Made by a program: the position numbers and the translations under genes. The notes beneath the pieces are model-generated. The model made no database searches and was not told where the DNA came from. It saw only the letters and a program-made list of their open reading frames with translations. From Squalus acanthias (lineage: Eukaryota): a DNA stretch of 64,000 bases. The DNA lies in NCBI GenBank assembly GCA_030390025.1, contig CM059430.1, positions 160,332,001 through 160,396,000 on the forward strand, read 5' to 3'. How positions within the stretch are numbered: position 1 is the stretch's first letter; every line of letters begins with the position of its first letter. Of the stretch, positions 1 through 64,000 are shown one piece after another.

Positions 1-1719
1 CCACTGGTCTACGGAGTGCCAACGTTTGGTGTTCAGAAAAGGGCCATGATTTATCGCGCATTTACTTTACAGGGTTGCCTCTAATGGTAAGATTACCATT
101 AGAAGCAGCCTTGCAAAGTAAAGAAAGTGACTCCAGAGCCTGACCTATGAACCCTCCCCGTACAGACCAACAATGTACTTTTTGAAGGGAGATTGTCAAA
201 TTGGAAGCAACTTCGTGCTGTAGGCCTATGCCCACTAGAAACCAGAATGAGACTGCCCAAGGTTGTTCCACATAGGACACTTAGAGCCAGCAGACAAAGG
301 AGACTTTCTTCCCAATGGTTTGAGGTAATTTTGGACCCAGGTCTTGGAGATAAAAGGCCAGTCTAACTTTCCGTACACCCGGATTCTCTTCCCCACCAAA
401 TTGTGGTTCATTTATAAGGATGGATTTTACACTGGCATCCATAACTACTGTCCATCAATTGTTCTGTCACTTTCCTCACATGTGTATGTCCTTATCCTTG
501 TTCTTCTGGTCACCATTTGTCACTGATTATAACTTTATTGTTGTGTCAGTCTGTTATTTTCTTCTGTTTTTGTGCCTTTCGGCATTTTCACTGTTTATAT
601 TTGAAAGCCTTAAATAAAAAATAATTTTAAACAAACTGTATATGGAGAGAAGGAAACTGGCAGCAATAATATGCTGAACCTCTTTGTAATATTTTGTTGT
701 GGACAATGATTTGGAAGAGGTCAAATCAGTGAAGGGATGAGCTGTTCAACCCAAACCACTTCTGGGCCACCCTCTGTAGACTTCCTTGGACTCTGGTATG
801 GGCCAACTAATTGATTTTATTCTTATTATGCATAGCATAAGGCCATTCTTATCTGTATCTACCTTGTGATATTTTGTATCTACAACAAAGTTAGTGTTAC
901 AGGCCAGTTTCCATTGATTTGACAGTTTTGTTGATGTGAAATGGCTACTACTTTGTATCAATACCAGTTGTTCAGTGTAATTCAGGAGCAGTCACCCAAA
1001 GCGCAGTTCGGCAAAAGATGTGAGCTCAGTTCAAGGAGGAGGTATTACACAGCTGGGCTTCACTCCTGCTGCAGTATAACTACAGACTAGTGTGATGTGA
1101 CCTTTAGAAAGTTGCTACTTTGGGAGTTTAAAATCATCAGTTTGAATCTTTATAATGTCAATGGAGAGCTGACATGACAGGGCAATCAGCTGTCTGTTAA
1201 TAATAAAATGTAACTCATGTTCTGATGCTCCATTTCCCTTAGCCAGAGACCAATGCAGGGGGCAGCAATGTAAGCTGGGTCTGCCAGCCAAATATTGCTC
1301 CCAGTAGGTACCTGTAATACAGTATAATGATGCCCTAAGCTGCAGTTATACTGCACCTATTGGTCCGAGACTGGTATCTGTTGAGTGAACAACAATGTTC
1401 TGCCACTCAGCTCTGTTGCATTGTTTTGGCAACAGGAAAGGTCAATTCCAGAACATAGATCATTCATAGATGCAGCTACATATCATGCAAAGTAGGCTGT
1501 AAATCTGTTTGAACATGTAGAGAAAGCAGTGGAGCAAAACAACCGTACTCAGTGTATGGAAATAAACTGTAAATTACTTCCAGCACACCCAATATTATGG
1601 GGTATTCTGCTCTACACCTGAACTTAGCTGGATGAGAGCGATACTGTTGTCTACACAGTGGAAAGCGGATGTTAAATTTCTGAATAGACATGCTTACTAC
1701 ACTGCTTTAATGTACTACA

Positions 1720-2533
1720 GGGGGGTGATTTTACCAAGAGGGGTGCATTAGAGGCGGGACTGCTGCTTGGCGGGTCGATGGCCCGCCTCCATCGATTTGT
1801 GGCCAACCCACGCTATTTTCCCTTGGTTGAATGTTAGCGGGTTTAGCAGGCCAATTAAGGGGAAGCCGGTTACAGAGAACGTCAACGTATGACGTTTCAT
1901 CTGTCAAAAATTTTTGACAGATGAATTGTCATCGTTTGACAGCTCTGTGAAGCTGTCAAACACTGACATTCTCTGTAGTTTGATGAGTTCTTGAATTCAA
2001 GACCTCATCAAACCTCTTTCTTTTGCAGAAATTAGATGGTTGCTGCATTGGAGAATGCAACGGCCATTCTGTCATCTCTACTGTGGAGGTTCGAGACTCT
2101 CTGCATACCCAACGATTGAAGACTGCAGGAAGAAACAAAGGTAAGTACACTTTTTCTAACACTTTCCACTTACCTCAGATACTCACCTCTCCACACTTGC
2201 ACCCATCACTCACCTCCACAGCGCACTTTTGCACCCCTCTGACCCCCGCAGACCCACTTCTCGCCTCGGTGACCCTGGCAGGGTTCGGAGCCTTCGGGAA
2301 GCCCGCACATTTGTGGGTAAAATGGGGATAATCCTCTTATCTGCCTGTTAACTACCTGTTAACTGGCAGATAAGTGGCACTAATCCCCTTCCCGCCTCCA
2401 AGGAGACGGGACCCGGCGCGGGTCGGCTACCCGCCTCCTGGCAAGCTGGCACGGAGTCAGGTTGGGCACCCGCCCCCAAATTCTGCCATTTTCCCAGCAG
2501 TCCCGCCTCCCCAGGGCTGGCAAGATCGCGCCC
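1720..2533. mobile_element. Harbinger-type MITE family A
   Basis: GGGGGTGATTTT ... AAGATCGCGCCC imperfect TIR. Colinear with 19297-20143. Confidence 0.8.
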
Positions 2534-3242
2534 ACAGTGTCAGATCATCAACTCCTGAGTTACACTACCATTTTTGTGTCTTTGCAATGCAGATCCCAGT
2601 GCAACTGCACCCTTATAGTGTGCTGGGGATCAGATTTTTTCACCCCTTGTGAGGCTAGGATGATACTTTGGGCCTATTCTCTTCAGATACTCAATCATCT
2701 CTCCCCTTACTAATTTGCATTATCTTTATTTTTCAAACTCTTATAAACCCACCTGTGGTTAACACCTCATCATCTAAAACAAAATCCTAATATGACTTCA
2801 GGCTCACTGGGACAGTCCCACAACTTTGCATAGCATTCTTCCTGCCTTAGTTTTGCTATCATTCAGGTAAGTTGTGTTGCTTTTTGTAAAATTACTGCAA
2901 CTATGCCTTGGCTTCTGTGCGGGTTTGCTGATCTGAACCAGTGTAACAGTTGGACGGTGCTACTATTGGTCTCGGTGTCTCTAGGTTAAGAAGAAGGGAG
3001 GGTGGGGGAATCAGACAGGTTCCTGCTCCTGCTTATTATTCAGTGACTTCTGCTGGCAATTACACATGTGTGGGCATCAGAGCAGAACAGAATCAGGCTT
3101 GGACAAGATGTTCTCTATCGTAGCATAGCTTGTCTAAGCCCACACATGAAGAAAGACCACTTGGATGAGGTACCAGAGGATTGCTGCTGCTCATGGAACT
3201 GTACCTCAGCAGGAAGTCGGTGCCTTTAGGAGGAGAATAACA

Positions 3243-3385
3243 AAAGAACATAAGAAATAGGAGCCGGAGTAGGCTAGATGGCCCTTTGAACCTGCTCCAC
3301 CATTCAATATCATGGCTGAACCTCTACCTCAACTCCACTTTCCCACCCTATCCCCATATCCCTTGATTCCCTTAGTGTCCAAAAA
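3243..3385 (-). mobile_element. CR1 tail fragment; similar short tails at 16430-16560 (-), 50540-50665 (+) and 57915-58048 (+)
   Basis: agaacataagaaataggagc...cctgctcc...catggctga is the reverse complement of the CR1 tail at 24880-24965. Confidence 0.85.
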
Positions 3386-5458
3386 AGGGAGGGGTGGGGG
3401 AATCAGACAGTTTTTGATCCTGCTTATCGTGAACTGACTTCTGCTGGCCAGAGCACTTGTGTGGGCATCGGGCTTGGATGTGATGACAGAAAAAAATTGA
3501 AGGAAAAACTATACGGCACCTATTTCATCTAAGTGAAAGGTCCATTAATGACTGTGCAGATCCATACACTGTTCCATATCAGTCTGATTTGTTATGTTGC
3601 ATAATAATTGTTTTAAAGAACCCTAAGATCTTTTAAAAATAGAAGCTCAGGGAACGCATTGTGAAAGATATGGGAGTGAGCAATTTCCAACTTTGGCCCA
3701 AAATGTGTGAAGTGGGCGGAGCATCCATTGGGCCTACCTGATCACTGCAACGAGAGGCCTCAGCAGTTTCATGGCCGGGCCTCGTTCCCATACCATCAGC
3801 GAGTTGCTCCTTCATTTCGAGCAGCCCACTGATTGAACTAAGATGACAATCTGGCAGCTGCAGCATGGAGCACAGCTGGTGCAGGTAGGCGAAGGGGGCG
3901 GGAGGTGATCCCTGGAGAGGGCCGCAGAGGGGCGGGCATCGTGAGGGCCAATGAGGAGTCAGGAGGAGCATTGGTTATTTTTAAAAGCTGAAACATTCTG
4001 TTTTTGAGCAGCCTGCAGTGGTCCCTTTAATGATTGCTGGGTTAGGCCACTCAACACCTCGCACCACTGGACGGAGTGTGCATGGTGTGTGCTGTACCCA
4101 TTGGTACTGCAAATTACAAACCGGGTCCTAAAACCAACAATGGACCCCGCGGTTTTTGCATAGGCGGGAGCGCTGACCACTTACTCGCAGGCTACCCTGA
4201 AAATAGCATCAGGTGGGCCTCGGGTGGCTATTGGGCAATTTTCTTTCAATTTTCATCTACCGACCACCCATTTTTCCAGTGTAAATGGGGCAGGTGGCAG
4301 TTGAAAATCACCCCCTGGAGTTTCAGCAAATATATCTTATGCACCGTTGACATTTTCATGTCAGGTTTTCCAAAACAACTACTTCTCACTGTTCCTGGAA
4401 CTGACACAGCCCAAAAATTATGCAATGAGGCAATTTTGCATACATGCCAAATAATCTAGAAATCCTCAAACCAGCAGAGAAATTGAAATGCACCGTGTTA
4501 ACGTACACACACACACACACACACAAACTGGAGCTCTTGTATAATCTTCTTCAGTATATTTTCAAAGGAGAACTGCAGATAAAATTCCAGTCATAGTAAT
4601 TGGGGCAAAGTTATCCCTGGAGCATATAGAAGTTAGTAGAGACTATTATGCAGAAACTGGAAGCATTAAGGGGGAGAAATAGCGATGCATCTCCCATGTT
4701 TTTGGGGTCTAAAATGGGTGCCACAAAGTTAGATTCAGCAGCGTGACATTCCGTGTCGGGAGTGCGCGCAACGCCATATTGGTCCGGGCGCTTGATAGGC
4801 GTCCACGGCAACGGCCTGCAACAAGTGTAGGCATCATTTAAATATGATAGTAGGGGTCCTGCACCTGAATCAGGGCCCTTTTGCCAAATTGGTGTCTGTG
4901 CGTGCCTGAAATGTCACTTCCTTAACCCATCCAGCAAATCGTGGCGCGATCAGTTGGCAAGCAGCTTTCACAAACACTATTTAAAGGGATCCTCATCTCC
5001 ATTAAAGTAAGTATCTGGTTATTAATGTTAGGCTTCTAGGGTGCTTTTGGGCCAAACTGTTGGCTGTTTTGGCAAGTGCGTGTTCTGGATATAGGGCTGG
5101 AGAAGATTGCAGATGTAGGATAGAGCAAGGCCGTGGAAGAACCTGAAGTTGAGGACGAGGGCCCAAAGTAACTTGTGCTATTTCTATCTATCTGTTTATC
5201 TAGGGGCAATTGTTCAGTCTATGGCTCTGAATGGATCTGCTTTTGGAATAAGCTAGCTGCTTCAACCCTGCAATTTGCCTTGTTACACAGAACTGTCTTA
5301 ATTGGAGTTTCTTAAAAGCACTTGCATTCCTCTCCCTCCCTCCCTCTCTCCCTCTCTCCTCTCCCTCCCTCGCTCCCTCTCTCCCTCCCTCCCTCCCTCT
5401 CTTTTGGTGTCTCATAGTGCACTTTATTTCCTGGTTGAAAGTTGTGAATGGACACCAT

Positions 5459-6315
5459 GGGGCTGGATTTTACTTACTGAGACGAGTTGGGGGCGGGACT
5501 GCTGTCTTCCGGGTTCTAGTCCCGCCCCCCAGCGACGTCTGACAAACAGATGTTATTTTGCCCTGATTGGCCTCGTTAAGCCCGCCCTGTGGGCTTGCTG
5601 GCCAACTAAGGGAAAGCCGGTGTCACATGACATCAGTTGATGGCGCTTCATCGGCCGGTTTTCTTAAAGGCATATGCACCACACTTGTTTGACAGATGAT
5701 TTGACAGTGTTTGACAGCATTGAGGTGCTGTGAAACACTGTCAATCACTGTCCACAGGTGAGCCCTTTCACCCAGGCTCTCCAATTACTCTCCCCTTAGG
5801 ATAAAACAGATGGCAGCTGCAGCTGAGAATGCAGAAGCCATCTGTCACTTCTCCCGATGAGATGAGGCTACACAAACACTTCACAGCTTGTCACCTGCAG
5901 AAACATCTAACCACATAAAAAATTACTTTCCCAACATTTCCTTACCTCTGATACATTGTCCCATTGCAGCCTTCGCACCACTTCTGCAGCTGTCATCCAA
6001 ACACCAACATAACAACAGACCCACAGCACACCTCACTTACCCTGGCAGGGTTCCCCGACGTCAGGAAGCCCGCAGCAGCAGTCGAAAATTGGGAAAAGCC
6101 TCTTAACTGCCTGTTAATTACCTGTTAACAGGCAGTTAAGTGGCTATAATCCTCTTCCCGCCGCTAGGAGTCGGGTCCCTGCGCAAATCGGGGACCCGAC
6201 TCCTGGGAAGATTGGTTGGAGGCAGGTTGGGAGCGGGTTCGGGACCATTCTTTTTGACTTTCCCAGCAGTCCCGCCTCCAAACCCACCTCCTCAGGGCTG
6301 GTAAAATCTAGCCCA
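5459..6315. mobile_element. Harbinger-type MITE, family A relative
   Basis: cat|GGGGCTGGATTTT ... AAAATCTAGCCCA|cat. Shares subterminal blocks with family A. Confidence 0.8.
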
Positions 6316-6574
6316 CATGTCTCGGGGCTTGGCCAGTGCCGCTGATTAACTCTGGCTGGGCGACGTACCTATAGATTTATAGTCTTGGGGGAGGTGGGTA
6401 ACACTGGCCTTCTGTTGCCACCCCAGAGAAATGAGGAAATTGATATATGGGAAATCACAGGTACAAACTTGTGTTAATATTGAGGATATGTTTGGAGTGA
6501 GATTTATATGATAAAGCAGGTGACAGATTTCAAACCTATTTAAACACACACAGCTGTGCTTATTTTTAGGAGTG

Positions 6575-6883
6575 AGAAATAGACAGTTTCCTAGAAGTAA
6601 AGGGCATTAAGGGTTACGGGGAGCGGGCAGGAATTTGGACATGAGTCTAGGTTCGGATCGGTCATGGCCCTGTGGGTAGTGGAGCGGGCCCAGGGACTGT
6701 GTAGCCTGATTCTGCTCCTATTTCGTGTGTGCAATTCTGTTAGATGCAGGAGATGGTTCTGTGATAGATAGTAGATTGGCGGTTAGGATCAGATCAGCCA
6801 TGATCTTATTGAATGGCGGAGCAGGCTCGAGGGGCCGATTGGCCTACTCCTGCTCCTATTTCTTATGTTCTTATGTTCTTATG
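6575..6883 (+). mobile_element. CR1 3' fragment, same family as 21838-24972
   Basis: Matches 24700-24970, including both tail modules and TTCTTATG repeats. Confidence 0.9.
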
Positions 6884-9400
6884 AAACATAGTAATATGAT
6901 TATGATAAGGTCACACATCCCTCTGTCACACCAGAGCGTAGGGAGGAGGTAGCAGGGGAGGATAATGAGTTACTACTTCAATCGTCTTACTACCTTATGA
7001 GTGGTCTCTGCTCTTGTCAACCCGCTGTGCAGACCTATAGTCAAATCCTGTCAGCCTTGAGTTAGTTAACTATTAAGTCTTAATATACCATGAACAGTTG
7101 ACCATTCAGTACGCTTGGGTATGAATTCTCCTGGTCACTATGTGTAGCAATGTCGTAAATGATTTTGTGAAAAATTCCTCTGTTTGCTATTTGTAGCAGA
7201 ATTCAAAATACTTTCTAGAGGAACATATTTACATCTCACTAGAAATGCCGAACAGAAGAAATCTTTAATAATGCATTTACCTTGTCACTAGTGACCAAAA
7301 GAATTTTCTTTTCACCTCACTGCAATTTAAACCGTCTTAATATTAGTTGAAAAGGTTATCATTTTTGCACTGGTTAGTTTGCTTTTCTTGTTCTTAGTCC
7401 GCGTCCTAAAGGTGCGCCTCTGTGGTTAAAAAGAAGCACACATCAGTCTGCTTAGTCTTATACCAACAACCAACAGGAAGTTTAAAAATCTTTATGCAGT
7501 TATAGACTGCAATTGTATTGCACTTAGTGACCTGAGCTCAGATGTAGCACTGTGATGTGCAGTTGGCAGACCCATGTTGTGGTGTGCAATAACCTTAAAC
7601 TGACCAGCATCAAGGTGCAACAACATTTGCAGCACAGAGGAAGGCATCCAGCCCATTATGTCTGTGTTGGCTGTTTGTTAAAGCAATTCAAAACTAATCC
7701 TACTGCCCCGCTCTCTCTTCTCTATCTCCCTCGGTTTCAAATGTTTATCTTCTTTTCCCTTGAAAGATGCAATGGTCTTCGCCTCAACCACTCCCTATGG
7801 CAAGGCATTCCATGTTGTAACAACTCTGCATAAAGAAATTTCTCCCAACCCCTCTCAAGGGGGAACTTTAACTCCCTCCACTTGGCGGAAACCGTGCGGA
7901 ACAGGAGTTAAAATGGAAGCGGTACACTTACCGATTGATTCCCGTCCTGTGGCCATTTTAATGCCGCTGTTTTATCGGGCAGCTGAGGCGCCTGCCTGAC
8001 CCAATGGGAGCCTCATAAATTTATGCAAATCAGGGTCCTATCACTTGGATAGGACTACAATGAAATTTTAACAGGCTACTAAACAGGGGCTGAGAAACGT
8101 AAGTGAAAGTTTTTTCTGAGCGCTTTCGGCCTAGTAATCCAAAGTGGAACTTCCATATAAGCGTGACTGAAATATTACGCAAAAAAAAAGGTAAGTAGAA
8201 AATTGGGAACTCCACTAAATCTTGTGAGTATCAAAAAATAAATTTAAATAAAAGAATGAGTAAGTATAAAACACACAACTTGGAAAACAGAACTTGAATG
8301 TCTGCTTACAGTTCTGACAATGTAAGGCACAGCGACTGGTTTCCCAATATTTTGCCACTGTTGCTCTTGTTACAAGTTCAAACATTGTCATCTGATCCGC
8401 CAAATGCTTCTAGGTCAGCAAATGTTTTTTTTAAAACTTCCTTTTTTGTATATTATTTTTGATAAAAACAATCAACTTCCTGTTATAGGAAATTGTTAAC
8501 CAGAAAGAAACTTCTTTTTTCTGGTTTCTCAGGTACTTGCAAGGAGTCGTGTCGTCTTTGTTTTCATCGTAGTTTGAAACACGACAAGGGCTGCGTTTCT
8601 TGGAAGAGAACTGTTTTAGCAATGAAAAATATTGAGTGCTTACTTGTCATAATTAATGTGGCAGTTATACTCTGTCACTTGACAACAGTTCATTCTCAAA
8701 GGATCAGCATTGACTGTGTTAATAATAGAACAGGAACGAGAGAAGCTGCTGACTGTCTTACTGTATGAGACGCACACAGCACACTGCTCGTAAATGCTGT
8801 TATTTTAAGTAGACAGAATCACAAAAAGATCGTAAGACTGATAACAATCATGCAATTTTGACCCAGCCGAATTGTACCGATATGCATGAGCATTGCAATA
8901 TAAATGCTGTATACTAATGTATTGTGCATAATTCATTTTATTCTCACTGTATCTTTACTGTAAGCCAGAACATACATATAAAGTAAAGGGCTTTAGGCAA
9001 CACCCATACATGCCAATGAAGCACTGAAGCCAAAAAGACCAGAAGGCCCCAGGTTTGATCCCTTGTTAGTTGATCTCAGCACCCTGGGCTAGGGAGTGGA
9101 AAAATTAGCCAGGGCTAATGCTTCTTATTGCTATCTGGTGTCACCTTCTCTCCACTCATTCCCCCTTCTCCCTCCGGGGTGGAAAGTGCACCTCTGTGGG
9201 CATTAGGCAAGAACAGTAGTCGACTAAGCTGTAATATCCTCCAAGGTCAAATAGCCTGATGACATTCACTGCCTAGAGTTGCATATGAAAAATGGACACT
9301 TGGGTGAGGTACCAGATGATTGCCAGTACCCATGAAACTGTATTGTAACATTAGGCTTTGAGGGGGTGGAGAAAGTTGGGGAAACATCTTTTTTAAATTA

Positions 9401-10137
9401 GGGGGAGAAATTGGGTACCTTTGCGCCTCCCATTATTGCTTCCAGGGGGCGATAACGGGGCGCTAAGCACTTACCGACCGGGCGCGGCGAGAATATCGCC
9501 TCCCGCTAAATTCGGTGGGAGGTTTGCGGCGGCGGTATGGCGTTGCGCCCCGATCACCTTCACCCGGAGATCGTGATGTCATCGCCGTGCGCATTGCCCC
9601 GGTAGCGCCCCGGACCTGAACTTCGGTTCCGCCCCCTGCAGCATCGGCGGGCGACGACACCGACAGCTCCAGGAGGCGTTGATCGGGAGGCCGGGCGCTT
9701 CAGGGGCGAAAGTTAAAGGGGAGGTTGCCGAGGTAAGTCCCGAAATTTTTGAAATGGTTTTGGTCAATTTTTTTTCCTTCTCCTGGGCCGCGATCGATCA
9801 GCCCGGCGCTCTGCTGGAGTACATGGGGCTGATCGAGCCGGATCGCTGCCACTGTTGGGGACCAGCTAACTGGTCCCAATGCAGAGCCTGCAGCGATGGC
9901 CCTTCCCTTTAAGGGAGGGAAGGAGCCTCGGAACGCGGCAGCACTGCCCCTCTACCGCCCCGCCTGCTTCCATAGCGATCCAGGAAGGAAGTGGAGCCCT
10001 TGATTTAGCGCTCCACTTCCTTCCTGGAGCGCTAAACCCAATTTCCTGAAAGCTGGGAATCATTAGCGCCTGGTGCTAATTTCCCCAGCTTTCAAAGGTT
10101 ACCGCCCCCAAACCGGGTGATAATGAATTTCTCCCCC
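9401..10137. mobile_element. PIF/Harbinger (Tourist-like) MITE family B, CpG-rich
   Basis: tta|GGGGGAGAAATT ... AATTTCTCCCCC|tta: perfect 12-bp TIR and TTA TSD. Confidence 0.9.
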
Positions 10138-10669
10138 TTAGTATTTAATAAGATGTGTGTTAATATTTTTGTATTATTTTATACTGCATAGATATCTGAA
10201 CAAAATTCAAAGGTGGTATAATTATGCCTAATCTTTCCATCATGATATGAATTGTACTGTACATATTATATACATTGCCAGTACATGCAGGATAAATATA
10301 GACTTGTGACTGTAGTCATATGCTGCGTTAGTTATATTTTAAACATCTTTTTTGGAAATCAAGCACCACTCCCTTTCCCCAAGACACACACACACACAGA
10401 CACCCACACACACATTTCACAGTTTAAGAAAGGTCACAGCTCCCTGGTTTCAAGTGTTCATAGATGGAGCTGTATTACATTTGTTACCAACCTATATAAT
10501 ACAGAATCCCATTTACAATCCCACAGGACCCTTGCAGGCTTCTGGCATCAATCCCAGAGAAACTGCAAGGTAAATAATAAATGTGACCATTGGGATGCTA
10601 AAAATATGCCATAATTTTATCTTGAAACTGTTAGCTGCACGTTTTTAAACACATTGGGGGTGGGGGGGA

Positions 10670-11341
10670 GTGGAGAAATTGGAACCAGTTGCACCTGTTT
10701 CTCAGGCACAGGATGGGGCCAAAAAGTACCAATTTCATGGTGCTGTCTCTTGTGCTGCAAAGGCCCTGAAATACGTCCAACCCCAAATTGGGTCATCCAA
10801 TTTTTCAGGCGCCGCTGACGACTACCTGAAAAAGCGCTAGGCCCTTTACCTTTGTAAATGAGGGACCTAACCCTTTTTTTAGGATACCTCTCCTAATTTG
10901 GACGGCACTGAGTGGAGCAGACACCAGACCTGCTCCGCTCAAGTCCGTCAGCTGTTGCTGCGGCTAAGCAGCGGCCCCCAACAAAAAAGTTAAATAAAAA
11001 AAATCATTTTAAACTTTGAGTGGAGCCAGGAGAAGCAAGAATGCTCTTCCCGGGTCCACATCACTCCTGAGGGTCGCTGCCGGCCCACGATAGGCCGCTT
11101 CCACTGTCCTTCCCTGATCTCCCGGGACTTCTTTATTGGCAATGCAAGTGGCCAAAATTCATCCCTTTGAAGTGGGCGAGCTGCCTCAGGAGGCACAACA
11201 GACGTTGACAGCTCGCCCAAATTATTGAAAATAGGCCTGAGGTCAAATTTAGGGCATGCCTCGGGCCTCCTAGTTCTGGCGAGGTCTGTCTGCGTACTGT
11301 TGGTCATGTGCCTGAAAACAGGCCATAACCAATTTCTACCA
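10670..11341. mobile_element. Older Harbinger-type MITE family C; partial copies at about 4671-5020, 15830-16047 and 50890-51190
   Basis: GGAGAAATTGG ... CCAATTTCTACC termini. 11140-11340 is similar to 15855-16047. Confidence 0.6.
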
Positions 11342-13486
11342 GCTTGACTTTAAATCTGGTGTATATGTATAACAATGTTACACAGTATTCTAGGTTGACA
11401 AAATGCAACAGTATAAAGAAATCATTTTTTTTTGACAATTTCTCTTCAGATACCAAAGGTGCTGACTTTTGCTAGGGTATCTGGGATTCTATAAGCACCA
11501 GTAGCCCTCCTAAACCTTGCCTAAGTAACCATTCTTGATGAGTGAGTCTATCAAGTGGGTGTTAACAGGACATTTGACTTTAGACACCATCACAGTTGAG
11601 TTTGATTCCGTGCTCAAATGACATCCAAACATGTGCATTTTCCAATTGGCTAGCAATCAGGAGAAGGAACCTTAGCTGATGTTTCCCTTTCCATACCACA
11701 GAGTCCTGAGGGCAATTGTAGTACTCCAGCTGAGATCAACTAATTTAGCACAGCCCAGAAATAGAACCTGGAACCCACTAGTCTAATGCAGCACTGAGAG
11801 GTAGCTACATGTTCTTGACACATTACCCAGGACTTCCAGCTCCCTTCCACTGGTTTCACAGCAGACCTGCAGTGGGCGGACTGGCAACATGCTCAGGGAC
11901 ACACATTGCAGAATCCACCCATAGGTGGGTGGGCTCATGCAAATCATATTGAGATATGGAAAGCACACCCTCCGCCATGTTGCCTGCCATTTGTTCGGTT
12001 TGAACTCTGAAAGCCAGGGCCCCCTTGTTAGGCCCTGGCACCCAGTGTTCAAAGGTTGGTGGCGGGGGCCTCCGAGGGTTACTTGCAGAGGGGCCTGTGC
12101 AGTTTCTCTCCGTGCACAGGCCCCAACCGTAGCATCAAATTTTTTTTTAAATAGTAAATTTTGCAGGCAACTCGATAGCTGCCTTCTTCCTCCTACTGTG
12201 ACAAGCCTTCAAGGCCCACCACGCAATTTTCTGGTTCCAATTTGGCACAACTTCTTTTGATTTAAACGTGTGAGTCAGGCACATAAAGATATTGGAAGGT
12301 TTAAAAAAGAGGAAACACATTGTTAATGATAAGGCTTATGATATCATAAAAATATTAGTAAGCCCTTTATTATTTATATTAGGTGCACCTTTTTCCCATA
12401 TACCATATAAAGTACCGTAAGTAAACACAGTAGCAGGGAAATGATGTGATAACATCAGGCTTGATAAATAATTGATTAGCAGTTACTCATAACTGACTAA
12501 TATAAGTATCATTACAGCTATGCCAAAATATGTACAGGACACTGACAAGATTCTTTTTTAAAATAGATGCCATTATAATGTGAATATGGATAGTATTGGA
12601 TTGATAGTAAATGGAGAGCAATCCTCCATTGGCTGCAAAGTGTGTTCAAGCCTTCAAAATTGATTTTTGATTGATTTTTTCCCCCAATGTTCCCAGTCAC
12701 AGCAAACCAGTATAAATGACAAGGCTGCCGTTACCTAATGAGAGGAATGACCTCAGCTATGTATTCATCCATTTGAAGGGCACTGTGCTTTATAAAGTAT
12801 TGCTTGTTCAGTTATATTCTGCGTGTTACAGTAGTTCACTTGAAAATAAATAAGACTCTGAATGTAACCTTTTTTTCTCAAACCACCTTCATGTTGTGCA
12901 TAAGCAAAAACTAAAATACTGTAGATGCTGGAAGTCTGAAAACAAAACACAAAAATACTCAGCAGGTCAGGCAGCATCTGTGGAAAAACAGAAGTCATAC
13001 GGCCTTTCAGGTCTTAAGACTCTTCCTCAGGACTGGAAGATATTTCAGATGAAGCGCATTTAAAAAGGAACACAACAAGGGAAAGGGGGAGGGAAAAGAG
13101 TCTGGTGCAAGAAACCGGTCGACACAAAGGGTGCAGATCACCCCGCCAGTAGTGTTCCGAAGTGGTGGGGCGTGGTGCCTACCCAAGTAACAACCAACTC
13201 TATTCCCCATCTCTGGAAACTCCAACTCACCCATCCCACATTGCCAGCAGCTACTGTCAGAGAGAAAATGGGAACTGTAGTTAAGGTTTGAAGCTGTTAA
13301 AGTTAATGTTAAGGCCAGAGGGCTCTCACATGCCTCTATAAATACAAAAGTATTTGTTAAGTATCTTTGTCAATCATTTATTCTCTACTATAAGATTACA
13401 TGTTTTCATGTCTTGCTTTTGCTTTGGAATTACGTCTTTACTACTACCTGTGATGTCAGAAAGTTTTTCACACAAAGAATAGTTAT

Positions 13487-14248
13487 GGGCCAGAAATTCG
13501 GCCCTTGCCGGGTGAGTACGCGCTGTGTACTCACCCGTAAGGCCACCTGAAGTGCCGGTTTCTGCATGCACTGCGCATGCGCGGGAAACCGGAACTTCCG
13601 GTCTCGTGAAGGGAGCGGTTCAGAGGTGAACCACGTGCGCGGGAGAGGCTGCGCGCACGCAGCGAACTTAGGGTTTTTTTCAGGTTTCTCCGGGAGGGTA
13701 AGTATGGAAGAAGCTGCGCTTTTAAAAAGGAGGCGCAGGACCCGTTTTCAACAAGGTAAGTGGTTAATTAATTACAATTTAAAAAAAAATTCAACAGGTT
13801 TATCTTTTTTAGATACTTTAAAGAAAGGTAAGTTTATTTTTAGCACTGTTAAAAAGTATTTTAATTTTGTCAAAAATTTTAATTTTTGTTTAAAGTAGTT
13901 AATTTATTTAACTTATAGTTATTTTAAAAATGTGATGGTTTTTAAAAAAATGTATTTGAAGTTTAGGTGTTGTTTTGGGGCCGATTTCAATTCATAGATT
14001 TGACAGGTCTTCCTGTCAAATCTATGAATGAAAGATGGTCTGCTGCCATTGGCTCTCCATGGCCCACGTGATCCCAGGGGACGCATCGCACTAACTACGC
14101 CCCTGGGATACACAAGCACTGCGCGCCGGCAGCTGCAGGAGGCCCAGGAGCTGAAGTCCCCGTGGGCTCAGAGGTCAACGGCAGGCGCGGTAGGTAGGTG
14201 TGCGCGCGATCCTTGCACCCACGGGAAGCCAGGGAGCCTAATTTCTGG
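13487..14248. mobile_element. Harbinger-type MITE, GC-rich ends with AT-rich core
   Basis: GGGCCAGAAATT ... AATTTCTGG termini. Confidence 0.7.
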
Positions 14249-14300
14249 TATGAAATAGATTTCCAGGTAGTGTAGTGCAGGCAAATACCTTGGAACCATT

Positions 14301-14560
14301 TAAAGCCATTTTTACACTAGTCCTGTCTTAGTTTGGATTCCAGTGGACCATCATCCACTAGCTGACTCCCAGCAGTTACACTGTTAAAAACACCTCCCTT
14401 ATCCCAGCAGTAAACTCATACATTGAATTTTTCAAGGGTCTGTGTGTCTGTCACAAAGATAAGGGAGTCAGGTTTAGCAGTGTAAAGGCTGAGAGCTAGC
14501 AGATGGGCACCGGTTTCCTGGATTCTGAACTAAAACAGTAACAGTGTAAAAGTGCCTTTA
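14301..14560. mobile_element. Old short TIR element (Harbinger-like); other mini TIR elements at 56418-56565 and 56940-57052
   Basis: TAAAGCCATTTTTACACT ... AGTGTAAAAGTGCCTTTA. The 56418 element has a perfect AGGGGAGATTTTCT TIR. Confidence 0.55.
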
Positions 14561-16811
14561 AGAAACAGTCGGATACTGTGATGGGGAACTGTAGGTTTTT
14601 TCCTGGATGGGTGAGTTAGGTTGGGTCCAATGGTTTTCCTAGTCTGTATCTATTTTGTAATGGTATGATTGTGCTTGTGAATAAATTCCATGCAGTAATG
14701 AAGTGTACATCATGTGAATCAGCAAACTATACCCAATTTGCATCGTTACAGTACAGTGGGACTTCTCCTTTAACAAACAATGTGTTCAACGCCCATAGTT
14801 AGAGATACAATTGAAAGGAAATTGAGCTTTGTGTGTTAAACCACTTTTACCACATGTGTTGCGTCCAAAACCATGTGACAGTACTTACAAAAGAATACTG
14901 TGTTTGTCTTTCATCTATTAAAGAAAAGTTTTATCATAACTGTATTCAGTGTTGGTGCCTTCTCATTTGTACTACTTCGGTAATTAAAGACACCGTGAAC
15001 TGATATATTTTCTAACACTTGTAAAAGAAGGAACTATTTATTTGTAACATGCAAATATTTTTTTTTGTAATTTTCTTGGAAATTTTTCTCCACTCCCCTC
15101 TCTCTCTTGAAGATCCTGAATCATGCTGGGGTATGGGTGCACAGTTGCAGCAGCTAATTCCCCCAATTTTTCCCCTTATTTCGTGAATGCGATGACTGTT
15201 GCTGGAGTACAGCCCTGCAGTATTTTGTCCAAGAGGCCATTCTTCATGTGTGAACCTCGGCAGTGAATGTTGCAAAGTTATTCAACCACCGGATACATAA
15301 CCCAAACCTACTTCAGTTCTAACCCAAAGTCTTCATATCCAGTAGGGGTAGTAGTCAGGGGTGGGAACCCTGGCTGATTTTCCTGCTCTCTAGGTTTGGG
15401 ACGACAAAGCCAATTGTTGCGTCCCATCTGTTGCCCATCTAAGACCAGCTCACTCGGTGCAAACTGGTTTGTTTTCCCAGTATGTTTAACCATTGGGGGA
15501 AGCTGTCTCAGGTTTTGCTCTCAATTCAACCTTTTTGGATCTGCTTCTGCTCTTTTAGTATTTCCACACCCCTACACTGCTTCTCCACTTCCTTCCCTAG
15601 TTGCATCTTTCCAAAGTCTTGCGCACAGATTAATAGAGAACCCCACAATCGCACCGGGATTATGTCATCTTAATCATCTCCTGACAAAAAGAAATGTTTC
15701 CATTTTTCCTGTTTTTTTGATTGTACGAATGAGTCAGATCTACAAAATGCTTTCAAGTCAAGGAGGACTGGGTAATTATTTTAGTTAATAATAAGCGTGT
15801 CACCGCCCCCCCCCCCCCCCCCTCCCTCCACATCTAGGACTTATCTGAGGGCACTGCCAGCAAGGCAGATGGCCCAAATTCATTCCCTGACGTCGAACAA
15901 GCTGCCTCTGGAGGTGCAACAGGTGCCGGCAAGCTCGCTTATATTATTAAAATGAGGCCCGAAGTTCAATTTCAGGAGAGTTTCAGGCTTCTGGTGTGCG
16001 CTTGGCTAGTGTGAGCCCAGAAACAGGCCGAAATGAATTTCTACCCCAGTGTCCTTTGAATGGAATGTATGCAAATGAGGACACATTGAACCACAAATTT
16101 ATCCCACGCTTATAGCATACAAGAGGCATTTCACCCATTGCCATTTAATATCGTCTGGATGTGCATTGGATTCCTACATATGTATATGCTGCAGGATGCT
16201 GTAGCTTAGAACCTATACTTATCCACTATATAATGTCATGATAATTTTACGTAAACCCAGGGTCTGTGATGAGTTAGTTTATCTCTGCTGTTGTGACAAG
16301 AGCAGAACCATTGGCCTTAGCACCCCTGTGCTAGAGAGGTGACAACTCAGCCAGGACCCCCACTCCTGGTTGGTATCCATTGATCCCTGCTAAAGAGTGT
16401 ATGTGTGTGGGCATCAGGTGAGGACAAGGAACATAGGAACAGGAGTAGGCCATTCAGCCCCTCGAACCTGTTCCACCATTCAGTTAGATCATGGCTGATC
16501 TGTATCTTAACTCCGTTTACCTGCCTTGGTTCCGTAACCCTTAATACCCTTGCCTAACAATAACCAGACTGGATTCTGTGGTTCCTCCCCCCCGCCCCCC
16601 CGCCCCCCCCCCCCCCCCCCCCACCCCCAACATAATCAGAACACATACTGACAGTCAGTGTTTAGGTTCATAAATGAAGAATGACCACCAGAATGAGGTG
16701 CAGGATATATATCCAAGTGAGATTTAAACCCTTCATGAGAGGAGAAAACATTTTTGTAAAATCTCTGCTCTTGCAGTGAGGCCTAAGTCTGACTGTTCTC
16801 TGTTTTTCCAG

Positions 16812-17112
16812 GCCTGGAGGAAGCGTTGGTTTGTGCTACGTAGTGGTCGATTGAGTGGCAACCCAGACGTCCTTGAATACTACAAAAACCACCACTCCAA
16901 GAAACCGCTCCGCATGATAAACCTCACTGAGTGCGAGAATATTGAAGCTGGGTTAAAGCTCAGTAAAAAGGAATTCCAGAACAATTATGTTTTTGAAGTT
17001 AAGACTCCAGCTCGTACATTCTACTTGGTGGCTAAAACTGAGGATGAAATGAACAGATGGGTACGGCACATCAGTCTGATCTGCGGGTTTAGCCCGAGTG
17101 ATGATGGAACAG
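16812..17112 (+). CDS. GAB3: GAB3 coding exon 2 (PH domain)
   Basis: ttccag| acceptor and G|gtacaa donor, 301 nt. Encodes [24 protein letters not shown]...[28 protein letters not shown]. The WRKRWF, GNPDV, EFQNN and VAKTE residues match GAB3 better than GAB1/2 (from recall). Confidence 0.95.
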
Positions 17113-17689
17113 GTACAAATTATAATGATTGCTGTATTACCTGCCTCAATTTCCTGATGGCGGGGGGGACTTCTTTGATGAAATTATATTGGTTACAAAA
17201 AAAAGAAATCCACACCAACTTCATTCTCCAGTAGGGCAAGGATCTGGGCTAAAGCCAGCCATGCTCTTTCTGGCCTCTCTGACTGCTATCAAGAATGGCT
17301 GAACATGAGGACATGATCATAGCACATGTAGCAGCATGCCCTTCTGGCCACAGACTCCAGCCCTCAGCCCTTGCAGGATTGGTGTAATTCCCAGAGTTTG
17401 TCTGAGGTTCAGTACATCATCATGTGCATCAATTTTGAGTTGACCTCGCACCCAGCCGCATGTGCAGCTTCAGTGTGTATGCCTTCATACTTCGCCTCAT
17501 TCCTTCTCCCATGATTCAGCAACCTCCATTAGACTTTACTGATATAGTGAATATGGTGCAGTTATGAATGGCTTTACTATCAGTGAAGCTATGGTTCCAA
17601 AGAGGCTGCTATGGGTTCAAGTTTTTGGAGTATTGTGATTTAGGAGAAGTGTCTGATTTGGAAGTTGTGAAGTAGGTTTAGCTGTGTAA

Positions 17690-18590
17690 GGTGGAATTTG
17701 TTGACTAGTTTCTGGACTGACCTGGATTTAGAAACTCAATTGGTCCAATTTGAAGATAATATTAAACTAGGAGGATCTGTTGATTCTGAGGAGGCAGCTT
17801 GGGAAATACAGAATGAGTTGGATACAATATGTAAGTGGACAGAACAATACAGCCAAGTACTGCCCATAGAAAGAAAATGGGTGGCCTACATACTACATTA
17901 ATTGTGTCAAAAAGCCTAAGGATGAAGTTGAAGGAGATCTAGGATCTTAGTGGACTCAGTACTCAATATGTCCACCCACTGCAGAGCAACAATCAACAAA
18001 GAAATGGAATGCTGAATTATATAGCCAGAACAGTAGAGTACAAATCAGAGGTTATCATACTGAAATTGTGTAGTGCTTTTGGTCAGACCATACCTTCAGT
18101 ACTGTATCCAGTTCTAACCACTGTAAATGTAAAGGAAAATTGAAACTGTAAACAGTTTAGAGAAGAGCCATGCGGCTGATCCCTAGCGAGAGAGATTTGA
18201 GTTATGAGGAAAAACTGGTGAAACTTGGGCCTTCCTATCTTCAAAGGAAGAGACTGAAGTGTGACCTTAGAGATATATAAGATTTTGAACGGTATGGAAA
18301 AGGTAAATCTGAAAAGTGACTTCAAATTAAATTGTGAGTGAAGGACAAAGGAATATAATTCGAACTAGTAAAAGGCAAATTTAGGACTGATTTCAGGAAG
18401 TTCTTCTTCACATGAAGAGTGATCAACGCATGGGATGGACTTATGGGTAGCGGATGGAGGCAAAAATTCTAGAATCATAAATAAAAAATGACATGCCATC
18501 AAGGGGGTTAGTGGCAGGTGGATCTTTAGGACGGACATACTAAGGTGGTTGAATGTTCTTCCTCATCCGCATTTATCTTCTAATCCTGTG
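17690..18590 (+). mobile_element. Old degenerate CR1 RT/3' fragment
   Basis: Decayed FEDNIKLGG (FADDTKLGG-like) and the later RT/3' region, with many stops. Confidence 0.75.
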
Positions 18591-19296
18591 AAGGCCATCA
18601 TTCGACCCTGCTGCAGAGGAAGCTGACCCAGCTCATTCACTACTCTGAATCAAATAGCGATGAACATTGCTGGGTTTTTCTATCAGGTCTGATTTGAGAG
18701 AAGCGGACATTGTTAGGGGTATTTTTGACAGGATAGAAGCTTCTCTTCGGGCTAATAGAGCTACTTTAGGCATTTCAAGTCACTTCCTTTGTGATCGTGG
18801 CTAGCAGTTGTGTGATTTATTCCACCCAGATAATTACAGTCCTACCCACTTATTACGACATTTCGGGGACCGTTCTAATATTGTCGACATAAGCAGTTTG
18901 CTTTGAATTGACGTAAAACTGACCAGAGAATCCTGAATCACTGGCTCTAAACCCCATCCCTACTGTGTTTGTCACCCACACAGATCAAAGTAACATTATT
19001 TAATAAAGAAAATTCCAACTATCGCAAATAGTAACAGTAAATATTACATTATAAAAGTGCCAATTGTAGCGCGAGGTACGAAGCTGACTAAAAAAATGTT
19101 GATACCCAGTCTGATCAGTTCCCAGTACTCGTCCCTTGCCCTTGATGCCTGGGATGTGGCCGACCCTTGACCCCTGTGTGACGCTATCTCCCTGGCGGAC
19201 CCTGATTCTATTTAGTTGCCTCCACTGACCCTGCACTGCTGACTAGCCAGCCTATTTCTAGCAACTCCATCATCACCAACAGCCAGCTTGACACAA

Positions 19297-20143
19297 GGGG
19301 GGCGATTTTTGCCAATGTGGGCGCGTTGGAGGCGGGACTGCTGCTTGTCGGGTCGTTGTCCCGCCTCCATTGACTTCTGGCCAACCCACGCTATTTTCCC
19401 TTGATTGACCTTGTTAAGCCCGCCCAGCGGGCTGAGCAGGCCAATTAAGGGAAAGCTGGTTACAGAGAATGTCAGCGTATGACGTTTCATCTGTCAAAAA
19501 ATTTTGACAGATGAATTGTCATCGTTTGACAGCTCTGTGAAGCTGTCAAACACTGACATTCTATGTTGTTTGATGAGTCCTTGTATTCAAGACTCATCAA
19601 ACCTCTTTCTTTTGCGGAAATTAGATGGTTGTTGCATCGGAGAATGCAGCAGCCATCTGTCATCTCTGCCGGTGAGATGCGAGAGTCTCCGCATCCCCAA
19701 CTGTTGAAGCCTGCAGGAAGAAACAAAGGTAAGTAAACATTTTCTAGCACTTTCCACTCACCTCACATACTTACCTCTCCACACTTGCACCTATCACTTA
19801 CCTTCACAGCGCACTTTTGGACCCCTCTGACTCCCGCAGACCCACTGCTCGCCTCGGTGACCCTGGCGGAGTTTCCCTACGTCGGGAAGCCCACGCTTCA
19901 CTTGGAAAAATGGGGATAATCCTCTTAACTGCCTGTTAACTACCTGTTAACAGGCAGTTAAGTGGCTGTAATCCCCTTCCCCCCTCAAGGAGATGGGACC
20001 TGGCGCGGGGCAGCTACCCGCCTCCTGGCATGATGGCACGGAGGCGGGTTGGGGGCGGGATGGGCACCCACCCCCAGATTCTGCCATTTTCCCGGCAGTC
20101 CCGCCTCCACACCCGCCTCCCCAGGGCTGGCAAGATCGCGCCC
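19297..20143. mobile_element. Harbinger-type MITE family A, nested in 18837-20498
   Basis: Colinear with 1720-2533 over its full length. Confidence 0.85.
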
Positions 20144-20165
20144 ATGGTCTTCATCTCCTGCGGCC

Positions 20166-20252
20166 ATGAGCTCCAAAGCCAACCTGGCAGTAGGCATCCA
20201 ACTGGGTACCACCTACCCCAGTGTTGGGGCCTTCCAGCACAACAAAGTGTGA
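20166..20252 (+). pseudogene. HSP70-family N-terminal fragment inside a transposon
   Basis: gcggccATG then MSSKANLAVGIQLGTTYPSVGAFQHNKV*. 16 of 21 residues match the HSP70 signature [21 protein letters not shown]. Confidence 0.8.
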
Positions 20253-20696
20253 GCAGTATAGAGAACGTGGCGGGAAGGAACGGCGGAGAATCTCTGTCGA
20301 CATAAGCAATGAGAGACATAAGCCGTTAATACTTTTAGGGACTTAAAAATGTTTGTCAACTTAAGTGAGCCAGGGTTTATGTCGACATTAACATGACGGT
20401 TAGTTCTTGGTATTAATGTGCGAAGATAAGACTTTACTTTTATGTCGACATAAGTGAGATGTTGACATAAACAGGTTTGAGGTAAGTAGATAGGACTGTA
20501 CTATTGTTGCTGCCCATCTTTTCTGTTTTTATTTGGTGAAGAACGCTATCTGTAGTTATTTATCTTCCTGGTCAGTTAAATAAAGTGTAGAGATAATGTT
20601 GTTTACTACTGAATAGTGTGTCAGGACAAATGGTATTCTTGAAGCATTACAGTATAATTTTTACCATGTGCTCCAAAGGTATCTCATTATTAGATA

Positions 20697-21471
20697 AAAA
20701 TGAGAAGTCGCACAACACCAGGTTATAGTCCAACAGTTTTATTTGAAATCACAAGCTTTCGGAGTGCTGCTCCTTCGTCAGGTAAAGTGAAGGAATACAA
20801 ATCAGCAAAGCATATATAGACAGAGAACAATGTGTTTCTGACTGCCCTCCATCACACCTCAGCAGAGATACAATCAGTCAGGAAGGCATTACATCAAAGA
20901 CACAGCAAAATACAGCTAAAACAATGAGGTGGGGTCACAGGGGGTCCAACGTGTCAAATGCTGCAGTCTGCAGTTAAGCTTTTTACTTTTTTTTTAAACT
21001 GGAAATCACATCTGTGAACAAGACAACGACGACTCGAGTCTGGATGACTCTACGTCATGTCACGCTACATGACGTAGAGTCATCCAGACTCGAGTCGTCA
21101 TTGTCTTGTTCACAGATGTGATTTCCAGTTTTAAAAAAAAAAGTAAAAAGCTTAACTGCAGACTGCAGCATTTGACACGTTGGACCCCCTGTGACCCCAC
21201 CTCATTGTCTTAGCTGTATTTTGCTGTGTCTTTGATGTAATGCCTCCCTGACTGATTGTATCTCTGCTGAGGTGTGATGGAGGGCAGTCAGAAACACATT
21301 GTTCTCTGTCTATATATGCTTTGCTGATTTGTATTCCCTCACTTTACCTGACGAAAGAGCAGCGCTCCGAAAGCTTGTGATTTCAAATAAAACTGTTGGA
21401 CTATAACCTGGTGTTGTGCGACTTCTCATTTTTGTCCACCCCAGTCCAACACCGGCATCTCCGCATCATGG
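20697..21471. mobile_element. Palindromic Penelope-like element (inverted pLTR plus unpaired tail) with 13-bp TSD
   Basis: Arms 20696-21060 and 21067-21433 are reverse complements around a 6-nt loop. A 38-nt unpaired tail follows. TCATTATTAGATA is repeated at 20684-20696 and 21472-21484. Confidence 0.85.
21344..21380 (+). ncRNA. Minimal hammerhead ribozyme motif (mirror copy on - strand at about 20749-20785)
   Basis: CTGACGA, stem II (GAGC-AGC-GCTC), GAAA, then GCTT with palindromic AGCT stem III, as in Penelope-associated hammerheads. Confidence 0.65.
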
Positions 21472-21837
21472 TCATTATTAGATATGATAGAATATTATCA
21501 TATTGTGATACTTAAAATGAAAAATCAAAATCAAACAAAGTTCTCAAATGCACAACATAATGACATAAATCACATCATGAAGCATCATTCTATAACTTGC
21601 ACGTCATTATTCTAACAAAAATGAAGCATGATTTTTCTGCTTCTTTTCCTTCCCAGCAAAAAAACATGCTTGCTGAACTTGTTTCTCATGAAGAGAGTAA
21701 TCTTAATAGTTTTTAATTTTGACAGACCATTTTTTTCAGATGGGCCAATGTATTCTTGCAAAGTCCATGTCTGTCTAACACTTCAGTACTATACTTATAT
21801 CTGGGAAGTTTCTCCTATCACTTCTTTCAAACTCTTA

Positions 21838-24800
21838 GGCAGGGGGTTGGGCACCTGAGCAGGGAGACAGAGGAAAGCGTGTCAGGAAGGGACAGAAGGT
21901 ATGGAGTAAAAGATAAAGTGTTAAAAAAGGAAAAAGCAGGAACTAAGTGTCACAAAACATATTTGAAAGTTCTTTATCTGAATGCACGTAGCATTCGTAA
22001 CAAAATGGACGAGTTAACGGCACAAATAACTACGTATGGGTATGATCTTGTGGCCATTACAGAAACATGGCTGCAGGGTGACAATGACTGGGAACTAAAT
22101 ATGCCAGGGTATTTAACAATCAGGAAGGACAGGCAGGAAGGAAGGGGAAGTGGGGTGGCTATGTTAATAAAGGAAGGAATCATTGTAATACAGAGAAATG
22201 ATATTGGGTCAAAGGATCAGGATAATGAAACAGTTTGGGTGGAGATAAGGAATAATAAGGGGAAAAAAACACTAGTAGGAGTTGTATATAGGCCTCCTAA
22301 TAGTTGCAACTCTGCTGGAAGAAGTATTAATCAGGAAATAGTTGGGGCATGTAATAAGGGAACAGCTATAATTATGGGGGATTTTAACTATCATATTAAC
22401 TGGACAAATCAAATTGGGCAGGGCAGCCTTGAGGAAGAGTTTATTGAGTGTATTAGGGATGGATTTCTTGAGCAGTATGTAACTGATCCTACAAGGGGGC
22501 AAGCAACCTTGGACCTGGTCCTGTGTAATGAGTCAGGATTAATTAATAATGTCCTAGTTAAGGATCCCCTTGGAATGAGTGACCATAACATGGTTGAATT
22601 CCATATCCAATTAGAGGGTGAGAAGGTTGGTTCTCAAACAAGCGTACTGAGCTTGAATAAAGGAGACTATGATGGTATGAGAGCGGAATTGATTAACGTG
22701 GACTGGGAAAATAGATTAAAGGGTAAGACGGTACATGAGCAGTGGTGTTCATTTAAGGAGTTATTTTACAACTTTCAAAAGAAATATGTTCCACTGAGGA
22801 AAAAAGGGTGTAAAAGAAATGACAGCCATCCGTGGCTAAGTAAAGAAATTAAGGATAGTATCCGACTAAAAACAAGGACATATAAGGTAGCCAAACTTAG
22901 TGGGAGGATAGAAGATTGGGATGTCTTCAAAAGACAGCAAAAAGTAACTAAAGGATTGATTAAGAAAGGGAAGATAGATTATGAAAATAAATTAGCAAAA
23001 AATATAAAAACAGATAGCAAGAGTTTCTATAATTATATAAAAAGAAAAAGGGTGGCTAAGGCAAACGTAGGTCCCTTAGAGGATGAGACCGGGAAATTAA
23101 TGGTGGGAAACATGGAGATGGCAAAAATGCTGAACAAATATTTTGTTTCAGTCTTTACGGTAGAGGACACTAAGAATATCCCAACACTGGACAAACAGGG
23201 GGCTCTAGTGGGGGAGGAGCTAAATACGATTAAAATCACTAAGGAATTGGTACTCAGTAAAATAATGGGACTCAAGGCGGATAAATCCCCTGGACCTGAT
23301 GGCTTACATCCTAGGGTCTTGAGGGAAGTGGCAGTAGGGATTGTGGATGCTTTGGTAATAATTTTCCAAAATTCCCTGGACTCAGCAAAGGTCCCGGCAG
23401 ATTGGAAAACTGCTAATGTAACACCCTTATTTAAAAAGGGTTGTAGGCAGAAGGCTGGAAATTATAGACCAGTTAGCCTAACATCTGTGGTGGGTAAAAT
23501 TTTGGAGTCTATTATTAAGGAGACAGTAACGGAACATTTAGATAAACATAATTTAATAGGACAAAGTCAACATGGCTTTATGAAGGGGAAGTCATGTCTG
23601 ACAAATTTGCTCGAGTTCTTTGAGGACATAACGTACAGGGTGGATAAAGGGGAACCAGTGGACGCAGTGTATTTAGACTTCCAGAAGGCATTCGACAAGG
23701 TGCCACATAAAAGATTATTGCTCAAGATAAAAAATCACTGGATTGGGGGTGATATTCTGGCATGGGTGGAGGATTGGTTATCTAACAGGAAGCAGAGAGT
23801 TGGGATAAATGGTTCATTCTCGGACTGGCAACCAGTAGCCAGTGGTGTTCCGCAGGGGTCGGTGCTGGGTCCCCAACTCTTTACAATCTATATTAACGAT
23901 TTGGAGGAAGGGACCGAGTGTAACATATCAAAGTTTGCAGATGATACAAAGATGGGAGGGAAAGTAGAAAGTGAGGAGGACATAAAAAACCTACAAGGGG
24001 ATATAGACAGGCTGGGTGAGTGGGCGGAGATTTGGCAGATGCAATACAATATTGGAAAATGTGAGGTTATGCACTTTGGCAGGAAAAATCAGAGAGCAAG
24101 ATATTATCTTAATGGCGAGAAACTGGAAAGTACTGCAGTACAAAGGGATCTGGGGGTCCTAGTGCAAGAAAATCAAAGTTAGTATGCAGGTGCAGCAGGT
24201 GATCAAGAAGGCCAATGGAATGTTGGCTTTTATTGCTAGGGGGATAGATTATAAAAACAGGGAGGTATTGCTGCAGTTATATAAGGTATTGGTGAGACCG
24301 TACCTGGAATACTGCGTACAGTTTTGGTGTCCATACTTAAGAAAAGACATACTTGCTCTCGAGGCAGTACAAAGAAGGTTCACTCGGTTAATCCTGGGGA
24401 TGAGGGGGTGGACATATGAGGAGAGGTTGAGTAGATTGGGATTCTACTCATTGGAGTTCAGAAGAATGAGAGGCGATCTTATTGAAACATAAGATTGTGA
24501 AGGGGCTTGATCGGGTGGATGCGGTAAGGATATTCCCAAGGATGGGTGAAACTAGAACTAGGGGGCATAATCTTAGAATAAGGGGCTGCTCTTTCAAAAC
24601 TGAGATGAGGAGAAACTTCTTCACTCAGAGGGTAGTGGGTCTGTGGAATTTGCTGCCCCAGGAAGCTGTGGAAGCTACATCATTAAATAAATCTAAAACA
24701 GAAATAGATAGTTTCCGAGAGGTAAAGGGAATCAGGGGTTACGGGGAGCGGGCAGGAAATTGGACATGAGGCTGAGTTCGGATCGGTCAGGGCCCTGTGG

Positions 24801-24972
24801 GTGGCGGAGCGGGCCCAGGGGCTGAGTGGCCGGGTCCTGCTCCTACTTCTTGTGTTCTTTAGATTTTAGGTTAGGATCAGATCAGCCATGATCTTATTGA
24901 ATGGCGGAGCAGGCTCGAGGGGCTGATTGGCCTACTCCTGCTCCTATTTCTTATGTTCTTATGCTCTTATGA
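21838..24972 (+). mobile_element. CR1-clade LINE, 5'-truncated, near-complete ORF2 (APE endonuclease + RT) with two frameshifts
   Basis: Motifs YLNARS, ITETW, GDFN, SDH, GVPQGSVLGP and KFADDTK. ORF2 is split into 21756-24182, 24184-24492 and 24482-24769. The tail ends in (TTCTTATG)n-like repeats. Confidence 0.97.
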
Positions 24973-26850
24973 CACAAGAACATTTTTGCCAAATGATAGG
25001 GAATCAGTCTTTCTCATCTCTCTCGCACTTCTTTAACTTTCTCTCTATTTTTAAAATTCTACAATTGTCATTCCTCTGAGCTTTCTTCTTTTGTTCTTCC
25101 TCAGCAGCAAATACTTCTTCCCACATTCTCTTCCTCCTCCCTGCACCATCAGTGTTGAAATCAAGACTCACTCCATAGTCTACTCTATAACTTATTCCTT
25201 CCTAGACCTCCAAACTGTAGACTCTTCACCTCCCTCATCTTTCCTTCCTCCTACAATCTTCAGGTTTTTAAAATCCAAGCTTGGTGTTACCTAATCATTA
25301 CTTTCTGATTGATCTTATTTTCTTTAACCTTGATAATGTCCTGTATTTTTGGATTGTCTCCACCTAGGTTTCTGAGTAAAAAATACTGAAACTACAGGTC
25401 AATTAAATCTCTTTCATGCTTGGGGATGCATACATTTGCTGGTGTATTGTTCTATAGTTAACCCACCTATGTGTCCATTCTTCCATGTGAGTCTAAATAA
25501 TGGGTCTTGATAGGTTATTCAACTGTGAAAGTCTTCATTGCCACACCCACTCTTGTCGTTGCCCAGTATCCACAAATGAACACTTTCCATTAAATGTCAC
25601 TGGATAGGAACCATACACACAGAAGTTCCCAGGCTCATTTTCCAGTCTTTACTCTTTACTATCTCAACTAGAGCAGCAAATCGAGTCTACAATTGGCTTC
25701 AGTGCCTTGGGCTAAAAACAAGAAAATTAGCCAGGATTTCTGATCCTGATCGCCATCCAATGACAACTGATGCAAGGCGCATGTGTGGATTTTGTGTGAG
25801 GACAGGATGCAGCTGAAATGTGATGCCTGCCATAACCTAATAGTCTGGGCTTTACTATCTAATCTTACACATGAAGAATGACCACTTATGTGAGCCAGCA
25901 AAGGGCTGCTGATGCCTTTAGAATCCTACCCCAACAACAGGCAGTGCCTTCAAGGGAGGAAGGGAGATTACAAAGAAATGTACCTTTATCACCTTGTGTT
26001 ATTTTCAGCTTCAGGGTCCTGTCTGTCCATGGTTTCTAATTCAGGAAAGAAAGTTTAGCTCTCTAGTAGCATCTGAACCATCAAAAGGGTTACTGTCTCT
26101 TCTAAGATGACACAGTCCATCATCCAGTCCAGAGTATGTTCCATTGCAGCTGGCGGCACAAGGAAACCCATTTAGGTCACAGTTATCAAAAAAAAAGTCC
26201 TTCAGTACTGCCCTATAACACTGCTAAGTAACTGGTTGACACATTAGTAGGCTATTGATCTATCAGTAGGGTCTCTTGGAACTCAATAAAGACAGTATCT
26301 TGTCTGTTAAGAGCCTGGGGTCAAATAGTGAAAGCACCATAGGCTCGATACTGCTGTGCACTAGAAAGCCAAACTATTTTGTTCTGTTTCATGAATGGCT
26401 TACATTTGAGATGCTTTTGCCTTGAAAGGCCATGGAGGTCACTACTTTTACCACTTGTGCTGACATGGTGAGTTAAGTGTCTTGTCTGTCCATTGTGACT
26501 TGTTCAAAATGGAAGCGCACCTCGAGGCTCAACGCAATGCCAAACATTTTTATCTGTACATTGAAGGCACAGCAAAAATCACAATGGTTCAGTCATGATA
26601 CAAAATTGGTGACTTTGTGAAAGGAAAGCACAATTAAAATGGCATTTTCTTTAAGCTTGTTGCAGATTTTCTAGTGTGTGTGTTTATATATATATATATA
26701 CAGTACTAGGGAAAAGAAATAGGAATTTAAAAAAATTCACACTTAAGCGAACTTTTACGAAAGCAGGTTCACTGGTTTAAACAGTGTCAAGAAAGAATGG
26801 AAGAAACAGCCCATCAGCCCACCAAATTTTCCGACATTTCAATATAGATA

Positions 26851-27275
26851 CAGGAAACTTTTGTTTATCCGGCACCCAAATATCCGGAATTCTCGCTTAA
26901 CCGGCAAAAATCATCCTCCGAAAACTCCTCTCCAATAACCGGCAATGTTGCCGAGTCGCAGTCGAGTCTCCGCGAACGCCGAGTGCTCCGAAAACTCCTC
27001 TCAAATAACCGGCAATGTTGCCGATCCCGAGTCCGAGTCCGAGTCCGCGAACGCCGATTTAGTCAGTAGGGGTACTTTTCAAAAGTGCCACTACTCGGCC
27101 TCCTGGCGCTGTCGGAAGTCCGAAACACTGCAGTAGCAGGAGTTGATTCTCCCGTGCTGCCTGGAGTCTCTTTGTTAAAAATAGCCTCGGTAGATATAAC
27201 TCTCCGTTATCCGGTACTTTCGATAAACCGGCACCACGCCGGTCCCGTCGATGCCGGATAAACGAAAGTTTCCTG
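26851..27275. mobile_element. Tc1/mariner-pogo-type MITE with TA TSD
   Basis: TA|CAGGAAACTTTTGTTTATCCGGCA ... TGCCGGATAAACGAAAGTTTCCTG|TA (24-bp TIR, 1 mismatch). Subterminal TA(T/A)CCGG repeats and an internal duplication of about 70 bp. Confidence 0.9.
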
Positions 27276-27427
27276 TACTGTGAGCCAGTAAACTGCAAAT
27301 CATTAATGTGACATCCATCCGAGGGATTAACAAATGTGATCTAATTACTGTAAACTTGAATGGTAATCAACAACCAATTTATATTTTACTTAGCCTCTTT
27401 CAGATGGAAAGAAGCTTTGGTTTTGCT

Positions 27428-27760
27428 GAAATAAAAACAGAAAATGCTGGAAATACTCAGCAGGTCAGGCAGCATCTGTGGAGAGAGAAACAGAGTTAAC
27501 GTTTCAGGTCGATGACCCTTCGTCAGAACTGGAAAAAGCTGGAGATGTAACAGGTTTTTAAGCAAGTGTAGGGGCAGGGAGAGGGGGGAGGGGAGGAAAG
27601 AACAAAAGGGAAGGTCTGTGATGGGATGGAAGGCAGGAGAGATTAAGAGACATTGAGAGAGATTAAGAAATGGTGCGAGGCTAAAGGAGATGGTAATGGG
27701 ACAAGTGAAGAAACAAAAGATGGCTCTAGATGAAGATTAAATGGCACCGGCAGAATGAAA
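27428..27760 (-). mobile_element. Penelope-like pLTR, second family, with intact hammerhead core; relatives at 12903-13260, 45355-45455, 52230-52530, 54644-54845, 57755-57870 and 58403-58507
   Basis: The minus strand reads agtt-CTGACGA-agGGTC-atc-GACCt-GAAA-CGTT-aact (27493-27530). The copies share an aaaacagaaaatgctggaaatactcagcaggtc end. Confidence 0.75.
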
Positions 27761-27980
27761 GACAGCTGCCATGTGGGAGAGAGAAAGACAGCTGCCATGT
27801 GGTTTTGCTAACTTTCTTTCTGTATCCTCTGTCTGTAATCAAGACAAGGTGTACTTGGTGTGAGGTGAACTAGCCCTCATCAGCTTTCCTTCTCCCTGGG
27901 GTGAGACCTGTTTGATAATAGAAAGACTTTATTCAAAGTATCAAAGAGCAGTCTAATACCACACTGAGTTAACACATATA

Positions 27981-28873
27981 GGGGAAAAAATTCAGTCGCG
28001 CCCCGATTGGGGCGCAAATATCATCCGGGCGCAAAAATTAGCGCCTGGCGCTAATTATCGCCACCGACTGCAAACTTGACTTTTATCGCCCCTGGAGGTG
28101 ATTGCAGCGCTAAATCAGGCGCTTCACACCTGTCTTAAGGCGCAAAGGCCGAGGAGCGAGGCGTTACCTGAGAGCGCTGGCGAAGCTCATGTAATGTCAG
28201 TCAGCAATGGAACACACACACAATGGCACGGGCCAGTTCTTAAAGGGGATGATTAATCTTGCTTTCCATCCACATCCTGCTCATTGCAGCCTTGAATCTC
28301 GGCCTGGAGAGACCTGCACATCAAATGTGCTGGAATGAACAATGGAGAGTACCAGGCAAAGAGCTCAGAGTGCAGCCCCCACAGTCTCTGCTAAATCGAT
28401 ACAAGGAATGGCAAATCAAAATGAACCTGCAAAGTGCTGCTCAGTACCCAAAACTCCTTCATACAACGTTGAATCTCTCCAGAAGTCTCTCCCTCTCTCT
28501 CTCAGAATGCGTAGTTCAAAAATGGCACCAACAATAAAAGGCAGGAAGCGGTCACCTTTAAATAGCGCTCCCCCTTTCCCTTCATGACTGCAGAACGCTC
28601 CCCTCAACCTGTCGTTGCTAGCGTCAGGCGGTAAGGCAGGGGGCGCCACTCAATATCCGCTCCGGGGCGATACCGGGGCGTTGCGCACTCGAGTGACGTC
28701 ATGATCTGCCGACGCAGGAGATCGCGGCGATAAAGTTTAGCGCCGCCGCAAAATGTCTAGTTAAGTTCGCGAGCGGCGCAAACATCGCTGCGCCCGGGCG
28801 CTAGCTGCTTTGCGCCCCATTAGCGCCCTCTTAAGGCGCTAACGGGAGGCGCAACCAACTGAATTTTTCCCCC
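27981..28873. mobile_element. Harbinger-type MITE family B relative
   Basis: GGGGAAAAAATTCAGT ... ACTGAATTTTTCCCCC, rich in TTAGCGCC-type motifs. Confidence 0.8.
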
Positions 28874-31292
28874 TATTAATCCAATGGTTTTAAACAGGCA
28901 GTACACTAATAAACACAAGATTTTTTAGGAACAGGAAAAGACCACTACACCTATTCCATTCCACCAGCGCTGCTTGTCATAAAGCCAAAGGCCATTGATT
29001 GAGAATATGAAGGCTCATCTGCAGAGCATGCACAGGTGTAATGGCACTATTTAATGTCATGATGCACTCAACAGACTCTGCATCTTTAGTGGACCAAGCG
29101 TGAAACCAGTGAATCTGACAACCGCTCACAAGACCCCCAGTGGGTTTCCACTGGGCAACAACAAAGGTCATTCAATGGCAGGAAAACTGTTCCTTTGTTA
29201 TTTGCTGCACTTTAATGTGAAGATACCTTTAACTTCATCTGTTCCACCTCTTAGGATTACTTTCAAAAACAGCACTGAACCAGCAGAGTATACGAATGTA
29301 TCCTACATTCTGTTTAAAGTAATGTACATTGCCCTATACTGACCCTGTGCGTTGCATTTTCCAGCCCTTGAGACTATTTTTGCTGACCTACTTTTGGGCT
29401 GCATTGTCTTGTGAAACTGTGGTTACTAATTACCACATAGAGCAATGTGCGATGGACCAGAACCCTTGCTCCAGGATGCGATGATTTAAAGGTGAACTGC
29501 TTGATACACCAACCACATTCACCAAGGTCATCAAATTGACAAATCCTGCCCTTGTCCAACTCTATGTAAGATATAGTAAATATCCTGTGAGGTCGCAGTG
29601 ATTAAAGCACAGGGGTCAATAGGGCCCGGCCTATGTCAACACATTTTCCAGCAGGAGCCACTTTATAGTGATCAGGAATAGGCTGATTTTCTTTTCCTAA
29701 CCCAAGGTACTGAGGTCAATTGTAGCATCAGAACTACTGCTCCAGCACTAACTGGGGATTGAAGGAGAGACTGCCTGGCTAAATGGCTTCATACTATACC
29801 GGGCAATGCCTATACGCAATCAGCCTACAGAGGAGTTAAAAATAACTTCTGTTTCTTTTAAAAAGAAGTCATTCAACAGCAACTTAACTGTAAGCCTCAT
29901 TATTACTCACCAATCATGTTTCGCTAACCAATTTTTTTTAGCTCTTTGTATTCTAATGAACCTGCTGTGATAATTTACATTTTCCAGGTTGCAAAGCCAT
30001 TTCACAAGCTTTAATTATGAAATGCAACACATACATTGTGTTCTTTTGATACATCTTATGTTTTATTTTTAAAGAGTTCTTTTAAAACCTTTCCATGTCC
30101 TCTAATTAGAAACTGCGCATGAATATTTGATGTTGCTGCCAGGATTGCAGGGAGCTGACATTGATGTATGGTGATTTGATTACTTGAGCTGAAGACTCTC
30201 CTTTAGCTTCTCTGTACCACAGGGAAATCACTGCAGCTTAAAGGGTAGCAGGAAGGTTACGGAAGGGCATTATAGTCAGATCCATTACCGTGGGATATTT
30301 CCCCCCTCTTTGTCTCTTGTTGCTGTTTATTTTTTTCCCCCAAGTCTCTCCCCTTCTCTTGCGAAAGTGCTGACTCTTGATGCAGTATGGATTCGCAGGC
30401 GGCATCAGCTCGCCATCGTGGCCATTCTTCATTTGTGAGTGTTAGCAGGGCTGTTTGGTTATTGAGCCCACCATAGCTGACCCGAACCCTGACCCACCCC
30501 AATATATGCACATGCACACTTTTCCGCAGGGGTAATTGGATAGCGATCAAGAGCAGGAACCCTGGTTTTGATGTTCCCTCTTCTTAGTCAGGGACACTGA
30601 GGCCTTTTGCACCAGCCCTCTCAGCCAGTAAATTTGTCTCTGCCTAAATCCTAATGGTTAAGAGGTTAACCTGTGCGAGTAATTTCTACCCCTTGGAGTC
30701 TGTATTGCAGCAAGGTCAATTGTTAGGGAGATACAGCTAGATTAGATATTAACAGTAACTGCAGAGCATTCTACAGCATAGGCTGAGCAATAGGACTGAG
30801 CTTCCCTCCAATGGCTGATGTGGTAAAAGATGCATGTAACTGAGCCATGGAGACCAGAACATCTCGCGTATGTTTCCACAGACCAGAAGGTCCCAGGTTT
30901 GATTCCCGGTCTGCAGTAAGTTTGATGATCTCAGTCAGGGTGATACTCAGATTACTACAATTGCCCTCAGTGCAGCTGGGCTAAAGAGGGAAAAATAACA
31001 CCAGAGTTCTTAAACACTATCCGGTGAATCCTACAAAATGTACGTGTGGGGGCTTCAAGTGAAGGAAGGATGGCGCTCAGCAGTAATGCCCTCTATGCTC
31101 AAAGAGGCTACTGACACTGATTCTCTAAACTGAGAGATGCAGAATGGTCATTTAAGTGAGGTAAAAAGGGCCAAAGGTGCTTGTGGAATTGTATCCCAGC
31201 AAAAGTCAAGAAAATTAGCAACAAAAATAATCTAAATATTGCTGGCTACTCTGAGGGCTGGGGAGCAGTGACTGACGCAACGGGTTCTTATT

Positions 31293-32007
31293 GGCCCTGA
31301 TTTTGCGGTGGGTATGGCGGCGCACTCTCAGAGTACGCTGTCATACCTCCTTTGAAATCCACCGCAAGTTTAGGATTTCCAAGCGCATGTGCTAAATCCA
31401 GAACTTGCGGTCTGTCAACGAAAAAGCAATTGTTGGCACAGAGGTGGGCTCACCAACTGCCCAGCAATTACGTATGGAAATGTTACAGTTGATGCAAATA
31501 GGCACAGGGCCTGTTTGCATCTGTGTAAGGGGATACCTCAGGCATGCTTTAAACATTTTCATCTCGGAAATCATATAGTTTGACTATGTCAAATGAGTTT
31601 TCCTTGTTTCTGCAAATATTAGAGTTTCAATGATGTCGATAAAATTATCAGCAAAATTAAACTTTTAGTGAAGTTGGTGGAATGAAGCTAATTAGGAATT
31701 AAATTCCAATCCTGTAAATTGGAATTAAAGCTGATTACGGGATTCCATTAAATCTGATTACGGGATTCCCTTCTGAAATGATGTAAAATCTAATTTTATT
31801 TTCTGATTGGAGGACCAGGCCCAAGTGATCACAGGTACGCTTCCGCACAGGCTGCGCCCCTGGGATCTGTGGGCCATTACGCTGCCCTCCGCCTCGCAGC
31901 GTCAGACTGCAAGTTTTCACAGGAGGGCCGCCCTCGGGTAGGTGCGTATTCTTTTCGCAGCTCGGTGGAGCACTCCGGAGGTACGCCACCAACCGCAATT
32001 TTTGGCC
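31293..32007. mobile_element. Harbinger-type MITE
   Basis: GGCCCTGATTTTGCGGT ... ACCGCAATTTTTGGCC termini. Confidence 0.75.
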
Positions 32008-33966
32008 GAATGTAAATAAAGGTTTTGACTTCTCTGGATTCATTGAACAACCCAGAAATGAAAAACACACAACTGACATTTTATTGCCCAAATAGGAATT
32101 TAAAATTTAATGTATTTATTCAGAATGTTAAACTTTGGAGATCAAAGCTTTAAAAACATAAACATTTTAGGAACAGAAAAGGCCAATCCTTTTATTATAT
32201 ATCAACCCCATCTACCCACCATCTCACCATATCCTTTAATCTTTGCTCTCACTAGAAACCATACAAGTGTTAGCATTTCATGAGGACAGTCAGCAAGTAG
32301 GCCCAATTTGTGTATCAGCATTTGCTGACATAAACCAGGCCCTCACCGCCATCACTGCTTGTATTATGAGTGGAAGAAGTCTGGCTCTGTATGTGTTGTT
32401 GGTGTGGTTACAAGAACAGGAGTTCTCACCTACAGTATGCAGTGGCCACAATCACCCCAAGGAGCTGCGAGACTCATGTAGGAGTGGGACTGGTGGGGAA
32501 GGCAAAGGGAAGGGGGAAAATGAAGTGGGGAAGTTGAAATAGGCAGAAACTGGCAGGGGTGCTTTGGGATTGGGGGAGGATGAATGCCAGCTTTAATGGG
32601 GCTTGGAAAAAGTGTCATCTTTAACTGAGGTGGGCGGGGGCTGGGAGGGTAGGAGAATGCCTGCTGGAACTGGATGGGGTGTGGTAGAGAAGTAACAATA
32701 TAACATATTGCGAATTAACCAGAAGGAACCATTTTAGTAGAAAAAAATTCTATTCTCATCTCTTGGGCTTTTTGTCAGCTTTTTGACGTTATTGGTGAAC
32801 TTCTGCTAGTTTTCAAGGTTGTCATGTATGAGAAACACATCCCATTGTCTCTTGCACCAGTTTATACTGTCTGATTCAAGGGCTTTCCTGGTCATTTATT
32901 CCTCAACACTATTACATTTTAAGTGAAAAAGTTCTCCCTGACTTTTCCATTTTATTCCGAACCTAAGTTGCGTTCCCTGCTATTTGAACTGGTATTACAA
33001 CTCATCAGCCCGTATTGGGTGATTTTTTTTTTTCCGTTTCAAACTAACCTTTGAGTGGAGTACTGTGCAGTGGTGGAGCATTCCATCGGGGTGAGAGGGC
33101 GAGAACTTCAGGACCAGTGCCACCCACAGAGGTACCTGTTCTGTCTGTCAGTCAATCAGGGAGGAGCTCTGATAGGGCCACAGCAAAATTTACAGCTCAA
33201 AATAAGACTGGCCACCTAGCAGAAGAACGACGACAGGAAAAAATATGTTGGGGAACCTAAACAGGGTTTTAATAAATCGAAATAAAAGGCTGTGTTAGCT
33301 TCAATGTTTAGATGTTTCAAATATGTCCAACCTTGTGATGACTATACAGCAGCCCTAGCAACCTGGCTTTGGTGCCCCCTGGTGGAATACAGAGTAATAA
33401 CAGTAAATCATTTGGGTTGCCAGAGGTAAGCAAAGCCAGTTGAGAACATGTTAGCAGGAAATTCTAAAGATAAATAGAAATTAAAATAAGAATTTTAACT
33501 ATACCAGTAATCTATGAACTGTGTTGGAGAAATTATTTTATATAGAAAGAATGTGGGATCCGGGGTTCAAAGCAAAAATTCTTCTCTATCTGCTGGCTAC
33601 ATTAGTGAAATTAGTTTGGACAGTCTCAATCCAATTCTTAGTAGCGGGGTTCATTACACAAAACTGCTTTGCTCTGCATCTGACCTGTGCTATAACTGAC
33701 CTGGGAATGCTTGATACTGATTGACAATATATGTTGAGAATGGAAATTGTTCCATTTCACAGCATTTTCATCCTTCACCTTGAGTGCAAAATTTTGGGGA
33801 AAAAACCATTAATATTAGGAATGTGTCACATTCCAGGAAATATCCTAAAAATCTTATTTCTGATAAAAGATGGGATTCCATTGGTTACAGGGTTGGCTTA
33901 TCAGGAGAATTATCTAATGTCGCATTTCACAATATCAAAAAAATCATAGCACTGGAGCTATTACAA

Positions 33967-34270
33967 CACGGTGGCATAGTGGTTAGCACTGTTGCCTCAC
34001 AGCGCCAGGGACCCGGGTTCGAATCCGGTCTCAGGTGACTGTGTGGAGTTTGCACATTCTCCCCTTGTCTGCGTGGGTTTCCTCCGGGTGCTCCGGTTTC
34101 CTCCCACAGTCCAAAGATGTGCGGGTTAGGTTGATTTGGCTATGATAAATTGACCCTTAGTGTTAGGGGGATTAAATATGTGGGGTTACGGGGATAGGGT
34201 GGGATATGTGTCTGTGCAGGCTCGATGGGCCGAAATGGCCTCTATCTGCACTGTGGGGATTCTGTGATAT
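33967..34270 (+). mobile_element. HE1-like V-SINE
   Basis: tRNA head (GGTGGCATAGTGG, GGTTCGAATCC), V-domain tgtgtggagtttgcacattctcccc...gggtttcctccgggtgctccggtttcctccc, and a CR1-like tail. Confidence 0.9.
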
Positions 34271-34878
34271 TAATAGCAAAATGCCATTAACTGGGCAGGG
34301 GAACAATGGATTAAATGAAATCACATAGTTTGACCATTCATTTGTACATTTAATGTGATGAGCTATATAATATTACTTGGCTCCTAAATTGCAAGTAATG
34401 ATGCATGGGTAAAGATCCTGAATAGAGGGATGGAACAGGTGCGGAAGAGTACTTTGTACTGTTTGTTCTATTATATACTCTGTACTGACTAGCTGATCAC
34501 CTGCTCACAGGTAGTCTGATGTCTGGAGCAAAGTTATAGCTTTTAGTGTGGAATTGTGTTTAACCTGGCTTTTTTTTAAATCCATTCTCGGGATGTCACT
34601 GGCAAGGCTGGCATTTGCTGCCCATCCTAAGTTTTCCTAAGAAGGTGGTGGTAGGCTTTCTTCTTGAACCTGCAGTCCGCGCAGTGAAGATGCTCCCACA
34701 ATGTTGCTCGGTAGGGAGTTCCAGGATTTTAACCCAGTGATGATGAACGCCAATAATATGTCCAATTCAGGATGGTGTGTGACTTGGAGGGGAACTTGGA
34801 GGTGATGGTGTTCCTTGCACCATCTAAACAGTAATGAATGTTAAGTACAGGATGCAATAATGAATATTTTTATTTCAG

Positions 34879-35107
34879 ATTCCCTCGGGAGTTCTTCTCC
34901 TACAACCTCCTCATCTCTCCAACCATCTCCCGCCGTTTCAACTCACACATCACAATCAATGAATAGAGACCAATTTCCCTCAACTCAAGATTCTGCAACT
35001 GAAGCCGACTCCAGGAGGAGTGAGTCAGAGTCCACACTGTCCGCTGCCATGCCTCTGGATTATCTTATTTTATCCCAATGCGAGACCAGGTCAATAGATA
35101 TCGTCAG
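34879..35107 (+). CDS. GAB3: GAB3 coding exon 3
   Basis: tttcag| ... AG|gtaaaa, 229 nt, phase 1 to 2. Encodes SSLQPS...SESE...DYLILSQCET (human GAB3 DYLVLSNCET). Confidence 0.93.
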
Positions 35108-36989
35108 GTAAAAGATTTGAGCGGACCAAACAAATAAAATTGTTAATATAGAGGGCCACAGCAATTGTCCTTCTTTGCTACCAATCGCCACCTCAGACAG
35201 AGCTAAACATTCCAGTTGTAATTTTTTTAAATTAGCAATCTTGCTCATTTCCTGTTCATTTCTTACTGGTTCACATATTTAGTTCACAGAATGTTACACC
35301 ATAGTGACATTTTATTGTTTAAACTGATATAAATGCTGCTGACAGAATGTCAGTTAATACTACCTGCAGTATATTTCCTTCCCACCTCCCCTAAAGGCAC
35401 TGACCTTTGCTCGGTATGGTTTCACAGGCTTGGCAGCTCTCTGATACCTTGACCAAGTGGCTGTTCTTTATGTGTGAGTCCGGCCGGTGAATCGTGGCAG
35501 GAAATTTCTCGGTTGAGGGTATCATAACTGAAATTGCTCCTGTTCTTGTCTAATAGTCATGCGTGTACTTTCATGCAGGGACCACTAGATGGCAATCAGA
35601 AGTGAGAACCTTGGCTGATTTCAGCTTCCCCCTCACTCAAGGAAGTGTTGCTCCAACTGCAGTCTGGGCTGCGGTCAGCTAATTCAGTGTGGCTCTGAAC
35701 GGATCCTGCCTCATTTCACTCTGTAAAGCTTAGTGTTATCCATGAAGGCTCAGGGTCACAAGTGCAATTTTCGTCGAGTAATTGATGGACTTGGAGTTAT
35801 AGTAGAAACGGACTTTTATTTAGAAATCTCAGCAACGGGAGCTAGAGAGAGGTTTGCTCATTCACATCAGTGAGTTCCCATTTTCTTCTGTACACAGTGT
35901 GGCATCAGGAGGCACTGAACAGATGTCAGATAACTCTGCACATGGTGCAAACAAAAATTGGAGAGAATGTTTCCCAGACTGCCGTTACATACATCTAGGG
36001 CCAACTCGTAGCTTTATTGGCGGAGGCATGCAAACACAACAGCAGCAGGGCGATTGTGGAGCAGGGAATTCACAAATAAAGAATCTGCTCTTATTTAAAA
36101 GGCTTTAGCCCTCATTTCCTCTTCCAGCTTGCCTCCTTGTGCATGGGTGAAAAGCAAAAATAAAGCACTACATTCGGAGCACACAACCTAGGAATGCCCC
36201 ATTCTAAAGTTTGGCAATAAACTATACAGACCCTGGTTGAATTGCTGTTGTGAGTGAGCTGATCTCAGTGGCGCAGCAGGTGGGGCACAGTAATTGGCTT
36301 TAATGCTCTTGGTTAGAAAAAAACAACAAAAATGATCCTGCCTCTGATCATTATTCAGTGACCTTCCGACTAGAAAGTGTGAATGTGTAGACATTGAGTA
36401 TGGACAGCACTGGCCTCAGCACTGATATCAGTTGAATAAGCTACCAGCTCTCACTATTTAGGCTCACATATGCCTCATGGCATGATACCAAAGGCTGAAA
36501 GCACATGTGGAATTGTACCTTAGAGTCAGCACCTTCAGGAGAGAATGAGAGAAAATTGGAAAAATAAAATACTACTGATGGTGTAAAGCCCATTGAGCCT
36601 AACACTGCTCAAATGGTCAATCTAGTTTCAATTATAATTCCCATCTATTTATTAGACTCCTGATACTCAGGTTGTTAAAAGCAGCATGCATTATGGTTCA
36701 CTATTTGTGATACAGTCTGAACACATCAAGGTTACATCAAGGAATCTGGTCATCATGGTAATTTTTGGTTTGTTATAATTATAACATGTCCTGTTAGTAG
36801 ACTTAATAGGAAAGGTGGGTGAAATATCAATACTGCACTAATAAACAGCTGGATACTGCAATAGGAAAATGGTGGGTTTATATTTTGGAGGGATGAGATC
36901 AAAATAGACCAATCTGAATTTAACTGTGATTTGAAGTGATGTTAGTTAAAATGGTATAATATGTTCGGAATAATCATCAGTTTCCAATA

Positions 36990-37450
36990 GCCACCTGGCA
37001 CTTGAATCAACTTCTCACGTCTTTGTCAGAAGGTTGTGGATTCAAGCCTCACTTCAGGACTTGAAGACATAATCTAGGCTGACATTTCAGTGCAGTTGGA
37101 AAGGAGTGCTGCATTATTCAGATACCAGCCTTCAGATGAAATTTAAACTGAAGCCTCTTCTACTTGTTTCAGTGATTCAGGTGGATGCTCGAGATCCTAC
37201 AGCAGGATTCAGAGAAGAGCAGAATTCTCCTGATGTTCTGGCCAACATTTCTCTTAAACCGATTAACTGTTGTTATTGCTTTCATCTCATTGTTGTTTGT
37301 GAGATCTTGCCATTTACAAAATGGCTGCATGTTGCCGACATAATAACAGTCACTAAATTGTTACCGTAATTTATTGTAAACAAAGTATTTTGAGACGTTT
37401 CTGAGAGACTTGACAGCTGCTATATAACTGCAAGTGTTTTATTCTTTCTC
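36990..37450 (+). mobile_element. Deu-domain SINE (SacSINE-like); other copies at 61620-61970 (-), 63065-63157 (+ head) and 52066-52178 (+ tail)
   Basis: agaaggttgtggattcaag...ctaggctgaca...cagtgcag head, and a gctatataa.tgcaagt tail. Confidence 0.7.
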
Positions 37451-37480
37451 TTTCTGAATCGGATGATTTTCTTTTTGCAG

Positions 37481-37941
37481 AAGCAACAGCTGTTCCCCAT
37501 GTGATAGATCACTCGATTATTCCTTTGAGTTGACAGGATCAGAGGATATTCAGGAGAATCTACAGCCCAAGAGTGGCACCCCAACGCAGACGTCTTGCAG
37601 TGTACCTCTATATAAAAACGTGCAAGATTCACAAATGGTCATTCTTCCCAGCCAAGATCAAAGTGGACCTTCTTCAGCATCCTCATCTCCATTGTCAGTT
37701 TATTCATTCTCGCAGATCTTTAACTTTGACAAAAACCACAATGCTTTGCCCTTTGGTGTCACGGGTATTCATCTTTTGTCCAACACCCCACCCCCACGGC
37801 CACCGAAGCCAAACCAACTAACGGAGCGTGAAAAGCCACACAAGGTGATTCAGAATGGAGATGGTGCCTATGCTGTAAATCCAGCACCAGTACCCAAAAG
37901 AATCCCTCTCTCAAGCCTAGAGAAAACAAGAAGTTGGAAAG
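37481..37941 (+). CDS. GAB3: GAB3 coding exon 4 (Grb2 SH3-binding proline-rich motif)
   Basis: ttttgcag| ... G|gtaata, 461 nt, phase 2 to 1. Encodes SNTPPPRPPKP and VPKRIPLSSLEKTRSWK. Confidence 0.93.
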
Positions 37942-38099
37942 GTAATATTACTGAACCGGATATTGGTGTAGGTCTTGTAGGGCTTTGCTTTGCTCAGGTG
38001 AATAATGTTTATTCAATTTATTAATACCCATTAATATTCCCATATTTTCAGAAGGTAACCCAAAGCAGCTTTTTTAAGCATGCTTCAAATTTTGATGCC

Positions 38100-38830
38100 A
38101 TATAATAAAGTTATCCGTCATCTTCAATCCCCACCAGAATCTCTGTACCCTTCCTCCCTCTACCCTAACCCTAACTCCACCTTCCTCCCTCTACCCTAAC
38201 CCTAACTCCACCTTCCTCCCTCTACCCTAACCCTAACTCCACCTTCCTCCCTCTACCCTAACCCTAACTCCACCTTCCTCCCTCTACCCTAACCCTAACT
38301 CCACCTTCCTCCCTCTACCCTAACCCTAACTCCACCTTCCTCCCTCTACCCTTGCCACTAACTCCACCTACCTCCCTCTACGCTGTCTCAGGCTGACGCA
38401 GACCTTTCACAACCTCAGCATCCTATTCGACCCTGAGCTGATCTTCTGATCCCCATATCCTCTCCATCACAAAGATTGCCTACATTTACCTCTGTAACAG
38501 TACCTTACCTTAGCCCATCTTCCGCTGAAACCCTCATCCAAACCTTTGTCACCTCGACTATTCCAAGGATCTCCTGGCCGACCTCCCATCCTCCACAGTC
38601 CGTAGACCTAAGCCCATGCAAAACTGATGCCCATATCTTATCCTGCGCCAAGTCCTGCTTGCCCATCAACCCCGCTCTCGCTGACCAACATTGCCTCCCA
38701 GCCCCCCACTGATGGCTCAAATTTAAAATTCTCATTCTTGTGTTTATTCCTGATTATCATTCCTGATGTCTCTGTGAAGCATCTTGGGATCTTTCTCTAT
38801 GTTAAAGGTGATATATAAAAACAAGTTGTT
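38100..38830 (+). mobile_element. L2-type LINE 3' fragment
   Basis: Decayed PYLSPSSAETLIQTFVTS and HCLP L2-like segments, with a tail ending tgatatataaaaacaagttgttattatt. Confidence 0.7.
38149..38380. repeat. 31-bp minisatellite, about 7.5 copies, containing (CCCTAA)2
   Basis: Unit CCTTCCTCCCTCTACCCTAACCCTAACTCCA; the first six copies are identical. Confidence 0.95.
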
Positions 38831-39301
38831 ATTATTCAAAGTTAAGTAGGGGAAATGACTGGTACAGGGCTTTAGCACATTCATTTTTTCCCTCCAATTT
38901 CCTTTCCTTTTCTCCTGAAGGTGATTGTTGGGATGTGGTTCCATGGACTCCAGCATCTCTCTGGTACTTCAGCCAAATGGTCATTCTTCATGTGTGAGCT
39001 GAGAGCGTGACTTTCAGCAGCATAGGGGTGGTGGGGGGTGGACATCACAGCCAAATCTGATCTGGTCCTTAAAAGACACCAACACACACACACATCAGGC
39101 AATAAATCTCAGCCTCTAGTTTGGATATAGTAACACAGATGGGATGAAATAGTACTATGCAGTAATAGAATGCAAACATGTTAATATATTTTGTATGAAA
39201 TTGCTGTATCGATTATTTTAACAAAAGAATTTACTTGTTTTAAATAGGTTAATAATTTAGTTAAAATACTAGACATTGGAATTTTATACGAACATATTAT
39301 T

Positions 39302-40207
39302 GGTCTGGATTTTGCTGTAGAAGTAGCAGTCTTTCTCCTTTAGGCAGTCCCTCGGAACCGAGGATGACTTGCTTCCACGCTAAAAATGAGTTCTCGGGAC
39401 TGATGAGTCCAATGCGGGACCTACAGTCTGTAGGTGGGGCAGACGGTGGTTGAAGGGACAGGTGGGTGGGGTGTTTGGGTTGATGGAAATAACAGTGAGT
39501 CTTACAGCGCTCACCAGTATTAAAGTGTAAATCGGACAGCAACTTCCAGTGACCGCACATGCGGAGTTAAAAGTGGCACTCCAGAAGTTGCTGTCCGAGT
39601 TGCCCTGCTCCTCCCAAAGCTGCGCTATTACGGTATCTCGCCGGGACACTCAGCGTTGAAACACATGAAGGCATGAAGTTGCTGTACTTGCGCGATAAAT
39701 ACACACTAAACACACCGGAAAAAGTTAGGGCTTGTCCATTCCAGTGTAAGTAAATTTTTAACGCCGTTTTAAGTCTTAATTACTGTCAAATAACCTCTCT
39801 GGCACTGAAAATTAACTTTTACAAGTGTGGAGTCTCATTCCTTCAGATTTTAATTAATAGAGATTTTTTTTAATAAAATAAATTAAATTAAACATTTTTT
39901 GTAACTTTTTCTTTGTCTCTATTATCTCTCTCTCTCTCTTAATCCCATCTTTCTTTCCCTCTTTATTTCACTTTCTGTACCTGATTTGACATTGAATTAA
40001 ATATTCTAACTGACACTTCCAGGTTCAGACTCTGCTCATTAACGATGTTCGCACAGGTCCCAGATCCCCTGTAGAGGGCGCTGCACTGAAATGGCTCTAT
40101 AATTACTGTAAGTTCCAGTGCAAAACGCCATAGAAAGTCTGTGGGCAAGTGTAAGTATAATGAATGGTCGGCGCATTTTGTTCACTGCTGACCGCAAAAT
40201 GTGGCCC
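39302..40207. mobile_element. Harbinger-type MITE with a nested RTE-like LINE tail (about 39325-39485)
   Basis: GGTCTGGATTTTGC ... GCAAAATGTGGCCC termini. The nested ttaggcagtccctcggaaccgaggatgacttgcttccac resembles an antisense RTE 3' end (from recall). Confidence 0.65.
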
Positions 40208-40525
40208 ATTGTGTTTGAAGGCTATTATCTCACAGGACATTATTATCCCAAGCAAGTTTTTTGGCAAAGTGCATCATAAAACTACTATTGAAATCTATTA
40301 AGTAATTTGGCAAGTCTTAGCATTCTCTAAATGTAAAAATATTTAGTTAATGCTGGATGATATTCATTCCTGTTTCCATGGATATAGTCAAGGGAGGAGA
40401 AACACAAAAAAGCTCAAAGTCTGAAGTAAAATTCAGAACCAGTGACCATTTCTATTCTTTTCTGATTTGTTTGTTATAAAATAGTGATGCGTATTTAAAT
40501 CTAATAACCAAATATTATATTTCAG

Positions 40526-40611
40526 ATACTGAAGAGTGCAATTTTATGCCATTTACTGATTTTCAAGGGAACTGCATAACGTCTGCCGATGAAGGGTTTA
40601 ATCTAAATATG
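40526..40611 (+). CDS. GAB3: GAB3 coding exon 5 (short, not in ORF track)
   Basis: tttcag| ... ATG|gtgagt, 86 nt, phase 1 to 0, exactly bridging exons 4 and 6. Encodes DTEECNFMPFTDFQGNCITSADEGFNLNM, whose end resembles human DKRLSLNL. Confidence 0.8.
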
Positions 40612-41079
40612 GTGAGTCTGAAGCATAAATATCTGTTGTATTGCCACAGGTATTACATGGGAAAATAAGAAAGTCTGGAAATAGAAAAGGCCACTCAGTC
40701 TATCGAGCCCACTCCATATATTTGTACCAAGTTCATTTGTCACCTATTTTAATGGAAGGATTAACATGTTTAAATAAATAAGTTAATGTCTCTGTTATAA
40801 TAGTGGGCAGAGAAATTGGATACAAATGTACTGAGTTTTTGTATGCAGCTATAATTTCCAAGCTATAGAGATCATGAAAGACTTTATTATTAACATTGTA
40901 ATCTTAAGAATTAGATAGATTTCCCCTCCAGTGGAGTGCCCAATAGTACCACCTAGGCCTCATTAACATCGGGCCTGTGGGTGCAAAACAAGCATCCAGG
41001 GGGTAGCTCGCCAGCTCTGGGCTGCTGCAACATTGGACAGCCTGACCGGCCCCTTAACCTGGAAAAAGGTAGGTGCTAG

Positions 41080-41565
41080 GGTGGGTGTGGGGGGGGGGGG
41101 GGGGGTGGGGGGGTGTGGGGGGGGGGTGGGGGTTGTGGGTGTGGGGGGTGTGGGGGGGGGTTGTGGGTGGGTGTGGGGGGTGTGGGGGGGGGTTGTGGGT
41201 GGGTGTGGGGGGCGTGGGTGGGTGTGGGGGGTTGTAGGGGGGTTGTGGGTGGGTGTGGGGGGTGTGGGTGGGTGTGGGGGGGGTGTAGGTGGGTGTGGGG
41301 GGGTTGTGGGGGGGGTGTAGGTGGGTGTGGGGGGGTTGTGGGTGGGTGTGGGGGGGGTGGGGTGGGTGGTGGGGGTGGGAGGCTTGTGGGGGCGGGTGTG
41401 GGTGGGTGTAGGGGGGTGTGGTGGGGGTGGGGTGTGTGTGGGGGGTGGAGGTTGCTAGGGTGGGTATGGGTGGGTGTGGGGGGGTGGGTGTGGGGGGTGT
41501 GTGGGGGGGGTGTGGGGGTGTGTGGGGGTTGTGAGGGGAGGTGTTGTGTGGGGGGGGTGGGGGTC
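41080..41565 (+). repeat. G/T-rich low-complexity tract (GGGTGTGGGG-like)
   Basis: About 480 nt of almost exclusively G and T. Confidence 0.95.
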
Positions 41566-41825
41566 CGTTCTCAGTTAGTGGGTCTGGTCCATGTCAGTGG
41601 CCCATGTTATTTTTGTGGAATTCCTCCCAACCCCTCAAAAATAAATTAAAGCTGATCTTCTGGGCTGATCTTCAGCTGGACCACTTGAGTCCTAAGATGG
41701 CAATTGGAGTACCGTGTATGTCATACGACCCCGATTTGCATATAAAAAGGGCTTACGGCCTAACTCAGACAGGAGCTCTGGCCATCCAACAGTACGCCCT
41801 TGGGAAGATATTGCCAGCGGGTATG

Positions 41826-42970
41826 GGACATTATAGTGCAGCTCCGGGAGGAGCAGGGCAACTCGGACAGCATCTTCCGGAGTGTCACTTTTAACTCCGC
41901 ATGTGCGGTCACTGGAAGTTGCTGTCCCATTTACACTTTAATAATGGTGAGCGCTGTAAGCCTCACCGTGTTCAGGGTAATACCGCCCTGTTTCTGCCCA
42001 GCGGGTGGCCTGGTAATCTCTCCCATCATCTCATATCATCAGCAAGTAGTGCACCACTGGGCACATTTACAAGTGAGCACATTCGGTACAGATACTTCTA
42101 ATTATGCATGTATAATCAACAACAACTGGCATTTATATAGTGCCTTTAACGTAGTAAAACGTCTTAAGGCGCTTCACAGGAGCGTAAAAAGACAAAATTT
42201 GATACCAAGCCACATAAAGACATATTAGGACAGGTGACAAACGAGATAGGTTTAAGGACCGTCTTAAAGGAGGGGAGCCTTCAGCTAGGGAAAAAGATTT
42301 GCGCCACAAATTGCTGAAGTGCGAGTTGATAAGTGCAAGGTCAACGGTGCATCTGGGACCTTGGTGAATGACGGGACCAATAGTCTATCTTATTAACCAA
42401 TTAAATGTAAGGATTAAGAAAGGAATAGAGGAACGAAGGAGAAGGAAATTGGGTGAATTAGAGTCAAATCAGGTACAGAAAAACAAATAAAGGGAAGGAA
42501 AGAAAGATTGAATTAAGAGAGAGAGAGAAAAAGAGCCAAGAAGGAAAAGTAAGAAAAAGAAATTAAAATTTTTAATTTTAAAAATATCTAAGAACAATTT
42601 ACTGCCTGAGAATGAGACTCCACAGTTTCAATTATTCCCTTTCTAGGCCGGAGAGGTTGAGTGGCGTTGCAGAAACATAAATCTCATAATTAAAAAAGGG
42701 TCCTTATGCTGCTAAGTGCAAGCCCTTTCTGTGGCGAGTTTAATTGTCAATTAATGCGCAAATGCAGCAATTTCTTGAAACTCACAAGGAGGTTGACGGC
42801 AAGCTCCCGTTTTCATGAGACTAATGGCGGAGCAGTGCAAATTGTCCAGCAATTTGTGGCGATTTGCGACTCACGGGGTATCTCTTCCTTGCCACAAGTT
42901 GCTGGACGATTTACACACTAATAACGCGTGCGCATTAAACTCACCACTATTTTGCTACCTAATTCTGGAC
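41826..42970. mobile_element. MITE fragments related to 39302-40207 in opposite orientation, with an L2-type tail at 42118-42280
   Basis: 41826-41968 is the reverse complement of 39495-39640. The stretch ends AATTCTGGACC. Confidence 0.65.
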
Positions 42971-43187
42971 CAATATGTTTCTGTACAGTTGGCCTAACAT
43001 TCATCGTAATTTTTTGTTTATTTAAATCATAGAACTTATGTTTCAGAAAGCGGCAATTCAACTCACTGTGTGTGAGCCATTGTTCGCTCCTGTACTGCAA
43101 TCTAAAATGTAATACATCACATCAGGTGCTCTGAGATGTTTCACCATGGCATTATGTAAACACAATTATTTTTCTTTGTTAAAGCAG

Positions 43188-43434
43188 AAGCTCCCTGGCC
43201 AGCAGTGTAGTACCACGGACAGCGCTGATGACAGTTATGTTCCTATGAATCCAGGATCCTCTCCAGTAATGTCTGCAGCTGACTGCACATCAGATGGTTA
43301 CATCCCCATGAGTCCAGCCTGTACTAATCTGGTCTTCCCATCAGTCACCACAGACAATCTGCCATTACCTACACTTCCTACAGACATTGAACCTCCTCCA
43401 GTTAACAGGAACCTCAAGCCTCGAATCAGAAAGA
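43188..43434 (+). CDS. GAB3: GAB3 coding exon 6 (YxxM PI3K-p85 sites, atypical Grb2 site)
   Basis: Tandem acceptor aag/cag/aag (start 43185, 43188 or 43191) and A|gtaagg donor. Encodes DSYVPM, DGYIPM and EPPPVNRNLKP. Confidence 0.93.
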
Positions 43435-44067
43435 GTAAGGGTGATTTCTAATATACACGTTATATATAACTATATATATATATATATAGAGTAGGATTTT
43501 GTCTGTTCACTAGTTTAGTGAAATTGTAAACATGAACATGCAGAGCACATTTAACATTTTTCTGCCAATAGCTAAAAGAAGATATCTTATACCATGACGA
43601 ATGATACAGAATTAGACAGAATGCACTTTGGGAACAGAGAGATTATGGCTGTCTCTAAGGTTCCAAAATTTACATCTCAATTCCATTTTTTAATAACATG
43701 TTTATGTAATAAGTAATTTGAGAACTTTAGTTGATCTTCTCTTTTTCTTTTATAGCGGTGCAGGTGAAGTTACTTTATTGGTTGGTAGTTATACCATGGA
43801 GGAGGCTTTTGCTATATACTGTCTTCTTCATTATAAACAATGCGGGTGTAAATGAAAATGTGCAAGTCATTTTATCTCGGGAAAGATATGTTCTTATGAC
43901 TCGCTTGCCTGCTTAGTGTTAATCAATAGGAGCACCCAGAGGGATAGGCTGTAGTTAGAGGCACAGAGTGCAAATGTGATCCTGATACTGAGACTGTAAC
44001 GCCCTTTCTTAGCAATATCTTGGTAATAGAAACCAAACAGTTTAGTAACCACTGATTTGGTGTCTCT

Positions 44068-44944
44068 GGCCACGATTTTGCAAATGGATGTGGCCTGGGA
44101 GCGGGTCAGCTGGTTTCCGGGTTCCAGTCCCATTACCAACTGTATCCGGCCCACGGACGTGATTTTACGTCGATTGGCCTTGTTAAGCCCGCCCTGCGGG
44201 CTTGCCGACCAATTAAGAAGAAGCCGGTCAGATGATGTAATTTGATGACACGTCATCTGCCGGTTTTCTTAAAGGGACCACGCACAATTTTTCTTTGACA
44301 GCTCATTTCTCAGTGTTTGACAGCATTGAGGTGCTGCAAACACTGACAATCACTGTACAAAGGTGAGCCCTTGCACCCAGGCTCTCCAGTCACTCCCTCC
44401 TTAGACTAGAACAGATGGCAGCTGCAGGTGAGGTTACAGAAGCGACCTGTCACTGGTGAGAGAGGTTCTCCCAATGAGGTGGGACTAGACAGTCAATTCC
44501 AAACTTGTTACCTACAGAAAAGAGTAAATACATTAAAAAGGATTTTCCCAACATTTTCTTACCTCTGAAACTCACCAGTGCACCATTGGATCCTTCACCC
44601 CACTTCTGCAGCTGTCATCAATGCAGAAACATTACAGCAGACTCACAATACGCCACACTTACCCTGGTGTGGTGTCCGGGCATCGGGGAACCCGAGGCAG
44701 AAGCGGCAAAATTGAAAAAGAGCCTGTTAACAAGTATCAAGTACCTGTTAACAGTCAGGTAAGTGGCTATAATCCTCTTCCCGCCACTAGGTGTCGGGTC
44801 CATGCACAAATCGGGGACCCGACACTTGGGAAGATTGATTGGAGGCGGGTTGACAGCGGGTTTCCTGCCCGTTGTCAATCTTTGCGATTTTGACAGTGGT
44901 CCCGCCTCCAATCCTGCATTCTGAGGACCGGCACAATTCCGGCC
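44068..44944. mobile_element. Harbinger-type MITE, colinear with 5459-6315
   Basis: GGCCACGATTTTG ... CACAATTCCGGCC termini and shared internal sequence. Confidence 0.8.
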
Positions 44945-46324
44945 TTAGTTCATCAGTAATGGTTTGTTTATCCTGTTAAACATTTAGGGATTTGGAATAG
45001 GAAGAAAATTCATGCTGAGGGGTTATGAGATAGAATTTGTGGATGTAGTGTTAGGCAAGAGAGTGAGACTAATAGGAAAACTGAGGAAGTTAACAATTAA
45101 CTAGCTAAATGGTGCAAGAGAAATAAAGCAAAGTTCATCAGTAATTGGGATCATTTCTCAGATAAAGAGAGCTGGTCCAGGTATGGTGGGCTGAAACCCC
45201 AGCTCTCTTTCAAGTTGCCAAATGGTGAGTTCTATCCCACCCATGGAGAACCTACATGTTTTCTATTTTTATTTTCAATATGTAATTACATACTGTAAAT
45301 AAAAGTAGAAAAGGGAAAAAAATTGTGGGCAAAAAAACTGATTGGATTATTTGAATCAAAACCTGAAAATGTTAGAAATAAACAGCAGGCTAGTCAGTAA
45401 ATGAAGAAGGAAAAGACAAGGTTAACATTTCAAGTGTAGAACCATTGCTCAGAACATTTTTAATTCATGAGATTATTTGTTGCTTGATTACTTATTGATG
45501 TGAGATATCAGCATTTGGGACTTGAAAAGATTTTCATTTTTTTTCCACCCAACCCCACGTCGGTTAAATGCAGGGCACAGCTTTACCTACTGTGCCTGAC
45601 CATCTGCCTCGAGCTCACACCGCTTGGACATTACACCAGGACAAATCCGATGTGGCAGGATTGCACCCATTACAAGCATGCTGCCGATATACAACCTGAG
45701 GTCCATTTGCATTTCCCAAGCCTCCACCAGGGGGTTTCCCTGTACGAGGTGGGGGAGAGGTGGAGACTGGCTGCAGTCGGGGGCCTTCTACAGTACAGCG
45801 GGAGCTGGCAGTCTCTGTGTTGCTGATTACAGTGTTAAATAAAAATGATCATTTTGAGAGCCAGTGCTTTAGCCGATGCAATTGATGACTCTGCAATCAG
45901 TTGGGTTGGCCTTTTGCCTATTTACATTTTAAAGGGCTGCGGTGCTGCCAATAGAACTTCTGACTGCCAGGTAGCGCTTGTATCCAGAATCGCTACGGTG
46001 TAAATGGCGGAAAATACATCGGATGGCATATTTGTCATTGCATTTCAGGATGTTCACTCTCATGTTTCAGGATTTTTAATTATTTAACCAAGGACAACTT
46101 CAGATAATATATATTAAGAAATGTGTATTGAGTTAAATTCAGTTCAGCAGGGTTTAAATCCAAAACATACAGCTTTTGGGAATACGGAGTAGAATTCAGC
46201 ACGTTAGATGAACCGACTGGGCAAATGGTGTTTCCCACCTACCACATCAGTTTAAATCGAATGAGATTTGCTCCCACATCCCAGAGGGCAAATTGGGTGT
46301 AATTTGTCAGAATGGTTTCATTCA

Positions 46325-47020
46325 TGTACGCACAGCAGGGGCTTAGTTTAACAGACCGTGCCCGTGTTGAGGGTGGGGGGAGGGGGAGTAATGTTCCTGA
46401 TCCAAAGTTGGATGGTTGATTGGGAGCTCAACTGTCTTAATCCCTTGAAATGGAGGGGTGAGAGAAAGTCAGAGGTCAAGCCTTTGACTTCCTGTCCAGC
46501 TAAGAAAGTAAAGATACACAGGACAGGAGGTGTGGAAGAAGTGAGAGTGGAAGCAGTCACAGGGGTGAGAGAGATCTCTCTTTCGAAATTTAGAACCAGC
46601 CCACTGAGTGAATACTGATTAGTAAATGTAAAGGTAGGTCTGTATATGTTTGACTAATTTGTTATTTTTGATCTTGCGTGAAGCAGTAGGATTAGACTGC
46701 ATTTCCCTGAAGACTGTGTTCTGTTCAGTCCTGTATTCTGTGTAAAATAAACCAACTTCTTTGGTTATAATTAACCTCCTATCACGAGAGTTTCTATCAG
46801 TCCACCTTCCTGCAGGAAGGAGAAATACACATGGAGGCACGTGCGAGATTACTGTATTCAGTTCACACAACAAGGGGTTTCGTTGTTATCACTCCAGGGT
46901 CACGCTATCATATGACTTGATATTGGACAATAAAGATAAGCTCCTGATCGTAGGGGACATGGGGTCCGCTTATGGGAGAGACTAGTGACGCTGAACCCAA
47001 AAGAATATCTAGTGCACACC
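46325..47020 (+). mobile_element. Possible solo LTR
   Basis: Begins TGT, has an internal AATAAA (about 46746) and LTR-like composition. No TSD or PBS was confirmed. Confidence 0.3.
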
Positions 47021-47413
47021 CGAAATTTGTAGCATCTATCAATTTATCGGCAGAAATATTGCACGCCCACCATCACTACCGTAAGTAGCAGGGGCGAACG
47101 GGGAGCATTTTCCGGCACATTTTGCTGGAGTTACGCTGGGAAGCCAGCAAAACTCCAGCGGAGAATCTAGGCTGTAGTTTCCAGGAGGCGAAAGGATGAT
47201 GTGGTGACCCAGTCCTTATCCCTCCAATGCTGAAAATTTGAATGTTTAAAACTTTATAAATTCTGAAATTGATTAAAAAAAAACTTGCAGTGTATTGTAA
47301 AATCAAAGGAAGTAGCAAAATAATGTAACTTTTCCCAAGGCAGAAGAAGTCTTTGTAACTATTTTGTGTGTTAATGAATCTGTGTGCTCACTCATTGTGG
47401 TTTTAAATTGCAG

Positions 47414-47504
47414 TCAAACCACCACCTTTAGATCTGACGAACCTCTCGACTATCAGGGGACACTACAACCATTCTTGTGTCAGCAGGACACGGAGTATGC
47501 CATT
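47414..47504 (+). CDS. GAB3: GAB3 coding exon 7
   Basis: ttgcag| ... TT|gtaagt, 91 nt, phase 1 to 2. Encodes KPPPLDLTNLSTIRGH...SRTRSMP (human RPPPLDLRNLSIIREH...TRTRTVP). Confidence 0.92.
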
Positions 47505-48139
47505 GTAAGTACACTCACTCACAAGAACAGATTTCTTTTCCTTCCTTCCAATTTGGCCTCTTCCAGGTCTGACGGCACCTACTCTTGCTGGGGTATAATT
47601 CCATGTGCACTGGCAACTCTTCGGTACATTGCCAAAGTCCAGACAGTGAAGCCTGGAGTTTCTGATTGGTGTTATTTTAACTAATTTATTTGCCAGCATT
47701 AATATCAGAACATTCAGGTTAGAATGTGGGCTGCAATGAGCTTCACCTCCGAGCCAGATTCTGTTCTCAGCTGATGTTCGCACACTGCCACTTACAGCAG
47801 TGGCCATTGGATGGAAATCAGGAGCAGGAGCCCCAGCTGATTTTGCCCCTCCCCAGCCAAGAGGCACTGTAGTGGCTGAATTGCTGCCCTGTCTGAAGAT
47901 TAGCTAACGCAGCATGCAAGCCTATCCAAGTCAGTCCCAGAGACAAGAAGCTTTGTGGGCCACTGAGAAAATGGTGTTGCAAATGTACAGAAACAGTTAA
48001 ACTGTCCCTCATTATAAGCGAAGGGCATATAAAATTAAACTGACTCCCCCCAGTGAGTAAAGACACCCACTCCCCATGTAGAGCATATATGGGGAATCAA
48101 ACCGGAGACCTTCTGGTCTGTTTTGCCTTGTTCTGCATG

Positions 48140-48800
48140 AGTCATAGAATCTTACAGCAGAGAAGAAGGCCATTTGGCCCATCGTACCTGTGCTGGCTCT
48201 TCGAAAGAGCGGTCCAATTTAGTCCCACACCCCAGCTTTATCCCCCTGACCCTGCAAATTAGTCCTCTTCAAGTACATGTCCAAATGCCTTTTGAAAGTT
48301 TCTGTGAAATTTGATCCACCACACTTTCAGGTAGTGCGTTCCAGATCTTAACAACCCTCTGTGTGAAACAATTTCTCCTCAGTTCCCCACTAGTTCTTTT
48401 GCCAATTATTTTAAATCTGTGATCTCTGGTTAACGACCCACTTGCCAGAGTAAACAGTTTCTCCCTACTCGCTCTATCAAAACCCTTCATGATTTTGAAC
48501 ACCTCTATCAGGTCTCCCCTTAACCTTCTCTCCACATAACTGAAATCCCTTATCCCTGGTATCATCCTGGTAAACCTTCTCTGTACCCTCTCCAAGGCCT
48601 TGACATCCCTCCTATAATGTGGTGCCCAGAATTGTACACAATATTCCAGCTGAGGCCAAACCAGTGATTTGTAAAGGTTTAGCATGACTTCCTTGTTTTT
48701 GTATTCAATGCCCCTATTTACAAAGCCAAGTATCCCAAATGCTTTCTTAACCGCCTTATCAACTTGCCCTGCCACTTCAAAGATTTGTGAATATGTAGCC
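48140..48800 (-). mobile_element. CR1 3' fragment (antisense)
   Basis: ORF 48269-48805 encodes LEYCVQFWAPHYRRDVKALERVQRRFTRMIPG, followed by a CR1-type tail. Confidence 0.92.
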
Positions 48801-48964
48801 CCCACAACCCAGTGGGAAAGGAGTTCTGTTTACTCATTGAGGGGATCAGGTATTATGTTTAATATTTGTTATTCCATTTTCTCAAAGGTCCAGATAGCAT
48901 CTTACCTTTGGGCAGAAGGTTTAGGTAGGTTTACTTTCAAGCCCCTCTCCCCAAAACGCATTAT

Positions 48965-49700
48965 CCTGGAGTTTCCGCTCGATTGCGCTTTTTTTTGGCG
49001 CACTTCCCCCGATATCGGTGTAACTGGCACGAAAGATCGCAGAATTTTAATCGCAAATTACGTTCAGCGCAACTCAAGTTTCCGCGATCTTTGGCACTAG
49101 ACATAAAAACATCGAGTTAGAAGCAGGCCCCGCCTACAAAACTGGCCACGCCCCCAGGGTGAATTAATCACCATTGGGAGTTTCCGCTAATTGCGCTCGT
49201 TTGCAGGCCTTTGAGGAGGCTCCAAAAATTAAGCTAGTTCTTTTGGGCGCAAGGACACTAATAGATAAGTTTTGAAAGGTTTTGAATGAAACCATTTTTT
49301 AAATTTACTAAGGAACTGACTATTGTACTCCATTCTAACTAGAAAATAGTTTTGTACATTTTTTAAGTCATTTTCAGTCATTTAAAATCAAGTTACTCAC
49401 AGGTGGTGGATTGACACTGTGATTTAAAATGCTTATTTTTTTGTGATAAACCCAATTTCAGCTGTATTAATCAAACTTTACCAAGTTACCACGCCTAAAT
49501 AGATCAAGGAATATTTTTGAAAGCAAAATATTTTTTAAAAATTATCTTATAAAATGCTGCCCGATTGCGCTGGTTCATGGCAGATTTTGAATTTGGCGAT
49601 ATGCAAATGTGTTTGAGCGGAAACGCGGGTGGGGGGGGGCGGAAATCACTTTTCAAAACGGTGCAATTTTGGGTGCAATTTGGCCTGGAAATGTCAAATG
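48965..49700. mobile_element. MITE-like element with GC-rich ends and AT-rich core
   Basis: GGAGTTTCCGCT(C/A) repeated at about 48968 and 49178, with inverted GAGCGGAAAC at about 49615. Ends are imprecise. Confidence 0.5.
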
Positions 49701-49894
49701 CGCCCAAAGCAGCAACTCTACCCCAGTATATAATTCAGGGTGATCAACATGGAAAATGAAAGCCTTTTGCAAATCATGCTGCAGTGTAACAGTTATGTAT
49801 TCTGCTTTTATTACATTTGTCATCTTTATTCTAAAATCATATATTGGATTGTACCATTCATTATAAAGCAACAAACCAATGTATTTTTCCCAGT

Positions 49895-50300
49895 TTTTCC
49901 ATATTTCCTTCCTCCTCTCCTGAAGAATGCCCAATCTTGGTAGAGTACAGTTTCACAGGTGCTAGCACTCCTAGGTACCTCACTAAAGAGGCCATTCTCC
50001 ACATGTGAGCCTACAGAGTGAGTAGTGTGAGGCTATTTAACCATGGAAGGCATCACAGAAAGCACAATCCTATTCTCACCCAATGTCCATGCACATTCAC
50101 CTTCTGGAAGACATTCACTGTATAGCAGTCAGCAACCCTTCCTTCTCTAGCCCTGGGACACAAGAGCTAACTGTAACACCCAAGAAACCGCCCTCATTGA
50201 GATCCGCTAACCCAGCACAGACCGGGAATTGAACCTGGGACCTTCTGATATGTATGGCTCAGCTGCACAGTGGGTGATGCCTACACCCATCGGGGAGCTG
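49895..50300 (-). mobile_element. Abundant old tRNA-derived SINE (about 15 copies in window)
   Basis: B-box GGTTCAATTCC, with tail motif gaagaatggccacttgg..gaggtacc. Approximate copies at 2915-3240, 8990-9385, 11470-11775, 15090-15460, 16250-16750, 25440-25970, 29590-29835, 30410-30620, 30795-31225, 35375-35690, 36200-36565, 38895-39080, 55285-55685 and 60980-61320. Confidence 0.7.
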
Positions 50301-50729
50301 GAGCAAAGTCTAACTATTGACTGATTTTGTTGCTCTGGGGTGTGTGTAGATGACTGTAATGGCTATAGACCACTTCTGGCTACCTTCTAGGGGAGAATGG
50401 AAGGAAATTATTGTTTCACACTGAGCAATAAATTACCAAACAATCATTTGCTGGATTTATTTTAGAAATTTTTGTTTGATTTTTTAAAAATTCTAAATTC
50501 ATGTTCAAATGTTAAAATGACCTGATGTGTGCATGTTTCTATATTAGGTAAGGGTATCAAGGGATATGGATCAAAGGTGGTAAATGGAATTGAGGTACAG
50601 ATCAGCCATGATTTAATTGAATGGGGGGAACATGCTCGAGGGGCTGAATGTCCTGTTCCTATGTGTAATTCTTCAGCGCTGTTTGCTGTGTTGAGGTCTT
50701 TAACCGCACTTCTTTTTTTATTTTTTTAG

Positions 50730-50835
50730 CAGGTGGAGTACGGCCAACTGCATCACGCCAGAAAGTCAATGTAGTTCAGCCAGAAGCTTTTACAGCACTT
50801 TCGATGGGGAGACCGAGGAAAATTACACTGCAATG
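50730..50835 (+). CDS. GAB3: GAB3 coding exon 8
   Basis: Long poly-T tract, then tag/cag tandem acceptor (50730 or 50733) and ATG|gtaaaa donor, phase 2 to 0. Encodes ...TPESQCSSARSF...ETEENYTAM (human EDEESYIEM). Confidence 0.88.
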
Positions 50836-51931
50836 GTAAAAAAAACATGCATGTAGTCATAGTCCAGTACTTGTGGAATAGTATAGCCAATCATGGGGAA
50901 GATTTCCTCTGGTAATGCACAGGATAACATCCAACGCCTGGCCACTCAGGACAGCCACATTTCTGGAAAGGGTCCGTAACCAGACATAAGCCCCTCATTA
51001 GCATATGCAAGAGGCCTGACACCTGTTTTAGGCGGCCGTCCTGGACGCATGAAAATTGGCAGAACCCAATTGTGGATCGGGCGTTTTTCACGTTTCCCTG
51101 GGACGTAGTACGCTACGTCCCAAAATTGGTCCTTGTCGCATCCGTATTATGCATGTAAAATGGATGCAATAAGGACCAATTTCTACCCCCCTTGTCGCTA
51201 ACAGTCTTAGTACAAAGTTTAAATATTGAAAGTAAAGCTAAGGACATGAAATGCAACCCACAGTAATAATGCAGAAATCAATTGGCATTTTCCAGGTAAG
51301 ATGACAGGAGTAGATAAATTGAGCCAGCGAAATTGTTCACTGTGATGAAGCGTCTGAATATGCATGCATCACAAGCTAAAATCCAGGAAACAAGGGGTAA
51401 GAAGGGAAATCAAAGGACGCTTTGTTTTTTTTAACCGAAGAGTAATTCAGATATCCAACAAGTTACCATGGAAAGCCACTGAAACAGGCAGAGTAAATGG
51501 ATTCAAAATACAACTGATCTGTTTCTGAATAGAGAAGGGATTTAGGCATATGGTGAGAATGTGAGGTTGATTTATGAACAAGGAGAGGCTTGTTGGGTTT
51601 AATGGACTTTTTTCATTCCTAAAAAGAATAATGTTCTTAGGATTTTGTGATCAAATCCCGGTAATACTCTCCAAACCAGGTTAACAAAGATTCTTAATGA
51701 AGCTTCTTTAAAAAAGGTGTGAATGTTTTCTTACTATATATGGTCAGGAGCAGTTTTTGAAATTAAAGTCAATATTCTGCATTTCCGATCCCTAACTACT
51801 AGGCCGGCTGTTATGACTGCACAATGTTTTTGAGACACCAGTACATATAATCAAAGTAATGAGTATACAATATTCTACTATTTGGAGTTACAAAACAAGA
51901 CAACTCATGATTGATTGAATGAATGAATGAG

Positions 51932-52530
51932 CCTCTTACCCTCTCTTGATCTTTTCATTGGGAACTGCTGGTGTGACGTTGGCTGTTTCAGTTTCTCTAC
52001 TCACTTCGCTCACTCTAACCTACCTCCCTCTGAACTTGCAGCACTCCGTTATCTCAGGTCTAACCTACATTACAACAGTGACGACACTTCAAAAGAACTT
52101 CATAGGCGTAAAGCACTTTGGGACATCCTGAGGTCATGAAAGGAGCTATAAATAAATGCAAGTCTTTCTTATTTTCTTTCTAACCCTGTCATTGTCATTA
52201 AACCTGTTGACAAGGGCGGCACTTTTGTTCTTTCCTCTCCTCCCCACTTTCCCTGCCTCTGTACTTGCTTAAAAACAAACAACTTGCATTTATATAGCGC
52301 CTTTAACGTAGTAAAATGTCCTAAGGCGCTTCACAAGAGCGGTATCAAACAAAATTTGTTTTCAAACAAAAACTGTTACATCTCTAACTTTTTCCAGTTC
52401 TGATGAAAGGTCATCGACCTGAAACAATAACTCTGTTTCTCTCTCCAGAGTTGCTGCCTGACCTGCTGAGTATTTCCAGCATTTTCTGTTTTTATTTCAG
52501 ATTTCCAGCATCCGCAGTATTTTGCTTTTG
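51932..52530 (+). mobile_element. Internally deleted Penelope-like element (RT N-terminal fragment + pLTR) with nested SINE/L2 tails
   Basis: LLPSLDLFI...SNLPPSELAALRYLRSN resumes after the insertion as NPVIVIKPVDKGG, matching the Penelope RT IKPADKGG motif. Confidence 0.75.
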
Positions 52531-52596
52531 ATTGAATGATAATTGTTGTGAAATACTTTAGTCCTTGGATTTGATTTTTTTGATATCTATCCACAG

Positions 52597-52710
52597 GAAC
52601 GCTCCAGCTCTGTATATAATGGTAATGGCAGCAATCACTGGCCCCGAACGTTAAACCTGGACTATCTAGCCTTAGACTTCAATGCAACGTCTCCCTCTCC
52701 TGTTCAGAAG
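52597..52710 (+). CDS. GAB3: GAB3 coding exon 9 (first SHP2 site)
   Basis: ccacag| ... AAG|gtattt, 114 nt, phase 0. Encodes LNLDYLALDFNATSPSPVQK. Confidence 0.93.
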
Positions 52711-52899
52711 GTATTTTATCCAGATTTTGCTTGATTGGGTTACATTAATGCATTTCAGTTTGCTACTTGAAATATATGTAGCAATTAAGAATATAATTGA
52801 GTGATGGCACACATCTAGACAAGTTCTCTATAAATAATGCCCCCCAAAAAACTATGACAAACCTCTAAATGCAAAATGCCCATAGTGGTAGTAAACAAA

Positions 52900-53152
52900 T
52901 AAGAGTGGGAATAAGAAAGGAATGAGAGAGAAACAGATTCAGAGAAAGTGAGTGTGAGAAAGTAGAAGTGTGAAAGTATGGGAGTGCAAGAGAAATTGTG
53001 AGAGAGAAAGCAAGAAAGGGTGAGAGAATGTGAGAGAAAATGTACAAGATAGAGTGCAAAAAAGACAGTGAGATAAAGTAAAAGAAAGAAATTGCAAGAA
53101 TAAAAGAGTGTGAGTGAGAGTAAGAGTGAGAAACGGTGTGAGTGAAAGAGAT
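52900..53152 (+). repeat. Purine-rich (GA) low-complexity tract; CT-rich microsatellite also at 5329-5402
   Basis: Degenerate GAGA/GTGA repeats. Confidence 0.8.
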
Positions 53153-53203
53153 AACACATTTTGCGTAGCATTTAATAGATTGCTTTTTTTGTCTTATACA
53201 CAG

Positions 53204-53344
53204 AAGCCGTTCCTTTCATCCATGCTGGAAGAGCGGGTGGACTATGTCCAGGTAGATGAACAGAAGACCCAGGCTCTGCAGAACACTAAGCAGGAGTGGA
53301 CTGATGTGCGGCAATCTTGTAACCTGTCAAAAACTTTAAAATGA
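53204..53344 (+). CDS. GAB3: GAB3 last coding exon (second SHP2 site, stop)
   Basis: acacag| acceptor. Encodes [30 protein letters not shown], then TGA at 53342-53344. The nine exons sum to 1776 nt, a multiple of 3. Confidence 0.95.
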
Positions 53345-55954
53345 CGGATTTTTATTGCAACAAAACTTTACCAGCAATGGAATAAGACACAAGACACCAA
53401 TATGGTTCTAGAAATAACAGATTGTAGGAGTGAATTGAAATTTTTTTTTAATTAAGAAGTGAAAGTACAATGAAAACAGGCAGCTTGCTCATTGGTGACT
53501 CAATCCGAGATACAAAGAATGAACTGTATTTCTAACAATGATGCCACCGCATTGGTTTATTTTGAGCAATTTTCGGTTTATGTTTTGACAGCAATGCTTT
53601 CGGTCAGGTACTGTGTCAAATACAATTAAGAAGAATGCCAAGTGGATTTATTGGCTGCTGGAGTAACCCTTATTTTTTTTTTATTGAAAATCCATTGTGA
53701 AGGGTCAAAGGCCAGAGTGCAAAGGACACCACCAAGGTTTAAAAAAGCGTATAAGAGAAAAACACGGTAAAATCAGGAAACGCGATTCGCTGACACCCAG
53801 CTTGAATTTCAGAAGCCCGCCGATTATAGGAGAAATAAGAGGGTTAAGGAGTTTCATAGTTTTGAAGTAGGATGAGTATTCAATGAGTCCTGATTTCAAC
53901 ACAGTGGAAATGTAGGGAAGTCAAAACTGTGCAGGGCGATATTTCTGGAGCTGAGAGAGGAACAAGACATGAAAGTTGAGAGGAACATTAACTATAGTAG
54001 TGTTGATTACAAAAGAAGAGAGAGTAATCTTAGAGGCAAAGTCTGACAGAGGCAGGCATCAACCTTTCTTGTATCCAGGAGTGCAGAAGAGAGGCCAGAG
54101 GAGCCTCTCCATATATGAAAGCAGTATTGAAGTCTTATACAAATAGCAAGATGTCTCAGCCTTGAGTAAGTGAGCAGGGTGTAACCATTGATATTGATAT
54201 TTTGAAGAGGTGGTTTCCACCATCTTGGTCACCAAAGACAATGACAAATATACCAATTTAGTCGTTTGGTTGGACAGTAATCATTTGTAGGCTTAAACAT
54301 TTTTTTTTTTACAGTTTTGATTTTAGTTTGCATCCTAAGAGTAGGCAAAGAGAAACCTCTATGAAATAGGATTGCAAAAGTTTTCGGAAAGTTATAGTGG
54401 AGCTGCTGGACAGTTCCACAAGTCCCAATGACATATTTCCAAATTATCTTCACTTTCTAATCAAATAGGAATTTCTGCCTCATTCTAAGGTTCCTCTTTT
54501 TGCTGGAATTATTATTACATTTATTGCACTAGTTATCAGGTAACTTTTTTCAGATTGTGCAGAAGTGCTTATTCTGGGTCAACAAAAAAATAAAAAACAG
54601 GTTTATAATTTAACTCAGGAATAGAAACATCAGTGATGATAAAACAAATGCTAGAAATATGAAATAAAAACAGAAAATGCTGCAAATACACAGCAGGTCC
54701 AAAAGCGTCAGAAGAGAGAAAAGACTGATTCATGTCTTGGATAGAGACCCTTTGTAAGAATGAATGAAGAGCCTCCAACCGAAGTATTAGCCTCTTACAG
54801 ACGCTGGCAGACCGGCTGTGTCTTTCCAACACATTCTGTACTTTTTGTAGAAACATCAGCAGTCGATTGCACCTTTTCAGGAAATGTATAGGTGAATAGA
54901 CTAAGAGGACTAGTTGTTTGACGCCACCTTAATCAAGCCTAAACCTGGTCCAACCCAATAAAGGTGACATTCCCTTCTCTGGCTAAATAGCAACCTGGAA
55001 ATTATTCTGCTCCGTTTTCTTCTTAGCTACTTAAGCAAATCCTTTCTTATAAGCACAAACAAAAATGATGGGCTGGTGTAGGCATGGCTTAGGGTGCAAC
55101 CCTGGAAAAGTCTGAAAATTATCTTATCCTTTAAACCAATGGTACCTCCAAAATAGTTTGTGAGATACATGTCCTTTAGATACTTTTTCCCGAACACCAT
55201 TGCTCTCCTGTTGAGCTCTGGATTTTTTTCCACATAGTACAAGTGAGAAAAGATTGTGGACAGTAGCTAGATTCAGTAGTCAGTTTCTATTCTTCCACCT
55301 GAAGACACTGATTTTCAGTGAGGTACAGTTTCCAATACCTCACCTAAGTTATTATTCTTCATGTGCTGGACAGTGAGTGTCAACAGACTATTCAAACTAG
55401 TGGGGGATGGGAGTTAACATCACGGCTGAGCCCTATTCCATTCTCACCCGAGGTTCATGGATACGCACTATTTCCACTGGGGAGTGATCAAATTGCAATG
55501 GCCGTGGCTGATTTTTCCTTTCCCAATGCTAGGGAAACATAGGCTAATTATAACATCATAAATGCTGCCCCAACTGTAATCTGCTGGCTCAGCACAGAAG
55601 GGGAATTGAACCTAAGACCTATTAATCTTGAGGGCTTAGCGCTACACTGAGCAATGTCTTTACACACTAGGCCATTGAGGAGAGCTCGTCGTCAGTCTCA
55701 AAGACCCCAGGCAGTTTTAATATGGTGTTAGATAATACAATGACCAGCTCCATGCATGTTAATCTGGAACTATTTGTATTACAATTTCAGTGCTAACTCC
55801 TTGTTTTAAATTTAATATTTATGGTGCCATTGTTTTAAAATAATATGAATGCTGGTAATTTGTATTAATGTCTGCCATGTGACCTATGGGTGCATCAGGG
55901 CAAAAAGGGAAGAGATACTTTGATCATATGAACAGAAATAGCAAAGGGACTGAA

Positions 55955-56310
55955 TGTAGCAGTGGGTTACACACTGGAACCTGGGTTCAAATTCAGCTCG
56001 GATTGGCGGGTTGAAAGTCTTTGTAGTTTGGTTACAAGAGCCCTACGTGAAAAGAGTTTGGGGAGTCTCAGTTCAGCTCCTAGTGAACATGGGCTACCAC
56101 ACAAAATTATCCGAATTGACCACTAATTTGGCAGTATTTTGCACTATATTTGCAGGCTTTGCTGTGATGCTGTCCATTGTCAAAACCCCAGTCAACTCTC
56201 ACTGAGTCGGCACTACATAAGAATGGTCATTTGGATGAGGTACAAGATGGTGAAGCCATACCCCACCCAAAGCCAACACCTCCAAAAGAGGGAAGAAAAA
56301 TTGGGGAAAT
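55955..56310 (+). mobile_element. LF-SINE-like element; partial second copy at 58185-58305
   Basis: GGTTCAAATTC B-box, then cctacgtgaaaagagtttggggagtctcagttcagctcctagtgaaca...acaaaa...cactaatttggca, which resembles the LF-SINE core as recalled. Confidence 0.6.
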
Positions 56311-58681
56311 TCTTTTTTTTTTTAAAAAGATCCTACTGGAGTGAACTTGAGGTTAATGAAAGGGATTGAACAGCACAATGGTTGCTAAGGCATCATTTTG
56401 TGCCCCCTGAAATTTAAGGGGAGATTTTCTACTTTGGTGTTCCTGCCACACATAGGGAACACATAGCAGGAAACTGCACTCCCAGACCATCATTTTTTTA
56501 ATTCTTTAATGTTTAACTTAACAAAATTAACTGTGTGTTGGGAGTGGCAAGAAGAAAATCTCCCCTATAACTCCCAGAAATAAAGAAAACCTCCCCTTTA
56601 ATCCTCCTTTCCCTCTCCCGCCAACTAAGAAAGAGAAAAACTGATGGATAAATATCCCATTTTAAAATGAAAGAGTTCAACAACATACTGGAATGTTAAC
56701 CAAAAAAAAATTCAAAAGCAAATTCTTTTTCCAATTTTTCCTCTTTGACCAAAGATAAAGCCACCATTCTAAGTAATGGACAATAGTAGTGCAAGCACTT
56801 TCTATTCATTTCAGGAAAATAATAAATTATATATGAACAATCAGATAACTAGAAATAAAGCCAATCATGTCAATGTTTCATTCAAAGAGCTTGTATCCAA
56901 ATAGTCATTTCAACCAATGCCAAGATAGCACCTCTCCTAGGGGTTGAAATTGCACTGTGCATTATGCATTCACACATTCAGATTAAATTCCTCTGATAGT
57001 TTAGCAAAGGCATTAACCCATGATTATTATTGCACAGTGCAGTTTCAATCTCTTGCAGACTGAGTCCTATCTATAGTAACAGGTAAATTATCAGAACAGA
57101 AATATTTTAACTTCCTTTTTTGGTCTTGATTACATGTAAAGTAAATTTGGTATTAATATTTCATTATAAAATATAAAACAGACAGTAAAGCCAAGGATGT
57201 ATTTTTTTTATGACAGATGATGTGAACACCCTGCCCATCCACCTCACCAGGTCCAATTAGTTCACACAAGTGACGCTTAGCTGTAGTCTTACTTCTAGGC
57301 ATTGTAAATATTTCACCCCCTTTTATCATATGGCTTCTCAACTCTGAACCTTGTTATACTGAGGAGGGCAGGTGAGCAGTTGCTTTTGGTGCTAAATATG
57401 GTAGAACACTATTTAACTGGTACATTCTACAGTTCTACCACATGTCATCACTCATGTCACCTACGTCCATTCTGTGGAAGTAAAAATAATGATACCATAT
57501 GGCATTAATTTCACTAACTTTTTATCAAAGGTCTTACTTGAGGGCCACTGTCAGGAATGCATCAGCTCCTGGGATGCAGGTCTGCACCTGGAATTTGCCA
57601 TAGTGAGTTCCTGACCTCTATCATCCTACTTTATGTAGTTGTCGGGCACCTCCACACAGAAACAGAAAGAAAAATAGTTCTCTTAAATAGTTCTAACTAA
57701 TTGCTCCGGGAAATGTGGAAAAATCCCACCTTCTAAAAGCATTCCAAAAAAAATGAAAAACTACAAATACTGGAAATTCAGAATAAAGACATAAAATGCT
57801 GGAAATACACAGAAGATCACTCAGTCTCTGTAAAGAGAAATTACTTTTAGGGTGTGCAGCCTTCATCAACATTTCTTCCCATCTTATTAAAATTTGTTTC
57901 TATCTTTAAGCCTTCGGGGGTAAGGGTATTAAGGGATATGATGCATAGGCAGGTAAATCAGGTTAAGTTACTGATCAGCCATGATCTACTTGAATGGCAA
58001 AACAGGCTCGAGGGGCTGAATGGCCTACTCCTGTTCCTAAGTTCCTAATCTTAACCTAACCCACCCAACAAGAAACAGACAAGATGAATGCTGGTAAATT
58101 GTATTAATATCAGCTGTTTAACCTATGGATTCATCAAAGCAAAAAGACATGGGATACTTTGTTCACAAAAATAGCAAGAGCTGAATGTAGCAGTGGACCT
58201 GGATTCAAATCCAGCTCCGATTGATGGGATGAAAGTCTTTGTCTCTTGGCTACAAGAGCCTTACTTGAGGAGTTACCGCAGTCTCAGTTCAGCACCGAGT
58301 GAACTTAATGGAAAATAAAATCGGCTGTTGTATAAAATGGGCGGCTGACCCAATCTCGTCAATTTTCCACCAAACATATTGGGTTAAAATTACCCCATTC
58401 AATTCTGATGAAGGATGCAAACCTGAAAGATAAAAACCTGTCTTTTCTCTGTTTACAGCAGATGACTGACCTGCTTTGTATTTCCTTCATCTTACATTTT
58501 TATTTCTAATAACACTCCCTTTTCCAGAAACCAAGAAAAGGAGAAGGGATAGCATTGAATCCCAACTCAGTTAACATCCCAGTCAGGCAGGCTATAAATG
58601 GAGCCTCAGAAATATAAAGAGCAGCCAAGGACCGCAAGTGTTGGAGAGTGGAGCAGCAAATAGCTGCCATATTGTATATGT

Positions 58682-58833
58682 GAGGTTATAGTCCAACAGC
58701 TTTATTTGAAATCACAAGCTTTCGAGCGCTGCTCCTTTGTTAGGTGAAGTCCTGACCAAGGAGCAGCCGCTCCGAAAGCTTGTGATTTCAAATAAAGCTG
58801 GTGGACTATAACCTGGTGTTGTGCGACTTCTCA
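58682..58833. mobile_element. Miniature palindromic Penelope-like insertion with 14-bp TSD
   Basis: Same sequence family as 20697-21471, with about 62-bp inverted arms plus a tail. CATATTGTATATGT at 58668-58681 and 58834-58847. Confidence 0.85.
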
Positions 58834-59911
58834 CATATTGTATATGTACAACTGCCTAATGGCATCTTTATGGGAACAGGGATTGCAGTGCGAATGACAA
58901 TAAGAGGTGTGGACAAGTTAACCCACAGATATGAAATGTTGTCTAGCAGCTGCCGAAAAAATAAAAATCGACCAACTTGGAGTCAGCCAAATAAGTAAAT
59001 GTAAAGTTGCACTGGGCTCGGTAGAAGAAAAAGTCACAAGATCCTTATATTGTTCAAGAAAAAATATATTACCAGTTGTTTGACAGACTAGAGCTTTCTG
59101 TCTCATTTTCTAATCTGCTTTTTTAAAAAAAAAATTACTGAACTGTCACTTGAATAAATTAGTAAAAGAAAATCACATTATTAAGAACAATCTCTTTTTA
59201 AACAAAGAACAATATAAGGGTTTTTCTCAGTATGAAATATGTGTCTGAATCTTGTTCCTATTTAGCTTGGAAATGATAAGATCAGAAGATAGATGCAGAT
59301 GAGGAAGAACATTCGACTCATCCTTGCTCACCCATCTCGAAAGGCCTACAGTATCTCATCACAGCATCCAACTTAAATTAAATGATTCCAGGGTTTCCGT
59401 CTCCATTTTCCTGCTCAGAACTCCATTCCATGTGTTGATCACAACTTATGTGAAGACCTTCTGGACATCAGTCCAAAATTTGCCACATTGAACTTGTGCC
59501 CCCACGTCCCCTTGAAATAGTGCTCTGCATTCATCTTTTCGGTACCGTTTGGTATATTATACGACAGATGTTTCACACTAATAGGCAGATGACTACACAG
59601 AATTTGCCAAAACTTTTACACAGTTGTGCAACAGAGGCATCCCATTGTTTTGCACCTTTCTATTGTGTTCAGGAAAGTTGTGTTTCTGCTTTTTTTGGGG
59701 GGGGAGGGAGTAGTTATTTTGCTGTGCTCCAATTTCCCAGGTCAAAAGCATTACACAATTATCAACGGGATAGTTAGCCAAAATACCTAATTATGGGGTC
59801 CAAAATAAATCAGTTTTCAGAATAAAGGGATTTGACTGGAATCACGGATTAGGAGGAGAAATGGATTGGGATAGATGCAGTTCAGAATCTTCCCCTTGTC
59901 TATTCGTCGAT

Positions 59912-59975
59912 TGTAAATATTTGTATATAAGGCTCTGTAAAATATTTCTGTTAAAATAAACTGTGTGTTGTGCTA
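59912..59975 (+). promoter_or_regulatory. Candidate GAB3 distal polyadenylation signal with two Pumilio-type elements
   Basis: TGTAAATA (59912) and TGTATATA (59922), AATAAA at 59955-59960, then a GT-rich tract. This is typical vertebrate 3' end grammar, but other AATAAA sites exist closer to the stop. Confidence 0.5.
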
Positions 59976-60195
59976 AACATCTCCTCTACATTGTCTGTAA
60001 GTTTAAAGTAACTCTCATTGTGAAGTTAATGGTGTACATGCACTATCTGACTGCATTTTGCAAGAGAAGAAATGATTGACATGGGATAAATCATTCTGAA
60101 GAATAGGTACATTGAAAAGAAAAATGCCTGGTCTCCAATGATTCTACTGAATTTTAGGTGAAGTTGTCAGAAATTTAAACCACTGTAAAATCCTA

Positions 60196-60923
60196 GGGGG
60201 AAAAATTGGGTTGATTTGCGCCCCCGGGGGCGTTAACGGGGCGTAAATCCCCTCGCATCTGGGCACGGCGCCTCGAACGCCTCCTGCAAAATTCAGCAGG
60301 AGGTTAGCGGCAGCGGTAGCCGGTAGCTCCCCGCGGCACTGCACGGCCGGCGATGACATCATCACCATGCGCAGTGCCCTGCTTGCGCCCCGGCCGCAAA
60401 CTTCCCTTGCATCCCCTGACCTATCGCCGGATGATATGTCTGACGGGGTCAGGGGTCGTTTTTGCAGCGGCGACGGCGCTAGTAAACGGGGCAGGTGTCG
60501 GGCGGCCATTTTTTTTGGCCAACTGCCAGCACCTGCCCCCTTCCCCTTTTTCCCTCAGGGTGCCGGCCGCGATCGCTCAGCCTGGCACTCCTCTCGAGTG
60601 CCGATCTGTTTTCACGGCACCCCGCTCCCCGGTAGTCTAGCAGGACCCCGGTGCGCGCAGCGCTAGGCCCCTCCCCTTTAATCAGGGGAGGAGGCCGGCA
60701 ATGACGTGGTGCTACGTGCCACCACGCATGGTGCTGTTACACGTAGCGCCGCAATCCTCAGTAGTAGCGCCCCAAGAAGGAGGTGGAGTGCTTCAAGTAG
60801 TGCTCCACCTCCTGCTCCAATTACTGAATTTCCGGCGGAGGGGCGCTAACTTTTTCGGCGCGCTAAAATTAGCGCCCCGGCGACATTAACGCCCCAAAAG
60901 GGGCGCCACCCAATTTATCCCCC
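60196..60923. mobile_element. Harbinger-type MITE family B relative
   Basis: GGGGGAAAAATTGGG ... CCCAATTTATCCCCC. Internal similarity to 9401-10137. Confidence 0.82.
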
Positions 60924-63157
60924 CTAAAGTTTTACCAGATTCTGTTTATAATATTGGTGAAGGAAAGGAAATAATTGAATCAAGTTTGATCCCTGGTCTG
61001 TACCAAGTTAGTTGATTCAGCTGGGCAGGCCTGGAAGTGTTACTATAGGCATCAGTGCCTCTGGGCTGGAAAGGAGGGGAAATCAACCTGGGTTCCTATT
61101 CCTGAAGGCTGTCCAGACCTCTACTGGAATGTATATACATGTGGATATTGGGTGTGGAAAAGATGATGCTCTCCACAATGGGTTAACTCACTGTCTAGGT
61201 TCACAACTCGCAGAATTGGGACTTTTACAAGGTACGAGAAGGCTGCAAGCACCCATGGAATCATACCCCCAACATGAATCAGTGTTTCCAAGATAGGAGG
61301 ACAGAAAATTGGGAATAAGTTAAAGCAAATGCATCTTTTTACTATTTCCAACACTTTTGATAGCTGCCTGAATGTGACAGTTAAAAGTTAGGTAACTGCT
61401 TATACTGCTGTAACAACCAGCATCATTCTTCATCTCAGAGAACCAAGCAATGTATCTTGGTTGGAAAGGATTGTGAACCCTGCTTAAGCAAGATAAGTGA
61501 CAGGAAGAAGTAGAAGTCCCTCAACGCTGTACTTCTTTTGCAGTAATTAAAATAGATCCATTTAACATTAGGGAATATTTGCAGGGTTGACTATTCATGA
61601 GGCAAGGTTACCATAGCATTAAAGAAAGAAAGAACTTGAGTTTATATCGTACGTTTCACACCCTTCGGACATCCCAAAGTGCTTCACAGCCAATGAATTA
61701 CTTCTTGAAGTGTAGGCATTGTTATATATGGAAATGCAAGAGTCAGGTTGCATACACTAAGAGCCCACATCTGTTTTCTGGTGGTGTTGGTTGAGGGATA
61801 AACGTTGGCCAGGACCACCAGGACAGCTCCCCCGCTCTATTTTCAATAATGCCTGGGTATCTTTTGCATCAACTTAAACAGACAGACAAGGAATCAGTTT
61901 AATATCTCATCCAAAAGATGACACCTCTGACAATCCAGCACCCTCTTAGACTGCACTGAAGTGTCAGCCTAGTTTCCTTAATTAGTGCAGTGTTCAGTTC
62001 CTGTCGAATGAAATGAGATAAGATGAAGTGAAATACAGAGGAAATCATTTTAGGGGAAAATTATGTTTTAAAAATTGTCTTTGTTAGATTCAGATATCTT
62101 GGTAGAATGAAGGTGACCCAGAAAACTGACATTTACTATACAAACTAGTGCATAAAAAATCAGAGTGAAAGTATTTCTTTTGATAGTTTTATCAAAATTC
62201 CCAATTCACATTCTTATTGATTTTTTTGCTCAAATTGTCAGCAAGAGGAACGTCAATACTGCAGTCACTTTTCTGTTCTTCAGTTCAATAGGTTTTATTA
62301 TAAGTTAACAAGAACACAAATTAAGGAGTACCAAAATATTAAGAACTACCAACAGGTCATGCAGTCAGCAAATACACAACATTCTGCCTCAGCACAAACA
62401 CTCTCTTGAGTTCAGAGGGAGGTCATTTTGGTTTCTGAAAGTGGTTGCTATTATTACAACAACTGATCAGGATGGTCATGGGTTTAGGGTCAAGGACTAT
62501 CCATTATTCAAGTATACCCTTCAGTGTTGGGACAGGTGTGATCACTACTCATTTCATGCCATTAAAAACAGCATTGCAAAGTAGCAGAGTGCTTCCCACA
62601 GGATGTAAGCTAAATTAACATTTTCACAATCATGAAAGTCTTGGAAGTGAACAACCCATTTTCTAAACTGAAGGTGCTGTCAAAAGAAGTCTCTTATTTT
62701 CCTTTTCAAGATTTTATTTGCCTTTTTGTGCTCTTCAAGGTGAAGGATGAGTGCTGGAGAATGAATTGGACACTTTCAAGCACCCAATGTCAGCACCACG
62801 CACTCTCAGGTTAGATGTAGCATGGGTAAATATAAAGCTCAGTCCAGTATGTCCCAACAATATATCTTAGCTCCAACCTTAGAAATGCACTCTCTACTGG
62901 ACCAGTGTGACATTTTTATTTCCATCTGGCATACCAACCAACCTCTGGCCTTGCTGAATGAGAGAGGGTCACTTTTGTGCTGTAAACACATGCATACTAG
63001 GAAATGCATTGAGACTGCCCAACTTTATTTCCTCCGGTGAGAGAGTCCAGAACAAGGGGACATGACCTTTGTGTCAGCGATGGCTCAGTGAATTAGAAGG
63101 TTGTGGGTTCAAGTCCCACTCCAGAGACTTGAGCACAAAAACCTCGGCTGACACTCC

Positions 63158-64000
63158 GGCCGCGATTTTGCCGGCGCTCAGAGAGCGGGTTTGGAGGCAG
63201 ATCAGGAGTGAAAATCTAAATGATTGACGGCGGGTTGCGAACCCTCCGCCATCCCGCCTCCACACAACTTTGCAAAGTGTCGGGTCTGCGAGTCCCGATC
63301 AGACCCGACACCAAGCGGCGGGAGAGGCACTTAAGGCAGTTAACAGCTTGTTAACTACCTACATAATCCCATTTTACCAGGCTCCTCCCATTTTACGACA
63401 TTGTCAGCGTGTTGCCCGTCGTGCGCCAAACACGCCAGCTGATTGTGCCGGGTTCAGCAACTACCTGAATTCTTGACAGCTGCTCCTGCAGCATAAAAGC
63501 GGACGTGTAACATGGCTGACTTTCAGATGACAGAACTTTGTGTTTTGAGGTTTTGGAACACATTTTGCAGGTCTATTGAGCTTGTAAGTGTATAAGCTGA
63601 GATCCATATGCACTGTGACCTCCTTGGAATACCCTCTGGCCACATTGATTGAGCACTTATAACATCTATTCCTCAACTGAGATATATACCAACAGATTGG
63701 GAACCATTTATACCCTCTCCTCCTGGTCCTCAGAATCGGAGGAAGAGCAGCCGCGGCAGCAGCAGAACCAGGCACAACAGCAGCAGCAACAACAGGAACG
63801 CCAACCTCCTCCTCAGCCACCTGATGCTGCACAGGGCAGAGGGCGTCAGTGCAGGGCTACACCTCGCCGCAGGAGATACCCCCAACACAGGGTTTACAGG
63901 CAGAGGATAAGCTTCCTCAACATGACTGAGCAGCAGTGCCAAAGGAGGCTGAGACTTTCGCGAGAGGTAGTCGCTGACATCTGCACAATGCTGCACCAAT
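63158..64000 (+). mobile_element. PIF/Harbinger transposon left end, runs off window; inserted in a Deu-SINE head
   Basis: The GGCCGCGATTTTG terminus and about 200 bp are homologous to the end of MITE 44068-44944. A transposase-like frame follows. Confidence 0.75.
63697..64000 (+). CDS. Harbinger/HARBI1-like transposase N-terminus (partial, not in ORF track)
   Basis: Open for 101 codons to the window end, from a TTG rather than ATG. A Gln-rich leader precedes RRRYPQHRVYRQRISFLNMTEQQCQRRLRLSREVVADICTMLHQ. Confidence 0.7.
   Translation, partial: MGTIYTLSSWSSESEEEQPRQQQNQAQQQQQQQERQPPPQPPDAAQGRGRQCRATPRRRRYPQHRVYRQRISFLNMTEQQCQRRLRLSREVVADICTMLHQ

What the first reader, a model, noticed from the sequence alone, without database searches (positions are those of the whole stretch)
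18837..20498. TA-flanked TIR element carrying a captured HSP70 start segment (Pack-mariner-like)
Seen: TIRs with TA TSD enclose non-transposase cargo. The cargo includes gcggccATG followed by MSSKANLAVGIQLGTTYPSVGAFQHNKV (20166-20252), 16/21 identical to the HSP70 phosphate-1 signature region. Similarity stops abruptly before EIIANDQG. A later Harbinger-type MITE (19297-20143) split the cargo just upstream of the ATG. Known: host-gene capture is established for Pack-MULEs, CACTA elements and Helitrons, and much less reported for vertebrate Tc1/pogo elements. Inference: a transposon family may be dispersing an HSP70 5' segment, possibly with UTR or promoter DNA (a TATAAAAG lies at 19050).
Basis: partly seen in the sequence, partly recalled or inferred. 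Interest (0 to 1): 0.85.

Follow-up and report, generated by a model that had tools for sequence, protein, structure and literature searches.

The report
Jumping gene carrying HSP70 gene's start
An old, non-coding DNA transposon carries the front end of one heat-shock (HSP70) gene and sits at nine or more places in this genome, but every copy found lacks the core heat-shock promoter and is decayed, so it is likely a fossil of gene capture rather than a working switch.

Summary
Confirmed. 18837-20498 is a non-autonomous pogo/Tigger-type element with TA flanks. Its cargo matches one intact HSP70 gene on C16, the only match among 15 HSP70 loci tested: upstream DNA (-290 to -161, 80%), 5' UTR and 28 codons (81%). 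At least nine copies with Tigger-type end sequence and unrelated flanks share the same junctions, so capture happened once and the element then moved. The same ends occur on decayed transposase-coding parents. All nine copies lack about 90-100 bp of the donor holding its CCAAT box, proximal heat-shock element and TATA box. The TATAAA at 19050 is not the HSP70 TATA box. Changes fall roughly evenly on all codon positions, copies are 12-24% from their majority, and the insertion is shared with other organisms at 95-96%. The younger 846-bp MITE starts at 19298. This is a multicopy Pack-TIR (Tan et al. 2021). Their four multicopy vertebrate cases were hAT or Kolobok, none pogo. The scan earlier noted a similar BAZ1A capture elsewhere in this genome. 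Two sister derivatives with the same ends carry other cargo whose source was not found.

The parts
18835..18836 (.). left TA target-site duplication
   Evidence: TA precedes most of the family ends listed
18837..18930 (+). left end of the pogo/Tigger-type element: terminal inverted repeat, subterminal repeat and a box shared with the group X sister elements; corresponds to the parent's 3' end
   Evidence: (84% over 58 bp to transposase-bearing L103)
18925..19110 (.). segment of unknown source found only in 4 cargo copies (window, two on C2, C15); holds the TATAAA at 19050
   Evidence: no match to the donor's 28 kb, to parents, or elsewhere in the genome at this sensitivity
19100..19142 (+). 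remnant of the donor's short tandem repeat (-788 to -741 from the ATG)
   Evidence: 80-87% in sister copies; orthologues in runs X18 and X19 have 19 extra bases at 19132 that occur letter for letter in the donor (table 4)
19143..19272 (+). captured HSP70 upstream DNA, donor -290 to -161
   Evidence: 80% over 130 bp, E 3.7e-29; score 130 against 16-21 for 14 other HSP70 loci, shuffle maximum 30
19273..19297 (+). deletion junction (donor about -160 joined to about -65) and start of the 5' UTR part
   Evidence: alignment of eight copies, donor and C7; 6-bp direct repeat at -161 and -69 in the donor
19298..20143 (.). younger 846-bp MITE, probably PIF/Harbinger-type, nested in the cargo
   Evidence: 8149 first-look candidates, the 39 best other copies 93-95% identical; 3-bp flanks identical in 7 of 18 sibling copies, within one mismatch in 13 of 18
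20144..20249 (+). captured end of the HSP70 5' UTR and codons 1-28 (ATG at 20166)
   Evidence: 81% over 95 bp to donor -10 to +84; 34 of 46 identical at -19 to +27 against 8-18 of 46 for 14 paralogues; PDB match
20250..20293 (+). filler shared by the cargo copies, source not found; supplies the TGA after codon 28
20294..20498 (-). right end of the element = 5' end of the transposase-coding parent (the cargo lies antisense to the parent's transposase)
   Evidence: 71% over 217 bp to L124, whose frames hit DDE_1, HTH_Tnp_Tc5 and CENP-B_N
20499..20500 (.). right TA target-site duplication
16810..17112 (+). host PH-domain exon (approximate start; GAB-type adaptor by recall). The element lies about 1.7 kb downstream in the intron, cargo in the same sense
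   Evidence: (PF00169, E 4.8e-20); gene name recalled, not shown or 77

Best explanation
This is a decayed, non-autonomous pogo/Tigger-type DNA transposon that carries the upstream DNA, 5' UTR and first 28 codons of the intact HSP70 gene on C16, likely copied in once by template switching during DNA repair or replication and then moved by the parent's transposase to at least nine sites. Shown: the donor match, the shared junctions, the separate insertion sites, the parent's transposase remains, and the loss of the core promoter in every copy. Inferred: (1) a transposase-less derivative picked up at least 1.1 kb-spanning donor DNA at the DNA level; (2) a deletion of about 90-100 bp, compatible with slippage between two 6-bp repeats, removed the CCAAT box, proximal heat-shock element and TATA box before amplification; (3) further internal deletions and additions gave three structural variants; (4) the family died and copies decayed neutrally; (5) a younger MITE entered the window copy before the split from organisms C, D and E, and a LINE/SINE-type piece entered the donor at -290. 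The window copy most likely has no function.
For: Donor: only C16 of 15 HSP70 loci matches upstream and UTR; it has three exon-like blocks covering 7-639 of a 639-aa paralogue with no stops. Nine copies on C2 (two), C4, C6, C14, C15, C18, C3690 and C3612 carry family end sequence. No flank is shared between loci among 14 flanks from 8 copies. Same internal and right junctions across copies. Upstream DNA to -1111 in C14 and -1052 in C15 argues for a DNA template. No family end at E<0.05 in 28 kb around the donor. Parent: DDE_1 above cut-off in L103 and L124. Decay: differences from the donor 24/154, 30/153, 36/155 at codon positions 1-3 in six copies, against 11, 9, 29 of 99 each for a live paralogue. 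Age: 12-24% from the column majority; the orthologous insertion with both MITE junction sides is 95-96% identical in runs X18 and X19, and the left side in X10.
Against: The capture step itself cannot be seen. Both outer breakpoints adjoin sequence of unknown source, so microhomology there was not shown. Only three copies show clear TA plus inverted repeat at both ends (window, two on C2); the others have one end or damaged ends. Copies against their majority show a slight third-position excess (28/190, 31/190, 45/191; p=0.059). A fragment on C7 holds the same upstream DNA without family ends and without the core deletion, so the order of events and the exact template are not settled. On the right-end tree the six HSP70 copies are not one side of a branch; group X falls among them.
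Confidence: 0.85

Rival explanations
1. The family dispersed working heat-shock control DNA, or makes small RNAs against HSP70, and some copies have been co-opted.
For: C14 and C15 keep the donor's distal two-unit heat-shock motif from -1012. The window copy sits in sense in a host intron, keeps the ATG, and has a splice-donor-like site at about 20245. It is retained in related organisms. ATG plus Ser-Ser-Lys/Glu is kept in 4 of 9 copies.
Against: The proximal HSE, CCAAT and TATA segment is missing in 9 of 9 copies. The window copy lacks the distal motif too. Orthologues differ by 4-5%, as do the flanks on the same contigs. At 80% identity small-RNA pairing to the donor would be poor (inference).
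Confidence: 0.07
2. The real template was a second, now lost HSP70 locus or an earlier intermediate, of which the C7 fragment is the remnant.
For: C7 shares with C14 and C15 the join of about -981 to -770 and a longer tandem repeat than the donor has. It is as close to the copies' majority as the donor is (13.7% each). It keeps CCAAT and a TATA-like remnant.
Against: No HSP70 coding match in 28 kb at and after the C7 fragment. The C16 gene matches UTR and coding parts in one place. The differences are also explained by later insertions at C16. The 132-column tree is a star with no starred branch.
Confidence: 0.25
3. The cargo came through RNA: the part from about -65 is the 5' end of the mRNA, or the missing 90-100 bp were spliced out of a longer transcript.
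For: The right-hand block starts roughly 25-30 bp after the donor's TATA at -93, where a start site would be expected (established knowledge). A C-rich run ending in AG lies there (printout).
Against: The cargo is colinear with upstream DNA out to -1111. There is no poly-A and no 3' part, whereas reverse transcription starts at the 3' end. A 6-bp direct repeat brackets the gap; 23 of 6500 comparable deletions would have one.
Confidence: 0.07
4. The copies are independent gap-filling events or segmental duplications, not transpositions of one captured element.
For: Most animal Pack-TIRs are single-copy and arise by gap filling (PMC8277862). Three structural variants exist.
Against: Identical internal deletion, right breakpoint and filler across copies; unrelated flanks; none on the donor's contig; TA at intact ends.
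Confidence: 0.02

Closest known systems
Multicopy Pack-TIRs of animals (Tan et al. 2021, PMC8277862; read: abstract, sections 7, 9 and 14, found passages, and matching rows of supplements 4-8 and 10)
   Same: Host DNA between the two ends of a TIR element, a unique parent locus on another chromosome with no element beside it, several copies at separate sites. Their frog example carries 291 bp of a 5' UTR in three copies.
   Different: Their four multicopy vertebrate families are hAT (three) and Kolobok (one); the 115 TcMariner cases, Pack-Tigger1 among them, are not listed as multicopy. Elephant shark had 0 Pack-TIRs, and 'hsp' had no hit in 12 supplement files. This case is older (80% against their 90% filter), has at least nine copies, and lost its core promoter before spreading.
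Plant Pack-TYPE elements including Pack-Mariner (Gisby and Catoni 2022, PMC8903248; found passages only)
   Same: Non-autonomous TA-flanked elements that carry gene fragments and split into subgroups by internal gains.
   Different: Plants; Mariner, not pogo; young (93-98% to donor in the examples read).
pogo superfamily, Tigger/pogoR families (Gao et al. 2020, PMC7386202; found passages only; author name recalled)
   Same: TA target duplication, inverted repeats of 40 bp or less, parent with CENP-B_N, HTH_Tnp_Tc5 and DDE_1 traces.
   Different: No transposase in this element; Tigger versus pogoR and the DDxD spacing were not determined.
Earlier scan note e1-8040238 (pogo/Tigger MITE with a BAZ1A exon, same genome; unchecked AI note)
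   Same: Multicopy host capture by a pogo-type element in this genome.
   Different: Other cargo, said to have over 100 copies; a look-up with this element's right end found no look-alike note, so it may be another family.

Membership tests
pogo superfamily, non-autonomous element | TA target-site duplication | tested here: met
   TA at both ends and before most family ends
pogo superfamily, non-autonomous element | short terminal inverted repeats (40 bp or less) | tested here: met
   18 nt including TA, 89% complementary; type 1 of PMC7386202
pogo superfamily, non-autonomous element | ends shared with an element coding a DDE_1 transposase with CENP-B_N / HTH_Tnp_Tc5 | tested here: met
   L103 and L124 share the ends; DDE_1 26.6 and 34.3 bits, cut-off 22; HTH_Tnp_Tc5 and CENP-B_N hit below their cut-offs
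Tigger family within pogo | placement on a transposase tree and DD29-36D spacing | not tested
   parents are frameshifted; no reference transposases were fetched
multicopy Pack-TIR | non-transposon DNA of 100-5000 bp between the two ends of one element | tested here: met
multicopy Pack-TIR | unique parental locus not flanked by the element | tested here: met
   1 of 15 HSP70 loci; no ends in 28 kb; caveat: C7 fragment
multicopy Pack-TIR | several copies at independent sites | tested here: met
   nine copies, no shared flanks among the 8 tested; a TA duplication cannot itself distinguish sites
multicopy Pack-TIR | not a retrocopy | tested here: met
   upstream DNA to -1111, no 3' part
multicopy Pack-TIR | microhomology at the capture breakpoints (common, not obligatory) | tested here: inconclusive
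   both outer breakpoints adjoin sequence of unknown source
Tan et al. list of young Pack-TIRs (search filter, not the definition of the class) | at least 90% identity and 80-120% length against the parent | tested here: not met
   80-81% with internal deletions; their pipeline would have missed it
PIF/Harbinger MITE (nested insert) | 3-bp target-site duplication | tested here: met
   7 of 18 siblings exact, 13 of 18 within one mismatch, 1 of 19 ends not found; this copy AAG/ATG
PIF/Harbinger MITE (nested insert) | ends shared with a Harbinger transposase element | tested here: inconclusive
   68% over 106 bp, E 0.006, to the element at window 63158, which is 86% identical to a DDE_Tnp_4-coding element on C7
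functional heat-shock promoter | heat-shock element array with TATA box | tested here: not met
   donor -150 to -70 absent from 9 of 9 copies
functional HSP70 gene or peptide | open frame under purifying selection, intact N-terminal ATP-binding motif | tested here: not met
   stop after 28 codons; the motif's Asp reads Gln, Asn or His in the three copies that keep the frame that far; even decay by codon position

The most novel reading that the evidence does not exclude
One pogo-type family in this lineage repeatedly captured host 5' regulatory DNA (HSP70; a promoter-like group Y cargo; a group X cargo) and seeded it across chromosomes, and some copies, such as C14 and C15 with the distal heat-shock motif, now act as regulatory elements: a vertebrate route for promoter shuffling by DNA transposons.
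Probability: 0.12. Interest if true: 0.72.

Novelty: new member of a known kind. Interest (0 to 1): 0.42.

Why it matters
Multicopy gene capture by DNA transposons is rare in the animal survey read here: four vertebrate families, none pogo-type, none in the one cartilaginous fish screened (PMC8277862). This is a clean, donor-resolved case with at least nine copies. It is old enough to fail that survey's 90% filter, which suggests that capture in slowly changing, repeat-rich genomes is undercounted (inference). The copies also preserve an older state of an HSP70 promoter. It gives no evidence for a new function.

Tried and rejected
Pfam on the 28-aa and 35-aa frames: no hit, too short. Source of the 18925-19110 segment: not found with two different copies as query or in the donor's 28 kb and 16 other loci. 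Donors of group Y and group X: every match examined carried family end sequence; none was a plain host locus. Expression: no RNA holder listed. Run X6 is only guessed to be RNA; its contigs cross the left flank into the element and the right end into the flank at depth 3.5-8 and do not cover 20196-20339; no conclusion drawn. No joint across the MITE or the whole element appeared among the 15 joints listed (322 more not shown), so no empty site was seen. I considered AAG/ATG a true MITE duplication at a recalled Harbinger target site; sister copies show 18-21 bp missing there, so this is left open. The tree of the upstream block is uninformative. C7: no family ends and no HSP70 coding in 38 kb. 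Literature: (Tigger, captured, hsp70, non-autonomous) gave 2 general papers, (shark, DNA transposon, captured gene fragment) 0, two unrelated papers, three, (shark genome, Tigger, MITE) 0. These were seen as listings only, except PMC6544945, where a find for HSP70 terms gave 0 passages in the main text. Subscription journals and repeat databases were not searchable, so the family may already have a database name.

Full report
Observation. The window is G000:C6:160332001-160396000 of a 3.7-Gb genome; earlier scan notes call it a shark (not tested here). TA dinucleotides at 18835-18836 and 20499-20500 flank an 18-nt inverted repeat, 89% complementary, with subterminal repeats inside both ends. 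The ATG at 20166 opens 28 codons whose 60 best listed PDB matches are all HSP70/HSC70 chains, best E 7.5e-5.

Donor. The DNA search with 20147-20498 gave 36 matches. One was the start of an HSP70 gene at C16:65234449 region, with three exon-like blocks, no stops and a cytosolic EEVD end. The window matches donor -290 to -161 (80%, 130 bp) and -10 to +84 (81%, 95 bp). I tested 15 HSP70 loci with a 5' end among the 30 loci fetched from 77 family matches. Only C16 fits: 34 of 46 identical at -19 to +27 against 8-18, and an upstream score of 130 against 16-21, with a shuffle maximum of 30. The conserved codons alone do not discriminate (41-47 of 57). Sister copies reach further upstream: -788 to -741, -1052 in C15, -1111 in C14. 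Orthologues of the window copy in runs X18 and X19 have 19 extra bases that occur letter for letter in the donor's repeat. No family end was found in 28 kb around the donor. Upstream DNA and no 3' part point to a DNA template (inference).

Copies. Four searches gave nine places with both cargo and family end sequence: C6 (window), C2 twice, C4, C14, C15, C18, C3690, C3612. This is a lower bound. Fourteen flanks from eight copies share nothing between loci (C18 not included). Three copies show clear ends on both sides; the MITE-free C2 copy is 870 bp, the window copy 816 bp without its MITE. The copies share the internal junction, and all but the truncated C4 copy share the stop of similarity at +84 and the filler after it. 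They fall into three left-hand variants.

Carrier. The same ends enclose decayed transposase DNA in L103, L093 and L124. DDE_1 passes its cut-off in two of them; HTH_Tnp_Tc5 and CENP-B_N hit below cut-off. With TA flanks and short repeats this fits the pogo superfamily, Tigger or pogoR (PMC7386202, passages). The window element keeps about 205 bp of the parent's 5' end (71%) and about 60 bp of its 3' end. The cargo is antisense to the transposase. On a tree of 29 right ends, six HSP70 copies and five group X copies are set apart from the rest with 100/98 support (three HSP70 copies without a full right end were left out).

The promoter is missing. The donor has CCAAT at -137, a two-unit heat-shock motif at -110, an inverted CCAAT at -98 and TATAAA at -93. 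All copies join about -160 to about -65. The -150 to -70 segment scores at shuffle level in 8 of 9 copies; C4 scored 22 with 4 of 200 shuffles as high, but its alignment shows the same junction. A 6-bp direct repeat lies at -161 and -69; 23 of 6500 comparable deletions would have one, so slippage is plausible but inferred. The TATAAA at 19050 lies in a segment with no donor match and is present in 2 of the 4 copies with that segment. C14 and C15 keep a distal two-unit motif from -1012; the window copy does not.

Decay and age. Against the donor, six copies differ at 24/154, 30/153 and 36/155 of codon positions 1, 2 and 3 (C4 and C3690 left out for poor alignment). A live paralogue differs at 11, 9 and 29 of 99 each. 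Against their own column majority all eight aligned copies give 28/190, 31/190 and 45/191 (p=0.059), a slight third-position excess that I report as against. Four of nine copies keep the ATG in a recognisable context. In the upstream block seven copies lie 12-24% from the majority, the donor 13.7%. Contigs from organisms C, D and E (two studies) run from the left flank through the element into the MITE with 31-36 differences in about 770 bp. Those from D and E run from the MITE end to the right flank with 21-22 in 560. Both insertions therefore predate those splits, and the family is several times older than them (inference).

MITE. 19298-20143 belongs to a family with 8149 first-look candidates, the 39 best other copies 93-95% identical, and 3-bp flanking duplications (7 of 18 exact, 13 of 18 within one mismatch). 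The link to a Harbinger transposase is weak.

Open points. A fragment at C7:104690750 matches donor -1138 to -133 in blocks, keeps CCAAT and a TATA-like remnant, has no family ends, and is cut by a Harbinger element. It may be an early intermediate or an independent duplicate. Two sister derivatives carry other cargo: group Y at 16 candidate places, with motifs that I recall as ZNF143- and NRF1-like, and group X at about 9 places. Their sources were not found.

Comparison. It works like, and meets the structural definition of, a multicopy Pack-TIR (PMC8277862; sections 7, 9, 14 read). That survey found 370 Pack-TIRs, four multicopy families in vertebrates (three hAT, one Kolobok), none in elephant shark and no 'hsp' entry. 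It required 90% identity, which this case fails. Five targeted searches found no report of this element. An unchecked scan note reports a BAZ1A capture by a pogo-type element in the same genome.

Verdict. A real, once-mobilised capture of an HSP70 5' end by a pogo-type element; a new member of a known but rarely seen kind; most likely a non-functional fossil. Interest 0.42.

Noticed in passing
L004, L009, L015, L019, L021, L128-L147 (for example G000:C1:161248036-161248371): Group Y: elements with the same pogo-type ends carry up to about 600 bp of non-transposase DNA with motifs recalled as ZNF143-like (both orientations) and NRF1-like, as in housekeeping promoters; 16 candidate places; donor not found.
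   Followed up: partly
L005, L017, L039, L043, L044, L151, L152, L203, L204: Group X: same ends, another internal sequence with a pyrimidine run ending in CAG on the reverse strand; clusters with the HSP70 copies on the end tree; donor not found.
   Followed up: partly
L097:3263-4000 (G000:C7:104690262-104691000): Copy of HSP70 upstream DNA without transposon ends or coding part, cut by a Harbinger element with a DDE_Tnp_4 frame.
   Followed up: partly
window 16810-17112, 37467-38024, 43113-43451: Exons of a PH-domain adaptor gene on the + strand, GAB-like by recall; the element lies in its intron.
   Followed up: partly
window 20693-21436: Fold-back structure with 306-nt arms at 98% plus an inner 74-nt pair, 200 bp from the element; resembles Penelope-type fold-backs by recall.
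   Followed up: no
window 21723-24182: 819-aa open frame with endonuclease and reverse transcriptase domains, a young LINE.
   Followed up: no
G000:C26:8.73-11.94 Mb; C1399; C1:3.84-3.86 Mb; C16:65.22-65.23 Mb: At least eight full-length intronless HSP70 frames on C26 and two on C1399, plus two split ones; intron-bearing HSP70 genes on C1 and C16.
   Followed up: no
L090, donor -740 to -291: About 450 bp with a high-copy LINE/SINE-type tail interrupts the donor's upstream DNA where the copies are continuous, so it entered after the capture.
   Followed up: partly
window 1721-2533, 5483-6314, 63158-64000: Two further copies of the MITE family (85% and 68%) and the start of a Harbinger-type element 86% identical to the one on C7.
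   Followed up: no
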